From Candidatus Bathyarchaeota archaeon (GTDB lineage: Archaea; Thermoproteota; Bathyarchaeia; Bathyarchaeales; Bathycorpusculaceae): a stretch of DNA of 64,000 bases. Positions within the stretch are counted from its first letter, which is position 1. The number at the start of each line of letters is the position of its first letter. Both the position numbers and the translations under genes were made by a program. Below are positions 1 to 64,000 of the stretch, in pieces. The notes under the pieces are model-generated. The model did not search any database. It saw only the letters and a program-made list of their open reading frames with translations, and was not told the origin of the DNA. The stretch is taken from contig CAVRFW010000005.1 in the NCBI GenBank assembly GCA_963720565.1, forward strand, positions 320,001 to 384,000, given 5' to 3'.

Positions 1-2
1 CG

Positions 3-233
3 AAGAAGACTGGTATAGAAACAGAAAGCATCAAGGTGGAGGGTTGTCGCATAGCAGATTACGCACGTAAGTTTGAGTTGGCAAGACGAGATCTTCCAGT
101 TCAAGCGCAACTCCAAATTTACAAGAGTCCGCTGATGACGAAAGTCTTGTTCTGTCAATTGGGTTTAGTCAAAATCTTCCAGAAAGCTGCTAGTACATAC
201 AGAAAGGCTGCGGCCAAAGAAACAGCTAGTTAA
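3..233 (+). CDS. 3' end of a hypothetical protein (truncated by window start)
   Basis: Open frame from the window edge to TAA at 231-233, converging on the GT4 gene; no recognisable motif. Confidence 0.35.
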   Translation, partial: KKTGIETESIKVEGCRIADYARKFELARRDLPVQAQLQIYKSPLMTKVLFCQLGLVKIFQKAASTYRKAAAKETAS

Positions 234-1419
234 GAGCTTCTTCGTAGACCCTGAGGACTTTCCGTACAATGAGGCGCCAGTCGAACCTTTCCTCGATTAC
301 TTTTCTTGCGCAAAGAGCTATTTCCGATGCCTCACTAGGATGTTCTAGAAAATACAGAATTCTGTCTGACAGTTCCCGCGGGTTCGAAGGCTGCACTAAA
401 AAACCGTTCTTGCCGTCTTCAATCATCTCTGGAATACCTCCAACATTCGTTGTCACAACTGGCAAGCCAGTTGCCAATGCTTCCAACACGGCGAAGGGAA
501 GGTTCTCGTAGAAGGTCGAAAAAGCGAAAACATCCGCTGCCTGATAAAGCATCGGTAACTTCTTGTCTGGATAGTACCCAGTGAATAATATCGTATCTTT
601 CACCCCGAGTTTCTCTGCGTATGCCACTAATTTCTTCATTTCATTGCTCTGCCCCTTGCCACTGATTATAAACTTGGCGCGGGGGAATCTGCGAGTGACA
701 GCTGGCATGCTCTCTATTAGCGTAAACAACCCTTTCCGAGCGTAAAGCCTGCCGACCGAGAGAATGGCAATTTCATCTGTTTTCAAGCCAAGCTCCTCTT
801 TCGCTCTACGTTTGTTACTCGTGGGCTGGAACTTGGTGACGTCGACGCCGTTGTGGATGACGCTAATTTTGTCTTCTTTGACCTTATAGTATTGAAGTAA
901 CTCGCGCTTTGTGAAGTTGCTCACGGCGATTATCTTGTTTGATTTCTTTAGCATGCTTTCTTCGAAGAGGCGGAGGAACCAGTTGAAGCTAACCATAAAC
1001 TTCTCGTTAGGGTTAAGCCTGCTATAGGGTTCGCCCTTAATCGCTTCAGCTTCGCCCTTCCAAGTCGAGTGAACCGTAGATATTAGCGTCTTGCCAAAGC
1101 CCGTTGGAACCGCGAAATTTGGAACCAGAGGAAGATTAGCATGTGTGATGTCCACAGGAACGCGATTACGGAGACTGTTCAGTTTTCTAAATGACGACCC
1201 AGCAAAAACGAACGATTTTATGATAGGTGTTTTGGATGACTTAAGGAATAAAACAGAAAGCTTCTCGCTGACTCTGACATCCCCGGCTTGGCTGTAACCC
1301 GTAACTACACAAACTGAGTATCCGTGTTTCATGAGTTCTTTGGACAGGTAGTAAACGTAGGCTCCAGTGCCGCCCGACAACGGCAGATATTCTGGAGAGA
1401 TGAAACACACTTTTTTCAT
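226..1419 (-). CDS. Glycosyltransferase family 4 (GT-B)
   Basis: GGTGAYV N-terminus, VIHNGVD, VGRLYARKG, YENLPFAVLEALATGLPVV (E-x7-E) motifs. Confidence 0.93.
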   Translation of the reverse strand: MKKVCFISPEYLPLSGGTGAYVYYLSKELMKHGYSVCVVTGYSQAGDVRVSEKLSVLFLKSSKTPIIKSFVFAGSSFRKLNSLRNRVPVDITHANLPLVPNFAVPTGFGKTLISTVHSTWKGEAEAIKGEPYSRLNPNEKFMVSFNWFLRLFEESMLKKSNKIIAVSNFTKRELLQYYKVKEDKISVIHNGVDVTKFQPTSNKRRAKEELGLKTDEIAILSVGRLYARKGLFTLIESMPAVTRRFPRAKFIISGKGQSNEMKKLVAYAEKLGVKDTILFTGYYPDKKLPMLYQAADVFAFSTFYENLPFAVLEALATGLPVVTTNVGGIPEMIEDGKNGFLVQPSNPRELSDRILYFLEHPSEASEIALCARKVIEERFDWRLIVRKVLRVYEEALN

Positions 1420-1423
1420 TTAG

Positions 1424-2423
1424 CTACCGCCTGTCTCCTGTTATGTACTTGACTGAAGTAATAACTGCCCCTGCGAACCACGCACAAGATCTGACGAAGT
1501 ACAGTACCACTAGGCGCATAGCTGATTTATCTCTAAACTTGATTGACACCTTAACGGCTGAAAACAAATAGTACGCCAAGATGACCAACAGGAGTCCACC
1601 AGCAAGGTACCAGAAAAACCGGGTGAAGGCTGGAACACCGAGAAAGAAAAGAGCTAGAACTGCAAGAAATAAGATGGGTTGGATGTTCATACCGAAATCG
1701 GTTATTCCATCGCCCTTAGCCAGATTTTTATGTTTGAAGTAGAGCCTGAGAGTATTTTTTCCGTACTGGAGCTGCTGCCGGAAGTATGCACGCAACGTAG
1801 TCCTATTGAAATGGTGACACTTAGCGTTGGAGTCGTAGACTATCTTGTAACCTCTGCTGGTTATTCTGAAGCCAAGGTCTGTATCATACTGGGAAGGCAG
1901 ATTCTCGTCAAACCAACCTACATCTTCTATTATGTGTTTTTTTAGCAGAAGGTTCATGGTGGCAACACGAACAACATACTTTCTCAAGCGGGCATACCTG
2001 TTTCTCAAGTCGTACCCGATGCTTCGCGCCCAAGCATTCTCCGCATTCCATGTTTCTATGCCTCCGCTTACGCCAGCCACTTGTGGGTCATCCAAGTGTG
2101 GAACGAGTTTGGTGAGCCATTCTTTCTCGACTTTTGCGTCAGCGTCGATGAACCCGAGAATTTCGCTATTCGTATGTTTTATGGCATAGTTGTATGCGGC
2201 AGGAGCATTGAGAGGAGTTGAGACAACCCTAGTGGAGTATTCTTTTGCTATCTTAACCGTTGCATCCGTAGAGCCACCGTCGACAATAATTACCTCCAGC
2301 AAATCCTTAGGGTATTCTAGCTCAGAGACTGATTTGAGGCATTCTTCTATTGTCCGCTGGTTGTTGAGTGTTGTTATGATTATCGAGACCTTGGGGTTGG
2401 AAGCATTTTTGGTTATTCTTCAT
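1424..2423 (-). CDS. Glycosyltransferase family 2 with C-terminal TM helices (one apparent extra A near 2406-2410)
   Basis: GGAGG then ATG at 2423; removing one A of a 5-A run joins MKNNQ to NASNPKVSIIITTLNN...VIIVDGGSTD...FIDAD...QQLQYG. Confidence 0.88.
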
Positions 2424-3106
2424 CAACCTCCAGTGTAAGCCAGCACTATGGACAACAAAATCTTGAAACCATCAACCAGCGGATCCAAGCCGGATCTTCC
2501 GTATGTCCGTTGCTCGAAGCTTATGGGCACCTCGCTTACTCGAAAATCCCGCCGGGCTATCTTCACCAGCATCTCCGATTCTATCTCGTAACCGCTGGAC
2601 TTCAAATGCATATGCCTCAAGACTCTAGATTTCATCGCGCGATAGCCAGATTGGGAATCGGTAACTGTCTTTTTAGTGAAAAGCCTGATTAGAAAATCGA
2701 ACAGGCTGACGCCGAAGGCGTTGAGTTTTCTGGTTGAAATGGACTTTTGGTTCAAGTATCTTGATCCGATGATGAGGTCAGCCTTTTCGTGTAGTATGGG
2801 AGATAGTAAAAGTGGCAACTCCTCTGGGCGATGTGACCCATCTGAGTCTATTGTTACTATTATTTCACCCTTTGCCTTAGCAAATCCCACTCTCAAGGCA
2901 TACCCCTTGCCCATGTGCTTTCTTAACGAGTACACTTTAACGCCAGTCTTCTTTGAGTTTTCCAGCGATCGGTCTTCTGAACAGTCATCTACAACTATTA
3001 TTTCGATCCCAGAGTCAATTTTTTCTAAAGTCATTTTTACTCTTTCGATTATATTGCCTACTGTCAGTTCCTCGTTGAACACAGGAATTATGACGGAGAT
3101 TAGCAT
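2423..3106 (-). CDS. Glycosyltransferase family 2, dolichol-phosphate-mannose synthase-like
   Basis: ISVIIPVFNEE, VVDDCSED, GKGYAL, IDSDGSH, DSQSGYRA, YEIESE motifs. Confidence 0.9.
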   Translation of the reverse strand: MLISVIIPVFNEELTVGNIIERVKMTLEKIDSGIEIIVVDDCSEDRSLENSKKTGVKVYSLRKHMGKGYALRVGFAKAKGEIIVTIDSDGSHRPEELPLLLSPILHEKADLIIGSRYLNQKSISTRKLNAFGVSLFDFLIRLFTKKTVTDSQSGYRAMKSRVLRHMHLKSSGYEIESEMLVKIARRDFRVSEVPISFEQRTYGRSGLDPLVDGFKILLSIVLAYTGG

Positions 3107-3203
3107 CTCTCAGGGACCCATTGCAGTATGATGCTGAATGAAAGAATTTATAAAGTTTGGCTGTGAGTTCTAACTGCTATTTATTGAACCAATACTATAT
3201 AGA

Positions 3204-3776
3204 ATGGAAGAAAGCATGTCTGACAGAATCGAAACAGACCGGACCATGTGGTTTTCGATGTGGTTTTTGGCTTCAATCGCTACTTTTGGTGTTGCGTTCT
3301 TCCCCATGTTCTATCGTCTAATCGAGAATAGAAACAGTCATTTTCGTAGGGAAGCTGACTTGGAAAAGCGGATTGCAGTTTTCGTTAAGAACCAAGGAAG
3401 AGAAGCTCCCGTGACAGTTGATAGGGTTCATGAGATGAATGCAAGGGCATGGGCTGCTGCTATTGTTTTTGTGATTCCTGTTTTTGTTATGGCATATTTC
3501 CTCTCTAAGGATTTGATTGTTCACGAAAAACATCAAGATACGTTCCTGTCAAGTGCGTTCCAAGGGCGCATGTTTATGCCTCAGACCGTGCCGATAAGAA
3601 AATATGTATTGTTAACTATAGTTACTATGGGTTGGGGAATAATCTATTGGCTCTACAAAATTATTAATTTGTATAACGCACACTTTAAGGCGCAGTGGGC
3701 CATAGAAAAAGAGATAGATACAATAATGGAGGATGACAAAAATTGGCAAGCACATGTAGGAAACGCAGGTTTGTGA
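3204..3776 (+). CDS. Membrane protein, DUF4234-like, with internally repeated TM + Y-x-H segments
   Basis: Three hydrophobic segments each followed by a Y..(N)..H motif, e.g. LTIVTMGWGIIYWLYKIINLYNAH. Confidence 0.65.
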   Translation: MEESMSDRIETDRTMWFSMWFLASIATFGVAFFPMFYRLIENRNSHFRREADLEKRIAVFVKNQGREAPVTVDRVHEMNARAWAAAIVFVIPVFVMAYFLSKDLIVHEKHQDTFLSSAFQGRMFMPQTVPIRKYVLLTIVTMGWGIIYWLYKIINLYNAHFKAQWAIEKEIDTIMEDDKNWQAHVGNAGL

Positions 3777-4861
3777 GCCATGGCGGAGACGTCTGGGGCT
3801 TTAGCAGAAAATATAATATTCCGATAGAGACAGTGCTTGACTTTAGTGGACCAATTAACTTCCTAGGACCTTCGCCAAAAGCGTTGGAAGCAGTGGTAAA
3901 AAACGCTAGGTTTGTCAGGTTTTATCCTGATCCAAACCCTGTTGAGTTAAGGATGGAAATCGCCAAGTACGTTGGGCATGGTGTTGACGCGGCTAACATC
4001 ATCTTAGGAAATGGTTCGATAGAACTTATCTATATGATCGCGGAAATTTTCCCTCACAACTTCAAAGCTGTTATTCCTGTGCCGTCTTTCACCGAATACG
4101 AGAAAGCGGCATTAAGAGTTGGGGGTGAGCCGATTTTTGTGCAGTTGCCGGACAACTTTGCGTTGGAACCTGAAAAAATTATGAACGCGATAACGGATGA
4201 CACCCGGATATTGTGCATCTGCAACCCGCACAGCCCCTCGGGGACACTCTATAGCAAAGAAACGGTTTTGAAGCTTGTTGAGTTTTGCCATGAGAAGGAT
4301 ATAATCGTTAGTGTGGATGAGAACTACATTGAATTCACAGAAAAAGCTCAAGACTATACCCTGGCGGGCCAAATGCGAGATTATGATAATCTTTTTGTGA
4401 TACGATCAGTCACGAAATTCTATGGCATGCCAGGCATACGCTTCGGATACGGCATAGCTACTGAAGGGCTTATCGATACTCTTCAAACAGTCAGACAGCC
4501 ATGGAGCATCAATAGTCTGGCAGGTTTTGCAACGTCGGCAGCGTTCAAAGACAAAGAATTTATCGAAAATACCCGGCTTACTATTGCCAAGCAAAGAACA
4601 CAATTTGCCCAAATGCTCAGTCAAATTGGTGATTTGCACGTGTTTCCATCTGAGACTAATTTTCTGCTAGTAAAAATTCTTAACAGGAAAACAACATCAA
4701 CCGCATTGCGGGAAAAAATGGCTGAAAGGGGCATTCTGATCAGAGACTGCAGTACATTTGTAGGGCTAGATGACAGCTACTTCCGAGTTACCGTTAGGTC
4801 GGCTGAAGACAACAGAAAGCTTGTGAGAACCATGGAAAACATAATCAAAAAAGGAAAATAG
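3743..4861 (+). CDS. PLP-dependent class I/II aminotransferase, threonine-phosphate decarboxylase (CobD)/HisC-like
   Basis: HGGDV..LDFSGPINFLGP, GNGSIELI, CNPHSPSG, VDENYIEF, RSVTKFYGMPGIRFGY, GILIRDCSTF. Confidence 0.8.
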   Translation: MASTCRKRRFVSHGGDVWGFSRKYNIPIETVLDFSGPINFLGPSPKALEAVVKNARFVRFYPDPNPVELRMEIAKYVGHGVDAANIILGNGSIELIYMIAEIFPHNFKAVIPVPSFTEYEKAALRVGGEPIFVQLPDNFALEPEKIMNAITDDTRILCICNPHSPSGTLYSKETVLKLVEFCHEKDIIVSVDENYIEFTEKAQDYTLAGQMRDYDNLFVIRSVTKFYGMPGIRFGYGIATEGLIDTLQTVRQPWSINSLAGFATSAAFKDKEFIENTRLTIAKQRTQFAQMLSQIGDLHVFPSETNFLLVKILNRKTTSTALREKMAERGILIRDCSTFVGLDDSYFRVTVRSAEDNRKLVRTMENIIKKGK

Positions 4862-5002
4862 AACGTGGCAAGTCGGAAAGCTCCGAAATATCAAATTAAC
4901 CTTTCGTTCAGTTTTTGCCATTTGTTTCATGTGTGGGTTAATGCAAAAACTTGTTGGTAGCAAAGGAAATAATCTACCATGCAGCTTGGAAATTGGCTAA
5001 TG

Positions 5003-6400
5003 TTACTTTGAAAAATAGGTTGGGGCTTTTTTCAAGACTTTTAAGAAACCCTCACGCTTCATCTTTCTGAAAATTCTCCGGGGCGACTTGTTGAAGTTTC
5101 CGTGAAATCGCCTCTGAATTTCAAGCAGCGATTCATAATTGAACTCTTTTGTTTTTACGTAGGCTACGAAATCTTCAACACGGTCGTAGAGATGGTTCTG
5201 AATCACTTCTTCGTACAAGCTACTTCCTGGGACAGCTACAAAAACGTTGAATCTACACCAGTCAGGATCCAACTTTCTGGCAAACTTGAAGGTGGCGTTC
5301 ATGTCATCGACTGTTTCGCCGGGTATCCCGAGTATGAAGGAGCACGCGGTCTGAATCCCTTCTGCCCTGCAAATCTTGAATGCCTTTTCTGTTTGTTCAA
5401 GTGTAATGCCCTTGTTGATTTTTTCCAAAATTCGGGGCGACCCTGATTCTCCGCCAAACCATATTGTTTTGCAACCAGCTGCTTTCATTTCTCTTAGCAT
5501 TTCTCTTGAGATCATGTCCACGCGGGTGTCACAAACCCATTCAATTTCGAGTTGGCTTTTCTTCATTAAGGTGCATAGCTCAATTGTCTCTTTTTTTCGA
5601 ATGGTGAAATTGTCATTAATGAAGTAGATTCCTTTCGTGCCATAGTTTGCGATTAAATGCTTAATCTCCTCTACCACTCTTCGGGGGCTAAAAGAACGGC
5701 ACGTTTTTCCCCACAGTTGACGCGTCTCACAAAAAGCACAATTGAAAGGGCACCCTCGCATTATGTTCATGTTATCCACAGGTTTAACGTCTAGATACTC
5801 AATTGCTCTGTCGTAAAGGTGCATTGGCAACAAGTGTCGAGCTGGAAAAGGGAGTTCGTCCAAGTTGCTGATGAATGTGGCGGGCGTTTTCACTATTTTC
5901 CCTTTCCGTCTAGAGGCAACACCCGGTATTGCTGCAATAACTCCTTCTTCCGCGCCTTTGGAGAGGCATGTTGTAAGCTCAACCATCGCGCGTTCTCCTT
6001 CCCCCATTACCGCGAAGTCGATCTCAGGATGTTGTAACATGCTGTCCGGTTCGTATGAGGGATGCCATCCTCCGACCACTATCTTGCAAGAAGGAAGAAC
6101 TTGCTTTATTGCTTTAGCCGTTTCAACACATCGGCCATAGGTTGCTGAACCACATGTTATTCCCACAATCTCAGGGTTCAGTTTCGCTACTTTTAGTTTG
6201 ACTTCGTCAATTGGCCTTTCAAGCAGGTAGTTGTCAAAAACTTCCACTTGAAATCCTGCTTCTTCAAGAGCAGCGGCAACATAAGCAAGACCTAAGGGCA
6301 GAAATCCCCTTCCGTGAATCCATGGACCTGATGCAGGAGGCGCCGTGGTCATTAGTAAGATCACTTGTTGGTACATCCCTTGTTTTTGAAAGCTGTGCAA
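5003..6400 (-). CDS. B12-binding-domain radical SAM protein (start may be ATG at 6376)
   Basis: PLGLAYVAA and VVGGWHPS B12-binding region; RGCPFNCAFC CxxxCxxC; DNFT, GESGS. Confidence 0.9.
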   Translation of the reverse strand: MHSFQKQGMYQQVILLMTTAPPASGPWIHGRGFLPLGLAYVAAALEEAGFQVEVFDNYLLERPIDEVKLKVAKLNPEIVGITCGSATYGRCVETAKAIKQVLPSCKIVVGGWHPSYEPDSMLQHPEIDFAVMGEGERAMVELTTCLSKGAEEGVIAAIPGVASRRKGKIVKTPATFISNLDELPFPARHLLPMHLYDRAIEYLDVKPVDNMNIMRGCPFNCAFCETRQLWGKTCRSFSPRRVVEEIKHLIANYGTKGIYFINDNFTIRKKETIELCTLMKKSQLEIEWVCDTRVDMISREMLREMKAAGCKTIWFGGESGSPRILEKINKGITLEQTEKAFKICRAEGIQTACSFILGIPGETVDDMNATFKFARKLDPDWCRFNVFVAVPGSSLYEEVIQNHLYDRVEDFVAYVKTKEFNYESLLEIQRRFHGNFNKSPRRIFRKMKREGFLKVLKKAPTYFSK

Positions 6401-6686
6401 TACACGCTGAATCTTTTAGATAAAAAGTTACTAAAATAATAACCTTTACTCAATAGCGTTTTCAGACGAGAATTCACTTCCAAACATAACTTATGAAGCT
6501 GTTTTTCCTTAACGCCAGAAATTCTGGAGGGTGTCTCAATACGGGTGCAGTTGGTACGCCTATAGAGCTATGTTAGAGCGACAGGATAATGGCAAATGAG
6601 GTCAATTCCAGTTTTTCTTCGGTCTTATCTCTGGATGCGGAAACAGTGGCGATATTCCGTTACTGTTATTTGGCAATTGTAGATTA

Positions 6687-6701
6687 TTACGAAAATCGTA
6701 A
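6687..6701. promoter_or_regulatory. Perfect 15-bp palindrome TTACGA-AAA-TCGTAA, putative Lrp/LysM-family operator of the dap operon
   Basis: 6-3-6 inverted repeat ending ~24 bp upstream of the TATA box. Confidence 0.65.
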
Positions 6702-6716
6702 AATGATTAATGAAAA

Positions 6717-6732
6717 CGGAAAGATTTAAATA
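6717..6732 (+). promoter_or_regulatory. BRE/TATA promoter of the dap operon
   Basis: Purine-rich CGGAAAGA followed by TTTAAATA (6725-6732), 42 bp before the dapA ATG. Confidence 0.6.
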
Positions 6733-6774
6733 AATAGTTGCTAGAAGTAAGCCTCCGAATGAGGAAAGAATGTC

Positions 6775-7812
6775 ATGACAGTGTTTAGCGGTTGCTACAC
6801 AGCACTAATTACTCCTATGACAAATATCGGTGAAGTGAATTACGAAGGTTTACGCACTCTAATAGACTACCAAGTCAAAGAAGGCGTAAACGGGATTCTG
6901 GCTGTTGGCACTACCGGAGAAAGCCCCACGCTAGACTGGAACGAACACCACAAAGTCACCGAAAGAACATACGAATATGCAGATGGACGTTGCCAAACCA
7001 TAGCGGGAACGGGAAGCAACTCGACACAAGAAGCCATAGAAGGAACAGCACACGCGCAACACGTTGGCATAGACTGCGTCTTGCTCGTTGACCCGTACTA
7101 CAATGGACCTAGCAGCTTGGAAATACGCAAGGAATATTTCGAACCAATAGCTCGAAAATTCCCAAAAGTACAAGTGATCCCTTACGTAATCCCTGGCAGA
7201 ACCGGAACACAGCTCTTGCCACAGGATATTGCCACACTTTATCAACAGTACCCCAACGTTAGCACTGTTAAAGAAGCAACTGGTGACCTCGAAAATATGC
7301 GACTCACTAGAAGACTCTGTGGTGCAGACTTCAACATACTATCAGGTGATGACGACAAAACCTTCACTATGATGATAACGCCTGAAATCAAATCTACTGG
7401 TGTTATCTCGGTCATAAGCAACATTGCACCACGTGCCGTGCAAAATATGACTCAATATTTATTGAAGGGTAAGATAGAGGAAGCAAGAAAAATCCATGAT
7501 GCTCTGCAACCGCTCTTTAGCATAGTCACTGTGAAAACACAAGAACAGACACCTTTTGGTCCAGTAACCTGCAAGGCGCGAAACCCTCTCGCATGCAAGA
7601 CGCTCATGAATATTCTAGGTATGCCTTCAGGTCCATGCAGGCAACCATTAGGGAAGATGACACAAAATGGTCTCGAAATAGTCCTTGCTAACGCTAGGAA
7701 GGTCTACGAGAACAACCCAGAAATCCTTTATCCAATTGAAGACTTCTTCAGCGTAAGCCTCAAAGACCGCTTGTACCAAGAAAAGTTTTGGAAGGGACTT
7801 ACATATGCTTAA
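6775..7812 (+). CDS. dapA: 4-hydroxy-tetrahydrodipicolinate synthase
   Basis: TALITPM, GTTGESPTL, AGTGSNST, PYYN, YVIPGRTG, KEATGD, LSGDD. Confidence 0.95.
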   Translation: MTVFSGCYTALITPMTNIGEVNYEGLRTLIDYQVKEGVNGILAVGTTGESPTLDWNEHHKVTERTYEYADGRCQTIAGTGSNSTQEAIEGTAHAQHVGIDCVLLVDPYYNGPSSLEIRKEYFEPIARKFPKVQVIPYVIPGRTGTQLLPQDIATLYQQYPNVSTVKEATGDLENMRLTRRLCGADFNILSGDDDKTFTMMITPEIKSTGVISVISNIAPRAVQNMTQYLLKGKIEEARKIHDALQPLFSIVTVKTQEQTPFGPVTCKARNPLACKTLMNILGMPSGPCRQPLGKMTQNGLEIVLANARKVYENNPEILYPIEDFFSVSLKDRLYQEKFWKGLTYA

Positions 7813-8602
7813 GTTGTGTGTAGCTGGTGCGGCAGGTAGAATGGGTGAGGCAATCATTCGTGAAGCATCAGCCAAAGGGTACCAGATAGTCGGAGCAATC
7901 GATGCCTCAGACAATCCATCTCTCGGCAGAAGCCTAAAAGAAATGGGAATATGCGACTCTGACACACGAATCATCGGTGTAGAGAAAATCAGCGACGCCG
8001 TTCAGGATGCAGACGTTTACGTGACCTTCACAGCACCATATGCCGAAGTTGCTAATTTGCCTCTTGTTGCCCGCCTCGGCAAACGCATTGTATTAGGTAC
8101 GACGGGCTTTACAGAAGAGCAATCACGTTTAATCAGAAACGAAGTTAAAGATCGGGTTCCAGCTGTGTTCTCACCGAACTACTCAGTTGGAGTAAACATT
8201 TTCTTTAAACTCGCCCGGGCTTTGAAAGCGTTTCCGCAAGACTATACTTTCAGCATTAGCGAAATTCACCACACGGGCAAAAAAGACGCGCCAAGCGGAA
8301 CCGCGAAAAAACTAGGTGAAATAATATCTGATTCACGCGGTTACACGCGAACAATATACGGACGAGAGGGCATAAGTCCGAGGATGCCCGAAGAACTAGA
8401 AATCGCAGCATTACGCGCAGGTGGTGTTCCTGGAATCCACAGTCTTATTGTAGCGGGACAGCACGAGATGCTTCGTATAGAACATACTGCATTTTCCCGC
8501 AGCGTTTTCGCTCAAGGTGCAATCTACGCGGCAGAATGGCTAAGTCGCCAAACACAGCCAGGAATTTACAGTATGGAAGATGTCCTGGGTCTTTCGCAGT
8601 AA
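7805..8602 (+). CDS. dapB: 4-hydroxy-tetrahydrodipicolinate reductase
   Basis: GAAGRMG, GTTG, SPNYSVGVN, EIHHTGKKDAPSGTA, HTAFSRSVFAQGA. Confidence 0.95.
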   Translation: MLKLCVAGAAGRMGEAIIREASAKGYQIVGAIDASDNPSLGRSLKEMGICDSDTRIIGVEKISDAVQDADVYVTFTAPYAEVANLPLVARLGKRIVLGTTGFTEEQSRLIRNEVKDRVPAVFSPNYSVGVNIFFKLARALKAFPQDYTFSISEIHHTGKKDAPSGTAKKLGEIISDSRGYTRTIYGREGISPRMPEELEIAALRAGGVPGIHSLIVAGQHEMLRIEHTAFSRSVFAQGAIYAAEWLSRQTQPGIYSMEDVLGLSQ

Positions 8603-8613
8603 GGTGGAAGCAA

Positions 8614-9795
8614 TTGGGCAACAGGGCAGTGATAAAGTTCGGAGGAGCTGACCTCTCCACGGGAGAAAAAATCTCCAAAGCAGCAAAAATGGTCACTGAA
8701 GCACATTATGAAGAAATCATTGTTGTAGTCTCAGCCATTGGAAAAACAACCGACGACTTGCTCACTACTATGTCTCAAATAGACAATCTAAGCGATTCCG
8801 ACTATGCAGAAATAATTTCTATGGGAGAAAGATCAAGCGCACGCTTTTTCTGCTCTGCTCTTCGAGCTATAGGTGCGAAAGCGGAGCTTTTTGATCCATC
8901 CAATTCCAACTGGCCTTTGATAACTGACTCCAACTATCGTAATGCAAAACCAGACATTGAGAAAACCACCGCAGCGACGAAGGCTTTTCTAGTGCCTATT
9001 CTGGGAACAGCAATAGCAGTCGTATGTGGCTTCATTGGAAAAAACGAGAACGGCCGAATAACTTGCTTAGGAAGAGGAGGAAGCGACACAACCGCCTTAG
9101 TGCTGGCAAAATGTTCAGACGCGGACGAAGTGATTTTAGTGAAAGAAACAAGTGGTGTTCTCTCAGCCGACCCAAAAATCGTATCTAACGCCAGGTCTCT
9201 GTCCAAGATAGATATTCACGAAATGTTTGACCTTGCCCAAGGCGGTGCGAAAATCGTAAAGCCCGAAGCTCTGAGATACAAGCTCCCCAGTCAAACGCTT
9301 AGAGTAGTTGACTTCTCCTCGGGCAATCTTGCGGCAGGGGGTACCGAAGTAACAGGCTCTTTTGACCTTAACTCAGCCGAAATCAATAGTCTTCAAGGAC
9401 TATTGGCAATTAACGTGGTCTGTGAAGTTAAAGCAGAGAACCTCACAAAAGTTTTTTCTGCACTAAGCCCAAAACCTATCTACGGCGTTAGTTCAGGCAG
9501 AAAATCCATAACGGTTCTTACCTCGGATGGCAACGTCACTGAGGTCATACGTAAACTACATGACATAAAAGACTTCAAGGCGGTTAGCCACAGGGAAAAC
9601 GTGGCTATGCTGCAGATTAGTCATCCAGAGTTTGTTGATTCGCCCGGAGGAGTTGCAGCAATAAGCAATGCTCTTAGCAGAGAGGGTATCAACATAATCG
9701 AGGTAACTACCAGCAAGGCTACCATCAACGTTTTTATCGAGGAAAGTCAACTCAACAGAGCAAAGGAAGCGACAAGTTATGTCTTCGCATCGTAA
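8614..9795 (+). CDS. lysC: Aspartate kinase with ACT domain
   Basis: VIKFGG, VVVSAIGKTTD, LGRGGSDTTA, GVLSADPK, C-terminal DSPGG ACT domain; TTG start at 8614. Confidence 0.9.
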   Translation: MGNRAVIKFGGADLSTGEKISKAAKMVTEAHYEEIIVVVSAIGKTTDDLLTTMSQIDNLSDSDYAEIISMGERSSARFFCSALRAIGAKAELFDPSNSNWPLITDSNYRNAKPDIEKTTAATKAFLVPILGTAIAVVCGFIGKNENGRITCLGRGGSDTTALVLAKCSDADEVILVKETSGVLSADPKIVSNARSLSKIDIHEMFDLAQGGAKIVKPEALRYKLPSQTLRVVDFSSGNLAAGGTEVTGSFDLNSAEINSLQGLLAINVVCEVKAENLTKVFSALSPKPIYGVSSGRKSITVLTSDGNVTEVIRKLHDIKDFKAVSHRENVAMLQISHPEFVDSPGGVAAISNALSREGINIIEVTTSKATINVFIEESQLNRAKEATSYVFAS

Positions 9796-10837
9796 AGTAG
9801 CCATAATAGGCGCCACAGGCGCTGTGGGTCAAAGGTTTATTCAGCTGTTACAGGGACACCCCTGGTTTCAGATTGAAGTGCTGGCGGCATCAGAGCGATC
9901 AGCTGGCAAGAAATACCGAGAAGCATGCAACTGGACCATGGAATCAAGCATGCCTCAAGAAATAGCCGAGATGTCGGTGGTTGATGCGAGCGTAGAAGCG
10001 GTAGCGTCAGCAGGAAACGTGGACTTGATTTTTTCAGCAATGCCAGGTGAGTTAGCCGGACCAGTTGAGAAAGAGTTTGCTGCACTTTATCCAGTTTTCA
10101 GCAAGGCAAGCGCTCACCGAATGGACAAGGATGTTCCATTGCTCATACCTGAAGTTAACCCTGGCCACTTAGCTCTTATTCCGATTCAACAAAAACATCG
10201 AGGTTGGAAAGGCTTCATCTCTACAGACCCCAACTGCAGCACGATCCAGCTTGTCATATCCCTAAAACCGCTCATGGATTTCGGGGTCAAACAAGTGATT
10301 GTTTCAACCATGCAAGCGCTAAGTGGCGCGGGATACCCAGGTGTGCCTTCACTAGACATAATCGATAATGTTGTTCCTTTCATCTCTAAAGAAGAAGAAA
10401 AGATGGAAATCGAAGCTCTGAAGTTGTTAGGCACTTTCGACGGTAATGCAGTTAGAAATGCGGACTTCCAGCTCAGCGCCAGCTGCAACAGGGTCCACGT
10501 TAAGGATGGGCACTTGGAATCGGTGTTCGTCAAGTTGGAAAGCGATCCCTCTATTGATCAGGTTGAAGAGACCTTCAGGAAATTCAGAGGAGAACCGCAG
10601 GAGCTTAAACTGCCCTCAGCACCAATAAACCCGATTGTGGTTAGAAAGGAGCAGAACAGACCGCAGCCGAGGTTTGACAGAGACGAGGGGAAGGGCATGA
10701 GCGTTGTGGTCGGCAGAATTCGAAAGGACCCAATAATGACGTTGAAGTACATGTGTCTTGGTCACAATACGATTCGTGGAGCTGCTGGAGCGGGCTTGCT
10801 CAGCGCTGAACTCGCGGTTGCCAAAGGAATAGCCTAA
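9779..10837 (+). CDS. asd: Aspartate-semialdehyde dehydrogenase
   Basis: GATGAVGQ, PLLIPEVN, PNCST, STMQALSGAG, CNRVHVKDGH, HNTIRGAAG. Confidence 0.96.
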   Translation: MSSHRKVAIIGATGAVGQRFIQLLQGHPWFQIEVLAASERSAGKKYREACNWTMESSMPQEIAEMSVVDASVEAVASAGNVDLIFSAMPGELAGPVEKEFAALYPVFSKASAHRMDKDVPLLIPEVNPGHLALIPIQQKHRGWKGFISTDPNCSTIQLVISLKPLMDFGVKQVIVSTMQALSGAGYPGVPSLDIIDNVVPFISKEEEKMEIEALKLLGTFDGNAVRNADFQLSASCNRVHVKDGHLESVFVKLESDPSIDQVEETFRKFRGEPQELKLPSAPINPIVVRKEQNRPQPRFDRDEGKGMSVVVGRIRKDPIMTLKYMCLGHNTIRGAAGAGLLSAELAVAKGIA

Positions 10838-10884
10838 GAGAAAGGACTTCCAATCACACATTCGCAAAGGAGGAGAGCGTTGTA

Positions 10885-12171
10885 ATGAGTGAATTACAGA
10901 TGGTGCGTGAGCCAATGGAGAATCGAAATGGAACGCTTTACTTTGACGGCGTTTCCGTTAGTGAACTTGCTCAGAGGTTCGACACACCTCTGTATGTTAT
11001 CAGTGAGTCACGAATCAGAGAAAACTACCGGCGCCTCTACAATGTGCTAGCCAATAACTATAGAAAAATCCGGATTTTCTACGCGATGAAGGCAAATTCG
11101 AACCTGGAAGTCCTAAAAATCCTGAAAAAGGAAGGTGCATACGTGGATACGGTTAGCCCGGGAGAAGTGTTCACGGCATTGACAGCAGGTTTCCCTCCGG
11201 AGCACATCTTGTTTACAGGCACCAGTGTCAGAAACGACGAGTTGCGGTTTATTATTGACTCAAACGTTACCGTGAACGTTGATTCGCTTTCACAGCTAGA
11301 CAGATTGCTAAAGATGACTACGCCTAAGGTTTTGTCAGTACGGATTAATCCTGAAATTGGCGCAGGTCATCATAGTCACGTCATAACTGCAGGCAAAAAT
11401 TCGAAATTTGGCTTATGGGAAGATGATGCCCTTGCAGCATATGCTCAAGCTAAGAAGGCCGGTGTTGAAAGATTCGGGATACATATGCATGTAGGCTCCG
11501 GAGTCCTCAACGTTGAAGCCTTTCTCATGGCTCTTGACAAACTTCTGAGCATAGCTCGAAAGGTCCACGATAAGATTGGAATAGACTTTGAGTTTATTGA
11601 CGTAGGAGGGGGACTCGGAGTTCCATACAAACCTGCAGAGAACGAGTTAGATCTAAAATTGTTCGGTGACGAGGTACTTTCACTGTTCAAGAACAAAATT
11701 GCAGAGTATGGTTTTGAAGAACCAACGTTCTGCATAGAACCTGGCCGGTACCTTGTCAGCGATGCAAGCATTCTATTGACTACAGTTAACACAGTAAAAA
11801 CCACGCCATTCAAGAAATTTGTAGGAATCGACGCTGGATTCAACACGCTAGTCAGGCCGACTATGTATGGGTCTTATCATCACATTTTAGTTGCAAATAG
11901 GTTGGGGGCTCCAGACGAAGAAGTATACGATGTTGTTGGGCCGATTTGCGAGTCAGGAGACGCGTTGGCAAAGGACAGACTATTACCCAAGGTCGAGGAG
12001 GGTGACCTGCTGGCAGTGCTGAACGCTGGGGCTTATGGGTTTGCCATGAGTTCACAATACAACTCCCGACCGAGAGCTGCGGAAGTATTGGTTAAGGATG
12101 GCGAGTATAGACTGGTTAGGGAGCGTGAACGATTTGAAGATTTGTTGTCTGGACAACGAAAAGCGGAGTGA
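10885..12171 (+). CDS. lysA: Diaminopimelate decarboxylase
   Basis: TPLYV, YAMKAN, SKFG, HMHVGS, DVGGG, EPGRYLV, GPICESGD, GAYGFAMSSQYNSRPR. Confidence 0.96.
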   Translation: MSELQMVREPMENRNGTLYFDGVSVSELAQRFDTPLYVISESRIRENYRRLYNVLANNYRKIRIFYAMKANSNLEVLKILKKEGAYVDTVSPGEVFTALTAGFPPEHILFTGTSVRNDELRFIIDSNVTVNVDSLSQLDRLLKMTTPKVLSVRINPEIGAGHHSHVITAGKNSKFGLWEDDALAAYAQAKKAGVERFGIHMHVGSGVLNVEAFLMALDKLLSIARKVHDKIGIDFEFIDVGGGLGVPYKPAENELDLKLFGDEVLSLFKNKIAEYGFEEPTFCIEPGRYLVSDASILLTTVNTVKTTPFKKFVGIDAGFNTLVRPTMYGSYHHILVANRLGAPDEEVYDVVGPICESGDALAKDRLLPKVEEGDLLAVLNAGAYGFAMSSQYNSRPRAAEVLVKDGEYRLVRERERFEDLLSGQRKAE

Positions 12172-12174
12172 GCA

Positions 12175-13003
12175 ATGATGATGTTTTGGAAGATGCATGG
12201 TTTAGGTAACGATTATGTGGTAATGGACAATCGAGATGGAAAAATTGTTGGTGCAGCGGCTACTGAACTAGCTCGGAAGCTCTGTGAAAGAAGATTCTCG
12301 ATAGGGGCAGATGGGCTTCTTCTTGTTTCCAATTCGTCGGTCGCGGATGTGAAGATGCGGATTTTCAACGCCGACGGGAGCGAGGCTGAGATGTGCGGTA
12401 ATGGTATCCGCTGTTTGGCCAAGTACTGCTTTGAGAACAACATAACCCGAGCAGTTGATTTTAGAGTGGAAACTTTGGCTGGTATAAAACGCGTGTGGTT
12501 AACTGTGGAAAACGGGCAGGTTAAGTCAGTCAAAGTCGACATGGGACTACCGATCTTGGAGCGTGGCAAAATCCCAATGCTCGGAGATGGAAACTGCGTA
12601 AACGAGGACCTGCTGGTCAACGGAGAAAACTACAAAGTAACCTGTCTATCCGTTGGCAACCCGCACTGCGTCGTATTTGTCGATAACGTGGACAGTTTTC
12701 CGGTGCAAACTATTGGTCCAAAACTCGAAAATCATCCTCTTTTTCCTAAACGAACAAATGTGGAGTTCGTGCAAATTCTGAACAACCACGAGATGAAAGT
12801 TCGAGTTTGGGAGAGAGGTTGCGGCGAGACGTTGGCTTGTGGCACAGGGGCTTGCGCATCGACCGTTGCTGGAAAATTAACCCGAAAGATTTCTAGGTAC
12901 AGTTGTGGTCCACTTGTTAGGGGGAGATTTGGAGGTGGAGTACAACAACCGGATATTTCTTAGTGGTCCCGCTGAAAAGGTCTTTGAGGGAACACTTTTC
13001 TGA
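12175..13003 (+). CDS. dapF: Diaminopimelate epimerase (one apparent extra base near 12895)
   Basis: KMHGLGND, NADGSEAEMCGNG, GNPH, NVEF, ERGCGETLACGTG; the +1 frame supplies VHLLGGDL...LSGPAEKVFEG to TGA at 13003. Confidence 0.93.
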
Positions 13004-13028
13004 GAAAAAATGGATGTGATACGCAAAT

Positions 13029-14189
13029 ATGAGCTTTGAGTTTGCTGATAGGGTGAAACGGCTTCCTCCATATTTGTTCGCTGAGATAGAAAAAGCCATG
13101 AAAGAAAAGAAGGCTCAAGGTGCTGATCTTATCTCCTTGAGCATAGGTGACCCTGATCTTCCGCCGCCCCCATTCATTATTGCTGCCCTTGAAGAAGAAG
13201 TCGCGAATTTGAAAAATCATAACTATTCCTTCAGTCAGGGTGAACCCGGCTTTAGGCAAGCGGTTGCTGATTGGTACAAAAGAAGGTTCAACGTGGATCT
13301 GAACCAGGATGAGGTTATTGCACTTATGGGCTCAAAGGAAGGGTTGGCCAACGTTGCCAGGGCTTTCGTTAACTCTGGAGATCGTGTGCTTGTGCCTGAC
13401 CCGAGCTATCCAGTTTACAACAACGCCAGCACCATTCTCAACGAGGCAATGGCCGTTTCAATGCCGTTGCTTAGAGAAAACGGTTTCAAACCGGACTTTG
13501 AAGCGCTGCAGACTGAAAGGGTTAAAATGATGTTCCTCAACTACCCGAATAACCCGACAAGTGCTACTGTGGACAAGAATTTCCTGAAGGATGTCGTGGA
13601 GTTCGCGAGGAAAAACCACATTATTCTTTGCTACGACAACGCATATTCAGAGACAACCTTCGACGGGTACAAAGCTCCCAGCATATTGGAGATTGATGGT
13701 GCCATGGATGTCGCTATCGAGTTCAATTCTTGCTCGAAGACTTTTAACATGACGGGCGACCGCATCGCATTTGCCGTTGGAAACAAGCAACTGATAAGTG
13801 GACTCACGAAGATCAAGTCGCAGGTAGATTCTGGACCGCCCGTTTATACACAAAACGTCGCTGTTAAAGCCTTGGACAGCTACAAGAGTGATGAGCAGCC
13901 TGAGTTTCTGAAGAAGAACAATAGGGTTTATGCAGAACGTCGTGACCTGCTTGTCAGCCGTCTACACGCTATGGGATTTCCGTGTGACAAACCTAAAGCC
14001 ACTTTCTATGTATGGGCGAACTGCAAGGGCGATTCAATCGAGTTTGCTGCTAAATTGCTCAGCATCGGCGTAGTGGTTACACCCGGCATTGGCTTTGGAG
14101 AGCACGGGGAAGGTTATGTGCGATTTGCCTTAACCCAGCCCAGAGAACGAATAGAAGAAGCCTGCAAGAGGATAAGCGCACTTTTTTAA
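13029..14189 (+). CDS. dapL: LL-diaminopimelate aminotransferase (class I PLP aminotransferase)
   Basis: RVKRLPPYLFAEI, IGDPD, GSKEG, LNYPNNPT, DNAYSE, SKTFNMTG.R; last gene of the dap operon. Confidence 0.82.
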   Translation: MSFEFADRVKRLPPYLFAEIEKAMKEKKAQGADLISLSIGDPDLPPPPFIIAALEEEVANLKNHNYSFSQGEPGFRQAVADWYKRRFNVDLNQDEVIALMGSKEGLANVARAFVNSGDRVLVPDPSYPVYNNASTILNEAMAVSMPLLRENGFKPDFEALQTERVKMMFLNYPNNPTSATVDKNFLKDVVEFARKNHIILCYDNAYSETTFDGYKAPSILEIDGAMDVAIEFNSCSKTFNMTGDRIAFAVGNKQLISGLTKIKSQVDSGPPVYTQNVAVKALDSYKSDEQPEFLKKNNRVYAERRDLLVSRLHAMGFPCDKPKATFYVWANCKGDSIEFAAKLLSIGVVVTPGIGFGEHGEGYVRFALTQPRERIEEACKRISALF

Positions 14190-14253
14190 ATAAACGTAAC
14201 TTGCGGAAAGCAATAACGAAAAAAAGTGAGGATAAGCGGCAGTTTCATCGTGG

Positions 14254-15189
14254 CTATTTTGCTGCTGCTTTCGCTAGTTTCTTAAGAACTGCGGTTTTTC
14301 CTATTTCGTAAGCTACTGCGTAGTCAAAAAGCCCCTGCGGCTCCATCGTCGCTCGCTTGATCATTTCCATTTCAATCTTGATTTTCAACTTGCCAATAGC
14401 TAACGCGCCTATTCCGTAAACTCCAGGCCGGAGTTCTTTTCCTTCATCGTTTGAAGCGAGACCTTCAACGCCAAGCGGTTTAATTGCGTTGACATCGGCA
14501 ACTATTTTGCATTTTTCGCCGTGCTTGTCAATGTTTTCAGCTGAGAGCAGTTGGATTCCGCCTGCGCCAGCAGCAAGAATAATCTCTGCATTCTGAATGG
14601 CTGTTCCTGTTTGTTCTGGATTAGTAACTTCGACTACTTTGACACGTTCAGCACCAACTTCCTTGTTTATCTTCGCAGCTACTGCTTGACCTTTAGCCAT
14701 TGAGCGGCTGGTGATTGTAACATTAGCTTTTTCTGAAGCGTAGAGTTTGGCTGCTATTTGTCCGACTGGTCCTGTTCCTGCAAGTACAGTTACGTTCTTG
14801 CCTTCCAAGCTGCCGAGGCCTTTTTCAAGAGCCATACCGAGCGTCTTTGCCACTGCGGACGCTGCTGTTGAGTATGCACCGCGTGGATCAACGATTATCG
14901 AGTTTCCCCATGGGGCTGACGCCATGCATTTTTGTGTTGCGGCAACCACTTCTGCTACCGTGTCAAAATTGCTTCCGTTGATGAATATTTTAGTGTGTTT
15001 CGCACCTTCAGGTCCTCTCGGGAACAAAGCATCGAACACGATTCTTGCAGCATCTTCGCCTGTTACGTTCTCATATTTGAAAATCGTAGAGTCCGGGAAT
15101 GCGTCTACTGCCACGAGCATGTCAAATGGGCTACAGTACTTATCTGTGTCTAGGAAAACGAAGACTGTTTTGAATTTTGGTTCTGTCAA
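14254..15189 (-). CDS. NAD(P)-dependent methylene-H4MPT/H4F dehydrogenase, MtdA/MtdB family
   Basis: DTD..SPFD, FPRGP, DPRGAYSTAA, VLAGTGPVG, AGAGGIQLL, ADVNA..PLGVEG, GALAIG.LK match the Methylorubrum MtdA/MtdB pattern. Confidence 0.85.
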   Translation of the reverse strand: MTEPKFKTVFVFLDTDKYCSPFDMLVAVDAFPDSTIFKYENVTGEDAARIVFDALFPRGPEGAKHTKIFINGSNFDTVAEVVAATQKCMASAPWGNSIIVDPRGAYSTAASAVAKTLGMALEKGLGSLEGKNVTVLAGTGPVGQIAAKLYASEKANVTITSRSMAKGQAVAAKINKEVGAERVKVVEVTNPEQTGTAIQNAEIILAAGAGGIQLLSAENIDKHGEKCKIVADVNAIKPLGVEGLASNDEGKELRPGVYGIGALAIGKLKIKIEMEMIKRATMEPQGLFDYAVAYEIGKTAVLKKLAKAAAK

Positions 15190-15363
15190 ACCTTAACACC
15201 TAACTTGTCTCTGAATGCAGTTTAACCATTTAAGAATTATCGCTTCAAAAACACTGTTGAGACCTACTGAAATCACAATTCAACATGCCAAGGCTGCTGA
15301 CCACAATTGTTTAATAATCTAATCCACAGAAATCTAAACACATCCAACAAAGAGGACAAACCA

Positions 15364-16407
15364 GTGACATTTAATAAGATTCTCGAACAGCTTTCCAACG
15401 CCTGCGGAGTAACGGGAAGAGAAGAAGAAATCAGAAACCTGCTGATTGAACAGATGAAACCGTACGCAGACGAAATAATTGTGGACAATTTTGACAACGT
15501 TATTGCCGTGAAAAAAGGTAAAACAGGCTCGCCAAAAGTGATGCTTGCAGCTCACATGGACGAAATCGGCTTAATGGTGAAAACAATCAACAAGGAGGGT
15601 TTTCTACAGTTCGCCAAAATGGGCGGCATTGACGATCGCATACTCTTGGCCCAAAAAGTAATAGTCTACACAAAGAAAGGGCCTCTCCAAGGAATAATTG
15701 GCTCAAAACCGCCCCACATACAGAAAGAGGAGGAACGTAAGAAGATTGTTGCCTACGACGAACTGTTCATTGATGTAGGGGCTGAAAGCCGTGAAGGGGC
15801 AAATACAATGGGCGTAGCCGTAGGTGATCCGATAGGCTTTGATGTAAAATACTCCCAAATAGGCAAAGACACCGTCATTGGAAAAGCATTTGATAACCGT
15901 GCAGGTTGTGCGGTTATGGTTGAAACCCTGAAACAGTTGAAAGAAACAGAATGTACTGTGTTCGCTGTGGGAACTGTCCAAGAAGAAGTGGGATTGAGAG
16001 GCGCGGGAACCGCTGCTTTCCGTTTAGACCCTGATGTTGCCCTAGCTTTAGACGTTACAGTTGCAGGAGATGTCCCGGGTGTACGAGAATTTGACACCAC
16101 GGTAAAGATGGGGAAAGGTCCAGCTATCACGATTTCAGACTCTGGATTAATTGCACATCCAAAAGTCCTGCGTTGGCTCCGCGAAGTTGCTGAAGAAACA
16201 AAGATTCCCTACCAGCTTGAAACTGGACTGCTCGGAACTACGGACGCAGCACGCATCTCGCTTACTAGACAAGGAATCCCAAGTGGCACAATTTGCATTG
16301 GAACGCGCTATATTCACAGTCCAGTGTCAATGCTTAATCTTAGAGATGCAGAAAACTCGGTAAAGCTAACCACAGCAGCAATCCGGAAGATCAAAAACTA
16401 CTTCTAA
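15364..16407 (+). CDS. M42 family (TET) aminopeptidase
   Basis: GVTGREE, AAHMDEIG, GGID, KAFDNRAG, VQEEVGLRGA, GTTDA, RYIHSP. Confidence 0.93.
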   Translation: MTFNKILEQLSNACGVTGREEEIRNLLIEQMKPYADEIIVDNFDNVIAVKKGKTGSPKVMLAAHMDEIGLMVKTINKEGFLQFAKMGGIDDRILLAQKVIVYTKKGPLQGIIGSKPPHIQKEEERKKIVAYDELFIDVGAESREGANTMGVAVGDPIGFDVKYSQIGKDTVIGKAFDNRAGCAVMVETLKQLKETECTVFAVGTVQEEVGLRGAGTAAFRLDPDVALALDVTVAGDVPGVREFDTTVKMGKGPAITISDSGLIAHPKVLRWLREVAEETKIPYQLETGLLGTTDAARISLTRQGIPSGTICIGTRYIHSPVSMLNLRDAENSVKLTTAAIRKIKNYF

Positions 16408-16534
16408 AGGCTCCTAAAGAAACTGAGACGCATGAAATTATGCGTCTTCCCCAAGTCCTCTGAAACCCAGCGGAATGGGCATAACGAAACTGTTTTTAGA
16501 TCTGCTCGAGTATTAGCTATTTGGCTTTGAAAAT

Positions 16535-16972
16535 ATGGATAAGATGGGAAGATACGAGTATCTGGAACACACCGCTGATGTTTACATAGCCGCGCACGGT
16601 AAAACTCTCATTGAGGCGTTTGAAAACGCTGCACTGGCGATGTTTGAAGCTATGACAGACACGGATAAGGTTGGCCAGATCGAGAAAGAAACAGTGGAAG
16701 TTGAAGCAGAAGACGAGTATGCTCTTCTCTACAACTGGCTCGAAGCTTTACTAGTGAAGTTTGAAACTAAAAACACGCTTTTCTCCAAATTTTGCATCTC
16801 AAGTTATGAAGAGAATAATGACGGTTTCAAAATCAAAGCTACCGCGTGGGGTGAAAAGTTTGATCCTGAAAAGCATGTGCAGAAAGTTGCAGTTAAAGCA
16901 GCCACATACCATCGGATGGAGATAATCCAAGAAATAGAGAAAGCCACTGTGGAGTTTATTCTCGACATCTAA
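16535..16972 (+). CDS. Archease
   Basis: YEYLEHTADV, EAFENAALAMF, VKAATYH, terminal ILDI. Confidence 0.95.
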   Translation: MDKMGRYEYLEHTADVYIAAHGKTLIEAFENAALAMFEAMTDTDKVGQIEKETVEVEAEDEYALLYNWLEALLVKFETKNTLFSKFCISSYEENNDGFKIKATAWGEKFDPEKHVQKVAVKAATYHRMEIIQEIEKATVEFILDI

Positions 16973-17622
16973 GACAAATTCAGCTTTCTAAGATCCTTCA
17001 AGATGGCGTCCACAATAGTCTCTGGTGGTGTATCCAGCTCGTCACAGCTTGCCACGACAAAAGCCACATCTCCTTCTCTGAAAAACTGCAGGATAGGTTT
17101 AGTCTGTTCTTCGTAAACTCCAATACGTTTCTTTATGACCTCTGGTGTATCGTCAGATCGTTGATATAACGGTCCTCCGCACTTGTCGCAAATCATATCG
17201 ACCTTGGGCTTCAGGAAACGTGTGTTGTAGACGTCCCCACAGTTTTTGCATATTCTGCGCGTAGACAAGCGTTCTATGATTATCCAGTCTGGAACGGTCA
17301 AGAGAATAACTACGTCTATTTTGGTTACTTTCTTTAGAGCTTTAGCTTGTTCTACGGTGCGCGGATAACCGTCAAGGATGAAACCTTTTCCTTTGGGAAG
17401 GCTTGCTAACCGTTTTTTCAGCACTTCTGTGACGATTTTGTCTGGAACAAGCAACCCGTTTTCTACGTAGCCCTTAACCTTCTTTCCCAACGCTGTCTCT
17501 TGTTTCATGATGTCTCGGAAAATATCGCCCATAGCAATTACTTCTACGCCGAGCTTTGCCTGCAATCTTGTGGCGTATGTGCCTTTTCCGGCGCCTGGCG
17601 CTCCAAAAATAATCCCTTTCAT
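16969..17622 (-). CDS. adk: Adenylate kinase (bacterial-type, Zn-binding LID)
   Basis: GAPGAGKGT, GDIFR, GFILDGYPRT, RRICKNC...CDKCGG.LYQRSDD. Confidence 0.93.
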   Translation of the reverse strand: MKGIIFGAPGAGKGTYATRLQAKLGVEVIAMGDIFRDIMKQETALGKKVKGYVENGLLVPDKIVTEVLKKRLASLPKGKGFILDGYPRTVEQAKALKKVTKIDVVILLTVPDWIIIERLSTRRICKNCGDVYNTRFLKPKVDMICDKCGGPLYQRSDDTPEVIKKRIGVYEEQTKPILQFFREGDVAFVVASCDELDTPPETIVDAILKDLRKLNLS

Positions 17623-17866
17623 TTCTTTTTCCCAGCTAGCCTGTTAAAAAGAGAATTCTTGCGTAATTAAGTTTTTGTGCGCTTATTATGGGCAAGAATC
17701 AATGGAGAATAGTAACCGCACGCGCAAAGGGCATCTTCAGTTTGAATGGAGAAAACACGATTAGCTCATGAGGCTTAATCGCATCTGCGGAAGGAACCCC
17801 AGAGGTAGTTTGTGCTCAAAACTGTTTTATATCTATCTTCGTTTCTTTGTTTGAAGGCTGAAGTTA

Positions 17867-19346
17867 ATGGGTGAAGGAGAAGGGCGTTCATCGCCAGAAA
17901 GAATTCCTTTGGAGAAATTGAATGATTACTCATGGCGTATCCCGAAATATAGACCAGGAATGTTTGTTCCAGGCATGATTTTCGCCAATGAAGCATTGTT
18001 GACGAAGATGCAAACTGATAGAACCCTTTGGCAGTGTGCTAACGTGGCGCATTTGCCGGGCATCTACAAACATGCTATTACTTTGCCGGATGGCCATGAA
18101 GGCTATGGTTTTCCGATAGGCGGCGTGGCCGCAACTGATTACGAGAAAGGTGTTATCAGTCCAGGAGGCGTAGGTTACGATATTAACTGTGGTGTTCGTC
18201 TCCTTAACAACGAGTTTGTCTGAGAAAGATGTGCGTCCCAGACTTGCCCAGTTGGCGGGTGCTATCTTTGAGAATGTTCCATCTGGTTTAGGTAGTCGTC
18301 GTAAAGACTTCAAGTTTAGCTCCAGCGACTTGGATAGGTTGGTGGTTGAGGGTTCGCATTGGCTTATCGACCGCGGGTTTGGTTGGCCTGAGGATGCTGA
18401 GCATTGCGAGGAAGGGGGATGCATGAAAAATGCTGATCCTGATATGGTTTCTATGACTGCTAAGAACAGGGGTTTAACTCAGATCGGCACTTTGGGTTCA
18501 GGCAATCACTTCTTGGAGGTTCAAAGAGTCGACAAGATTTTCGATTCGAGTACAGCGAAGGTTTTCGGGATTGAACATGAAGGGCAGGTTACGGTGATGA
18601 TTCACTGTGGCTCGCGAGGTTATGGGCACCAGGTGTGTTCTGACTATTTGAGGATAATGGAGCATGCAGTGCAGAAATACAAAATCTCCCTGCCAGATAG
18701 GGAGTTGGCTTGTGCTCCTGGGAATAGTAACGAAGCGAAAGAGTATTTTCAGGCAATGTCGTGTGCAGTTAATTACGCTTTCTCAAATAGACAGGCTATT
18801 ACTCATTGGGTTAGGCAGAGTTTTCAACAGGTTTATCGTGAGGAACCTGAAAAAATGGGGTTGAAGCTGGTTTACGATGTGGCGCACAACATAGCCAAGG
18901 TGGAAACACACAATACTGATGAAGGAGCGAAGAAGGTGTGGGTTCACCGGAAAGGTGCGACGCGGGCTTTTCCGCCCGGAAGCGTTGAGGTCCCGTCTGA
19001 TTATCGTTCGAAAGGACAGCCTGTGCTTATACCAGGTAGTATGGGCACTAGCAGTTGGGTTCTAGTAGGCTCAAACAAAGCTATGGAGTTGACTTTTGGG
19101 TCAACAGCGCATGGTGCAGGCAGGATGATGAGTCGGTCAGCCGCGAAGCGCAAATGGTGGGGCGGAGACATAAAATCTGGTTTGGAGAAGCGGGGAATCG
19201 TGGTTCGTGCCGCGAGCACAGTTGTGTTAGCTGAGGAAGCTGACTCTGCGTACAAGGATGTTGATGTTGTCACAGAAGTAAGTGATCAACTAGGGATTGC
19301 CACAAAGGTTGCAAGGCTTGTTCCATTGGCTGTAATCAAGGGTTAA
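17867..19346 (+). CDS. rtcB: tRNA-splicing RNA ligase RtcB (one apparent extra base near 18203)
   Basis: [63 protein letters not shown] across two ORFs. Confidence 0.95.
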
Positions 19347-19366
19347 AAGCTGCTACGGTGATGTGA

Positions 19367-19564
19367 ATGGTTGCCGAATACGGTTCAGGGTCTATTCGTA
19401 AGAAAAAGAATATCGTTGGCGTGGTCGCTATTGCCCTTTTGTTGCTTTTCACCGCTCTGGCTATTGCTCGCGTTCTATCCTTTGTGGAGTGGATAATTGC
19501 GGATTTGGTTGTGGCAGTAGTTGCAAATCTAATCCTGAAAACAATAGGGAAGCAAAGGCAATAG
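19367..19564 (+). CDS. Small two-TM membrane protein
   Basis: GGTGA before the ATG; two hydrophobic helices. Confidence 0.6.
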   Translation: MVAEYGSGSIRKKKNIVGVVAIALLLLFTALAIARVLSFVEWIIADLVVAVVANLILKTIGKQRQ

Positions 19565-19662
19565 TATTTTTTTCAGTTGTTTGTCAATTTCTGCGATGAA
19601 AGTTAATATTTCCTGCGTTGCATGATGATATCTGAGGCGGTTTCTGTAAGACGCCTGAGAGA

Positions 19663-20325
19663 GTGGTAGCTTTCAAAGATGAGTGTGGCATTTGCAGCAG
19701 GGTTCTAAGAACAACTTATTTGCGAAGGTGTGAGCGATGCAAACGCCTATACTGTCGAGACTGCATGACTCCCGATGTTTCCACCGGTGACTACACTAGA
19801 CTGCTTTGCCTGAATTGCGCTAGACGGGTTGTTTCGCCTCGGGTTGTTTCAAAATATGACGGGCTTTCAGGTCACTTGAGGTTTCGGGGCTCCTTCACTC
19901 ATCTTGTTAAGCTCTCTTTTGCAAGGATAGACGGATTAATTGGCAGTAATTTGCCAATGACCGCATTTAGGGAGCAGGGTTGGTGGACCAATTCCGCTGG
20001 GAGTGCCCATGCCCGTGGATGGTTGGATGCAGGTTGGGAAGTCCAGGAGGTAAACATCAAAGAAGGGTATGTTGTGTTCAAGAAGGTGCGGGAAATGCCT
20101 TCTAAAAGGGGAAAACGTGTCAAAAAAGAGGTCTTGAAACCATTTACGCCCGTACCGGTTCACGCTTCTAAACCCAAGATTCCGTCCAAGACGAAGGTGT
20201 CAAAGCTATACGCTAGAATTAAAAACATTGAGCGGCAGCGAACTGCGAATGAAAAGATTAGAGGTTTCAAGCCAAAATCGCAATATGAGAAAAAGCTTTT
20301 CAAACCTCACGAGAAACCACAATAG
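19663..20325 (+). CDS. Zn-finger (4x CxxC) + DUF7662-like domain + basic tail protein
   Basis: CGIC, CERC, CRDC, CLNC; then KYDGL..HL...LSFARIDGLIG..LP......WWTN....HARGWLDAGWEV. Confidence 0.7.
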   Translation: MVAFKDECGICSRVLRTTYLRRCERCKRLYCRDCMTPDVSTGDYTRLLCLNCARRVVSPRVVSKYDGLSGHLRFRGSFTHLVKLSFARIDGLIGSNLPMTAFREQGWWTNSAGSAHARGWLDAGWEVQEVNIKEGYVVFKKVREMPSKRGKRVKKEVLKPFTPVPVHASKPKIPSKTKVSKLYARIKNIERQRTANEKIRGFKPKSQYEKKLFKPHEKPQ

Positions 20326-20353
20326 CTAAAACCAGAAAGAAAGGCGGTTTGTT

Positions 20354-20935
20354 TTGCAAGAAAAGATAGTCAATTTAGAAATTGAGAGAGCATACGTAGA
20401 ATTGAAAGCACATTTACTCAAGGAGAAAGGCAGAATAGTTGCCGAGGAACCGCCCACGTCTATCTGTTTCGAACAGGGTTCTATATGGGGTATGACTCCT
20501 CGAACAGCTAAAAAGCGGATGAGTTACAATTTTTTTTCACAGGATTCTGAAACGCGAATAGTTGCTTCTACCTCATTAGGTTCTGACTGGAAAAACTTGG
20601 GCATAATTGGCTGTGTATTTGCAGTTCTGGTGGCAACAATATGCTGGTGGATTTCTGTAGACTTGAAAGCGTTATTGGTTGCCCACATTGCGAGTGTGTG
20701 GAGCTGGATAGTAACAGTTAACGGTTACATCGATTTCCAGATTGCACAGGTTTTGATTAGTTTGACCCAGTCACTTGCAGTTTTTCTAGTAATCATAACG
20801 GTTCTCGAAGCAGCCGTACTCTTGTATGTGTGCTCCGGGAAAGACTCCTTCGCAGAAGACACATTAGATTCTTTCGTGCAGAATTTTGACGCGGCAAATG
20901 ACTATCTGTTCATGCGCCATGTGGCTATGCTGTAG
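20354..20935 (+). CDS. Hypothetical membrane protein
   Basis: Long ORF with a soluble N-domain and 2-3 TM segments. Confidence 0.6.
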   Translation: MQEKIVNLEIERAYVELKAHLLKEKGRIVAEEPPTSICFEQGSIWGMTPRTAKKRMSYNFFSQDSETRIVASTSLGSDWKNLGIIGCVFAVLVATICWWISVDLKALLVAHIASVWSWIVTVNGYIDFQIAQVLISLTQSLAVFLVIITVLEAAVLLYVCSGKDSFAEDTLDSFVQNFDAANDYLFMRHVAML

Positions 20936-21342
20936 AGTGAGATTAACAAAATACCTGAGAGAACCACAATCTTGGCAATAGTGAAAACCTCAAGGATTGA
21001 AATTACCAGAAAAACAGATGGAACGAGCGCTAGCAGGCAGTATATAAAGCCGATAAATGCCAGTCTGGTTTTGCTGCTTAGATCTTTTGTGGGGACTCGG
21101 CCGAAAAACCAGCCTGAAAGCCTGCCGAAACCTGAGGTACAAGATGTGCAGTAGGCGCAGCTGCTGCAGCCAAGTCTCCGAAGCATAGCAAAAACCATGA
21201 ACGCGGCGAAGAGCAAGAATATCCAAAAGGCAAGCGGATTATAGAACCACAAGGCAATGGCTCCCAACAAAATCCAAAAAGAAAGAGTCAAGTTGCCGAA
21301 AACAAGTAGCGACCTCTTGAATTCAAATTTCTCTTGGCTCAT
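20902..21342 (-). CDS. Four-TM membrane protein with a CxxCxxCxxC loop
   Basis: Hydrophobic helices flanking CSSCAYCTSC; GGAG upstream. Confidence 0.65.
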   Translation of the reverse strand: MSQEKFEFKRSLLVFGNLTLSFWILLGAIALWFYNPLAFWIFLLFAAFMVFAMLRRLGCSSCAYCTSCTSGFGRLSGWFFGRVPTKDLSSKTRLAFIGFIYCLLALVPSVFLVISILEVFTIAKIVVLSGILLISLYSIATWRMNR

Positions 21343-21479
21343 GATCTAAAGCTCCTTGGTACGAGCACGCACCTGCTGTCTTACATGTTAACCCATTTAA
21401 AGAAGTTTCGAAAGCTGCAAAGCCCTTTTGGCGCGCGATTGCGAGAAGAAGGATAGATTTTAGCTTAGATACGCTTAAA

Positions 21480-21779
21480 TTAATCTTCAAATATGGACTT
21501 AACCCAGAGCGGTCGTCGTCTAGCTGGTTTAGGACACAAGCCTTCCAAGCTTGCGATCACGGGTTCGAATCCCGTCGACCGCACCAAAAGATTTCTATCA
21601 TTTGAGTTTTGCAGAATGAACTGTTTGAAGTGGTTTTCCACGGTTTTTGACAAGTTAAATCCCAATTGTCTGGCATTTTCAACCAATTCTCTGTCTAAAT
21701 ACAACACAACATTTCTCTTTTTTCTCATTGCAACACGCTCGCCCTCTGAAACACTCATTGCATCCCCACCCAAGGGCAC
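21480..21779 (-). CDS. CcdA/RHH-like small ORF that reads antisense into tRNA-Gly; probable int(N) fragment of an SSV-type split integrase
   Basis: KRNVVLYLDRELVENARQLGFNLSKTVE (CcdA-like ribbon-helix-helix) followed by the tRNA-derived VRSTGFEPV. Confidence 0.55.
   Translation of the reverse strand: MPLGGDAMSVSEGERVAMRKKRNVVLYLDRELVENARQLGFNLSKTVENHFKQFILQNSNDRNLLVRSTGFEPVIASLEGLCPKPARRRPLWVKSIFED
21509..21586 (+). tRNA. tRNA-Gly(TCC), CCA encoded
   Basis: Acceptor GCGGTCG/CGACCGC, anticodon arm CAAGC-CTTCCAA-GCTTG, T arm GGTTCGAATCC, ACCA end. Confidence 0.96.
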
Positions 21780-21940
21780 GCGAGGGGAAGTTCAATGTTA
21801 TATGTTTGGTCATTTTCCATTTTGCTGAATTCTAACCAAGAGAAAAACACTCATGCATCTTGCTTGGCGAGCTCTCTGAGAGCTCACTACTAATCATTGC
21901 TACGCATTGTCAACTATCATTTATTCAGGTAACGTTTAAT

Positions 21941-22019
21941 TTCTAATTTCTAAAATTCTAACTAAAAGAAAAAAAGAAATTCTAAAAAAATAATACATTT
22001 AGAAAATAGAATTTAGAAA
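21941..22019. repeat. Facing arrays of TTCTA and TAGAA pentamers in an AT-rich spacer
   Basis: TTCTA at 21941, 21948, 21956, 21980; TAGAA at 22000, 22007, 22014. Confidence 0.6.
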
Positions 22020-22149
22020 ATCTAGACTAAACAAAACTCAAATCTCACTGGATTTCCATCAATATTGGAACAAGCTGCATCTGTTCTGGCGATAGCAAGT
22101 CTAATATCTGCTTTTCAAGCAATAACAGAACGGTGGGAGACTGTCTGTC

Positions 22150-23456
22150 TTGGATTCTAAGGCGCTAACCAAGATTCAATCCGTGGCGCTTATTGCCATT
22201 GTTGTTGTTGCGGCTGTCGGCGGAGGCGTCGCTTATGTTCTTTTCAATGCAAAAACACAAACAATGGAACCAATAAGAATAGGAGTTTGCGCTGACCTTG
22301 ATGCAGTTGAAGGACAAAACATTTTGCAGGCTGCTACTTTGGCTGCCGAACAGATCAACGCTGAAGGCGGAGTCTTGGGAAGAAACCTCACGGTAGTTGC
22401 AGAAGACGATGACGGTGAAACAGCGGGAGACATTGCAGTAGCAACGAATGCCATGACAAGACTGTTTACCGTTGATAAAGTGGATTTCACAGTTGCCTTT
22501 ATGGGTTTGTTTGCTATTCCTCTTCAGGACATCTGCGCTCAGCAAAAGAAGATTGTCATCTCAGTATATTCCAACTCAGTTGAGGAATCGCAGCGTGTTC
22601 TTGACAACTATGACAAGTACAAGTACTTTTTCTCAATGATGCCAAACACTACTTCCGTACATGATGGCAGACTTGACGATCTCATAACGCTGCGCAACTA
22701 CACTGGCTTTAGCAAGATTGCCTACCTAGACCAAGACGCCTCGACTTTTCAAGAGTTTAGGGACTCACTCTGTGAGTCTTTGACAGAACATGGTTTTGAC
22801 GTTGTCTATAAAAACTCAGCTACATGGCTGACTACTGACTTCTCAAGCTATTTTAGCGCGATAGAGGAATCAGGTGCAGAAGTACTTACTGGCGGCATCT
22901 TTGGTTCTCAATGTATTCCTTTTGTTAAGGAGTATTATAGTCGCCAATCGCCTTTTGTTGTTTGGGGGAGTTTTATGGGAGCGCAGCAAGAAAACTTTTG
23001 GGAGCTAACAGAGGGAAAATGCGAGTATGTAACTTTTGCTGGGCTGTCAACCATAGCTGGGTATCCTTTGACGAACAAAACAGTGGCAGCTAAAGAAGCG
23101 TATTTTCAAAGGTGGCATGGGACTCTAACAATGGGTGGAACATTAGCCTACGATGCTGTTAGATTCGTTTTGCCCGACGCCATCAAGCGGGCTGGGACAA
23201 CTGAAACTGAAGCCGTTATCAAAGCTTTGGAGAAAACTGATGTTGAGATCTCTGTGGCACGGCATTTTGTTTTCTCTTCCTCGCATGGGGTAATGCTTTC
23301 ATCTACGTAGCAAATAGACCAGATTCGAACTACATGGTAGCTTTACTGTTCCAATGGCAAAACGGAACCCAAGTGCCCGTCTATCCCAAAGAAATCATGG
23401 AGAAGGCAGGGGCAACCTACCAGTATCCGCCTTGGCGAGGACCTTGGAGCAAATAG
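22150..23456 (+). CDS. Branched-chain amino acid ABC-type (LivJ/LivK-like) substrate-binding protein, membrane anchored (frameshift near 23305)
   Basis: N-terminal TM; IRIGV, AAEQINAEGGVLGR, AYDAV..L.DAIKRAGT; alternate frame continues FQWQNG..VPVYP...PPW.GPW to TAG at 23456. Confidence 0.85.
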
Positions 23457-23561
23457 CAAAACGTTGACATCGCATTTGTTATAGCAATCCAAGCAAAACC
23501 TTTTCAGCAGTCGTTTTCATAAATAGTTTGACACAAAACAGCTCCTGTTCCAACCCAAGGC

Positions 23562-26500
23562 GTGGCGCCAACAAAATTGAAATCGAACATATTATCAGAG
23601 CCCAACTTAGTAGGTAGAGAACGCGAACTTGAACAGTTAGAGTCATTCCTGAATTCCGCTTTAGAGGGGAATGGAAAAACCGTCTTCATCTCTGGCGAGG
23701 CAGGCAGTGGAAAGTCAAGGCTTGCCCGAGAATTCTTAGGATATGCAAGGAAAAAAGGCGTAACGGTGCTTACTGGTTGGTGCCTCAGCGAGGCTGCAGC
23801 TCCATATTTCCCTTTCATTGAGGCGTTTAATGCATACTTCGCTTCCGTGGAAGAGGCACAGCTAGGAAATGCTCAGCAGCCCGGATCTAAGATTGGAGAA
23901 GCTGTGCAAATTGAAGAGCGAGAAATAGCTGCTCTGCTATCTGGACCGAGACAAGTGGATAAAGCTGGAAGGGTCGAACCTCTTTCGCCTCAGGTTTGGA
24001 AGACCCAAGCATTTGACCGGGTTGCAAAAACCCTCCTAACAATATCCTTTGAAAGACCTCTTGTTCTCTTCTTGGATGATGTTCACTGGGCGGACTCGGC
24101 CTCCCTTGCACTTCTGCACTATATTTCGCGCATCGTGAATAATTCTGAAAAAATCCTGGTTTTGGCGACTTTCAGAAGAGAAGAAGTCACAGCAGACGAG
24201 GAAGGGCGTCCGCATCCGCTTGAAGAGGAAATGCGGGCGATGAGCCGCGAAGACCTCCATTCAGAAATCAAGCTGACAAATCTCAGCCAAGCCGACTTTT
24301 CCGTGATTGCCCAAAACATGTTGGGCGATCCAGTTCAGCGGGAGTTGGTCGAGAGGCTAATAAAAGAAGGCAATGGTAACGCGTTGTTTTTAGTTGAGTC
24401 TTTGAGGATGCTGGCTGAGCGAAAGGGACTTGTTCAGGAAAATAATGAATGGCGATTGTCGGTGGATGATTTTGGCATTCCCTCCAAAATTAGGGACATT
24501 ATCTTACGCAGATTGGCTGTGCTAAACTATGCGCAGAGGAGAGTTCTTGATGCAGCATCTGTCATCGGGGAGAAATTCAACGTGGAATTGCTTGCCTCAG
24601 TTCTCAACCAAGAGAGCTTGGAAGTGCTGGACATTTTGAACTTTATCGCTCAATCAACCGCTATTGTTAACGACGAGGAAGACTTTTACAGGTTTGACCA
24701 TGCAAGGTCAAGGGAAGTTCTGTATGAAGCGCTTTCTTTGTCCTTGAGGAAAGGGTATCACGCCAGGGTTGCCGAGAGGCTGGAAAGCACTAATAAGAGC
24801 GGGAAGTTGCCTTCTGCTGATTTAGCCTACCATTATGCGCAATCAGGAAATGATGAGAAAGCAGTAAGGTATTCTTTATTGGCTGGACAGGAGGCTTTGG
24901 TGAGATCCAGCAATAGAGAGGCCACAAACAAGTTTTGAATATGTCATCCGAAAAATCGGAGAAAACACGGAGTCTTTTGGCTGATAAAACCGTTGCTCTG
25001 GAGGGATTAGGTGATGCACTCTATGGCGATAACAAGTTCCTAGAAGCGAGGAAAACATTCGAGAAACTCGCTAAACTCCAAAATGGCAAGCCTAGACTAA
25101 GAGCTTTAAGAAAGGCAGTTGTAGCCGCTTTCTACCAGATCGATATACCAAAGATTCAAGAACTGACCGAAATGGCTGAAACCATTGCTGCCGCTGATCG
25201 TGTCGAGGCAGCAAGAATACTAGATCACAAGGGGCGGATTGCTGGATTACAGGGGAATCTCGAGTATTGTCTCAAGCAGGTGAAAGACTCGATTGGAGTC
25301 TATGAAGAAGAGTATTCTCTGCCCGATGCTGCCTGGGATCTCTTTGCACTCAGTTTCGGGGAAGCTTCGTTCGGAGAATTGGAGAGAGGAGTTGTGGCAG
25401 CTCTACAGGTCTCTCGCTCTGTACGAAACCCTTGGGGACGTCCATTCCCAGCTAGAAGCATACCTCTTTGCAGGTTGGTGCTTTGATTTCTGTACACTCG
25501 AAGAAGAAGCAGTCAAAATGTATTTGAAGATTATTGAGATTGACAGCAAATTCAAGCTAAATGATTATGTCCGCTTAATTCCAGCATATACTGGATTGGC
25601 ATATAACTGGCTTATGAACAAGCCCCAACAAGCAGATGCCATGATTGGAAAAGCGCTTGAATATTGTGAAAAGAGCGAAAACCCAAGAATTGCAGGAGTC
25701 TATCAATTCCTCGTTGTAAAGAGCATGATTGACGGAGATGTCGCCAAGGGAGAAGAGTATTTTGAAAAACTTCAACATCTGCCCCGGATGGCTTTGAGCA
25801 GTCAAACTGCAATTATTACATCTGAACAGACAAAAGCCATGTATTTTGCGGGGAAAAATCAATTCTCGGAAGCAGAGGAGTGTTTTCAGAAACATTTTGC
25901 TTACCTCAGGAAACATTTAGCGAGTCCAGGGATGGAAGCGGGTGCTATGGGCTTTTACTGGTGGCTCTTAAACAAGCAAGGCAGAATGAAAGAGGCAGAA
26001 ACAACGCTTAAACAAATAAATGCGTTAACCGAGAATGCACAAAAGAAGTTTGCCCATGTGAGTGTTCACAGCAGCCTTATGACTTTCACACATCCCGAAG
26101 TCAACCAAATTTTTGAAATTAGACTTGACTTGGTCAATCCTTCCAAGGCTCAAGGTTCCATTATCAGAGTAGAGAACTTTATCGTTCCAGAACTTCAGAC
26201 TTTAGAGGTATCACCGAATTGCTTTGTTCGTGATGTAAATGTTGAGTTTAAAGACAACGTCATTAAGCCTTTTGAAGTCAAAACAGCCATCCTGACTGTA
26301 AGAGCGCAAAAACCTGAAGTGTTCAATCTCATTCCAACAGTTGCTTATGTGGATGATTTGGGAAAGACAAAAACATCGAGTTGCAGAAATTTCACTATAA
26401 CCGTCAAGCCACTGCCTCAAGCAGCAGTTCAACCAGAATTTGAAATTCTGCCGGGGCGAGTTCCAACAGGCTTTTCAGACCTTGACGCTTTACTTCATGG

Positions 26501-27125
26501 TGGCATACCGGAACACTATGCCATAATACTCACGTCACCTTCAACAAACGAAAAAGAACTGATAGTCAAGAAATTTCTTGAAACAGGAGTCTCCGCTAAC
26601 GAAATAGTATTCGATATTACAACAGATGCGGCAGCAGGCAAAGAATTAGCCGAAAAGCACCCGTCAAAATTCTATTTGTTGCTCTGCAACCCCCAAGCCG
26701 ACGCCATGATCCAATCCGCACCTAACATCTCCAAAATTAAAGGCGTAGAAAACCTTACAGAAATTGACATCGCACTAACGAAAGCTTTCAGAACACTGAA
26801 CCCTTCGGCGAAAGGTCCGAAGAGAATCTGCATCGAAATAGTTTCAGACGTTCTGCTTCAACACCACGCCATCAACACTAGAAGATGGCTAAGCGCTCTC
26901 CTGCCAACGCTGAAATCAAAAGGCTTCACCATTCTAGCAGTTATTGACCCGCAGATGCATCCGCCTGAAGAGTTGCAGTCTATTGTTGGCATTTTTGACG
27001 GAGAAATACGGGTCACCGAGAAGGAAACGCCTGAAGGCATCAAACAGACGTTGAGAGTTCGGAAACTGCTTAATCAGAAATATTTGGACAAAGAGATAGT
27101 TCTCGCCAAGGAGAGTCTATCTTAG
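23562..27125 (+). CDS. STAND-type AAA ATPase - TPR-like helical region - beta domain - degenerate RecA/KaiC-like domain (split by indels near 24935, 24977, 25407)
   Basis: LVGREREL, GEAGSGKS, LFLDDVHWAD, GNALFLVE, DAASVIG, LAYHY; C-terminal RVPTGFSDLDALLHGGIPE...IFDGEI. Confidence 0.8.
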
Positions 27126-27297
27126 TGTGTTTTGTCATTTTCTGATTTGATTGCTATTCTGTTCCGGAGCCCCAGCAAACCCTCAGAGTGTGATATTTAT
27201 TCTTTCAGGTCTATAGACTTGTCACCTTTTTGGGTCTACCCCCATTTGGTCTCATCGGAGGGTTGTTTTCCGAAATAAAGGTGTTTGTGAGGAGTGT

Positions 27298-27995
27298 TTA
27301 GCGCCCTATCTTGCCCCCGAATTGGTGTAAAATGGTGATAAGCCTTATTTTCAGATTTGAGGCAGATTTGAAGCGAACACTGCAACTTCTTCTCCTTGCA
27401 CCAACCGCCCTTCTCAAACCTGCAGATACTTCGTCTTGCATGCCAGCTTCATCGTGTTTTCGTCTCAGTTCCACATGCTCTGCCTCGATACGCCTACAAT
27501 CTACGCACTCGGCAAAGCGTTTCTGATAGATGCCAGATGCCTGAATTATACTCCTTAGACGTGCAATCTCCGTCTTAGATAACTCCTCGCTCTCCGAGGC
27601 GTTCATGCATCCGCCAGCTTCAGGAGAGCCTTTTCGACGCTGTGCAGCCTAAAGGGCAACGGCAAATCCAAACGAGAAGTTGTTGTTACACTTGAATTTG
27701 CGGATGTAACAACTTCTAATCCCAAACGCGCAATCTTCATGCTTACGCACTCTCTGGATTTGCCCATGATGCGCGATATGGCTCGTGCTGCGCGCGCACA
27801 AGCTTTCAATTCCCCTTTTTTAGTCCGTAACAAACAATCCGAGCAACAAGCATCAAGAGGAGAAGATAGGCTGAATGGGCTCTGGATTAAACTCACGATG
27901 GCTTCGTAGTAGCCTTCGAAAAACATTCTCCTATTCTCCTTTCGGGCAGAAGCGCGCGCTGGGAGACGATCTTCTCTTTTTGCAGTAATCCTCAC
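27298..27995 (-). pseudogene. Decayed HTH/coiled-coil hypothetical gene (two ORFs separated by a 1-nt shift at 27604)
   Basis: ARAISRIMGKSRECVSMKIARLGL helix-turn-helix-like segment continuing to LRSIIQ...IEAE; N-terminus not credible. Confidence 0.45.
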
Positions 27996-28026
27996 GAGAG
28001 GTCGGTCTAAATTCCGTATTGCTTAG

Positions 28027-29560
<1,534 letters not shown>

Positions 29561-29623
29561 GGAATAAAAACCGCTAATTCAGCTTTAGTTTACTTCTGAC
29601 AAACGTCTTTCAATGCCAACTAG

Positions 29624-31454
29624 CTATGATAAGGAAACATACTTTCGCAATTCTTTTGCGACGTTCGATATTCCAAGTTTGCTCAGCGTTGCTTTTTTGG
29701 GTACTCCTCGCTGGTCCCAGCCTCTCTTCTTGTAGTAGTTTTGCAGCATAATATCAAATCTTGCAGGGTCAAGCATAGAGCCTTTCATCGGTCCCTTCGT
29801 AAGCGGTTCCTTGAACCATCTCGGGGGTGGAACATCCATCTCTTTTGTCCATTCTCGGTTGTACTCGCGTATCCAGAAAGCTCTGATTATTGTCAGTACT
29901 CTGTCCGCGATGTAGTTCAGCGCATTCCATGTTAACTCCGTTCCAGTTGCAGCGAACAGAAACTTTGGATACCATTCAATCTCCAAGCCGAGTTGAGCGA
30001 GGGGAAAACGGCACAAGGTCAAATATTCAAGAATTCCTCCGCGGACACGCTGTAACTCGATGAGTTTGTCAACTTTGTCTTCACCATAACTTTCCCGTCC
30101 TTCCTTGACTTCCCAGCCAATTATCCACGCATCCTTGTGATGAGCTCCGATTGAGCTGGTGGAATAAGACAATGCCATAGCAGGAGCGGCATGACAATCG
30201 TAGGCACTTATCTCCAAACCCTTTACATGCATTGCCCAATCTGCTGATCCATGTCCAATTTTTGCTAGCAGCTGCTTGTACGCCATCAGCGAGAACATCG
30301 CCAAAACCGCGTCTATAAGCAATGTCTTCAATCAAAGCCTTGGCTTCCTGGAATTTTCCCCAATGGAGCTTCTCGGGGATTCGTTTCTTCTGGGAGGTTT
30401 CTATTGCGAACCCCAGAACGTTACCCAGAGAGATAGCATCTAATCCAAGCTCGTCTGCGATACGATTCAAAGTTGCTACTTGCTTGATATTCCCCAATCC
30501 GATGTTAGAACCAAGCATAACCACGTTTTCGTAGTCAAGTTCAGCCTCTTTTTTTTCAGAGTCTGTAACCACGTTTCCACACGTCATGTTGCAGGATGGG
30601 CAGCCTCTGTTTGAAACCTTGATTCTTTCCATGGCGAATCCCCCTATTTTCTGGGCTTCGTCAAAGACGCCTTCGCTGAAATTACAGGTCGGCAGAACGC
30701 TGTTTTCCTGGCTCCATTCAACAGTGGACATTGTACCTTGCTGTTTCCAAAAAGCATAGTTTGGTTTTGTCAGGATTTCCCTATAGCCTTCAGCGCTTAA
30801 GTCGTTCAATTCTTTCGGATAGGCGGTTGGTATATCCTCAGAACCTTGAAACACCACAGCCTTTAGATTCTTGGAACCCATGACTGCTCCCATTCCAGGT
30901 CTTCCGCCGGCGCGCCCTTCTTGAGAGATTACGGTGGCAAACTTTACGAGGTTCTCTCCTCCCGGACCAATGCTGACAAATCCCGCGTTGCGTTCGTTAG
31001 AGCTCCTTAGCCGAGCTTCGGTTTCGAAAGTACTTAAACCCCAAAAATCTTGGGCTTCCAGAAACTCTGTGACCTTGTTTTCTATGTGTAGAATTACAGG
31101 CGTTTTTGCTTTTCCTTCAATTATTACCGCGTCGAATCCGGCTTTACGCATATGAAGAGCAGCGTTGGTTCCTATGTTTCCATCTCCATAGCCGCCTGTT
31201 AGAGGACTCTTAGCGGCAACAACAAGTTTGCCGCTGTTGGGTAAACCCAAACCCGTTAGAGGGCCAGCAGCGAAGATTAGCTTGTTTTCCGGTGATAGCG
31301 GGTCTGTTCCAGGCTTAAGTTGGTCCCAGAGAATCTTGGCGGCGAAGCCTCTGCCCCCGATAAAATTCAAGGCTAAGCTCGAATCATATGATTCCGCTAC
31401 TGCCTTGTTCTTGCTCAGGTTGATTCTTAGAAAAACACCAGTCCAACCGAACAA
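29624..31454 (-). CDS. Aldehyde:ferredoxin oxidoreductase family (W/Mo-pterin) (one apparent extra base near 30260)
   Basis: IGGRG, KSPLTG, SIGPGGENLVKFA, AGGRPGMGAVMGSKNLKA, CxxCxxxC, DELGLDAIS, VKGLE, YYKKRGWD..GVP. Confidence 0.93.
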
Positions 31455-31650
31455 ACAGTTTCACCTACTGTGAGGCTTTGCTGTATTATTGAGTATTGCG
31501 ATAATAAAAGTCTAATGAAAACTGAATCGCTTTTAATAATCGTCGAACAAAAAGACAGCAATTTCTTTGGCTAAAATCTTAATCCAATGTTCCTTCGGAA
31601 GCTTTATAGTTTCGGAGAGCAAATTGTGCCTCTATAGTTGGTCTTAAAAA

Positions 31651-32862
31651 TTGGCAACGATTAAAGCAACGGCGAGAGCAAAAGGAATCGAGTATGCAAT
31701 ACGAGACGTCATAGCCCACACTGAACATCTTGTTAGAAACGGTAAGAAAATCTACTACCTAAACATTGGCGACCCAGCAGCCTTTGACTTTAAGACACCC
31801 CAGAACGTTAAAGACGCATTATGCAAGGCAGTTCAAGAGGACGACAACTACTATTCGCCTTCGGAAGGGCGAATTGAGCTTCGCGAGGCAATAGTAAGGA
31901 AGGAAAAAAGAGTCAACAACGTTGACATTACCGCAGATAATGTTTTAGTCACGGAGGGCATTTCAGAAGGTATTCAGATGCTTCTTGCTGCCCTCGTTGA
32001 GAAAGGGGACGAAATACTTTTCCCCGGTCCAACTTATCCGCCATACATTTCTTACACGAAATTCTTCAATGGTACGCCAGTCGCATACGAAACCATTGAG
32101 GAAGAAGGATGGCAGCCTAACCTTGATGATTTGAGAAGCAAAATCTCTGATAAAACACGTGCTATAGTGATTACAAACCCTAACAATCCAACAGGCTCGG
32201 TTTATGATGGAAAAATACTTCGAGAAATGCTTGACATTGCAGGGGAATACAAACTACTTGTGGTGTCAGATGAAATTTACGACCAATTAACTTACGAGAA
32301 AGAGTTCGTTAGCACATCCTACTTATCCAACGACGTGCCAGTGGTCGGGTTGAATGGGTTCTCCAAAGTCTATCAGATGACTGGCTGGCGCTTGGGATAC
32401 CTGTACTTCAAAGGAGAAGGAGATCAGCTTGATGAGCTTAAGCGGTCAGTGGAGAAAGAATGCAGAATCCGAATATGCGCTAATACGCCGGTGCAAATTG
32501 CAGGAGCTGCTGCACTTGATGGTCCGCAGGACTTTGTTGACGACATAGTTGATAAGCTGAAACAGAGAAGAGACTTTGCCTGGAAACGCCTAAACGAGAT
32601 TGAAGGCATAAGCACAACAAAACCCGAAGGAGCTTTCTACATTTTCCCAAGAATACATGATGTAGGCTCAAGATGGAAGACTGATATGGAATTCGTCGTT
32701 AAACTGCTAAAGGAAACGGGCGTTTTAACCGTTAATGGCTCAGGCTTCGACCCGATATACGGAGAAGGTCACGCTCGATTAGTATTTCTGCCACCGATAA
32801 AAGAGCTGGATGAAGCATTTAACGCTCTAGAAAGGTTTATGAGCAATAAACAAGCCGACTAA
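31651..32862 (+). CDS. Class I PLP aminotransferase, alanine aminotransferase (AlaA)-like
   Basis: IEYAIRD, LNIGDP, NPNNPTG, SDEIYD, NGFSKVYQMTGWRLGY, GSGF. Confidence 0.85.
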   Translation: MATIKATARAKGIEYAIRDVIAHTEHLVRNGKKIYYLNIGDPAAFDFKTPQNVKDALCKAVQEDDNYYSPSEGRIELREAIVRKEKRVNNVDITADNVLVTEGISEGIQMLLAALVEKGDEILFPGPTYPPYISYTKFFNGTPVAYETIEEEGWQPNLDDLRSKISDKTRAIVITNPNNPTGSVYDGKILREMLDIAGEYKLLVVSDEIYDQLTYEKEFVSTSYLSNDVPVVGLNGFSKVYQMTGWRLGYLYFKGEGDQLDELKRSVEKECRIRICANTPVQIAGAAALDGPQDFVDDIVDKLKQRRDFAWKRLNEIEGISTTKPEGAFYIFPRIHDVGSRWKTDMEFVVKLLKETGVLTVNGSGFDPIYGEGHARLVFLPPIKELDEAFNALERFMSNKQAD

Positions 32863-32891
32863 AGAAAGCAAGCGCGTTGGATACGGTTAAA

Positions 32892-33782
32892 TCACAGTGG
32901 AATTCTCACGCCTTGATTTGGATCTTCGATTACCTTCTGGAACTCAGCCATCAGCTTCTTTGTAATTGGACCAGGGGTTCCCGTGCCAATTTGGCGTTTG
33001 TTAACTTCGCGTATGGGCACCATCTCCATGGCTGTTCCAGTGAAGAAAGCCTCGTCAGCACTGAACAGCATGAACGGCGTCAAGTTGGTCACTGTAAGCT
33101 TGTAGCCCAGCTTAACAGTCAGGTTTGCAATGACTTCAGCGGTGATGCCTGCTAAAGCTCCAGAAGAAGGAGGAGGAGTTAGTAATTCGCCGTTTTTAAC
33201 AATGAACACGTTTTCGCCGACGCCTTCGGCAACATAACCGTTGTTCTCCAAGCAAATGGCTTCATCAAAGCCATTAATGTTGGCTTCAATCTTTGCCAAA
33301 ATGCTGTTAAGGTAGTTGAGTGACTTTATTTCGTGCGTTGTTGTGTCAACTGGATTTCTTCTAACCCACGAGAACATGACTGTAATACCGTTTTCCTTAG
33401 CTCCAGCAGCATGCAATGATATGGTGTCAGTTATGATAATGACCGAAGGCTTGGGGCATTTTCTCGGGTCTAACCCCAGATCTCCAACGCCTCGAGTGAC
33501 TAACAAACGTATGTAGGCATCTTTCAGCTTGTTCTTACTGAGAGTCTCAAGAACAGCTTGAATCATTTTTTCTTTTGTTAACGGTATCTTCAGCATAATG
33601 GCGTGGGCTGAACGGTACAAGCGGTCAATGTGTTCTTCGAGTTTGAACACTACGCCATTATAGGCGCGGATTCCCTCGAAAACACCGTCACCGTATAATA
33701 AGCCATGATCGTAGACAGAAACTTTGGCTTGAGATTTAGGATAGTAAGCGCCGTCTATATAGACAATAATTTCGTTGCTCAT
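32892..33782 (-). CDS. ilvE: Branched-chain amino acid aminotransferase
   Basis: DHGLLYGDGVFEGIR, KSLNYLN, EGVGENVF, LAGIT, ADEAFFTGTA.E. Confidence 0.95.
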   Translation of the reverse strand: MSNEIIVYIDGAYYPKSQAKVSVYDHGLLYGDGVFEGIRAYNGVVFKLEEHIDRLYRSAHAIMLKIPLTKEKMIQAVLETLSKNKLKDAYIRLLVTRGVGDLGLDPRKCPKPSVIIITDTISLHAAGAKENGITVMFSWVRRNPVDTTTHEIKSLNYLNSILAKIEANINGFDEAICLENNGYVAEGVGENVFIVKNGELLTPPPSSGALAGITAEVIANLTVKLGYKLTVTNLTPFMLFSADEAFFTGTAMEMVPIREVNKRQIGTGTPGPITKKLMAEFQKVIEDPNQGVRIPL

Positions 33783-33871
33783 CCAAGCTTCACTTCTTTT
33801 GGTGCATGTTTCATATCGTTTGATTTTGATATATTTTGCGGCAATGATATGGATGATTCACATATTGCCTG

Positions 33872-35749
33872 TCATCCATGAAACAGGGGTCTCTTCGAGA
33901 GGTAAAGCGGTAAGGGAAGTGGTTTAAATGGTTTGTCAGCGATTTTGTCACACAATTTTGCTATTAGTTCATTTAGCGTTATGTTTTGCTGCAAACCACG
34001 TGTTTCGCGGTCTCTGACTGACAGTGTTCCAGAAGCAATTTCTTTTTCCCCAACGACGATTATGTAGGGTATCCACTCTTGCTCTGCTTCCCTAATTTTT
34101 TTCTGTAGGGTTGATGAACTGTCGTCAATATCTGCTCGAATGCAATGAGCGGTTATTTGTTTAGCTATTTCTTCAACCTTACCCAAGAATTTGTCCGAGA
34201 TTGGGATAAGTCGAACCTGAGTCGGAGAGAGCCAAAGCGGGAGCATTGGCGCCTTGCCTTTCATTTGTTCTCTGTAAGCTTTCTCGAGCAATGCGTAGAT
34301 GTCTCTTTCAATGGCTCCACTTGGTGAACAGTGCAGAATCAGTGGGTACTGCTTTTCACCTTTGTCATCAACATATGTTATCTCGTAACGCTTGGCGTTT
34401 TCGACATCAATCTGGTCCGTTGATAGAGCTGCCGCTTTGTCCTGGTTGTCTACGAAGTTGGCTTCCCATTTCAGTATGAAATAGAAGAATCGTTCCGCCC
34501 AAAGCTCTACCAAGAGGGGTTTGCCAAAGATTCGAGCTATGTCTGCGATGAAGTCTTTGTTTTCTTCGTAGAAATCCTTTGTGAATCTTATCGCCACTTC
34601 GTAGTCTTCTTTTGATAAGCCTATGTCGCTTAGGACGCTTATGCATAGGTTAAAGCGCGTTCTAAACTCGTTTGTAGCTTGCGTTAGGTCAGTGCAGAAC
34701 GCGTGACAGTCGGGCATCGTAAACGCGCGCAGCCGTCTTAGACCTACCACTTCTCCGCTTTTCTCGCGTCTGAAACTGTACCTTGTTAGTTCGTATAGCT
34801 TAAGAGGCATCTGCCTGTATGAAACTTGAGCATCATGGAGCATCAGAAACTGTCCGAAGCACGCAGAGAACCTGAGAAATAGTTCTTTGTCTTCGGTTTT
34901 TAGCAGGTATTGACGAGCTGGGAAACGATTCAGATAGTCCGCTAGGCTTGGATGCTGGTAATCATACATGATGGGAGTCTCAACTTCCATGGCACCGTAA
35001 GCTACCATTCTCGAAGTGACATACTGTTCAAGCAAAGACTTAATCAATCTGCCTTTTGGGTACCAGCGAATGTTGCCAGGGTCGCTTCCCTGCTCATAGT
35101 CAGCTATCTCGAGTCGCTTCATTAATGTAACATGAGGCGGCATCTGCTGGCTTGCTCGGACCTTAGCGATTTCGTATTTGGAGAATTTCTGCAGGTTTTC
35201 GTGTCCTTTAAAGTTGAAATCTTCGATTGGCACGAGTTTTCCATCGGGCTGTAGGATATGCCAGAAAGATTTCAGTTTCTCCTCAGCTTTTACGGCCTGT
35301 GAAACTTGATCTTCTTTCTTGATCTCTTCTTTGTCGGAAGTGGGTGCATAGAATCGTGATTGCTCAGCCAGAGGATGTCCCTTTATGGAGATTGTGAACT
35401 GTTTATTCCAGCCAAAAGGAGCGCGGTATGTTTCGATGCCTTTTTGTTTGGCGTAGGTTTCCATGTCCTTTATGAGTTTCAATGCTTCACTGGGTTTGCT
35501 TAAGACGTTGCTCAGATGTGCGAAGGGATAAATCAGGATTCTGTTTGTTTTTTGTTTTCCCAGAAATGCTCTAGTGTCATCTATGGCTTTCTGGGCTAAA
35601 ATTGAGTTGTCGCCCTCCTCAATGGCTACGAACAGAACAACCGCTTCTTCGATACGATTCTCTTTCTTCTCAGCTTCTTCTGCTATGCTGATTTCTTTCT
35701 CAACAGGTTTGTAAACAATAAAGTTAGAGTGTAATTGCAGTACTCGCAT
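33872..35749 (-). CDS. thrS: Threonine--tRNA ligase, archaeal type
   Basis: N-terminal LQLHS..YPFAHLS..APFGW.K editing domain; LRFSACFG, FRRE, RLRAFTMPDCH, LHCSPSG.IER. Confidence 0.96.
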   Translation of the reverse strand: MRVLQLHSNFIVYKPVEKEISIAEEAEKKENRIEEAVVLFVAIEEGDNSILAQKAIDDTRAFLGKQKTNRILIYPFAHLSNVLSKPSEALKLIKDMETYAKQKGIETYRAPFGWNKQFTISIKGHPLAEQSRFYAPTSDKEEIKKEDQVSQAVKAEEKLKSFWHILQPDGKLVPIEDFNFKGHENLQKFSKYEIAKVRASQQMPPHVTLMKRLEIADYEQGSDPGNIRWYPKGRLIKSLLEQYVTSRMVAYGAMEVETPIMYDYQHPSLADYLNRFPARQYLLKTEDKELFLRFSACFGQFLMLHDAQVSYRQMPLKLYELTRYSFRREKSGEVVGLRRLRAFTMPDCHAFCTDLTQATNEFRTRFNLCISVLSDIGLSKEDYEVAIRFTKDFYEENKDFIADIARIFGKPLLVELWAERFFYFILKWEANFVDNQDKAAALSTDQIDVENAKRYEITYVDDKGEKQYPLILHCSPSGAIERDIYALLEKAYREQMKGKAPMLPLWLSPTQVRLIPISDKFLGKVEEIAKQITAHCIRADIDDSSSTLQKKIREAEQEWIPYIIVVGEKEIASGTLSVRDRETRGLQQNITLNELIAKLCDKIADKPFKPLPLPLYLSKRPLFHG

Positions 35750-35762
35750 GATATTTCACGCT

Positions 35763-35972
35763 CTATGCGCCGTAACGCCATTTCTCAAGGGTTTTGTCTT
35801 TCTTTGTCTTCTTCTTGAATTCTTTGTAATGCTCTTTGCAGAGAAAAACGCGTTTTTCGCCACTCCCAACTTTTAATCCAGCAGATTGGGCTTTCTCGGT
35901 CGAAATCGACCGAGCAGCTTCATTTTTGCAGCCAGACACGCTGCATTTTACCCCTTTATCTATGCGACCCAA
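35763..35972 (-). CDS. Small basic Zn-binding protein (C-x4-C...C-x2-H)
   Basis: TTG start; KCSVSGC...LCKEHYKEFKK; co-oriented between pfkB and thrS. Confidence 0.7.
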   Translation of the reverse strand: MGRIDKGVKCSVSGCKNEAARSISTEKAQSAGLKVGSGEKRVFLCKEHYKEFKKKTKKDKTLEKWRYGA

Positions 35973-36014
35973 CAGTCCACGCCTCACGTAATCTTTTACG
36001 CAGTACAATATGCG

Positions 36015-36935
36015 CTATTGCTTAATTCCTTTTTCATAGAGAGACCAAGCTCTCTGATAAATTTCTTCTTTCTCCCCGAAAAATGTGGGTCCTATACCTT
36101 CGACAACAAGGGAGGCCGCCGCAGAACCCACACAAGCACACCACAACGAATCCTTTTCCCGATTGTACTCAGTCAAGAAACTACCCATGAAAACGTCTCC
36201 TGCGCCCGTAGGATCAACCACGGTTGAAGAACTGCACGCGGGCACTCGATAGACAGTCCGCTCAACAGAAAGAACAGCGCCATCGGCACCCAACGTTACA
36301 ATTACAGTCGCAACTCCAAAATCGTGGATAGCTTTTATTGCTGAGTCAAGATTCGAACATCCCGTCAGAGCGATAATTTCATCCTGCGAAGACTTGTAGA
36401 TGTTAATGAGACTTAGTAGGTTCTTGTCAACTGGTAAATTGAATCCAACATCGCCAGCTGCGTCAAAACTTCGCAACAAACCTTGTGGGTCAAGTGCTAA
36501 CACTTCAGCGCAACTCTTCAATTTCTCAACGACATCATAAGAGATTTCCCCAGCAATAGACGCTATGTGCACGGTTTTAGCTTTTAGAGGACACGGTAGG
36601 TCACAAACGTCAATTGGAGGCGCTCGGTTCCTTAATTTCAGAGTTCTATTGGCAAAATCTTCACTGTACTCCAGCTCAAAGCGAGTTGTCTGCTCATTCG
36701 CAAGCCTAACAACTCCAGATAAGTCTACACCTTCTTGCCCAAGCCACCACAAGTAAGCTTCCGGAAAATCTCCTCCAACCTTAGAGATTACAGCGACAGA
36801 CCCGCCCAAACGTCTTGTCACAAGAGACGAATAAGCTACAGAACCACCCAAAATAACCAAGGGCCCAGTTCGACTAGGTAGATGGATTGTATCTATAGAA
36901 AAATGGCCAATCACCACTAAGTCGGAATCTTGCAC
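36015..36935 (-). CDS. PfkB family carbohydrate kinase
   Basis: GGSVAY, SKVGGDF, DPQG, VTLGADG, DPTGAGDVF. Confidence 0.92.
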   Translation of the reverse strand: MQDSDLVVIGHFSIDTIHLPSRTGPLVILGGSVAYSSLVTRRLGGSVAVISKVGGDFPEAYLWWLGQEGVDLSGVVRLANEQTTRFELEYSEDFANRTLKLRNRAPPIDVCDLPCPLKAKTVHIASIAGEISYDVVEKLKSCAEVLALDPQGLLRSFDAAGDVGFNLPVDKNLLSLINIYKSSQDEIIALTGCSNLDSAIKAIHDFGVATVIVTLGADGAVLSVERTVYRVPACSSSTVVDPTGAGDVFMGSFLTEYNREKDSLWCACVGSAAASLVVEGIGPTFFGEKEEIYQRAWSLYEKGIKQ

Positions 36936-37005
36936 TAAACCCCGAAGCTCCTCACACGAAACTAATTGACTTACGTATTTATAGAAATAGCCATTTTCAC
37001 CAATG

Positions 37006-37368
37006 CTACGTCTGAAGAAGCAGTATGGCTTTTGCCAAATCGCCTTCGCATTCTTCTAATGCTTTTCTAGCTGCATCTGGACTTTTGCCTGTTTGGTCAG
37101 CCACGAGTTGAACGTCTTCTTCTGAAACGGTGATTGCAGGAGTTGCCGTAGCTTTGTGCTCAGGAGCTTTTTCGGTGACTTGACCGCCAATGACCTGAAA
37201 GATTTTTTGCCCTTGCATCTCAAGTATTGCCACCTCAGGTTGGTCCACTACAATTTCCTTGGTGCTGGTCTTTATGATGACTTGTTCAACGTCTGGAACA
37301 GAATCCATGTTCATGCCCATGCGCTGCATCATGCGTTTTGTTTCGCGCGGATTCATTCGTCTATTCAT
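37006..37368 (-). CDS. nac: Nascent polypeptide-associated complex protein
   Basis: NPRETKRMMQRMG, EEDVQLVADQTG, GDLAKAIL (UBA-like end). Confidence 0.95.
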   Translation of the reverse strand: MNRRMNPRETKRMMQRMGMNMDSVPDVEQVIIKTSTKEIVVDQPEVAILEMQGQKIFQVIGGQVTEKAPEHKATATPAITVSEEDVQLVADQTGKSPDAARKALEECEGDLAKAILLLQT

Positions 37369-37413
37369 TATAACTTCGCTCCACCAAATAGTTCGCAGTT
37401 GAACTTTTTATAT

Positions 37414-37884
37414 TTAACTTTCCTTCTTGCAACCGTGTCTAACCTTGACAGCAACGCCGGTCTTAAATGCTGTCATCTCTGAACTTGACAGTAAAGCGCG
37501 GCCAACCGCTAACACATTGTTATCTTCGTCTAAAACAATTACTTCGTCTTTTGACCGGATTGCCTCATTAGCTTTGATAACGTGCACGGCAAACACGTCT
37601 CCTCCTTTGGCAATAAACTCGGAAACATCATTTCGCACTGTAACGAAGCATTGAGCTAAACCGCCGTGTTCAACAACACATCTTGCAGCGATTATGCTTA
37701 GAGAAAGCAAGCCATCAGTGGGGCGGAGCGTTGCTAGTCTTTCACCATCTAAACTAACGTATCGGATCCTGCCCGTCGCCTTAGAATATGAGATTTCTAC
37801 AGTTTCCGGGAAAAGGTTATCGCCAATTCCTTTTCCGAATTGATAGTCAGCAACACTTCTGATTCTCCTAAGAGGGTTTTCCAA
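37414..37884 (-). CDS. PUA-domain protein (archaeosine tRNA-ribosyltransferase C-terminal-like)
   Basis: ADYQFG, TGRIR, LATLR..DG, GGDVFA.HV, DEVIV, AVGRA, GVAVKVRHG. Confidence 0.85.
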   Translation of the reverse strand: MENPLRRIRSVADYQFGKGIGDNLFPETVEISYSKATGRIRYVSLDGERLATLRPTDGLLSLSIIAARCVVEHGGLAQCFVTVRNDVSEFIAKGGDVFAVHVIKANEAIRSKDEVIVLDEDNNVLAVGRALLSSSEMTAFKTGVAVKVRHGCKKES

Positions 37885-37967
37885 AGATGTACACCTTTTC
37901 TTTTTGCTTCTCGGTTCGACAACTATAAACACGACATTACAATAAAAACAGTTTAGGTGTACATCAA

Positions 37968-38498
37968 TTGAGATGTGAAGTTTGCGGATGCAAAATCAAT
38001 AGTCCCCTAAGAGCCTTAATCGAAGGCGCTAGGCTTACAGTTTGTATTGAATGTTCAAAGCATGGAAAAATAATCCGCGAAGATTATGTGGAACCCGGGC
38101 AGAAAGCTCCGAGAAAGACCCAATTGCTAGCTTCAGCGAAAATGCAGAAAAAGAAGACTTTTGAAGCTAAAGTGGAAATCACTCAGGAGGTAGTGGAAGG
38201 ATATCACACGAAAATTCGACAGGCTCGGGAAAAGCTTGGGCTATCACATGATGAGTTGGGCAAAAGAATAAACGAAAAGGCTTCGGTCCTAAGCAAACTT
38301 GAAACTGGAAAGATGACGCCTAACAATATTCTCGTCTCAAAGCTAGAGCATGCGCTTAAAATCAAGTTGCTCGTTTCAATATCGGAGGACAAAATTCCCG
38401 AGAGCACTCAACCGCAAAATCGTGAGTTAACACTTGGCGATTTGATTCAGCTGAGCAAGAAAGGCACGGAGGAGCAGACAGAACGAAAGCAATCTTAG
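37968..38498 (+). CDS. Archaeal multiprotein bridging factor aMBF1
   Basis: CEVCG...CIEC Zn ribbon, HTH IRQAREKLGLS..ELG..INEK, LTLGD. Confidence 0.93.
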   Translation: MRCEVCGCKINSPLRALIEGARLTVCIECSKHGKIIREDYVEPGQKAPRKTQLLASAKMQKKKTFEAKVEITQEVVEGYHTKIRQAREKLGLSHDELGKRINEKASVLSKLETGKMTPNNILVSKLEHALKIKLLVSISEDKIPESTQPQNRELTLGDLIQLSKKGTEEQTERKQS

Positions 38499-39754
38499 TG
38501 CAACGCCGACTTAACCGTGAAAAACCAAGTTTGGAAGAACTCAAACGACTGGCAGAGGCAGCTGGGTACACGGTTGCCGCAACACTCGAACAAGTAAGAG
38601 AACCTGACGCGCGCTACCAGATAGGAGCCGGAAAGGTTGAAGAGCTCGCCAGGCTGGTGAAGGAAAACGGCATTGAAAAAATACTATTTGACAATCCACT
38701 GAAACCAGTTCAATCCTACAACTTGGCAAAAGCCACCGGCATTGAGGCGATCGACCGCTTCAAATTGATACTCGAGATTTTCATAAAAAGAGCCACAACG
38801 ACGGAGGCTCTGCTCCAGATACAGCTAGCCACACTAAAATACGAACTTGCTCACGCCAAAGAAAGAGTACGATTGGCCAAGATGACCGAGCAACCTGGAT
38901 TCATGGGTCTGGGCGCTTATGAAGTTGACGTTTACCAGGAAGCGGTCAAACAGCAGGTTCACACTATCCAAAGGAAACTCAAGAAAATCCGAGAAAAGCG
39001 ACTCTTGCACCGTGAAAGAAGAAGCGAATTGGGGTTTTCAGCCATTTCATTGGCGGGGTATACAAATGCTGGAAAGAGTTCCTTGTTTAATGCGCTGACG
39101 GAAGAGACAGTCCGTGTGGACTCTAAGCTTTTTACAACTTTGTCGACCACGACCCGCTTTGTCGAAATTTCAAAAAGGAAGTTCTTAATAACGGACACAG
39201 TTGGTTTTATAGACCGTTTGCCCCTAACGCTGATAGAAGCGTTCCACTCAACTCTGGAAGAAACTATCTATTCAGACCTGATAATTCTGGTCCTAGACAT
39301 AAGTGAATCATTAGAAATGATTGAAAAGAAAAACAACATTTGTCTAGAGACAATAGACCGCATAGGAGCGTCCGGCATTCCGATCCTGACGACATTGAAC
39401 AAGATTGACTTGCTGGAAAAGACAGAAGTAGAAGAAAAACTGAAAATACTGGAAATGAAAATCAAAAACCCCGTTCTCATATCAGCGCTCCGTAAAACAA
39501 ATCTTGAACCGGTAAAGAATGTGATTCTTGAAAAGCTTGGAGACTATGTCAGAGTATCTTTCTCCATCCCAATGAGCAGCCAAACCATGTCGTTCATGTC
39601 ATGGATCCATGAAAGGGCAGATGTCCAGAAAGTAAGTTACATGAGCGACTCTGTGCAGGTGATTCTCGAGGCTGCACCTTGGTTCGCTGAAAAAGTCAGA
39701 AAACGAGTAAAGGACCTCGGTGGAAAATTTGAAACAAACCACGAGAATCCGTGA
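38498..39754 (+). CDS. hflX: GTPase HflX (true start probably 38483)
   Basis: IGAGKVEE, IDRFKLILEIF, GYTNAGKSS, LFTTLSTT, DTVGF, AFHSTLEE, NKID, ISA. Confidence 0.95.
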   Translation: MQRRLNREKPSLEELKRLAEAAGYTVAATLEQVREPDARYQIGAGKVEELARLVKENGIEKILFDNPLKPVQSYNLAKATGIEAIDRFKLILEIFIKRATTTEALLQIQLATLKYELAHAKERVRLAKMTEQPGFMGLGAYEVDVYQEAVKQQVHTIQRKLKKIREKRLLHRERRSELGFSAISLAGYTNAGKSSLFNALTEETVRVDSKLFTTLSTTTRFVEISKRKFLITDTVGFIDRLPLTLIEAFHSTLEETIYSDLIILVLDISESLEMIEKKNNICLETIDRIGASGIPILTTLNKIDLLEKTEVEEKLKILEMKIKNPVLISALRKTNLEPVKNVILEKLGDYVRVSFSIPMSSQTMSFMSWIHERADVQKVSYMSDSVQVILEAAPWFAEKVRKRVKDLGGKFETNHENP

Positions 39755-39767
39755 AAAGAAAAACAAG

Positions 39768-40313
39768 ATGCAGAAACTTGTTGTTCTTAGATGGGGTCAC
39801 AGACCTCAACGAGACGTGAGACTCACAACACACGTTGCTCTTACAGCCCGCGCTTTGGGTGCCTCAGGATTCCTGCTCTCAGATGTGGTGGACCAGAAAA
39901 TCAAAGAGACTATTGAAAGGGTTTCTCAAAATTGGGGAGGAGAATTCCTTTTTGAAATGGGAATACCTTGGAAAAGATTTGTGAGAGACTGGAAAGCTGA
40001 TGATGGTCTAGTTGTTCATCTTACTGCCTATGGCGAAAACATACAAACAAGTCACGTACTCGATCGTATCCGTGCCTTGGGAAAAAAAGTGTTGATTGTT
40101 GTGGGCAGCCAGAAAGTTCCCAAGGAATTCTTCTTAGAAGGTTATTCTGATTTTAATGTGTCAATTGGGAATCAACCACATTCAGAGTGTGCAGCGGTTG
40201 CCGTTTTCTTAGATAGATTTTTTGAAGGCAGAGAATTGGCTACGAAGTTCGAGAAGCCTAAAATAAGAATAATTCCCCAAAGAAGAGGGAAGAAAACTGA
40301 AGTCGAAAGTTGA
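39768..40313 (+). CDS. tRNA (cytidine(56)-2'-O)-methyltransferase aTrm56
   Basis: LRWGHR..RD.RLTTHVALTARALGA, VHLTAYG, VGSQKVP, NVSIGNQPHSE. Confidence 0.93.
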   Translation: MQKLVVLRWGHRPQRDVRLTTHVALTARALGASGFLLSDVVDQKIKETIERVSQNWGGEFLFEMGIPWKRFVRDWKADDGLVVHLTAYGENIQTSHVLDRIRALGKKVLIVVGSQKVPKEFFLEGYSDFNVSIGNQPHSECAAVAVFLDRFFEGRELATKFEKPKIRIIPQRRGKKTEVES

Positions 40314-40388
40314 TTATACCCAGACATTTGAATAAGAGTTTTATTGAAGCATGACACTATTAATCAGGTATCTAAAGGAAAACAGATT

Positions 40389-40901
40389 ATGTTATCAACC
40401 ATTGACGATGCTACGCTCATGAAAGTGGCGGCAGCGCTAGGTGAAGAAGAGGCTGTTCAACTTATTGAACACATAAAAAATATTGATGAGACAACAGATG
40501 ATGAAATCTCTAACAAGACTGGCATTCGGCTGAATGCAGTTCGGAAAATACTCTACAAGCTTTACGATCATTCGCTTGTAAGTTTGAGAAGAACCCGAGA
40601 CCCAAAGACAGGCTGGTTCATATTTCATTGGAAACTTCAACCGGATCAACTTGAAGGTTTCATCCTAAGTCAAAAACGCCGGGTTCTAGAGAAACTAAGC
40701 GTTCGTCTTGAGTATGAGAAGAATCACGATTTCTATTATTGCAACACGCCCGGATGCAAACGAGTCCCGTTTGAGGATGCAGTAGAATTGATTTTTCACT
40801 GTTCTATTTGCGGCAAACCATTAGAGCATAATGGAAACGAGATGATAGTTCAAAAATTATCAGAGAAAGTTGAGATTCTGAGGAAGGAACTAGGTGAGTA
40901 A
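40389..40901 (+). CDS. tfe: Transcription factor E alpha
   Basis: TDDEIS..TGI.LN.VRKILYKLY, TGWFIF.W, Zn ribbon YYC..PGC...F.C..CG. Confidence 0.93.
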   Translation: MLSTIDDATLMKVAAALGEEEAVQLIEHIKNIDETTDDEISNKTGIRLNAVRKILYKLYDHSLVSLRRTRDPKTGWFIFHWKLQPDQLEGFILSQKRRVLEKLSVRLEYEKNHDFYYCNTPGCKRVPFEDAVELIFHCSICGKPLEHNGNEMIVQKLSEKVEILRKELGE

Positions 40902-41424
40902 CGAGCTTCCTTCACGGGAGCAAGCACTGCAATTTTTACGCGAAAGCGGGTGTCACCCGAAGGTTATCAGGCATTGTGAAGCTGTTGCAAGCCTCGCATT
41001 GAAAACCGTGCAGAATGTCAAGAAAAAGAATTTGAATGTTGACTCTCACCTTGTGGAAATAGGAGCTCTCCTCCACGACATTGGTCGCTCGAAGACCCAT
41101 ACCGTTCATCATGCAGTTGTCGGAGCAGAGTTGGGGGAGGTCTTAGGCTTACCCGAACCAGTTATTTTAATAATTAAAAGGCATGTTGGCGGCGGAATTA
41201 CAAATAGCGAAGCCGAAGAATTGGGCTGGCCAAACGACGTTTATATGCCTGTGTCACTTGAAGAAAAAATCGTTTCATACGCAGACAAGCTCATCGTAAA
41301 TTCAAGGCAGGCACCAGTTGAGATAACCATCCGAAAACTGAATAGAGAAGGGAAGAAAGACGCTGCGGACAGGGTTCGGAAAATATATGAGGAAATAGAA
41401 AATCTAATTGGCGACAACTCATGA
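40894..41424 (+). CDS. HD-domain protein (TIGR00295-like)
   Basis: VIRHC, GALLHDIGRS, HAVVG, RHVGGG, EEKIVSYAD. Confidence 0.88.
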   Translation: MSNELPSREQALQFLRESGCHPKVIRHCEAVASLALKTVQNVKKKNLNVDSHLVEIGALLHDIGRSKTHTVHHAVVGAELGEVLGLPEPVILIIKRHVGGGITNSEAEELGWPNDVYMPVSLEEKIVSYADKLIVNSRQAPVEITIRKLNREGKKDAADRVRKIYEEIENLIGDNS

Positions 41425-42182
41425 TTACACTTACTCTGCTTTCGAAAATTAGCAATTCTTATCAATTGAGACAAGTCGAAAAAGCTCTGAACGAACCACT
41501 AGGGGAATTGAGTGTAGACGCGAAAATCAAAGGCACAATAGGTGATAGGTGGGTACAGGTAAATCTGGAAGGAGAAGATGAAACAATAGCGGCTACCTAT
41601 GTCGCCAACGAGATTGGAACTTGTCCCGCCAGCATGGAAAACCTGAAGAAAACAACTGACCTCAAAGGGTACATAACGGATTTTGAGAAAAATACCGAAG
41701 AATTACTGGTAGACGTAGGGGTTTTCCAGCCGAAAATCGTGTGTGCAAGAATCCCGCTGCAACGGTTGCAGGCTCAACTCGCCAACGGTGTTAAGACTGC
41801 CCCAAACAAGATACCTGAACTGTGGGCTCTATGCAGAGATTTGCCCATAAGCGTTAATATCGTACAATTAGATGAGAAAGAAAACCACCTGAAAGCTGAA
41901 TTGTCAGACGATCAAGTGAAAAAGCTGAAAATATGGCAGGAATCCCTGCTGGATAGACTACTTGTATTAGGCTCCTCTCTTCAAGACATAGAATACGTTT
42001 TGGAAGCTGAGAAGTTAACAAGGGACATAATAAACGTCGAGACCTTAGGGTTGCTGGAATACTCTTTAACCTGCAAGCTGGGTACTGACGCTGCTGGTCT
42101 CGTCCCAAAAATCGGTAGGAGACTCAGAAAAGCAAAATTTACCGTCTTTAATCCAAAAAAACTGCTTAGTCTTGAATTGTAG
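41421..42182 (+). CDS. DUF2110-like archaeal protein
   Basis: GEDE, VDVG, LGLLE..L.CK.GTDA.GL...IG; follows the tfe-HD genes. Confidence 0.75.
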   Translation: MITLTLLSKISNSYQLRQVEKALNEPLGELSVDAKIKGTIGDRWVQVNLEGEDETIAATYVANEIGTCPASMENLKKTTDLKGYITDFEKNTEELLVDVGVFQPKIVCARIPLQRLQAQLANGVKTAPNKIPELWALCRDLPISVNIVQLDEKENHLKAELSDDQVKKLKIWQESLLDRLLVLGSSLQDIEYVLEAEKLTRDIINVETLGLLEYSLTCKLGTDAAGLVPKIGRRLRKAKFTVFNPKKLLSLEL

Positions 42183-42238
42183 CGTGCTCTTTTTCCTGTT
42201 CTTTGATGGTTTTTTAGTAGGCGGGAACCGACATATTT

Positions 42239-42274
42239 ATATGAGAAATAATTCATATGAATTATTTATCAAGT
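42239..42274. promoter_or_regulatory. ArsR/SmtB-type operator overlapping the TATA box
   Basis: Perfect 22-bp palindrome AAATAATTCATATGAATTATTT (42246-42267); ATATGA-N8-TCATAT and ATATGA-N8-TCAAGT boxes; TTTATATG at 42236. Confidence 0.75.
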
Positions 42275-42316
42275 TAAATCTGAACCAAAACGCGAAACTG
42301 AACGAGGTAGAAAGCA

Positions 42317-42637
42317 ATGAAAAAAGGACTAACAGAAATCTGCTATAAATTCTTCACCAACTTGTCAAATCCAACAAGATTAGCAACCTTGGAGAAGCTA
42401 ATGATCCACCCCATGAGTGTAAACGAACTTGCCACCTCCTTAGGACAGGAGCAAAGTATGGTTTCACACAATCTCAAACCTCTGCTCCAATGCAATTTCA
42501 TATTCACCAAAAGACAGGGAAAAAAACGCGTATACTCTGTCAATCAAGAGACTGTGGGTGTCCTATTCAAGGCTATTGAAAATCACGCAGAAAAGTATTG
42601 TCCTTCTGGCGGAAAATGCACAACTATGGAGAACTGA
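42317..42637 (+). CDS. ArsR/SmtB family transcriptional regulator
   Basis: LSNPTRLATL, MSVNELA, QSMVSHNL, RQGKKRVYS; C-terminal CPSGGKC. Confidence 0.9.
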   Translation: MKKGLTEICYKFFTNLSNPTRLATLEKLMIHPMSVNELATSLGQEQSMVSHNLKPLLQCNFIFTKRQGKKRVYSVNQETVGVLFKAIENHAEKYCPSGGKCTTMEN

Positions 42638-42639
42638 GA

Positions 42640-43272
42640 ATGGTAACAAGAAAGATTGTTCACATAAACGAAGCCCTTTGCAACGGATGCGGTAACTGCA
42701 TTCCAAAATGCGCTGAAGGCGCACTCCAAATAGTAAACGGAAAGGCCACAATCGTCAAAGACATCTACTGTGATGGTCTCGGAGCATGCTTAGGACACTG
42801 TCCTCAAGACGCCATAACCATAATAGAGAGAGAAGCCGACCACTTTGACGAAGAAGCAGCACATGAGCACGCAAAAAAAATTCCGGAAAAACCAGAAGAG
42901 AATACACAGAAAGTGCAGTGGCCGGTCAAAATAAACCTCGTACCCTTAAAGGCGCCCTTTTACGAAAAAGCTGATTTATTAGTTGCTGCAGACTGCGCCC
43001 CAGTCGCCTATCCCCAATTCAAAGGTTCTTTGTCATCCGGGAAAAGAATTGTGATAGGATGTCCCAAGTTTGAAGACGCAAAGGTATATTCTCAGAAGCT
43101 CGGGGAAATACTGAAACAGAACAACATTAGGAGCATAACAATTGCCCATATGGAAGTGCCTTGCTGCTCAGGTTTGAAGTGGGCTGTGGATAAGGCAGTG
43201 GAAGCATCTGGAAAGCAAATCCCGATTAAGCAATACGAACTAACAATAGGGGGTGAAATTAACGAGCGCTAA
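42640..43272 (+). CDS. 4Fe-4S dicluster protein with a Cys-rich C-terminal domain
   Basis: CNGCGNCIPKC and CDGLGACLGHCP; WPVK, VAADC, GCPK, MEVPCC. Confidence 0.85.
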   Translation: MVTRKIVHINEALCNGCGNCIPKCAEGALQIVNGKATIVKDIYCDGLGACLGHCPQDAITIIEREADHFDEEAAHEHAKKIPEKPEENTQKVQWPVKINLVPLKAPFYEKADLLVAADCAPVAYPQFKGSLSSGKRIVIGCPKFEDAKVYSQKLGEILKQNNIRSITIAHMEVPCCSGLKWAVDKAVEASGKQIPIKQYELTIGGEINER

Positions 43273-43510
43273 TAATCCAGTAAAGAGCCCAGATACATGC
43301 CCTGGCTTGCGAGACTTTCTCAGACCAACAGTAGCCTATGTAAAATGCCATGTCTGTGGTGGCAATGCAGAAATTTGGAGCGATGAGGACGTAGGAACAT
43401 GCACAGAATGTGGAGCTGAATGGAAAAGACCTGACAAAAACAACTCATGCTTAGACTATTGTGAGTACGCGGACAAATGCAGGGGCATAATTGAATCGAG
43501 AAAAACCTGA
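43253..43510 (+). CDS. Small Cys-rich (Zn-ribbon-like) protein
   Basis: CPG...CHVCG..EIWSDE..CTECG...CLDYCEYADKC; GGGGTGA at the start. Confidence 0.75.
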   Translation: MKLTSANNPVKSPDTCPGLRDFLRPTVAYVKCHVCGGNAEIWSDEDVGTCTECGAEWKRPDKNNSCLDYCEYADKCRGIIESRKT

Positions 43511-43529
43511 AGAAGGAGGAAGAATAGAA

Positions 43530-43931
43530 ATGGAAAACACTGAACATCCAAGAATAAAGCGGGAGAAGAAGACCATCCAAGCGATGGTAAAAATCTATTG
43601 CAAAGACAAACATAACACAAAAAAAGAACTCTGTCCAGAATGCACGGAATTTATTGAATACGCAAGAATGCGCTTAAGCAAATGCCCTTTTCAAGAAAAC
43701 AAGACAACCTGCGGAAAATGCCGTATTCACTGCTACAAACCAGATATGAGAGAGAAGGCAAAAACGATCATGCGATATTCCGGTCCGCGAATGCTTCTAC
43801 ATCATCCAGGATTAGCCATGCACCACGTAATCGACGGTTTCAAAAAACCAGAAGATGCCAAAATAAAAACCAAAACTTGCAGGGCAAACATGATTTCAGC
43901 TGAGTCTACCTCCAATCTTGTCTTCCGGTAA
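43530..43931 (+). CDS. YgbA family (nitrous oxide-stimulated promoter family) protein
   Basis: RIKREKKTI.AMV.IYC, LCPEC, RL.KCPF.E.K.TC..C.IHCYKP.MRE, MRYSGPRML.HHP. Confidence 0.9.
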   Translation: MENTEHPRIKREKKTIQAMVKIYCKDKHNTKKELCPECTEFIEYARMRLSKCPFQENKTTCGKCRIHCYKPDMREKAKTIMRYSGPRMLLHHPGLAMHHVIDGFKKPEDAKIKTKTCRANMISAESTSNLVFR

Positions 43932-43960
43932 CGCAATGAACATTGCGTTTTCTTTTCTCT
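43930..43960 (+). terminator. Inverted repeat plus T-rich tract after the YgbA-like gene (terminator or operator)
   Basis: AACGCAATG-AA-CATTGCGTT followed by TTCTTTTCTCT. Confidence 0.5.
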
Positions 43961-44004
43961 TGACCGAAGAATTTTATATTGCGTGTTGACCTTCACCTTG
44001 CAGT

Positions 44005-44118
44005 ATGTCAGCTCCTAATTGTCCCTGCCCCAAGAGAGACTGTGTTCGTCACAGCGATTGTGAAGAATGTGTCAGGCATCACAAAGCAAAGGACGAATTG
44101 CCTTACTGTGCAAGGTAA
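44005..44118 (+). CDS. 37-aa Cys/His-rich small protein (below the ORF-track cutoff)
   Basis: MSAPNCPCPKRDCVRHSDCEECVRHHKAKDELPYCAR*; TTTATAT at 43973-43979, ~25 bp upstream (leaderless geometry). Confidence 0.7.
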   Translation: MSAPNCPCPKRDCVRHSDCEECVRHHKAKDELPYCAR

Positions 44119-44463
44119 TCTTTCTAAATTTTGGTTTGTCGTCTTGGGCCCGTATGGATAAGCGATAAACCGAGCTTGTTTTTTCTCGCAAATCGCATGG
44201 GTTTATTTTGTTCTTCTTCTTATTCAGAAGTCCGTTTTGGTTGCGCTGGCAGAATATGATGACGCGTGTGGAAACGCCTGTCTGACAAAGTGGGATATTG
44301 AGGTGGGGTGATTACGTATATGTCGAAAATCGATATATTTCGGTTTCCAAAACAAGATATATATTAAATCTTACGATATGATGTGTATCTGAGTTTGACA
44401 CAACAACAGTACAACACAAATACAAAATGGTGACAAGTATGATGATTCAAACGCACGATTGAA

Positions 44464-44809
44464 ATGAACCAAGTTTGTTTGAACGAGAAGAACACAGAAA
44501 CGCATAATCGCAATTTCGAGAAATTGCTGACAAAAGCGGTGGACAAAGCTTTTTCTTCACTATTCCATTCACAAAAGCAGAATCTCTACTCTCACCTGAG
44601 TAGCTGCTACAGCATCAGCAAACAGGATATTCCGTATGCTGTTGACGATTTTGTTAATGCTCTACAAGAGATCTTTGGTTCAGGGGCAAAACTTATCGAA
44701 ATCGAAATGATGAAAAGCCTTCACGCACTGGTTAAGAATTTCACATTCGCACCCAATCAAGAGTGACCTGTCATTTACTGAATATGTTAGGGCGATACGC
44801 GGCTTATGA
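44464..44809 (+). CDS. Small helical protein, DUF3227/NitrOD5-like (apparent extra base near 44764)
   Basis: AVDKAFSSL...IP..VDDFVNALQEIFGSGAKLIEIE; +1 frame gives DLSFTEYV...TGA at 44809. Confidence 0.55.
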
Positions 44810-44896
44810 CAGAATCAATTGTTTTCCAGCTGAATTGATTCCGGAATGCGTGTAAACAGCCGGAACGTTGAGAAATAGGCTGTGAGATGCGTGCTC

Positions 44897-45676
44897 CTAA
44901 CCTTTTGTGAGCACTATTTCAATTGTTGAAACCATTCTTGCTCTGGTTTCGCCTTCTCTTGGCGGCATCTCCTCTGTTCCTATGACGATTTTGCCTATTT
45001 TTAGGTCTTTTAGAAAGCGGTTTCTGGTTATTTCAGCCGCATCAACAGCTGTAGTTATAGCATGTCCTCTGGCCTTCAAGATTATCTCCTCAACCTTGCT
45101 GCCAGAAAATCCTGTTATTATTGCCATTACATAATCCATTGGCATTTTGTTTCCCACGAAAACGATTTTTCCCGGTGCTCGAATTGAAGGCGAAACTTTC
45201 TTTTCAATAGTCGCAGGCTTCTTCTCTTGAGTCAAGTCTTTTGCTTCAGTGGCAACCGCGGTAGTTGGCAGCTGTGCTTTAGTCTCTTGCTGAGTTGGCT
45301 CTTGAGCAATTGTTAGATCTTCGATTTCTCCATTACAGCTGTTCCTGAATGCTTCAATTCCGTTCATGCAGCCCTCTTTAGTCTCGTAGCCCTCACTTTG
45401 AGCGATTATTTCTCCGTTTGAAGCATTCAGATGAAACCTGAACTTGCCATTTTCATCGCAGAACACTTGATATTTGGGGTTGCTAATTCTCTTCTGTTCT
45501 GTGGTCATATCTTCAATTTCTGAATTGCAGTTTTTCTGAACGCTTCTCACACCTTTGATACAACTTGCATGTTGTTCATAAGCTTCGCTTGCAGCCACAA
45601 TTCTGTTGTTTTCAGCATTAAGACGAAACCTGAACTTCCCTGCAGCGTCTTTGTAGACTTCAAATCTTCCTGGCAT
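44897..45676 (-). CDS. Tandem YegP/DUF1508 domains fused to a C-terminal Alba domain
   Basis: FEVYKDAAGKFRFRL.A.N..I.A.SE.Y twice; Alba motifs VFVGNK..MDYV, ILKARG.AITTAVD.AE, IGTEE, VSTIEIVL. Confidence 0.88.
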   Translation of the reverse strand: MPGRFEVYKDAAGKFRFRLNAENNRIVAASEAYEQHASCIKGVRSVQKNCNSEIEDMTTEQKRISNPKYQVFCDENGKFRFHLNASNGEIIAQSEGYETKEGCMNGIEAFRNSCNGEIEDLTIAQEPTQQETKAQLPTTAVATEAKDLTQEKKPATIEKKVSPSIRAPGKIVFVGNKMPMDYVMAIITGFSGSKVEEIILKARGHAITTAVDAAEITRNRFLKDLKIGKIVIGTEEMPPREGETRARMVSTIEIVLTKG

Positions 45677-45806
45677 GAAACTCACGAGACCATGATGTTG
45701 TGTTTCTAGTAGAAAAAGCTTTGCGAGTGCACGCTAAAAACGCAAAAAGGAAACGCCAGATCTTAAAGGCTTTAAGCAGAACGAAGTACAATAAGGTAAA
45801 TCAAAG

Positions 45807-46574
45807 ATGCAGAAGATTTTCAAGTCTCAAACTAGAAATCTTATCAAAGATTGGGCAAAAATCATAATGCGAGTTAGACGACTTGACAGAGCAACTATAG
45901 CTTCTATTTACCTTGATGGAGTTGGCATAGAGATTGGTGCATTACATAATCCCTTAAGAGTGCCCCTTTCCGCTAAAGTGCGATACGTTGACCGTCACTC
46001 CGTATCAGAACTGCGCAAGCAATACCCAGAAATGCAGTCTCTAAAGTTGGCAAACGTAGATATCATTGACGACGGTGAGACACTAAAAACTGTCGAGGAT
46101 TCAACGCAGGATTTTGTTATAGCAAATCACTTCTTGGAGCATTGCGAAAATCCAATTAACGCTGTCATCAACTTCTTGAGGGTTCTCCGCGATGGAGGAA
46201 TACTCTATCTCAGCGTTCCAGATAAGCAATTCACTTTTGATAAGAACCGTCAAGTTTCTTCTTTTGAACATCTTATTCATGACTACCAAAAAGGACCGAC
46301 TTCATCAAGGAAAGACCATTTTCGAGACTGGGTCATTAACGTTGAACAGAAAAGAAATGAAATAGAGATTCAGACTCGGATAGATGAATTGATTTCTAAT
46401 AACTACAGTATTCACTATCACGTTTGGGCTCAGAATGACATCTTAAATTTTTTTGTTCTGTTAAATGAGCGCTTTAACCTGCCTTTAGAGATTCAGCTCT
46501 TCTACAAGAACGGAGAAGAAGTTATATTCATTATTAGGAAGCAATACCAGAATTTATGTCAGAGCTGCTATTAG
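45807..46574 (+). CDS. Class I SAM-dependent methyltransferase (type 11-like)
   Basis: GIEIGA, YVD, DFVIANHFLEH..NP, RVLRDGG.LYLSVPD. Confidence 0.85.
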   Translation: MQKIFKSQTRNLIKDWAKIIMRVRRLDRATIASIYLDGVGIEIGALHNPLRVPLSAKVRYVDRHSVSELRKQYPEMQSLKLANVDIIDDGETLKTVEDSTQDFVIANHFLEHCENPINAVINFLRVLRDGGILYLSVPDKQFTFDKNRQVSSFEHLIHDYQKGPTSSRKDHFRDWVINVEQKRNEIEIQTRIDELISNNYSIHYHVWAQNDILNFFVLLNERFNLPLEIQLFYKNGEEVIFIIRKQYQNLCQSCY

Positions 46575-46681
46575 CAACAAGTGAGTTACGCGAGGAGTAT
46601 AGTTTTGAAAGAAAGAATGAGTGTCAAAGAGTTGGAAAGTTTGGGGTCAACCTTCTTGTTCTCTTGCATCACCAAGATAAG

Positions 46682-46756
46682 TGGGCCGAGCCGGACTTGA
46701 ACCGGCGACCTTTGGCTCGTAAAGCCAATGTCCTAACCAAGCTAGACGACCGGCCC
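46682..46756 (-). tRNA. tRNA-Val(TAC), CCA not encoded
   Basis: Reverse complement GGGCCGG...TTGGC-TTTACGA-GCCAA...GGTTCAAGTCC...TCGGCCC-A. Confidence 0.95.
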
Positions 46757-47018
46757 TTGAAATTTTCTCCTGTTTCTAAATTGGAACTATTTACTTTAAG
46801 ATTTTGGTCTATGTGATTTGTTTTGGCTCAACCGCCTAGCCAGTGTGAGAAATCTCTAACTCGCGTCCGCTCAAGCTGGTTACGCCCTTTTTTGACCAAT
46901 GACAGGAGACTTCGTAAGATCTCAGATTAATGGCGAAGAACTTGTTGCTGAATCAGTTCTTCTTGCTCGCTAATATGGACAGAATGTCGTGCGCTTTCAA
47001 GGATTTGTAGCTTGGAAT

Positions 47019-48003
47019 CTAGGATACAGACTGAGTTTCAACGATCTTTTCAATTATGTCCAATGGGTTTTCGAGCGAGGCAAGCTTTCGCTTCACGTCA
47101 AATTTTCTTCCAATATTGCTCTTGGCAATTCTGAGCAAGTTTTGAGGGCGAGTTATGAAAAGGGGGAATCCCAGTTTCGAGAGGTACTTGTTTACATAGG
47201 TGTTTCCAATTTCAGAAACCACAATGCTGGGGACACCTTGAAGCGCAGCTTCCCTTGCCAGCGTTCCTCCTGCGCTAACAACCAAATCAGCATTAGCGAC
47301 GAGGCTCGCAGAATCAACAAAATCATCGTTCGAGCCAAATCCCACACTAGTTCTGTTATATCTTCCGAGACAGAAGATGTTCCCAAGAGAGCTTAGTTTT
47401 TCCGTAACTGTTTCGGTGAAATCACTTGTGCCTCCGGCATAAGCAGCTTTCGTCTCCATTTGTCTAATAACAATCAGGGGTTTTTCAGAAGCAGCCTTCT
47501 TAGGCGGCTTGAAATCTTTAATCCAGGCCACTTCATCTACGCCATCAAATTGAATGATTTTCCTAGCGCCCTGCCCTATCAGGAATCGTCTAGGAATAGA
47601 GCATGATGCAACAACAGTGGTGGCAAATGGTATTGTGAGCCTGTTCACCGCCGTTGCGTGAGGAGTATCCGCGGTTAGAACTATGGGGATTCCCAAACCA
47701 AAGGCGGTTCGACACAGCTCGACAGATTGATGTGCTATTGCTAAATCCGGCTTGTCGCTCTCAAACATTCTTGAAAACTTGATTACACGGCTAGCACTTT
47801 CTTCTAATCTGGAAAAAACCGAATCGGGACTATATTTGCCGACTACTACCGGTTCTTCTTTGAGAATTCGCGCTAAGTGGGAGAGTATCAGGGTGATCTC
47901 GCGTTGTGAGCAGTACTTCATGACCTCTTAGTCTGAGGCGCCGGGCAATAGCTGTGCCGTACCTGATATGCTTGCCTGTGCAGGCATCATACCAGATCTT
48001 CAT
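47019..48003 (-). CDS. DUF354 family (GT-B-like) protein (apparent extra base near 47875)
   Basis: MKIWYD...GHEVLLTTR after GGTGA; PDLAIA, AFGLGIP, ADLVVSAGGTLAREAALQGVP. Confidence 0.8.
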
Positions 48004-48513
48004 GGGTTCACCTTGCGCTTTTCTTTGAATGAAGGTTTCACGTTTTAGATTGTATTCTTCGATTGACATTATTTCCCTAGCTGGAACTCCAATCGCGACT
48101 TTTCCGGAAGGTATGCTTTCTGTGACTACACTCCCTCCGCCGATTACACAATTCTTGCCTAAAACCACGTTCGGCAACACCGTGACGCCTCCGCCAATTA
48201 TTACATTATCTTTCACTATTGGGGGAGTTAGGAGGCTGCTCTTTGGGTATTTGTCGTTTAGGAGAGTGCTGTTAGGGGCGATAAACACATTATCCCCAAG
48301 TATGCATCCATTTGAAATGGTAACGTGCGCCTGAATGTTGCAATTGCTTCCGATTTCAACATTCTTGCCTATGTCGCAAAAACTACCTATACAGGTTCTA
48401 TCGCCAATTCTTGCGTTATCACCAATTACTACATAATTCCAAATGGCGACATTAGCCCCTAATTGAACATTGGCACCAAATATCACGCCTTTTCCCTTTT
48501 TCAGAGTCGGCAT
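48000..48513 (-). CDS. Hexapeptide-repeat sugar N-acyltransferase (WbpD-like)
   Basis: Left-handed beta-helix repeats, VFIAPN..LLNDKYP, IGGGSVVT..IP...AIGVPAR. Confidence 0.85.
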
Positions 48514-48582
48514 AGGCTTTTCTTTCGGGCTCCAGATTTAAATAGTTTAACACTCTGAATCTCCGTTGTTGGGGGTAAGAGA

Positions 48583-49452
48583 ATTAATCACGAAAACGTT
48601 TTGGTCTTGGGTTTAGGAGAAATCGGGACAGCACTATTCTCCGTTCTAAAAGAGGAAAAAAGCAGCTTTAACGTTTACGGTTTAGACCTTGAAAAAAGCA
48701 AAATGCAAGCACTAAACCAGGACTGAAGCCAAACTACCGGCCAGAATTGACACAATGCATGTTTGTCTTCCGTGCAAAAAACCAGACGCTTTTGTGGATA
48801 CAGTCTGCGGCTACGCTGAACGGTTTAACCCAAACTTGGTTATTATAAACAGTACAGTTCCGCCAGGAACAACCATGAAAGTCCAACAACGATGCCCCTG
48901 TCTCGTAGCGCACTCACCAGTTCGCGGAGTACACAAAAATCCTGAACACATGAAATGGGAAATAAGGCGATGGAGAAAATACGTCGGCGGAGCAAACTCG
49001 AAGGCAACTGACGCTGCACGCAAGCACTTTGAGAAGGCACACCTACGGGTGAAAACACTGAATAGCTGCAATGAAACGGAATTGGCGAAACTGTTTGAAA
49101 CAACCTATCGCGCATGGATGATTGCCTGCTTCCAAGAAATGCACCGCATTACCCGAAACATCGGGAGCGGATTTTGACGATGTGGTCGATTTCTTGGAGG
49201 ATACACATCGCATCAGGTTGGACAGACCACACAATGTATCCCGGATTCATCGGAGGACACTGCCTAATGCCCAACATCGAGCTGCTGCTGCAAAGCTACG
49301 ATTCCGAGTTTCTGCGCTTGGTTATCAAATCGAATGAGAAACGAAAAATTGAGATCAAAGACAAGACGGTTCAAAGAGAAGCAGACAAAATCGCCAAGAG
49401 AGTTGAAGCATTGGAAAAGGAGCTAGGGGAAAAGACCGGTGAGCATAACTGA
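48583..49452 (+). CDS. Short UDP-glucose/GDP-mannose dehydrogenase family protein (three apparent indels; start approximate)
   Basis: VLGLGEIG, INSTVPPGTT, ELAKLFETTYRA, GFIGGHC assembled across frames. Confidence 0.8.
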
Positions 49453-49546
49453 TGCAGCGTACGCTGTTGGCATGCCCCCTAAGATAGCTGCAAAAGCTTG
49501 GAAAGAATCTGATGCAGAAAGACTCCCCGTGAATGCAACGCGCAAC

Positions 49547-50489
49547 ATGAAGCTCGTCATGATTAATGACGCTGCCTTCGTAGGAGAGACACTTCTCAAG
49601 TATATGCCAACTGAGATCGACAAGCAACAAATAAAACGCACCAGAGGTCTGTGGAGCAAAACATTTGGCTTGGCTTTAGAAATACTGAAGGCAAAAGGCG
49701 ACTTGTACCACGCAAACTACCTTCTTCAAGACTGCTACATAGCTTCAAGACTGAATAAGAAACCGTTGATAGGACACGCCCACGGCAGCGATTTGAGAAC
49801 AACATTAAATCACAGCGTCTGGGGCAGAATTGTTAGACATAACTTGATTAACTGTGATAGGATCTTGGTCAGCACCCCGGACATCATCAGCATTGCCAAA
49901 CAATATCGAGATGACGCTGAATACCTGCCTAATCCCGTGGACTTCGAATTTTTTTATCCCAAACCATCCACAAGGAACGATGGCAAAAAGAAGGTGTTTA
50001 TTGCCAGCGATTCAAACTGGGCTGTAAAAGGAACAGATGTCGCCATAAAAGCATTAAGTAGAATCAAAGACCAAGTAGAGGTTAGCATAGTTCAGACAAG
50101 GCAAAGACCTCGAAAAGACATTATCGCTAGCTCGCTCGCTAGGGATAGAAATCAAATTACTTCCGAAAGTCCATCACTCAACAATGAACACATACTACTG
50201 GGATGCTGATGTGGTCATCGATCGATTCACGTTAGGCTCGCTGGGACTAGTTTCGCTTGAAGCCATTGCTTGCGGTCGTCCAGTCTTAGCTTACGTTTCA
50301 TCAGAATACCCTGAAAACGCAGATTTCCCACTCAAAGACTTGAAGGATGAAGAAACTATAGCGGCAACTATCGATGATCTGCCCACTGACCTTTGGGAAA
50401 AAGAACATGTCTTCATGGAGAAGCATCACGACACAAAGAAGATAGGCGAACGTCTTGCTCAGATTTACACAGAGTTGGTGGAGAAATAG
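49547..50489 (+). CDS. Glycosyltransferase family 4 (frameshift near 50095)
   Basis: HAHGSDLR, YLPNPVD, KGTD; second ORF ADVVID...GLVSLEAIACGRPV. Confidence 0.82.
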
Positions 50490-50520
50490 CAGCAAATCTA
50501 AGAATCGCTTTACAATGTGT

Positions 50521-51459
50521 CTATTGAGATAAAGTACCCGCCGAGAGTATGAATAAAATTTCTTGTAGATAAGACGCACAGCGAAAAATAGTTATTTCAA
50601 GCTGTTTAGATGTCTGCTTTGAGTATCCCCTCAGGACCCCGAGAAAAGTTGATAAACGCATAAGAGGGTAGACCAAACTGATTTGCCAACAACTTTTGTC
50701 ATAAGCAATCTGTAACCCACGCAAAGGACTAAACAATGTCCTAACAAACATTGAGGCCAGACCTGGTTCTTCCCCAAGCTCCTTCGACAGCGCAACAGAT
50801 TCTTTTCCGTACCAGTACCCATGTCGCAATTCGTTGACGACGCCTTGGCGTAAGTGAGTACTCTTCACGCTGAAATCAACTTTCCACAAACGCCCACTAC
50901 AACTAACTTGCTTTACAAGAGCTGTGTCTACACCGGCGTTGATGCGCAGCCTAGGAAATCCACCTATTTGCCTCAGTGCCTCTGTTTTGTAAATTGTGTT
51001 GTCCAATGTCTTACCATAGGGAAAACTCGCGTTAACTTTCGTCTGCTGAAGGTACCTCTGGTTCGTGTACTCTCCTATCAGTTTAAGGGCAAAGGGCTTA
51101 TCTGGAATTCTAATGCCGGAAGCAACCATGACTTTCTCGTCTTCAAGCAAGAGCGGGATCTTTTCCCACCAGTTTTCAGCCAGAACAAGGTCTTGTTCAA
51201 CACTAACGAACATTCTTGAACACACATGCCTCAAAGCCTCGTTCGCACCCGAGGAAATGCCTCCTTCAGGGTTCTCGTAAACCTTCCAATTGTAACTCTT
51301 CCCTATTTTCACGGTTTCATCAGTGCTATTGTCATCAACCATAATCTTGTTGGAGAGATTTTCGGAAGGAATTACCTTGTCTACCTGCTTGAGCACTGTG
51401 GGCAAGAATGGCTCGCCGTTCTTTGTCCACATTACTATGTCAACTTTGTCTTCCTTCAT
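50521..51459 (-). CDS. Glycosyltransferase family 2
   Basis: VMWTKNG, VDDNSTDET, SVEQD, IGGFP, YWYG. Confidence 0.82.
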   Translation of the reverse strand: MKEDKVDIVMWTKNGEPFLPTVLKQVDKVIPSENLSNKIMVDDNSTDETVKIGKSYNWKVYENPEGGISSGANEALRHVCSRMFVSVEQDLVLAENWWEKIPLLLEDEKVMVASGIRIPDKPFALKLIGEYTNQRYLQQTKVNASFPYGKTLDNTIYKTEALRQIGGFPRLRINAGVDTALVKQVSCSGRLWKVDFSVKSTHLRQGVVNELRHGYWYGKESVALSKELGEEPGLASMFVRTLFSPLRGLQIAYDKSCWQISLVYPLMRLSTFLGVLRGYSKQTSKQLEITIFRCASYLQEILFILSAGTLSQ

Positions 51460-51917
51460 CCGGGCAAATCACTCGTTAATTAATTCAATAAAGGCTATTT
51501 TTACTTTAACCCTCCGAGTTCGAAATTTATTTGCGCTGGTTTCAGCAAACAACTCTATCGTTTGTCTGCTACTCCGTAATTTCTCACAGCAATTTACTAT
51601 AGGGTGCAGTTGATTTCAGAAAGCATAAACATGGCAGTCGAACTCCTCGCACAAGATTTTTAAACATCTCCGCCAAAATCGGTGCTAGACAAAGATGTTT
51701 TCAAGCATCCGTCGCCAAGGCATGAATGTCGAAACACACTTATCCCCCTTCATGTCACAATCAGTTTGCCGACATACCTCATTCGCATTATTGTGTCTTC
51801 GAATTTGCAGCCGTATGAAATATTCCGATGTTTGGCACTGCCTGCTGGGGCTTTTGGTTACCATATTTCCATCTGTTGGATGCAGAGTATCGCTATTGGG
51901 TTTGGAGGCGAAGAAGG

Positions 51918-53165
51918 ATGTTTGAGAGTTTAGATGTAGGTTGCGGAATTGAATCGGGCTTCAAAGGCTCAGTAACCGTGGGTTGCCTAAAGGCGGCAAT
52001 GAGTCTTCAAGTGCGGTATCAATTAGTTGGAGAAGTTAGACCGCATAAGATTTCAAACTTTGTCTTGGCTGACGCTTGCCACCTACCTTTCAAGAATGGA
52101 GCATTCAACTTAGCTTTCAGCAGCCACACAATTGAACGCGTCAAAGATCCTTTCAAAATGTTTTCTGAGCTACATCGTGTTGCAAATCGAAAGGTTATTG
52201 TTCGCTGTTCACACAGGAGAGGCAGTGGTGCAAAGAGGCACTTAAACGTCAACTACTTCAGCGAATCCTGGTTTGGGCTCGCTGCCTATCGATTGGGCTA
52301 TAGCAGTAGGCAATTCACAAACACCTATGACTATCCCATTAGCTCCAGACTTCATTGCCCTTTGAAATCGCAGAATAGTGCACCTTGGAGAACCTTGAGG
52401 CGGATTGAGAGCAGGTGGCTAATCCATAGGTTAAAGATTCCTTCTGAAATAGAGTCCTGGAGCAACATTGTTGAAGAAAGGCGTATTATGGATCCTGTTT
52501 GCTTTGTTGTCGTCTCTAACGACGAAAAAACCTTGAACACATGTTTCAAAAAAGGCACAGGAGTACGCGATGAGAACTCGAAAATATACATGAACTATGA
52601 CAGGACACCATTACCTGACTTTTTCAATCATCATATTGGCAAACTTGGGTCCGAAGAAAATGTCTGGCTTGTCTTCTGCCATCAAGATTTTATTCTCAAA
52701 GAAAATCTCGAACTTGTCCTTGGTAGTTTAGACGCAAACTCTATCTATGGAGTAATTGGGACGAGGGCGGCGTCTGCAAACCTGTTTGGCAGAATACTGC
52801 AAACAGACAACACAGCAATTGGGCTTTCCCTCGCTAAACCTGAACCTGTTCAGACATTTGATGAAATGTGCCTAATTGTTCACTCAAGTTTGTTCAGGAA
52901 AGGCATGCGCTTTGATCGTAGATTCAAGTTTCATTTCTACGTGGCTGATTTATGTATGCAAGCTTACACAAATGGCTTTGGAGTCTATACGCTGCAGACA
53001 TACTGCCAACACAAAAGCAAGGACCTAATAGGAGACCGAAATAGCGAAGAGTTTAACACCTCGAAGAAACTTTTTGCAGAGAAGTGGTGCCTATACCTGC
53101 CAATCAGAACAACCACAGGCTTGCTGAGCAATGAGTATCCAGACTACAATAATCCCATTGATTAG
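51918..53165 (+). CDS. SAM-dependent methyltransferase-like domain fused to a GT-A-like domain
   Basis: LDVGCG, ADACHLPF..GAF, ELHRV; then VFCHQD, GVIG, VQTFDE.C, FD.RF.FHFY.ADLCMQA. Confidence 0.75.
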   Translation: MFESLDVGCGIESGFKGSVTVGCLKAAMSLQVRYQLVGEVRPHKISNFVLADACHLPFKNGAFNLAFSSHTIERVKDPFKMFSELHRVANRKVIVRCSHRRGSGAKRHLNVNYFSESWFGLAAYRLGYSSRQFTNTYDYPISSRLHCPLKSQNSAPWRTLRRIESRWLIHRLKIPSEIESWSNIVEERRIMDPVCFVVVSNDEKTLNTCFKKGTGVRDENSKIYMNYDRTPLPDFFNHHIGKLGSEENVWLVFCHQDFILKENLELVLGSLDANSIYGVIGTRAASANLFGRILQTDNTAIGLSLAKPEPVQTFDEMCLIVHSSLFRKGMRFDRRFKFHFYVADLCMQAYTNGFGVYTLQTYCQHKSKDLIGDRNSEEFNTSKKLFAEKWCLYLPIRTTTGLLSNEYPDYNNPID

Positions 53166-53258
53166 TAGAATATATCCAGACAAATAATAGCTCGCGCTAG
53201 CTATAGTCGAGCAGGCTCTAACTGGCTAATCAAAATGAAGAAGTAAAGGTGAAAGACA

Positions 53259-54095
53259 ATGAAAGTTGACTTGGTGATGTGGACTAAAAATGGTTCAGCA
53301 ACTTTGAGGCAAGTTCTTGAAAGAATCAACAGAATTATCCCAAAAGAAAATGTGAATCAGAGGTTCATAGTAGACGACAATAGCATAGACGACACTCGAT
53401 TAATTGCATCCTCCAATGGTTGGACGGTCTACAAAAACAAGGGAACTGGAATCAGTGATGGAGCAAACACAGCTCTTGACCTTGTAACAACAGACCACTT
53501 TTGCAGTTTCGAACAAGACCTTCTGTTGTCATCTGATTGGTGGAACAAGATTCCCAAACTGCTCAGAGGAAACGCGTATGTTGCTTCAGGGATAAGGCTA
53601 ACCTCAAAACCTAAATTTCTACATAGGTTGCAGCTTTATTCTGCAGCGAAATATAAGATAAACAAAACTGATTCTTCAGGCTTTGGATTTGGCAAAACCT
53701 TCGATAACACAATCTATGACGCTGCTTTCTTGAGGAGAATTGGCGGTTTCCCTAAATTGAGGACGAGCTTGAGTGTTGACACTGCTTTAGCATACAGGAT
53801 GACACGCGCGGGAGCTGTTTGGACTGTAGACTATAGTGTAGTGAGTGACCATCTGCGTCAGAACTTCATACAGGAATTAAGGAAGGATTATTGGTATGGA
53901 ACTTGTAATAAAGCTGTTAGAGAAGCATTAGGTGATAGAGCTGACTCCATTTTGCAGATATTTGTTCGTACGCTATTCAGTCCAATTAGGGCTTGGCAGA
54001 TTGCTTACAAAATGAAATCTCTGCCAATCATCGCTTATTATCCTTTACAACGATTAGTATTCTTTCTTGGTATGACACGGAGTTATTCAGACTGA
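53259..54095 (+). CDS. Glycosyltransferase family 2 (paralog of 50521-51459)
   Basis: VMWTKNG, VDDNSIDDT, SFEQD, IGGFP, YWYG. Confidence 0.82.
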   Translation: MKVDLVMWTKNGSATLRQVLERINRIIPKENVNQRFIVDDNSIDDTRLIASSNGWTVYKNKGTGISDGANTALDLVTTDHFCSFEQDLLLSSDWWNKIPKLLRGNAYVASGIRLTSKPKFLHRLQLYSAAKYKINKTDSSGFGFGKTFDNTIYDAAFLRRIGGFPKLRTSLSVDTALAYRMTRAGAVWTVDYSVVSDHLRQNFIQELRKDYWYGTCNKAVREALGDRADSILQIFVRTLFSPIRAWQIAYKMKSLPIIAYYPLQRLVFFLGMTRSYSD

Positions 54096-54271
54096 TTGCA
54101 CATCGGACAAGAGATTTGTTGGCGATTTCGGGAACACTACCTCTTCCCTTCCCGCTTCTTTTTTACAAGTTCGTTTTGATATCATCCAGGCATCCGCTAA
54201 GACCAGAAAATCGATTGCTATCAGTGGGAATAACAAACAAATAAATGAAAGGGTAGCAAACGTCAATGTCA

Positions 54272-55185
54272 ATGTCAGCAATAAAAAATTATCTCAGAAG
54301 GGTATATGACACTGAAACAGGCTTGCTTTCGTCTCTCTTGAACCTGTTGATTATTTTCCGTGATTTTCTTCTAGAATGCCATTTTGGTAAGCCGTTTAAC
54401 CTTTGGACCAAGTCTCGTGTGCAATGGGTTTGCTCGAGCAAGTGGGCTGCAATTAGAAAAGCGATTATTTATGTTACACCATCAGGGGAGAAGAAAATTC
54501 TCCGTTAGAAAGAGAAGCAGAAAGGGGCGCGGAACCAAACTCTAACCCATTGGTTAGTGTAATCATTCCAACCTATAACAGGGCAAACATTCTTCTAAAC
54601 CGTTCTCTCCCTTCGGTTCTCGGTCAAACACACAAGAATCTTGAAGTAATCATAGTTGGAGACCATTGTACCGATGATACTGAGTTGTTGTTGAAAGAAA
54701 AAGCAGATCCAAGAGTAAAATTCATAAATTTGCAGGAACGAGGTCGCTACCCTGAAGAACCGATTCTGAGATGGTTTGTAGCTGGGGTAGTCCCTTTGAA
54801 TGTGGGATTGCTCGAATGCAAAGGCGACTGGATAGCTAACTTGGATGATGATGATGAATTTTTCTCAAATCATATTGAAGTATTGTTAAATTTTGCATTG
54901 CAGCAGAATCTTGAGATGGTTTACGGAATTGTCGAGTATGAGGATGGAAATGTTGGAAAGACGTTGATCGGCAGACCTCTTCTTAGACGGGGAGCAATTT
55001 CCCGTTGTTCAACCCTATATAGAGGTTATTTGAAATGCTTTCAGTATGATATCAACTCTTGGAAAATGAAGGAACCTGCAGACTTTAATCTGTGGAGACG
55101 TATGAAGCGAGCAGGGGTCGAAATAGGTTTTCTTAACAAGGTTGTTGGAAAACACTACAAGGAATTAACTCAGTTGGAGAGATGA
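54272..55185 (+). CDS. Glycosyltransferase family 2 (the 54266-54508 ORF is probably its frameshifted N-terminus)
   Basis: PLVSVIIPTYNR, EVIIVGD.CTDDT, LDDDD; the GT frame is open back to ~54457. Confidence 0.78.
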
Positions 55186-55851
55186 AAAGAATGAATGAGA
55201 GAGTGTTTATTGTAGGCGCTGGAGGATTTGCCAGAGAAACCCTAAGTATGTATGTGGACTTGGGGAGAGAACGAGACATATGTGGATTCTTAGAGGAAAA
55301 CTGCAAAAGGGAAGGCGAAATTGCATCTTGGGAAACCGCTCTATGATATTTCCCACTTGAACCAATTCTCGAAAGAGAACAAACCTTTGCTAATTATGGC
55401 TATTGGTACAACAAAACGCCGGCGACTAATCGAAAAATTGCAGGATGAAGAATATCGATTTGACACAGTGATACATCCGGGTGCGAAGTATTCAAGATGG
55501 GTTAAAATTGGTGAAGGATCAATCGTTGCAGTTGGAGTGATTATGACTTGTCAAGTAGATATCGGTCGTCATGTTATTCTCAACGTTGGAGTTCACATAG
55601 GTCATGACGTGAAGATTGGAGATTATGTCACTGTTTCTCCAGGTAGTGGAATTATGGGCCACGTCACAATAGGCGATGAGGTCTTTATCGGAGCGCATGC
55701 GACTATCGCAGATCGCGTAAGAATAGGGAATGGTGCGATCGTAGCGGCCGGGGCGGCAGTAATCCAAGATGTACCGGCTATGTCGCTTGTAGCGGGGGTC
55801 CCAGCCAAAGTGAAAAAAATGTACAAATCTGTTGAAGAGAAACCTTGGTAG
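55182..55851 (+). CDS. NeuD/PglD-family sugar acetyltransferase (frameshift near 55320)
   Basis: IVGAGGFARE, AIG...RR, VIHP.A, HIGHD, GAAVIQDVP....AGVPAK. Confidence 0.87.
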
Positions 55852-55854
55852 ACA

Positions 55855-56592
55855 ATGTGGGAGAGTGAAGGAATGCCCATTCCAGAAGTAGTTACAACAA
55901 TCGCGAAACGATACCGACTATTGAGGTTACCTCTTCCTCAATCTCTTCGTTTGTTCTTCCTATCGAAATACGCAAACGATTTGCGACATTATTCAAATCC
56001 TATTAAGAAAACTCTTCTCTTTTACTTGTCTTACTTGGAAGAAATAGAAGCACAACTAACGATGCCATTCATAGCTGAAACACTGCTGCAAGCAATTCTT
56101 GGAACCAGCCACCTTGAGGGAGACATCATTGAATGCGGAACATATAAGGGCGGTTCCACGATTTTAATTGCACATCACCTAAAAGCAACAAGATCTAAAA
56201 AGCAAATCTATGCGTGCGATACGTACGAAGGTCATCCATATGATGACATTGAATCAGCTTGCTACGGCCTTAAGCGCGGAATGGGAAGCGACTCAAGCGT
56301 TTATCATGTTGAACATAAATTTAGGAAATTCAAGATCTTGGACAGAATCACGATTGTCAAGGGCAAGTTTGAAGATACTCTTCTTGACAACTCGGGGACA
56401 GAGTTTTCTCTAGCATTTATTGATTGCGATCTCTATCAAAGTGCAAAGTTCTGCTACTCTTTTCTCTATCCAAGGATTGTTCCAGGAGGATGCATAGTGG
56501 TGCATGATTACGAGGAACAAGAGCCAAATAAGACGCCGCTCCTTTGGAATATCTCTGGCAACCGACGAGTTTCTCCAAGGAAAAAGGGTTGA
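55855..56592 (+). CDS. TylF/MycF/NovP-family O-methyltransferase (3' end probably frameshifted)
   Basis: EGDIIECGTYKGGS, DTYEG, KGKFEDTL, FIDCDLY, GG.IVVHDY. Confidence 0.87.
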   Translation: MWESEGMPIPEVVTTIAKRYRLLRLPLPQSLRLFFLSKYANDLRHYSNPIKKTLLFYLSYLEEIEAQLTMPFIAETLLQAILGTSHLEGDIIECGTYKGGSTILIAHHLKATRSKKQIYACDTYEGHPYDDIESACYGLKRGMGSDSSVYHVEHKFRKFKILDRITIVKGKFEDTLLDNSGTEFSLAFIDCDLYQSAKFCYSFLYPRIVPGGCIVVHDYEEQEPNKTPLLWNISGNRRVSPRKKG

Positions 56593-56658
56593 AAATTGCG
56601 CGGAAAGGCTCATCCGGTTACGCGATCTGGTTCCCCAATTTTGGTGGTAAAGAGAAGA

Positions 56659-57739
56659 ATGTTGTTAGCAGTAGTAGACACACATTTTCCTTGGATACTT
56701 AGTGGCTTCAGATACTGGGAGAATTTCGAGTTCTACAAAATTGACAAAAACATATTATTTTTTAGTGTTCATAAAATGAACGATGACTTTCCTGCACAAG
56801 TTCACCCATTGACACTTATTAGAGAATACTCGATCACCGACATCTATTGCGTATTCTTAAATCACACTTTAGGATTATTGGACTATCCGGGAAAAATACC
56901 GGGCAAACAAAATTATGGATTGTCTGAGCTTATAAAAGAAAGAAACATATCAATTCATACAACTATCTACCCCGGTGGCGGTTACGAAAATAACTCTTTA
57001 GATCAAGCCTTGAAAGCTTTGAAGTTTCTAAAAGGTCATCCCAGCGTAAAGAGCGTTTTCACAAATCTTAGTGAAGTGCAAAAAATTATTCCTAAAGCGC
57101 ATTGGATTGCAGGCATCATAAACACTGGCTTTTACAAGTATCGCCACAGAGCCAAAAGCAATAAACTTCAACTCCTGTTTTCTGCGTTTCACCGGAAAGA
57201 GAAAGGGTTTAATTATTTAGCTAAAGCGCTTAACTTCACTAGATCCTTCCAAATATCACCTGCATATCGTAGGAGATTGGGAGAGTGAACTTCATCTAGT
57301 CAAACACCATAATTATACATATTATGGAACGCTACCTCCAGAAACATTAAGAGAAGTTTATTACAACTGTCATGTTATCATAGCTCCCAATTACAAAGGA
57401 TGTGGCCCTATCAACAATAGATTCATACCTATTTACAGGAAATATGTAACTCTCGATGGATTTCCAACAACCACTGCGGTAGACGCTATGTCCACTGGTT
57501 GCTGTTTAATCTCAACCAATCCCAGAAAGGATTATTCAGCACTAAAACCAGAGGAAGATTACTGGGAAATCAAAGAAAAATCTGCCAATCATATACAAAA
57601 GGCTATTGAATATTGTTATGATAATCAAGACGAAATGTTACTAATGGCAGAAAGAGGTCACAAAAAAATTTTGGAGTACTATGATGCCGAAAAAAATGTT
57701 CGATTTAAGTACGACGTAATCAAAGGGATGAATTTATGA
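56659..57739 (+). CDS. Glycosyltransferase family 4-like (apparent extra base near 57236)
   Basis: EKGF..L.KAL; +1 frame gives LHIVG...DGFPTTTAVDAMSTGC..IST. Confidence 0.72.
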
Positions 57740-58840
57740 TAACTGTCACAAAATCAAGTCTTCCCAGAGCTAGACAAATACACAGAGTATTTAGAAAAAA
57801 TATGGACAACCAGATGGTTGACAAATGATGGCGAATACACCAAATTACTGGAAGAAAGGCTAAAAGCCTACTTGAGAATTAAAAACTTGGCACTTGTTTC
57901 TAATGGAACACTGGCTCTTCAACTCGCTCTAAGAGTTCTTGATCTTAAGGGTGAGGTAATAACGACCCCATTTACTTTCATAGCGACAACGAACGCGATA
58001 GTATGGGAAAGACTGAAACCCGTTTTCGCCGACATTGACCCACAAACGTTCAACATTGACCCCGCTGAAGTGGAGAGGAAGATAACAGAGAAGACAAGCG
58101 CGATACTTGCCGTTAACGTTTATGGAAACTCTTGTTGCATGGAAGAACTTCAGGAGATTGCAGAAAAACATGAGCTGAGACTAATCTTCGATTCCGCTCA
58201 CGCTTTTGGCGTTGAATACAAGAACAAATCAGTTCTCGACTTCGGGGACATGTCGACCCTGAGTTTCCACGCAACCAAAGTTTTTAACACAATAGAAGGA
58301 GGAGCAATCGCATCCGTGAAAGAAGAATTGACACAGAAAGTGAAGACTATTCGAAATCACGGCATTAAATCCGAGGAAGAGGTAGTTCTGCCTGGAACAA
58401 ATGCAAAAATGAATGAGTTCCAAGCTGCAATGGGATTGTGTAACCTGGAAAATCTTGAATTAAATCTTCAATTACGGAAGAAGCTATACGATGAATACAA
58501 AGAGAGACTTGGTTGTGAACGTGTCAAATTTCAGAAAATAACAGCGTCAAAGTACAATTACAGCTATATGCCAGTATGCTTTGAAAGTGGCAGAATCAGA
58601 AATGAAGTGTCCGATGAACTTCTTCGGAAAGGCATTAAATCTCGAAAGTACTTTTACCCCCTAACGGTCAAAGCAGACTATTTCAGGGAAAAGACACAGG
58701 ACCTATCCAATAAGTCTGGTCTGGATGTAGCCTCATCGATTTCAGACAGGATATTGTGTCTTCCTCTATACCCTGATTTGGATACATCAACCGTCGACCA
58801 AATTGTTAAAATAATATTTCAAGTCTTGAAAAATAACTAG
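57736..58840 (+). CDS. DegT/DnrJ/EryC1 sugar aminotransferase, VioA-like (apparent extra base near 57765)
   Basis: MITVT..LP...WLTN.G, SNGTLAL, TPFTF.AT, DSAHAFG, SFHATKVFNTIEGG, NAKMNE, RKYFYP, LCLPLY. Confidence 0.9.
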
Positions 58841-59017
58841 TTTGCGAAATCAAAACTCCCAAAGTCACTAAGGATCAGCCGGATTACTAGGCTGCAAAAT
58901 AGTTGAAGCCTCCAGTGGTCATCAAGTTTTTCCTGTTTAGAGATTCTATGTTTGTGTTAAACAGAACTATAAATCCTGATATCATTCCATCAAAATGGAA
59001 AAAATAGACCGCCCTTT

Positions 59018-59143
59018 TGGAAACCAGCAATCAGATTCGAAGAAGGAATTGTGAACACTGTTCAAAGGTGCTATGAGAACACTCAATGGTGGAGACCCGT
59101 GGCTGAAACCGAACAGACAAATTTCCTGAGAGAAAAAGGGTAG
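59018..59143 (+). pseudogene. C-terminal remnant of an NDP-sugar dehydratase (RmlB-like)
   Basis: WKPAIRFEEGIVNTVQRCYENTQWWRP resembles the RmlB tail; preceded by stops, no start codon. Confidence 0.5.
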
Positions 59144-59243
59144 AGTGCCCAACATTGGCCGCTGTTCCACGAAAGGATTTTGAGAGAGAGTTTATAATAA
59201 CACAATGTCATCAATCTGAAATGAGCAAAAGAGTATTCAAATT

Positions 59244-60714
59244 ATGAAACTGAGACTGGATGTTGACTATGCCTATCCTTCGAGAATCAAAAGCTTCATT
59301 TTCACAGCGCTTAAGCAGAAAAAGCAGAAAGCACTATCTCAAGAACGCAAAAACAATAGCCAGAATGATAGATGAGTCGCCGCGAGAAATTCAAGCTTAC
59401 TGGTTTTTTACCCCTCCCACTTGGCCCGACGATGAAATGCTGAGATTGCTCAATTCGGATAAGCATGAGATAGCTCTCCACGTAACCAATAATCCCTACG
59501 AGGAACTCCAAGGATTAGAAAAGGCTACCGGAAGAGATATAGAGTTTTACACCATCCATGGAACCGAGCGTTTATTGGCGCGGATAATTTGGAAACGAAA
59601 ACTTTGGGAATCCAGAACACCGATACCTGCTGATTTTCCATTGAAGTCTTTTCACGAGTTCCCGACTCTGGCTTTTGACCGCATATGTCACAATAGTTCA
59701 ATATCAGTTGCTGTAGCAATCGCTGAGGCGAGCATAGAGAAAGGAGAAGTATTAGAGATTCATCCTGAATGGCTCTTCCAGAGGGGAACAATTAACCACA
59801 GGGGACCATTCTACGGACCACTAAAACAGGTTCTGCAAGTTGACCGAGAATTAGACCAGCTTGTTATCCGCAAGAAAGCATTTGTAAGAATTGCTAAACT
59901 CCTTGAACCGAAAGAATACACGCATGATTTCGTTCCAACCGAGGAATTCATCCAGAAACTCGGGGATAGAGCAATAGACATTTTCACTTTCATCGAAAGA
60001 AAATGGTGCAACACTATCTCCAATGCTTCCAATTCATGGATAAAGACAGCTGACAATATTGCTCTCCTCAAAGTGGCAAGTTATGAAGATTGGTGGAAAA
60101 ACATTGGAAAAAAGACCCGCAACATGAATCGTAAAGCAGAAAAAACCGGAATAACAACCCAGGTGGTAATGCCAAGCGAAGAACTGGCTGAGGGCATTTG
60201 GAAGATTTACAATGAAACTCCTATACGGCAGGAAAGAGCTTTCCCGCACTACGGCGAGTCATTACTCTCAGTCAAGAACGACGTGTTTTCTCCTAGAAAG
60301 GGAGCGTTCATTGGTGCTTTTTTCGAAAACAGACTCGTCGGATTCATTCAACTCCTATACGGAGATAACATAGCTATAATATCCCAGATTCTTTCACTGC
60401 AAGAGTTCTGGGACAAGGCAGTCAACAACGCCCTGCTTGCCAAAGCAGTGGAGTTTTGTTCACAGAACCAGATGCAATGGATTATGTATGGCAGAATGGG
60501 AAATCACCCTTCCCTGGACAAATTCAAACAAAGCAACGATTTCAAAAAGTTTCTGTTAGCAAGATATTTTATACCCATCACAAAGAAAGGTCAAGTCGCT
60601 GTAAAATTGGGATTACACAACGATGCAAAAGATATCCTTCCTCAAAGAATAAAGTATTCACTCATCCCAGTGTACAATTGGATAAGCAGAAGAAGAGTCG
60701 GGATCAAGCGTTAG
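59244..60714 (+). CDS. Polysaccharide-deacetylase-like domain fused to a GNAT/FemAB-like domain (frameshift near 59310)
   Basis: MKLRLDVD (ATG 59244), HEIALH, TIHG, IHP; then WW..IGKKTRN..RKAEK.G, LVGFI, YGRMG...SL.KFK. Confidence 0.7.
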
Positions 60715-60783
60715 CGCAGGGTTTGCTGCAAGAGATTAAGAAAAGAAAAACGACAAGGCCGCACTAATGAAGGTGCAACGCTT

Positions 60784-61053
60784 CTAGAATAGGAGAGAAG
60801 TCAAGATCTTCCACAACTCTTCCTTATCCTTGATACTTCTGAATATCGCTTTTCCGCTTGCGTACATCCGGAAAGAAACATCATTGAAGATTAATTCGAA
60901 TATTATACCAGCTACACAGTTCTTGAGTTGAGCCTTCTTGAGAATTCTGTCGATGGCTTCATCTTTTTTATCATACCTGAATACTACAATTACGTCTTTC
61001 TCTGCTCCGCAGGTTCCTTCGATTCTTGCGACGTAATCGTTAACTGATGCCAT
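60784..61053 (-). CDS. Small hypothetical protein at the end of the Fe-S operon
   Basis: Start overlaps the sufS stop (TAATG); GTCG and RMYASGKAIF motifs. Confidence 0.7.
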   Translation of the reverse strand: MASVNDYVARIEGTCGAEKDVIVVFRYDKKDEAIDRILKKAQLKNCVAGIIFELIFNDVSFRMYASGKAIFRSIKDKEELWKILTSLLF

Positions 61054-62285
61054 TAGAGCTGCTCGATCTCCTGCAATACTTCCACGAAGCGGTCGACCTC
61101 TTCACGCGTGTTATATATGTAGAAGCTTGCTCGGGCAGAAGATTGCAGTCTAAAAACTTGATGCAACGGTTGCGCGCAATGGAAACCGCTGCGAATCATT
61201 ATACCGTAGTTATCAAAATAGAGTGCGACATCATGGGAGGATAAACCATCGATATTGAAGGGGATTATTCCACATTTTGAAGACAAGTCACTTGGTCCAT
61301 AGATTGTTACCTTGGGGAATTTTTGCATCTGCTTTACTGCGTACTCGTTTAGCAGTCTTTCATGCTCTAGGACATCAGCCATTCCAATCTGCTCAAGATA
61401 CTTGACGGCTTCACTCAAAGCAATAGCTCCGCTTATGTTCGGTGTTCCAGCTTCAAATTTCCAAGGCGGTTCATTCCATGTTATATCGCACCTTTCTCTT
61501 CCCTGGCTTAAAGAAACGTCTTTTATCATTTCTCCTCCCCCTTGGAAGGGACCCATTTTTTCAAGTAGGTCCCTCTTGGCATAAAGCACCCCGATTCCTG
61601 TTGGACCCAACATCTTATGTCCAGAAAAAGCTAGAAAATCTATGTCTAAATCTTTGACGTCTACCGGCATGTGTGGAACAGATTGAGCTCCATCAACCAG
61701 CATCAGAGCACTGTGCTCATGAGCCACTTTAGCTATTCGCTTAACGTCATTGACAACCCCGCTAACGTTCGAGACTTGGCTCAAGCAAGCTATTCTTGTC
61801 TTGCTGGAAAACTTGCTCTCAAAGTCTTCATAATCAAGTGTCCCATCTGCGTGAACCTGTGCGTATTTCAATGTGAACCCTCTCAGTTTTGCGACAATTT
61901 CCCATGGGACAATATTGCTGTGATGCTCCATTAAAGATACCAAAACTTCATCACCTTTTCCCAAGTTGCCAAGTCCCCAGGAATAGGCGACTAGGTTTAT
62001 AGCCTCTGTAGTGCCTCTGACAAAAACGATTTCCGACGAATCTCTTGCACCTATGAAAGCTGAAATTCTTTCGCGTGCTTTTTCGTAACGCTCGGTCGCT
62101 TCGAGAGAAATTGTGTGAACAGCCCTATGAACGTTAGCGTTATAGTTCTCGTAGAAATCGCTTATTGCTTCAATTACTTGCCGTGGTTTTTGGGCGGTAG
62201 CCGCATTGTCAAAATAGATTAGAGGGTTATTGTTGATTTTTCGTTTTAGGATCGGAAAATCTTCGCGGATTTTGTAGGGATCCAA
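61053..62285 (-). CDS. sufS: Cysteine desulfurase, class II
   Basis: IREDFPIL, YFDNAATAQKP, MEHHSNIVPW, DGAQS, SGHKMLGPTG, FEAGTP, RSGFHCAQP, RASFYIYN. Confidence 0.95.
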   Translation of the reverse strand: MDPYKIREDFPILKRKINNNPLIYFDNAATAQKPRQVIEAISDFYENYNANVHRAVHTISLEATERYEKARERISAFIGARDSSEIVFVRGTTEAINLVAYSWGLGNLGKGDEVLVSLMEHHSNIVPWEIVAKLRGFTLKYAQVHADGTLDYEDFESKFSSKTRIACLSQVSNVSGVVNDVKRIAKVAHEHSALMLVDGAQSVPHMPVDVKDLDIDFLAFSGHKMLGPTGIGVLYAKRDLLEKMGPFQGGGEMIKDVSLSQGRERCDITWNEPPWKFEAGTPNISGAIALSEAVKYLEQIGMADVLEHERLLNEYAVKQMQKFPKVTIYGPSDLSSKCGIIPFNIDGLSSHDVALYFDNYGIMIRSGFHCAQPLHQVFRLQSSARASFYIYNTREEVDRFVEVLQEIEQL

Positions 62286-62288
62286 TAA

Positions 62289-62792
62289 CTATTTTTCTCC
62301 CTCTGCCTTCAACCTCTTGGACAACATCTTTGCCAGTTCTTCCTCTTCCACTGCCTGTTTTTCCTCGAAAGTCAGTTCATTTGGCAACCAACTGGGATTG
62401 CCGCTTCTATCAGTGTAGTATTTCCTTATTGCTCGTTTCAGAGCGCCCACAGCGAGAACTCCGCAATGGAACTTGATGCTGGGTAATCCTCCGACTTCTT
62501 CAGTCACCTTTTTCCATGTTATGTCTTCCCAAGCACTCTTCAGACTGAGTCCTCGAACCATCTCAGTGACTATGCTGGAGGTGGCGATGTTGGCGGCGCA
62601 ACCGTAGCTTTCAAATGTAGCTCTTTCAATTACTTCATGCTCGTTAATTTTCAGGTAGAAAGTGATCATGTCTCCGCAGGCTGGATTGCCTGCAACTGCA
62701 GTGACTGTAGCATCTTCCATTTTTCCCAGATTCTTAGGGTTTCTGAATAAATCAAGGACTTTCGGATTGTACGGTAAAGGTACACGTGACAT
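62289..62792 (-). CDS. iscU: Fe-S cluster scaffold IscU/MisU
   Basis: F.NPKN.G, GNPACGD, GCAA.IA.SS, LPSIKFHC; charged helical C-terminal extension. Confidence 0.92.
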   Translation of the reverse strand: MSRVPLPYNPKVLDLFRNPKNLGKMEDATVTAVAGNPACGDMITFYLKINEHEVIERATFESYGCAANIATSSIVTEMVRGLSLKSAWEDITWKKVTEEVGGLPSIKFHCGVLAVGALKRAIRKYYTDRSGNPSWLPNELTFEEKQAVEEEELAKMLSKRLKAEGEK

Positions 62793-62794
62793 TC

Positions 62795-63997
62795 CTAATC
62801 AACTCCTGTTGAGCCAACTATTCCCCTTATTCTATTTACAGCCTTTGGTAGTGCTTCCAAAACATAGGCGATATCTTCGTCAGTGTGAGTTCGTATTGTT
62901 TTCATCAGTATGCTTCCGTGAGCTTCGCTGAATCTTCGGCCTATGGCTACAAGAACATGGCTTGGTTGAAGGAGTCTTCTGCTGCAAGCGCTGCCGCTTG
63001 ACACGTAGATCCCAGCCAGGCTTAGTTCAATTGTCAGAGCTTCACCCTCACACCTCAGGAAGCTCATGTTAGCATTGTCAGGTGCTCGCTTGTCGCCTTT
63101 TGGACCGTTCAGCTTAACTTCAGAGAGTTTCTCGAATATGCCACTAACTAGTTTGTCTCGCAGTCTGCGCATGCGATCCACGTTTGACTCAAAGTCCTGG
63201 AACACTAATTCGCTTGCTTTTGTGAAACCGACAATTAGGGGAGTATTTTCAATCCCTGGCCAGAGCTTCTGTGTTCCTATTTGACCTTCGAGAATTCTTT
63301 CTAGATTGACGCCTTCTCGCACATAGAGAGCGCCCATGCCTCGCGGTCCCAAAATCTTGTAGCTACTGACAGTTGCCATGTCTACTTTCAAGTCCTGCAC
63401 GTTTAGCGATATTCTGCCATATGCGTCTGAGGCATCGGTATGAAAGAGAGTTTCAGGGTTCTTGTCTTTAACGATATCCCGCGCTTCCTTTATTGGTTGT
63501 ATTGTACCGATTTCGTTGTTAACGGCTGAAAGGCTTACAAGAACGGTGTCTTTGTCAACGGTTTCCTGAAGTTTTGCAAGATCTACAAAACCTTCTTTGT
63601 CAACCGAAATTTTGACTGTAGTGAAACCGAATTTCTGCAACATCTCTGCGACATGTAAAACGTTTATGGGCTCAATCTCTGAAATCACGATTTTCTTACC
63701 CTTGTTTTTCATGGCAAAGGCCGAACTCATCAACGCAAGGTTGTTGGCTTCTGTTTCGCCTGGCGTAAAAGTAATTTCTTCGAGAATTTTTGCGCCCATG
63801 AACTTGCTGATTTTTTGAGCCGATTCCATTATGGTTTCGAAGGCTTCCCAACCAGGCTTATGCGTGAGCGTGGGGTTGCCATACGCCCGCTGACTATAGT
63901 AAGGTATCATGGCTTCAACTACCTCCCCAGGCACGACGGTTGAGTTTTCGTTATCCAAGTAAACTTCACGGGCAATATTCTCGTGCGCTTTGAGCAA
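62795..63997 (-). CDS. IscS/NifS-like class I cysteine desulfurase homolog with a degenerate active site (start at or beyond the window edge)
   Basis: YLDN, GNP, TEANN, NNEIGTIQP, K.LGP.G.GALY, EGEA, VSSGSACS, PSHVL.AIG. Confidence 0.88.
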   Translation of the reverse strand: MLKAHENIAREVYLDNENSTVVPGEVVEAMIPYYSQRAYGNPTLTHKPGWEAFETIMESAQKISKFMGAKILEEITFTPGETEANNLALMSSAFAMKNKGKKIVISEIEPINVLHVAEMLQKFGFTTVKISVDKEGFVDLAKLQETVDKDTVLVSLSAVNNEIGTIQPIKEARDIVKDKNPETLFHTDASDAYGRISLNVQDLKVDMATVSSYKILGPRGMGALYVREGVNLERILEGQIGTQKLWPGIENTPLIVGFTKASELVFQDFESNVDRMRRLRDKLVSGIFEKLSEVKLNGPKGDKRAPDNANMSFLRCEGEALTIELSLAGIYVSSGSACSRRLLQPSHVLVAIGRRFSEAHGSILMKTIRTHTDEDIAYVLEALPKAVNRIRGIVGSTGVD

Positions 63998-64000
63998 TTC

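Follow-up and report, generated by a model that had tools for sequence, protein, structure and literature searches.

Alba, one of the main chromatin- and RNA-binding proteins of archaea, is regarded as a small, free-standing dimer; the usual count is one or two Alba genes per genome. YegP/DUF1508 (Pfam PF07411, UPF0339) is, to our knowledge, widespread in bacteria, archaea and phages, with several solved structures and without a known function.

The available sections of a review of archaeal chromatin note the Alba genes of Bathyarchaeota only as Alba1 and Alba2 (PMC6136690). For DUF1508, the available part of a preprint describes tandem copies at the N-terminus of ubiquitin-like proteins, monomeric in solution (bioRxiv 10.1101/2024.11.21.623966), and the excerpted text of a further study places yegP genes downstream of the DNA-damage-responsive regulators capK/capS (PMC13373217). 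As far as these excerpts go, both associations fit a portable N-terminal module tied to stress or defence, and neither gives its function. Proteins in which YegP is fused to Alba are already present in public databases. In agreement with the original prediction, which knew of no account of this architecture, no description of Alba combined with YegP or DUF1508 was found in the literature searched, subscription journals and InterPro lying outside that search. The titles and abstracts of the listed papers that mention DUF1508, UPF0339 or PF07411 reveal none on Alba, and the sole match for 'Alba domain' together with 'domain architecture' concerns SAMD9.

The window analyzed here is a stretch of 64,000 nucleotides from a Candidatus Bathyarchaeota archaeon (GCA_963720565.1, CAVRFW010000005.1:320001-384000). 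On its minus strand, a single open frame of 259 aa runs from an ATG at 45676 to a stop codon at 44897-44899. An in-frame GTG is located three codons upstream of the ATG, at 45685; homologues begin at the residue equivalent to the ATG, with the pattern MP.(K/R)F.... The features of the gene are as follows.

44897..45676, minus strand: YegP-YegP-linker-Alba coding sequence (ORF list, translation, both Pfam families above cut-offs, full-length relatives 50-96% identical)
45503..45676, minus strand: YegP/DUF1508 repeat 1, residues 1-58 (Pfam DUF1508, model elements, invariant residues)
45311..45481, minus strand: YegP/DUF1508 repeat 2, residues 66-122 (Pfam DUF1508 with its best stretch at 74-113, model elements)
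45173..45310, minus strand: disordered E/K/T/A/S/P-rich linker, residues 123-168 (pLDDT below 50 at residues 124-166)
44900..45172, minus strand: Alba domain of the clade C type, residues 169-259 (Pfam Alba, NCBIfam TIGR00285, solved Albas, model)
45710..45718, minus strand: putative archaeal TATA-like T-rich box CTTTTTCTA, 34-42 nt upstream of the ATG, proposed from the nucleotide sequence only

The frame had been predicted to hold, uninterrupted, two YegP repeats, a T/E/K/P/Q-rich linker of about 45 aa and a complete Alba domain, and this layout was borne out by the open reading frame, by Pfam and by an AlphaFold model. In Pfam-A, DUF1508 matches two segments (109.1 bits, cut-off 22, E 9.4e-32), and Alba (PF01918) matches residues 171-233 with 47.6 bits (cut-off 25, E 1.4e-12). 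The model, built with 83 fusion sequences, contains two folded parts with pLDDT values mostly between 80 and 95, while residues 124-166, in the linker, remain below 50. With both domains above curated thresholds and the architecture present in many independent assemblies, the two-domain call is far beyond chance. In four RNA-library runs, single short contigs (184-232 nt, 95-99% identity) cover parts of the gene; they may represent DNA.

A search of 5.8 billion proteins yielded 369 matches at E ≤0.001, and both Pfam families are present in 89 of the best 120. These 89 fusions, 178-325 aa long and 50-96% identical, come from JGI, ENA, NCBI and Logan assemblies. In the source databases, 25 bear the name 'DNA-binding protein Alba', and none is named after YegP. 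For all conservation values given below, 83 fusions were aligned, leaving out P0019, P0022, P0050, P0064, P0087, P0089 and P0092 for odd length or partial coverage. Of the 332 species genomes in family f1 (class Bathyarchaeia), to which the window belongs, 14 from four genera carry the fusion. Twelve of the 14 copies are full-length and stop-free, one (G038) aligns in two pieces within one 268-aa frame, and one (G493) has an internal TAG. The fusion thus also occurs in other genomes, as the prediction had presupposed, and the YegP-Alba fusion is a real conserved gene of sediment and wetland Bathyarchaeia.

Its spread is narrow. In a class-wide sample it was found in 3 of 301 genomes, all of them f1, among the 150 strongest matches. 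When representatives at 50% identity were searched, one full-length fusion was seen among the best 150 of 3678 matches, pointing to a compact and probably young family that amounts to essentially a single cluster at this identity level. The narrow spread argues for an accessory protein of one lineage and not for a general feature of archaeal chromatin. Two damaged copies were also recorded. The G493 copy (G493:C9:163439-164131, L039), which carries the internal TAG, matches residues 20-258 only, and a second copy in G578 (G578:C8:96115-96666, L063) covers residues 61-258 and has a TGA.

The linker of the window protein comprises about 45 aa (residues 123-168). Across the 83 fusions its length varies from 21 to 73 aa with a median of 33, its composition is rich in E, K, T, A, S and P, and its sequence is poorly conserved. 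Such a low-complexity segment is the sole possible hiding place for an assembly or sequencing error that would have merged neighbouring yegP and alba genes, and nothing else speaks for an artefact of this kind. The uninterrupted architecture of the 89 database proteins from several sources and the stop-free single piece in 12 species genomes stand against it, as does an independent 1135-nt contig of another public run. This contig spans 45106-45900 at 98% identity and crosses the linker with 13 substitutions and no gaps, so that the continuity of the linker, on which the original prediction depended, is confirmed without an indel. Ten of the 13 differences fall within the coding sequence. Eight of these lie in the linker and account for all 7 amino-acid changes (residues 147-167), and the remaining two, in YegP repeat 2, are both synonymous. 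An artefactual fusion is therefore scarcely conceivable.

The fusion gene stands alone between genes of the opposite strand. Its neighbours in the window, a methyltransferase, an ORF without a family, a YgbA_NO protein and a tRNA-Val, give no functional link. An all-against-all comparison of the flanking ORFs of 13 fusion loci revealed no conserved neighbour except in two genomes of one genus. A conserved operon was rejected on these grounds and, since no operon partner is conserved across the 13 loci, the fusion is most likely a self-contained unit. An integrated element at the tRNA-Val (46681-46756) was likewise rejected, there being no repeat of the tRNA 3'-end and no step in composition. 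No PADLOC-DB family matched at E ≤0.01 and defence genes are absent nearby; a defence link was rejected for want of a PADLOC match. Elsewhere in this region, a hexapeptide-transferase ORF (47830-48513) runs into the beginning of a DUF354 ORF (47019-47921), both on the minus strand. The Pfam match of the DUF354 ORF starts at profile position 43 of 349; the N-terminal part of this protein may lie in another frame, owing to a frameshift or a fused gene.

In the model, each YegP repeat has the order strand-strand-strand-helix-strand. The elements of repeat 1 are E4-9, E15-20, E26-29, H36-49 and E53-56, and those of repeat 2 are E68-73, E79-84, E90-93, H100-113 and E117-120. Modelled alone, the pair reaches a pLDDT of 91.9 and a pTM of 0.82. 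Residues D10, R16, F17, I26, Y33 and G42 of repeat 1 are invariant in the 83 aligned fusions, and so are the basic strand residues R16, R18, K68 and R80 of the pair. A conserved, EIEDLT-like acidic motif closes each repeat. Taken as a whole the pair is mildly acidic (median pI 5.55, net charge -2). By score, the protein just misses the HVO_2922 equivalog (NCBIfam NF041908; 89.4 bits against a cut-off of 90), and the structural match to 6q2z has Z 7.2 over 58 residues; we regard the protein as related to the HVO_2922 family and do not assign it to that equivalog.

Up to four conserved cysteines (C39, C50, C103 and C114) are placed near each helix end of the tandem head, and the single-domain YegP of the window's genome (L005) has one of these only. 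Judging by their positions, the four-cysteine set could be a candidate metal or redox site. As a further observation, one domain of a baseplate protein of the Anabaena contractile injection system (PDB 7b5h, chain AD) resembles the tandem YegP model (Foldseek probability 0.99, TMq 0.57; Z 7.3, rmsd 2.5 over 99 residues).

The Alba domain scores above the cut-offs of two NCBIfam models, the Alba equivalog TIGR00285 (92.7 against 88.25) and NF003088 (95 against 90), and solved Albas align with residues 170-258 (E-values from 1.5e-19 for 2z7c to 1e-15). Its model consists of E170-174, H179-191, E197-203, H206-221, E225-237 and E247-258, at pLDDT 85-95. The usual GKKP had been read as GNKMP in this protein, and in the HMMER alignment GNKMPM indeed lines up with the GKKPVM of solved Albas, free of insertions. 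G175, K177 and P179 are invariant in the 83 fusions, and position 176, an N in the window protein, is mostly N and sometimes K; N176 is thus typical of the clade and not fixed. The first lysine of GKK, whose acetylation adjusts how Sulfolobus Alba binds DNA, is therefore absent from most fusions and kept in a minority, and binding or its regulation may differ from Sulfolobus Alba for this reason.

Further conserved positions of the domain in the 83 fusions are K201-A202-R203-G204, R218, R220, F221 and R247. Among them, R203, G204, R218, R220 and R247 are invariant, as is K177, and K201, like R240, is at least 90% conserved. We take these basic positions to be nucleic-acid contacts, as in the structures of Alba complexes. 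The domain as a whole is strongly basic (median pI 9.9, net charge +5).

Modelled as a pair, residues 165-259 give an ipSAE of 0.74 against 0.00 for the best control, with 100% contact agreement between runs and a partner pLDDT of 87. Among proteins of solved structure, 20 of 30 pairs and 1 of 23 single chains reached that mark. The interface is predicted to run through helix 2 and strands 3-4 (residues 204-215, 227-234 and 248-254), and its residues are mostly invariant or nearly so in the 83 fusions. The Alba domain is thus predicted to homodimerise; the pass is possibly due to solved Alba dimers and, since such dimers have already been solved, it is to be read as likeness and not as proof.

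The explanation we favour, and hold to be somewhat on the probable side, is an Alba dimer, likely bound to DNA or RNA, that displays two tandem-YegP heads on flexible linkers. The C-terminal Alba domain would dimerise, as suggested by the in-silico prediction together with what is known of the family, and the dimer would bind DNA or RNA like other Albas, as its conserved motifs and basic character suggest. Each dimer would then carry two N-terminal heads on tethers of 21-73 residues, and these heads may serve as recognition or recruitment modules which the Alba part anchors on chromatin or RNA. Given the mild acidity of the heads, we favour a protein or a small ligand as their partner over nucleic acid in bulk. 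Their role is the weak step of the explanation: with YegP lacking a known function, a recruitment head is a guess.

The tandem head could instead bind nucleic acid itself. The YegP pseudo-dimer would then hold single-stranded nucleic acid in the manner of PC4 or Whirly proteins and the Alba dimer would hold duplex DNA or RNA, so that the two parts together would recognise or bridge single-strand/duplex junctions, for example at forks, in R-loops or in structured RNA. Foldseek returned weak matches to Pur-alpha repeat I-II (8chu, 3k44 and 5fgp), whose fold we take to be Whirly-like; at probabilities of 0.14-0.21 and TM values of 0.20-0.28 they lie far below a reliable level. Among the 50 rows listed from a wide structural search with the YegP pair, no PC4 or Whirly entry was present. 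The invariant basic strand residues of the pair would suit this arrangement, as would a substrate shared with the nucleic-acid-binding domain to which the head is fused, and the available part of a published account proposes two DUF1508 copies as an intrinsic dimer of sPC4/Whirly-like topology (PMC12065111). However, the pair has a slight negative net charge and conserved EIEDLT motifs, and a transthyretin-like beta-sandwich without a nucleic-acid link is the commoner partner of this head. The weak Pur-alpha matches, the lack of PC4 or Whirly entries among the rows and the acidity of the heads lead us to prefer a head for recognition or recruitment to a second one for nucleic-acid binding, and we consider a two-part binder unlikely.

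The Alba domain of the fusion belongs to an expanded set of paralogues. Four Alba genes are present in the window's genome, where the other three lie at G000:C9:198305-198493 (L001), G000:C5:212333-212521 (L002) and G000:C8:99580-99768 (L003), and 4-6 were counted in each of five fusion-carrying relatives (loci L040-L065). A tree of 44 Alba domains resolves three groups. The canonical Alba, of the GKKPVMNYVLAC type, is present once per genome, and clade B, of the GNKPPMSY type, about twice. Clade C, of the G-N/K-K-M/T-P-M-D-Y type, contains all fusion Alba domains together with stand-alone 97-aa proteins (support 98/99). In this tree L036 is a fusion and L063 the broken second fusion copy. No stand-alone clade C copy was seen in the window's genome, which is 88.8% complete. 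In G488 (L062, L064 and L059), the fusion Alba groups with the two stand-alone clade C copies of its own genome (support 100/99), one of which it matches almost exactly, and this suggests gene conversion or a recent exchange between fused and free paralogues.

The original prediction had described the protein as an Alba paralogue with a YegP part. It is a true, fused paralogue, as claimed; going by the tree, its Alba domain is not an altered copy of the ordinary Alba and belongs to a lineage-specific paralogue clade, clade C. The original prediction also held that the protein could co-assemble with ordinary Alba. The pairing modelled here is that of the Alba domain with itself; heterodimers between the fusion and stand-alone paralogues are plausible, the fused and free domains of G488 being nearly identical. 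Other multidomain Albas were noted in metagenomes, namely an Alba-HHH_5 (helix-hairpin-helix) protein, a tandem Alba-Alba and a 764-aa protein with an N-terminal Alba (L027 at G205:C19:8363-8671, P0247, P0248, P0199, P0212 and P0186).

Likewise, the head is not special to Alba. A sister family of Bathyarchaeia (L012-L021 and L023; P0094-P0121) consists of tandem YegP, a linker and a transthyretin-like domain, and the head plus linker is more often found on this domain than on Alba. The YegP heads of the two families are 50-70% identical, share the acidic motif and are followed by a linker of the same kind; the C-terminal part of the sister family, however, is a beta-sandwich of about 95 aa instead of Alba. 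Pfam TTR-52 matches this beta-sandwich weakly, below the cut-off, and its neighbours in the ESM Atlas are proteins with TTR-52 or CarboxypepD_reg. At the protein start of the sister family, a signal peptide is absent. The family is much commoner than the fusion and occurs in f1 and in f5, a second family of the order. Its members, for example L018:1270-2019 on the minus strand, have an acidic or proline-rich linker and, in the beta-sandwich, the motif IYE(R/H)DRSF...DG.F.I.W. Separately, a paralogue in the window's genome at G000:C2:72381-72824 on the minus strand (L007:1114-1935) encodes tandem YegP followed by about seven PEVEVPEVKL repeats and no folded domain.

On a tree of 64 YegP heads, the label 'Alba' requires 4 changes, at least 3 of which are forced by well-supported branches, and an AU test of a single clade of Alba-fusion heads, a group named after the first tree had been seen, rejects it with p 0.004. 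Both results indicate that the C-terminal module has been swapped more than once among paralogues. Such exchangeability would suit a protein in which the YegP head is the working part and the C-terminal domain mainly dimerises or multimerises, nucleic-acid binding by Alba being secondary or lost. Transthyretin folds oligomerise, as do Alba folds, and the first lysine of GKK is usually replaced. Yet K177, K201, R203, R218, R220, R240 and R247 are invariant or nearly so outside the interface and the Alba domain remains strongly basic, and since a mere dimerisation scaffold needs neither, these residues and this charge count against it. The existence of stand-alone clade C members also argues the other way. 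We thus regard a pure scaffold role of the Alba part as quite improbable and keep to the nucleic-acid-bound Alba dimer with two displayed heads.

A more specific proposal concerns what the heads might do. They may be stress- or invader-sensing modules which the Alba paralogue anchors on chromatin or RNA, the whole forming a chromatin-resident sensor or recruiter; we give this proposal a low probability. If it were true, the fusion would be a 'Rosetta stone' for YegP/DUF1508 and an Alba-based regulator of a type not known in any archaeon. Apart from this, the fusion offers a testable lead for YegP, namely whether it acts on or near nucleic acids or recruits something there. It also shows that one family of Bathyarchaeia has expanded Alba to 4-6 paralogues and adds YegP-Alba to the multidomain Albas, with Alba-HhH and Alba-Alba found elsewhere; this expansion bears on the diversification of archaeal chromatin proteins.

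E. coli YegP (2k8e) aligns with residues 1-114 and superimposes on the model of the YegP pair with TM values of 0.80/0.86 in Foldseek, and Shewanella SO3888 (2k49) matches the same model with Z 17.1 and an rmsd of 1.6 over 112 residues. In both, as here, two DUF1508 repeats form one compact pseudo-dimer, at an identity of about 30%. Whereas 2k8e and 2k49 consist of the two repeats alone, the pair forms the N-terminal head of a longer protein in the fusion, and the EIEDLT motif of each repeat and the set of up to four conserved cysteines are features of this family's own.

With archaeal Alba (Sso10b/Sac10b; 2z7c, 1nfh, 1nh9 and 1h0x), the C-terminal domain shares the order of strands and helices in an end-to-end alignment over residues 170-258, the KARG and RxRF motifs, the second lysine of GKK and the predicted symmetric dimer. 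In contrast to these stand-alone proteins of 90-100 aa, the fusion has 168 extra N-terminal residues, its clade carries a MPPREGE hairpin, and the first lysine of GKK is usually N.

The closest layouts, as far as the available parts of their descriptions go, are DUF1508-Ubl of the Bub operons (bioRxiv 10.1101/2024.11.21.623966) and DUF1508-NsnA of Menshen (PMC12065111), both of which place tandem DUF1508 at the N-terminus in the same way. Unlike Bub and Menshen, the fusion has no nearby defence genes and no PADLOC match. According to the same partial accounts, the C-terminal part of the Bub and Menshen fusions carries a defined activity, and the partner joined to the tandem head differs, being a beta-grasp domain or NsnA in these bacterial systems and Alba in the archaeal fusion.

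Follow-up and report, generated by a model that had tools for sequence, protein, structure and literature searches.

How could an IscU-type scaffold be supplied with sulfur if the desulfurase homolog encoded beside it has a rebuilt active site? This question is raised by four minus-strand genes at the end of the window, by which we mean the whole analysed stretch of 64,000 nucleotides. The first gene, iscS* (62795–64000), encodes a type-I cysteine-desulfurase homolog of 407 aa, likely a non-catalytic partner of IscU; its ATG lies 18 nt past the window end, at G000:C5:384018. It is followed by iscU (62289–62792) for an IscU-type scaffold of 167 aa, sufS (61053–62285, TTG start) for a type-II cysteine desulfurase of 410 aa with an intact catalytic set, and the small gene X (60784–61053) for an 89-aa single-domain protein with a predicted TBP-like fold. 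The tight coupling described in the earlier note is borne out, as all four open reading frames are present with gaps of 2 nt (iscS*/iscU) and 3 nt (iscU/sufS) and a 1-nt overlap (sufS/X, TAATG). A minus-strand hairpin (60758–60779) directly 3' of X, the last gene, is a possible terminator, with hairpins being no more frequent than by chance (2 found vs 4.2 expected from shuffles); the promoter scan, in which bacterial patterns were used for an archaeal host, gave a chance-level result. Upstream of iscS* lies a divergent Hel308-like helicase gene. The source genome is 89% complete, and its assembly contains split genes elsewhere.

Residues kept and replaced in IscS*

Alignment with E. coli IscS (E. 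coli residues are given in brackets, other positions in the numbering of the 407-aa protein) showed that IscS* retains D195 (Asp180), K221 (Lys206), and C345 (Cys328), as had been claimed for the Asp, the PLP Lys, and the mobile-loop Cys. Every replacement listed in the earlier note also holds: P117 (His104), D198 (Gln183), Y220 (His205 of the SGHK motif), L371 (Arg354), and the motif swaps of SGAT to PGET, RSGT to WPGI, and SIRF to SILM. The rebuilt pocket comprises E24-N25, P117, D198, Y220, W253-P254, I256, and L371, and Thr243 of E. coli IscS is also replaced in IscS* and its homologs. The fold itself is recognisable (PF00266, E 1e-55; Foldseek matches to IscS structures with a TM of about 0.8; SSGSAC loop), while the scores lie under the curated IscS/NifS cut-offs (369.8 vs 530.75 for TIGR03402 and 288.1 vs 643.2 for TIGR02006). 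The AlphaFold model has a mean pLDDT of 75 with loops below 50, and is weak at the active-site loops. The sequence search was topped by the 406-aa PDB entries 9WE*/9WF*, for which a literature search found no describing paper.

In the desulfurase cycle, His serves as the acid-base residue and Arg as the substrate-carboxylate residue (PMC8918507, section 5); this pair, expected in active type-I desulfurases, is represented in IscS* by P117 and L371. IscS* is likely not a desulfurase: the pocket changes are directly visible in the alignment, and the loss of activity is their probable consequence.

The substitutions are shared by the homologs, a point that the earlier note had proposed to check. 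In a set of 164 sequences (44 locus-derived and 120 from databases), they are fixed in 161–164 of 162–164 homologs: Pro replaces His104 in 161/162 and Leu replaces Arg in 162/162, Asp for Gln and Trp-Pro being found in 164/164 each. The Lys and the Asp are retained in all 164, and the Cys in all 163 sequences covered. Among full-length type-I representatives, 110 of 134 retain all seven key residues. In the clade rows (n = 44), Glu-Asn, Asp for Gln, Trp-Pro, and Leu for Arg are fixed in 43–44, and the loop Cys, Gly310-Glu311, and Trp45 in all 44, with Trp45 being variable in canonical rows. Basal clade members retain His104, His205, and Thr76. A Pro-type subclade (22 rows, same partners) has Pro and Tyr/Phe for the two His residues and, in most rows, Glu at the position of Ala75, which adjoins the phosphate site in the IscS structure. 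The former description of IscS* as PLP-impaired fits this subclade and may not extend to the basal members, which, with both His residues kept, may still bind B6.

A sequencing or indel artefact is excluded, since the same replacements are near-universal in the 164 homologs and none of the variants listed for other contigs falls in these codons, so that the earlier statement that indel errors cannot explain the changes stands. The gene is covered by contigs of four runs from four studies; the best run is possibly the source sample itself. The 40 variant rows listed, beyond which there are 23 more, all lie outside the replaced codons. No RNA run listed had a useful share of the gene. A decaying pseudogene is ruled out by purifying selection, as dN/dS is 0.05–0.25 in 11/11 close pairs, similar to iscU and sufS.

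Distribution of the clade and its SufS and IscU partners

The IscS* clade is present in 72 of the 301 Thermoproteota genomes and, judged from its sequences, is a distinct archaeal clade, apart from the A. fulgidus Lys-to-Asp (SSND) type. The IscS* and SSND groups each form one side of a starred branch in the tree, and a topology uniting them was rejected with p-AU 0.003 in a test where two rows joined the group after the tree had been seen and SSND-type proteins stood in for A. fulgidus IscS. By these branches and this p-AU value, common lineage with the SSND type is ruled out. The genome itself carries a second iscS on contig C12, in a true A. fulgidus-type locus; in this SSND-type copy the PLP Lys is replaced by Asp and Arg354 by Met. 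Our search of the literature, as far as its texts were accessible, found no paper on the IscS* clade or X; supplements of the MIS/SMS work may list these genes.

The iscS*-iscU-sufS synteny, also proposed for checking, is conserved. Where loci have room 3' of iscS*, iscU is found in 43/43, sufS in 39/40, and X in 35/36, and in deeper lineages sufS stays near iscS* in varied order (upstream, divergent, or downstream). A SufS-like match occurs in 70 of the 72 clade genomes against a background of 226/301. In two genomes with IscS* (G197 and G101, 96–97% complete) neither SufS nor canonical IscS was found, so SufS is not always the sulfur source.

The SufS product scores 580.9 bits against a TIGR01979 cut-off of 475.1 and keeps the catalytic residues H121, D198, Q201, K224, T281, C370, and R385, invariant in 34 rows. 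It is the only desulfurase with the full catalytic set found in the 89%-complete genome. SufS-type enzymes are described as requiring a dedicated acceptor (PMC13066941), and SufE and SufU are missing from most archaea (PMC12442378); neither was found in this genome, in which SmsB and SmsC homologs and an E1 pathway are present. IscU has the ligand set C39, D41, C65, H109, and C110, LPSIK as its LPPVK-like motif, and, at the C-terminus, about 40 extra residues that are specific to the clade; it scores above the PF01592 cut-off and below those of TIGR01999 and TIGR03419. SufS is likely the sulfur source for IscS*-IscU because of the synteny and because no other intact desulfurase was found in the genome. 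The hybrid system suggested in the earlier note survives to this extent, with IscS* tied to IscU and SufS as the likely source, and loses its heterodimer option (see below).

The small protein X

An earlier reading left X as a small Cys protein, and a predicted TBP-like fold and a gene slot shared with TusA can now be assigned to it. Its Cys15, invariant in 175/175 rows, lies in a CG motif that aligns with the LCG of the archaeal E1 tail (HHalign 94.5%, E 7.5e-8, three E1 tails), and the X profile also matches E1 tails. The best structural match of the X model is archaeal TBP, which is a modest match (Z 6.5, rmsd 2.7, 78 aligned); no Foldseek match at E ≤ 0.001 and no Pfam match were found. 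X resembles the TBP-like tail of archaeal E1/MoeB, of which it is a stand-alone relative. The 2009 work of Burroughs on E1 domains reportedly names a cysteine-containing TBP-like domain.

X occurs in 49 of the 301 genomes, 48 of which also have IscS*, and in 1/229 non-clade genomes; 48/49 overstates independence, as the rows used to build the X profile were clade-linked and the genomes are relatives of one another. Its gene mostly stands directly after sufS or directly after iscU. In other lineages (L067, L071, L072, and L076) it lies after iscU with no sufS beside it, and in G018, G130, and G231 it follows sufS away from iscS*. Of 30 deeper loci, 18 have a TusA-like gene within 2 kb of iscS*-iscU, 9 have X there, 3 have neither, and none has both. 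TusA is also found beside all 6 A. fulgidus-type loci and beside none of the 3 canonical IscS loci. X takes the gene slot filled by TusA in related loci, and this exclusion holds at the locus level only: in G231, TusA adjoins iscS* and X lies next to sufS on a different contig, and G120, G262, and G298 each carry both genes. From these features, X is predicted to be a persulfide carrier on Cys15.

Proposed sulfur supply of IscU and comparison with known systems

We propose, at about even odds, that the operon is an Fe-S assembly unit in which sulfur from SufS reaches IscU by way of X and IscS*. SufS would make the persulfide from cysteine, X would carry it on its single Cys, and the mobile-loop Cys345 of IscS* would take it from X, and then either hand the sulfur to the bound long IscU or help to ligate its cluster. 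Such a flow would be the E. coli IscS-to-TusA hand-over in reverse. This relay is built on the observed pocket changes, purifying selection, gene order, SufS and IscU residues, X Cys, and TusA slot exchange, from which we infer all the binding steps and the direction of sulfur flow. Several observations speak against it. Lys221 and Asp195 are invariant and the His pair is kept in basal members, which a pure pseudo-enzyme would not need; SufS is widespread in the phylum, and SmsBC or the E1 pathway could be its client instead; the structural similarity of X to its best match is modest; and TusA and X co-occur in the four genomes named above.

A rather unlikely alternative is that IscS* acts on IscU purely as a structural partner or Cys ligand. 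Sulfur would then arrive as free sulfide or inorganic sulfane sulfur, which in basal forms would come by way of DsrE/TusA, and X would serve SufS for other acceptors. The inactive A. fulgidus IscS, which is the top fold match of IscS*, has been suggested to supply one Cys ligand (PMC8918507); DsrE-TusA pairs adjoin many basal iscS* loci, and DsrE proteins are reported to donate sulfur to TusA (PMC11094781). The two clade genomes without SufS and the three with X after sufS, away from iscS*, point in the same direction. However, this reading does not agree with the four loci that have X after iscU and no sufS next to it, nor with the near absence of X from SufS-bearing genomes without IscS*.

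It is improbable that IscS* is a repurposed PLP enzyme for a sulfur donor other than L-cysteine, e.g., one without a carboxylate. Such a role would suit the invariant Lys and Asp, the new residues that are fixed rather than drifting, and the His104, His205, and Thr76 of basal members, but the Pro-type subclade has lost both His residues, mostly with Glu at the Ala75 position, while keeping the same partners, and an intact SufS is co-selected. Slightly less probable still is that the long U protein, as a SufU-like zinc sulfur-transferase, passes sulfur from SufS to SmsBC, with IscS* as its chaperone or regulator. SufS H351, corresponding to B. subtilis H342, is present in 34/34 rows and the genome encodes homologs of SmsB and SmsC; however, U fits the IscU/NifU models better (128 and 107 bits vs 60 for SufU, or 59.7 against a cut-off of 92.5 over residues 8–88 only), has Lys (K-x-H-C) where SufU has Arg three residues before the last Cys, and is encoded after iscS*, not sufS, in all loci. 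Finally, the earlier suggestion of a heterodimer with an active IscS encoded just outside the window is hardly credible: the genome has a second iscS, but this degenerate C12 copy lacks the PLP Lys and Arg354, the gene upstream of 64000 proved on inspection to be the helicase gene and not an iscS, no active IscS was found elsewhere in the 89%-complete genome, 20/28 genomes of the family lack a second type-I match (E ≤ 1e-60), and, because the Lys and His of desulfurases work from the same subunit, two dead copies cannot complement each other.

Returning to the relay, we tentatively consider a broader picture, which is possible rather than probable: archaeal "receiver" pseudo-desulfurases may have arisen twice independently, with a reverse IscS-to-TusA relay loading IscU; X would join SufE and SufU as a third type of SufS acceptor; and its counterpart on archaeal E1 enzymes would do the job of the Uba4/MOCS3 rhodanese domain. 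The sulfur supply of an inactive IscS-IscU pair is called open in a 2022 review (PMC8918507). The operon names a candidate acceptor and consists of four small soluble proteins, so that both the sulfur-supply and the acceptor questions are testable in one tube. The "cysteine desulfurase" annotation is likely wrong for genes in about a quarter of the sampled Thermoproteota genomes (72/301), which affects the counts of MIS systems in archaea.

Among the known systems, the best structural match is the inactive desulfurase paralog A. fulgidus IscS2, paired with IscU (PDB 4EB5, 4EB7, 4HVK; D199K, 4R5F), which shares with IscS* the type-I fold, the loop Cys, the loss of Arg354 and Gln183, and the pairing with iscU. 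Unlike it, IscS* belongs to a separate clade, keeps the Lys (SSYK) and loses the His and Thr, while its IscU is C-terminally extended and SufS and X are linked to its locus. The MIS system (MisS-MisU; M. acetivorans IscS2-IscU2) is likewise a minimal archaeal S-U pair without chaperones, but IscS* has no catalytic His and Arg and is accompanied by a type-II SufS and a small carrier candidate; M. acetivorans IscS1, also a degenerate copy, lacks the Lys. As in SufS-SufE and SufS-SufU, an intact SufS requires a single-Cys acceptor, whereas the candidate acceptor here has a TBP-like fold. The likeness to E. coli IscS-TusA (PDB 3LVJ) lies in the TusA-like genes flanking basal loci and in the clade-wide Trp45, which contacts TusA in the E. 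coli enzyme (PMC2854127), but the interface residues Asp52, Arg55, Arg220, and Arg237 are not kept in the clade and the proposed flow is into IscS*, not out. X aligns, Cys on Cys, with the TBP-like C-terminal domain of archaeal E1/MoeB, to which the accessible parts of PMC2948915 and PMC3597702 assign no function; unlike this tail, X stands alone, in an Fe-S operon.

The IscS* operon and its active site

The minus-strand operon at 60784-64000 is real and conserved. The window corresponds to C5:320001-384000, and the closest named relatives belong to Bathyarchaeia. Re-examination of the window sequence bore out its four genes, their spacing and every motif change listed in the earlier note for the IscS-like protein (IscS*, 407 aa, 62795-64000), whose start lies 18 nt past the window end. 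The note's further idea of an active IscS encoded just upstream of position 64000 found no support: the next gene there is a divergent Hel308-like helicase.

In the alignment to E. coli IscS, D195, K221 and C345 (E. coli Cys328) are retained; P117, D198 and Y220 replace His104, Gln183 and His205; W253-P254, I256 and L371 replace Arg240-Ser241, Thr243 and Arg354. An additional change is a new E24-N25 at Ser10-Ala11. The substitutions are common to homologs, being fixed in the 44 locus-derived and 120 database sequences (161-164 of 162-164 per residue). A review (PMC8918507) describes Lys, His, Arg and Cys as strictly conserved, His being the acid-base catalyst and Arg the carboxylate anchor. 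Nei-Gojobori dN/dS of iscS* is 0.05-0.25 in 11/11 close pairs. That Lys and Asp never vary points to B6 binding having been kept, just as A. fulgidus IscS binds PMP, or else to a different reaction.

Among the best sequence matches of IscS* are 406-aa cysteine desulfurase variants (PDB 9WER, 9WEP, 9WEW, 9WFE and others), with variation at these same sites of the pocket (Gln/Ala, SAHK/TAHK). This series may come from an IscS-inactivation study; our literature search found no paper for it.

Spread and origin of degenerate IscS proteins

Across a sample of 301 Thermoproteota genomes the IscS* match scores are bimodal, with 71 genomes at or above 50% identity, one gene split over two contigs, and the rest at or below 46%; motifs were inspected directly in 38 of these 72 genomes and the remainder assigned by the score gap. 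In a FastTree phylogeny of 192 rows, all 47 clade rows occupy one branch (support 1.0), within which the 22 His-to-Pro rows form a sub-branch (0.999). Asp replaces Gln in 43/44 clade rows. Since basal members keep both His104 and His205 yet share E-N, Asp, W-P and Leu for Arg with the clade, we infer from the tree, rooted on E. coli IscS, that the substrate site was probably rebuilt first and His lost later.

In the source genome (88.8% complete) we found three desulfurase-like genes: SufS, IscS* and a copy on contig C12 with Asp for the PLP Lys. The latter belongs to a dsrE-tusA-iscS-iscU locus (C12:131700-135000; L003:2693-5986) encoding an A. fulgidus-type IscS (“SSND type”, His kept) and a short IscU, so that the genome holds two different degenerate IscS genes. 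A CDGSH protein gene follows this locus; upstream, an HTH gene and fragments resembling cysteine synthase were named by eye. IQ-TREE (42 of the 192 rows) separates the IscS* clade (98/99) from the SSND type (100/97), with canonical rows between them. Their union as a single group was rejected (p-AU 0.003; two rows joined the group after tree inspection, and SSND-type proteins stood in for A. fulgidus IscS).

Degeneration of IscS-like proteins seems to have happened many times: 24 of the 134 full-length type-I desulfurase representatives (P0242-P0390) lack at least one of seven key residues, in many differing patterns. A third degenerate type, keeping Lys, Thr and Arg and lacking His and Gln, lies between sufS and iscU in two loci (L109:3486-7275, L110:3798-7607), followed by a Cys-rich protein of 318-335 aa with no Pfam family and weak matches to the profile of X, the small operon protein.

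Operon partners and the X/TusA exchange

SufS (61053-62285) is intact, as had been noted, and the iscS*-iscU-sufS synteny persists: iscU is next in 43/43 named loci with room and sufS in 39/40. The operon IscU (62289-62792) has the full set of cluster ligands, and its C-terminal extension is shared by all aligned clade loci but missing from every SSND-type locus. X (60784-61053, 89 aa) is next in 35/36 of the 44 named loci; the sole exception, L043, has dsrE-tusA instead, and TusA is absent from the other 43.

Cys15 of X is invariant (175/175 rows in one alignment, 34/34 in another). Its structure is predicted confidently (pLDDT 91), with archaeal TBP as the top, modest match (Z 6.5), and a profile comparison matches it to E1 tails (94.5%), the cysteines lining up. 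Two papers note this TBP-like domain on E1/MoeB without an assigned function (PMC2948915, PMC3597702). X occurs in 49/301 genomes (three weak matches), 48 of which carry IscS*; the remaining one, G143, gave no IscS* match at 89% completeness. A second, stand-alone copy (L002:7778-8047; 58% identical, Cys kept) is flanked by an ABC transporter operon and a gene for a Dph6-like ATP pyrophosphatase.

Of 30 deeper loci, 18 carry a TusA-like gene within 2 kb of iscS*-iscU and nine carry X there; three have neither, of which one is cut off by a contig end, and no locus has both. Ten of the counted genes went into building the TusA profile, and the counts are not independent events because the genomes are related. 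Some genomes have TusA beside iscS* and X elsewhere. TusA adjoins 6/6 SSND-type loci versus 0/3 canonical IscS loci.

Several other features were also recorded. An HTH protein with conserved Cys residues, possibly a regulator, recurs beside these Fe-S loci (L081:4425-4796, L082, L088, L091, L100, L101, L105, L109, L110). A 484-aa gene at 59260-60714 (plus strand), convergent with the operon and without NCBIfam match, is present in 29 of the clustered loci and closes a glycosyltransferase-rich region (named by eye). Genes for sufC/smsC (L119:397-988) and, named by eye, purB-like (L001:8415-9768) and radical-SAM-like (L002:9042-10501) proteins are each broken across at least two frames, suggesting assembly indel errors or real decay.

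A possible sulfur relay and known systems

A one-Cys small protein accompanies catalytically incomplete IscS genes and is absent from the three canonical loci examined. The simplest reading is that the incomplete IscS proteins are persulfide importers. In the E. coli pair, Cys19 of TusA meets Cys328 of IscS, with Trp45 as a contact (PMC2854127); Trp45 is fixed in 44/44 clade rows, and other TusA contacts are not kept. SufS requires an acceptor (PMC13066941), and the neighbour of X is sufS in some lineages and iscU in others. Given this precedent, the acceptor need and the position of X, SufS-Cys370 might hand persulfide to X-Cys15, which would pass the sulfur to IscS*-Cys345 for final delivery to IscU. 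We found no SufE in the source genome at its 88.8% completeness.

SufS, in contrast to X, is widespread, being present in 226/301 Thermoproteota genomes. The invariant Lys and Asp, and the genomes with TusA beside iscS* and X elsewhere, count against the relay, as do two genomes lacking a SufS match. Genome searches of G197 and G101, which have IscS*, found no SufS or canonical IscS, and in G101 a weakly matching SufS-like enzyme of class V was all that turned up; an inorganic DsrE-TusA route supplying sulfur (PMC11094781) fits these two genomes. SufS could also serve SmsBC or E1 instead: the source genome has SmsB/SmsC homologs and a single E1, which bears a TBP-like tail. Its two U-type genes are both IscU-like. 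IscS* is probably not an active MisS.

In the literature covered, to which key subscription papers and supplements did not belong, we found nothing on the IscS* clade, the long IscU or X. Degenerate IscS copies as such are already published for A. fulgidus and for M. acetivorans IscS1. By analogy, the IscS*-IscU pair may resemble the inactive IscS-IscU of A. fulgidus in its way of working; the marker and clade tests place it outside that group.
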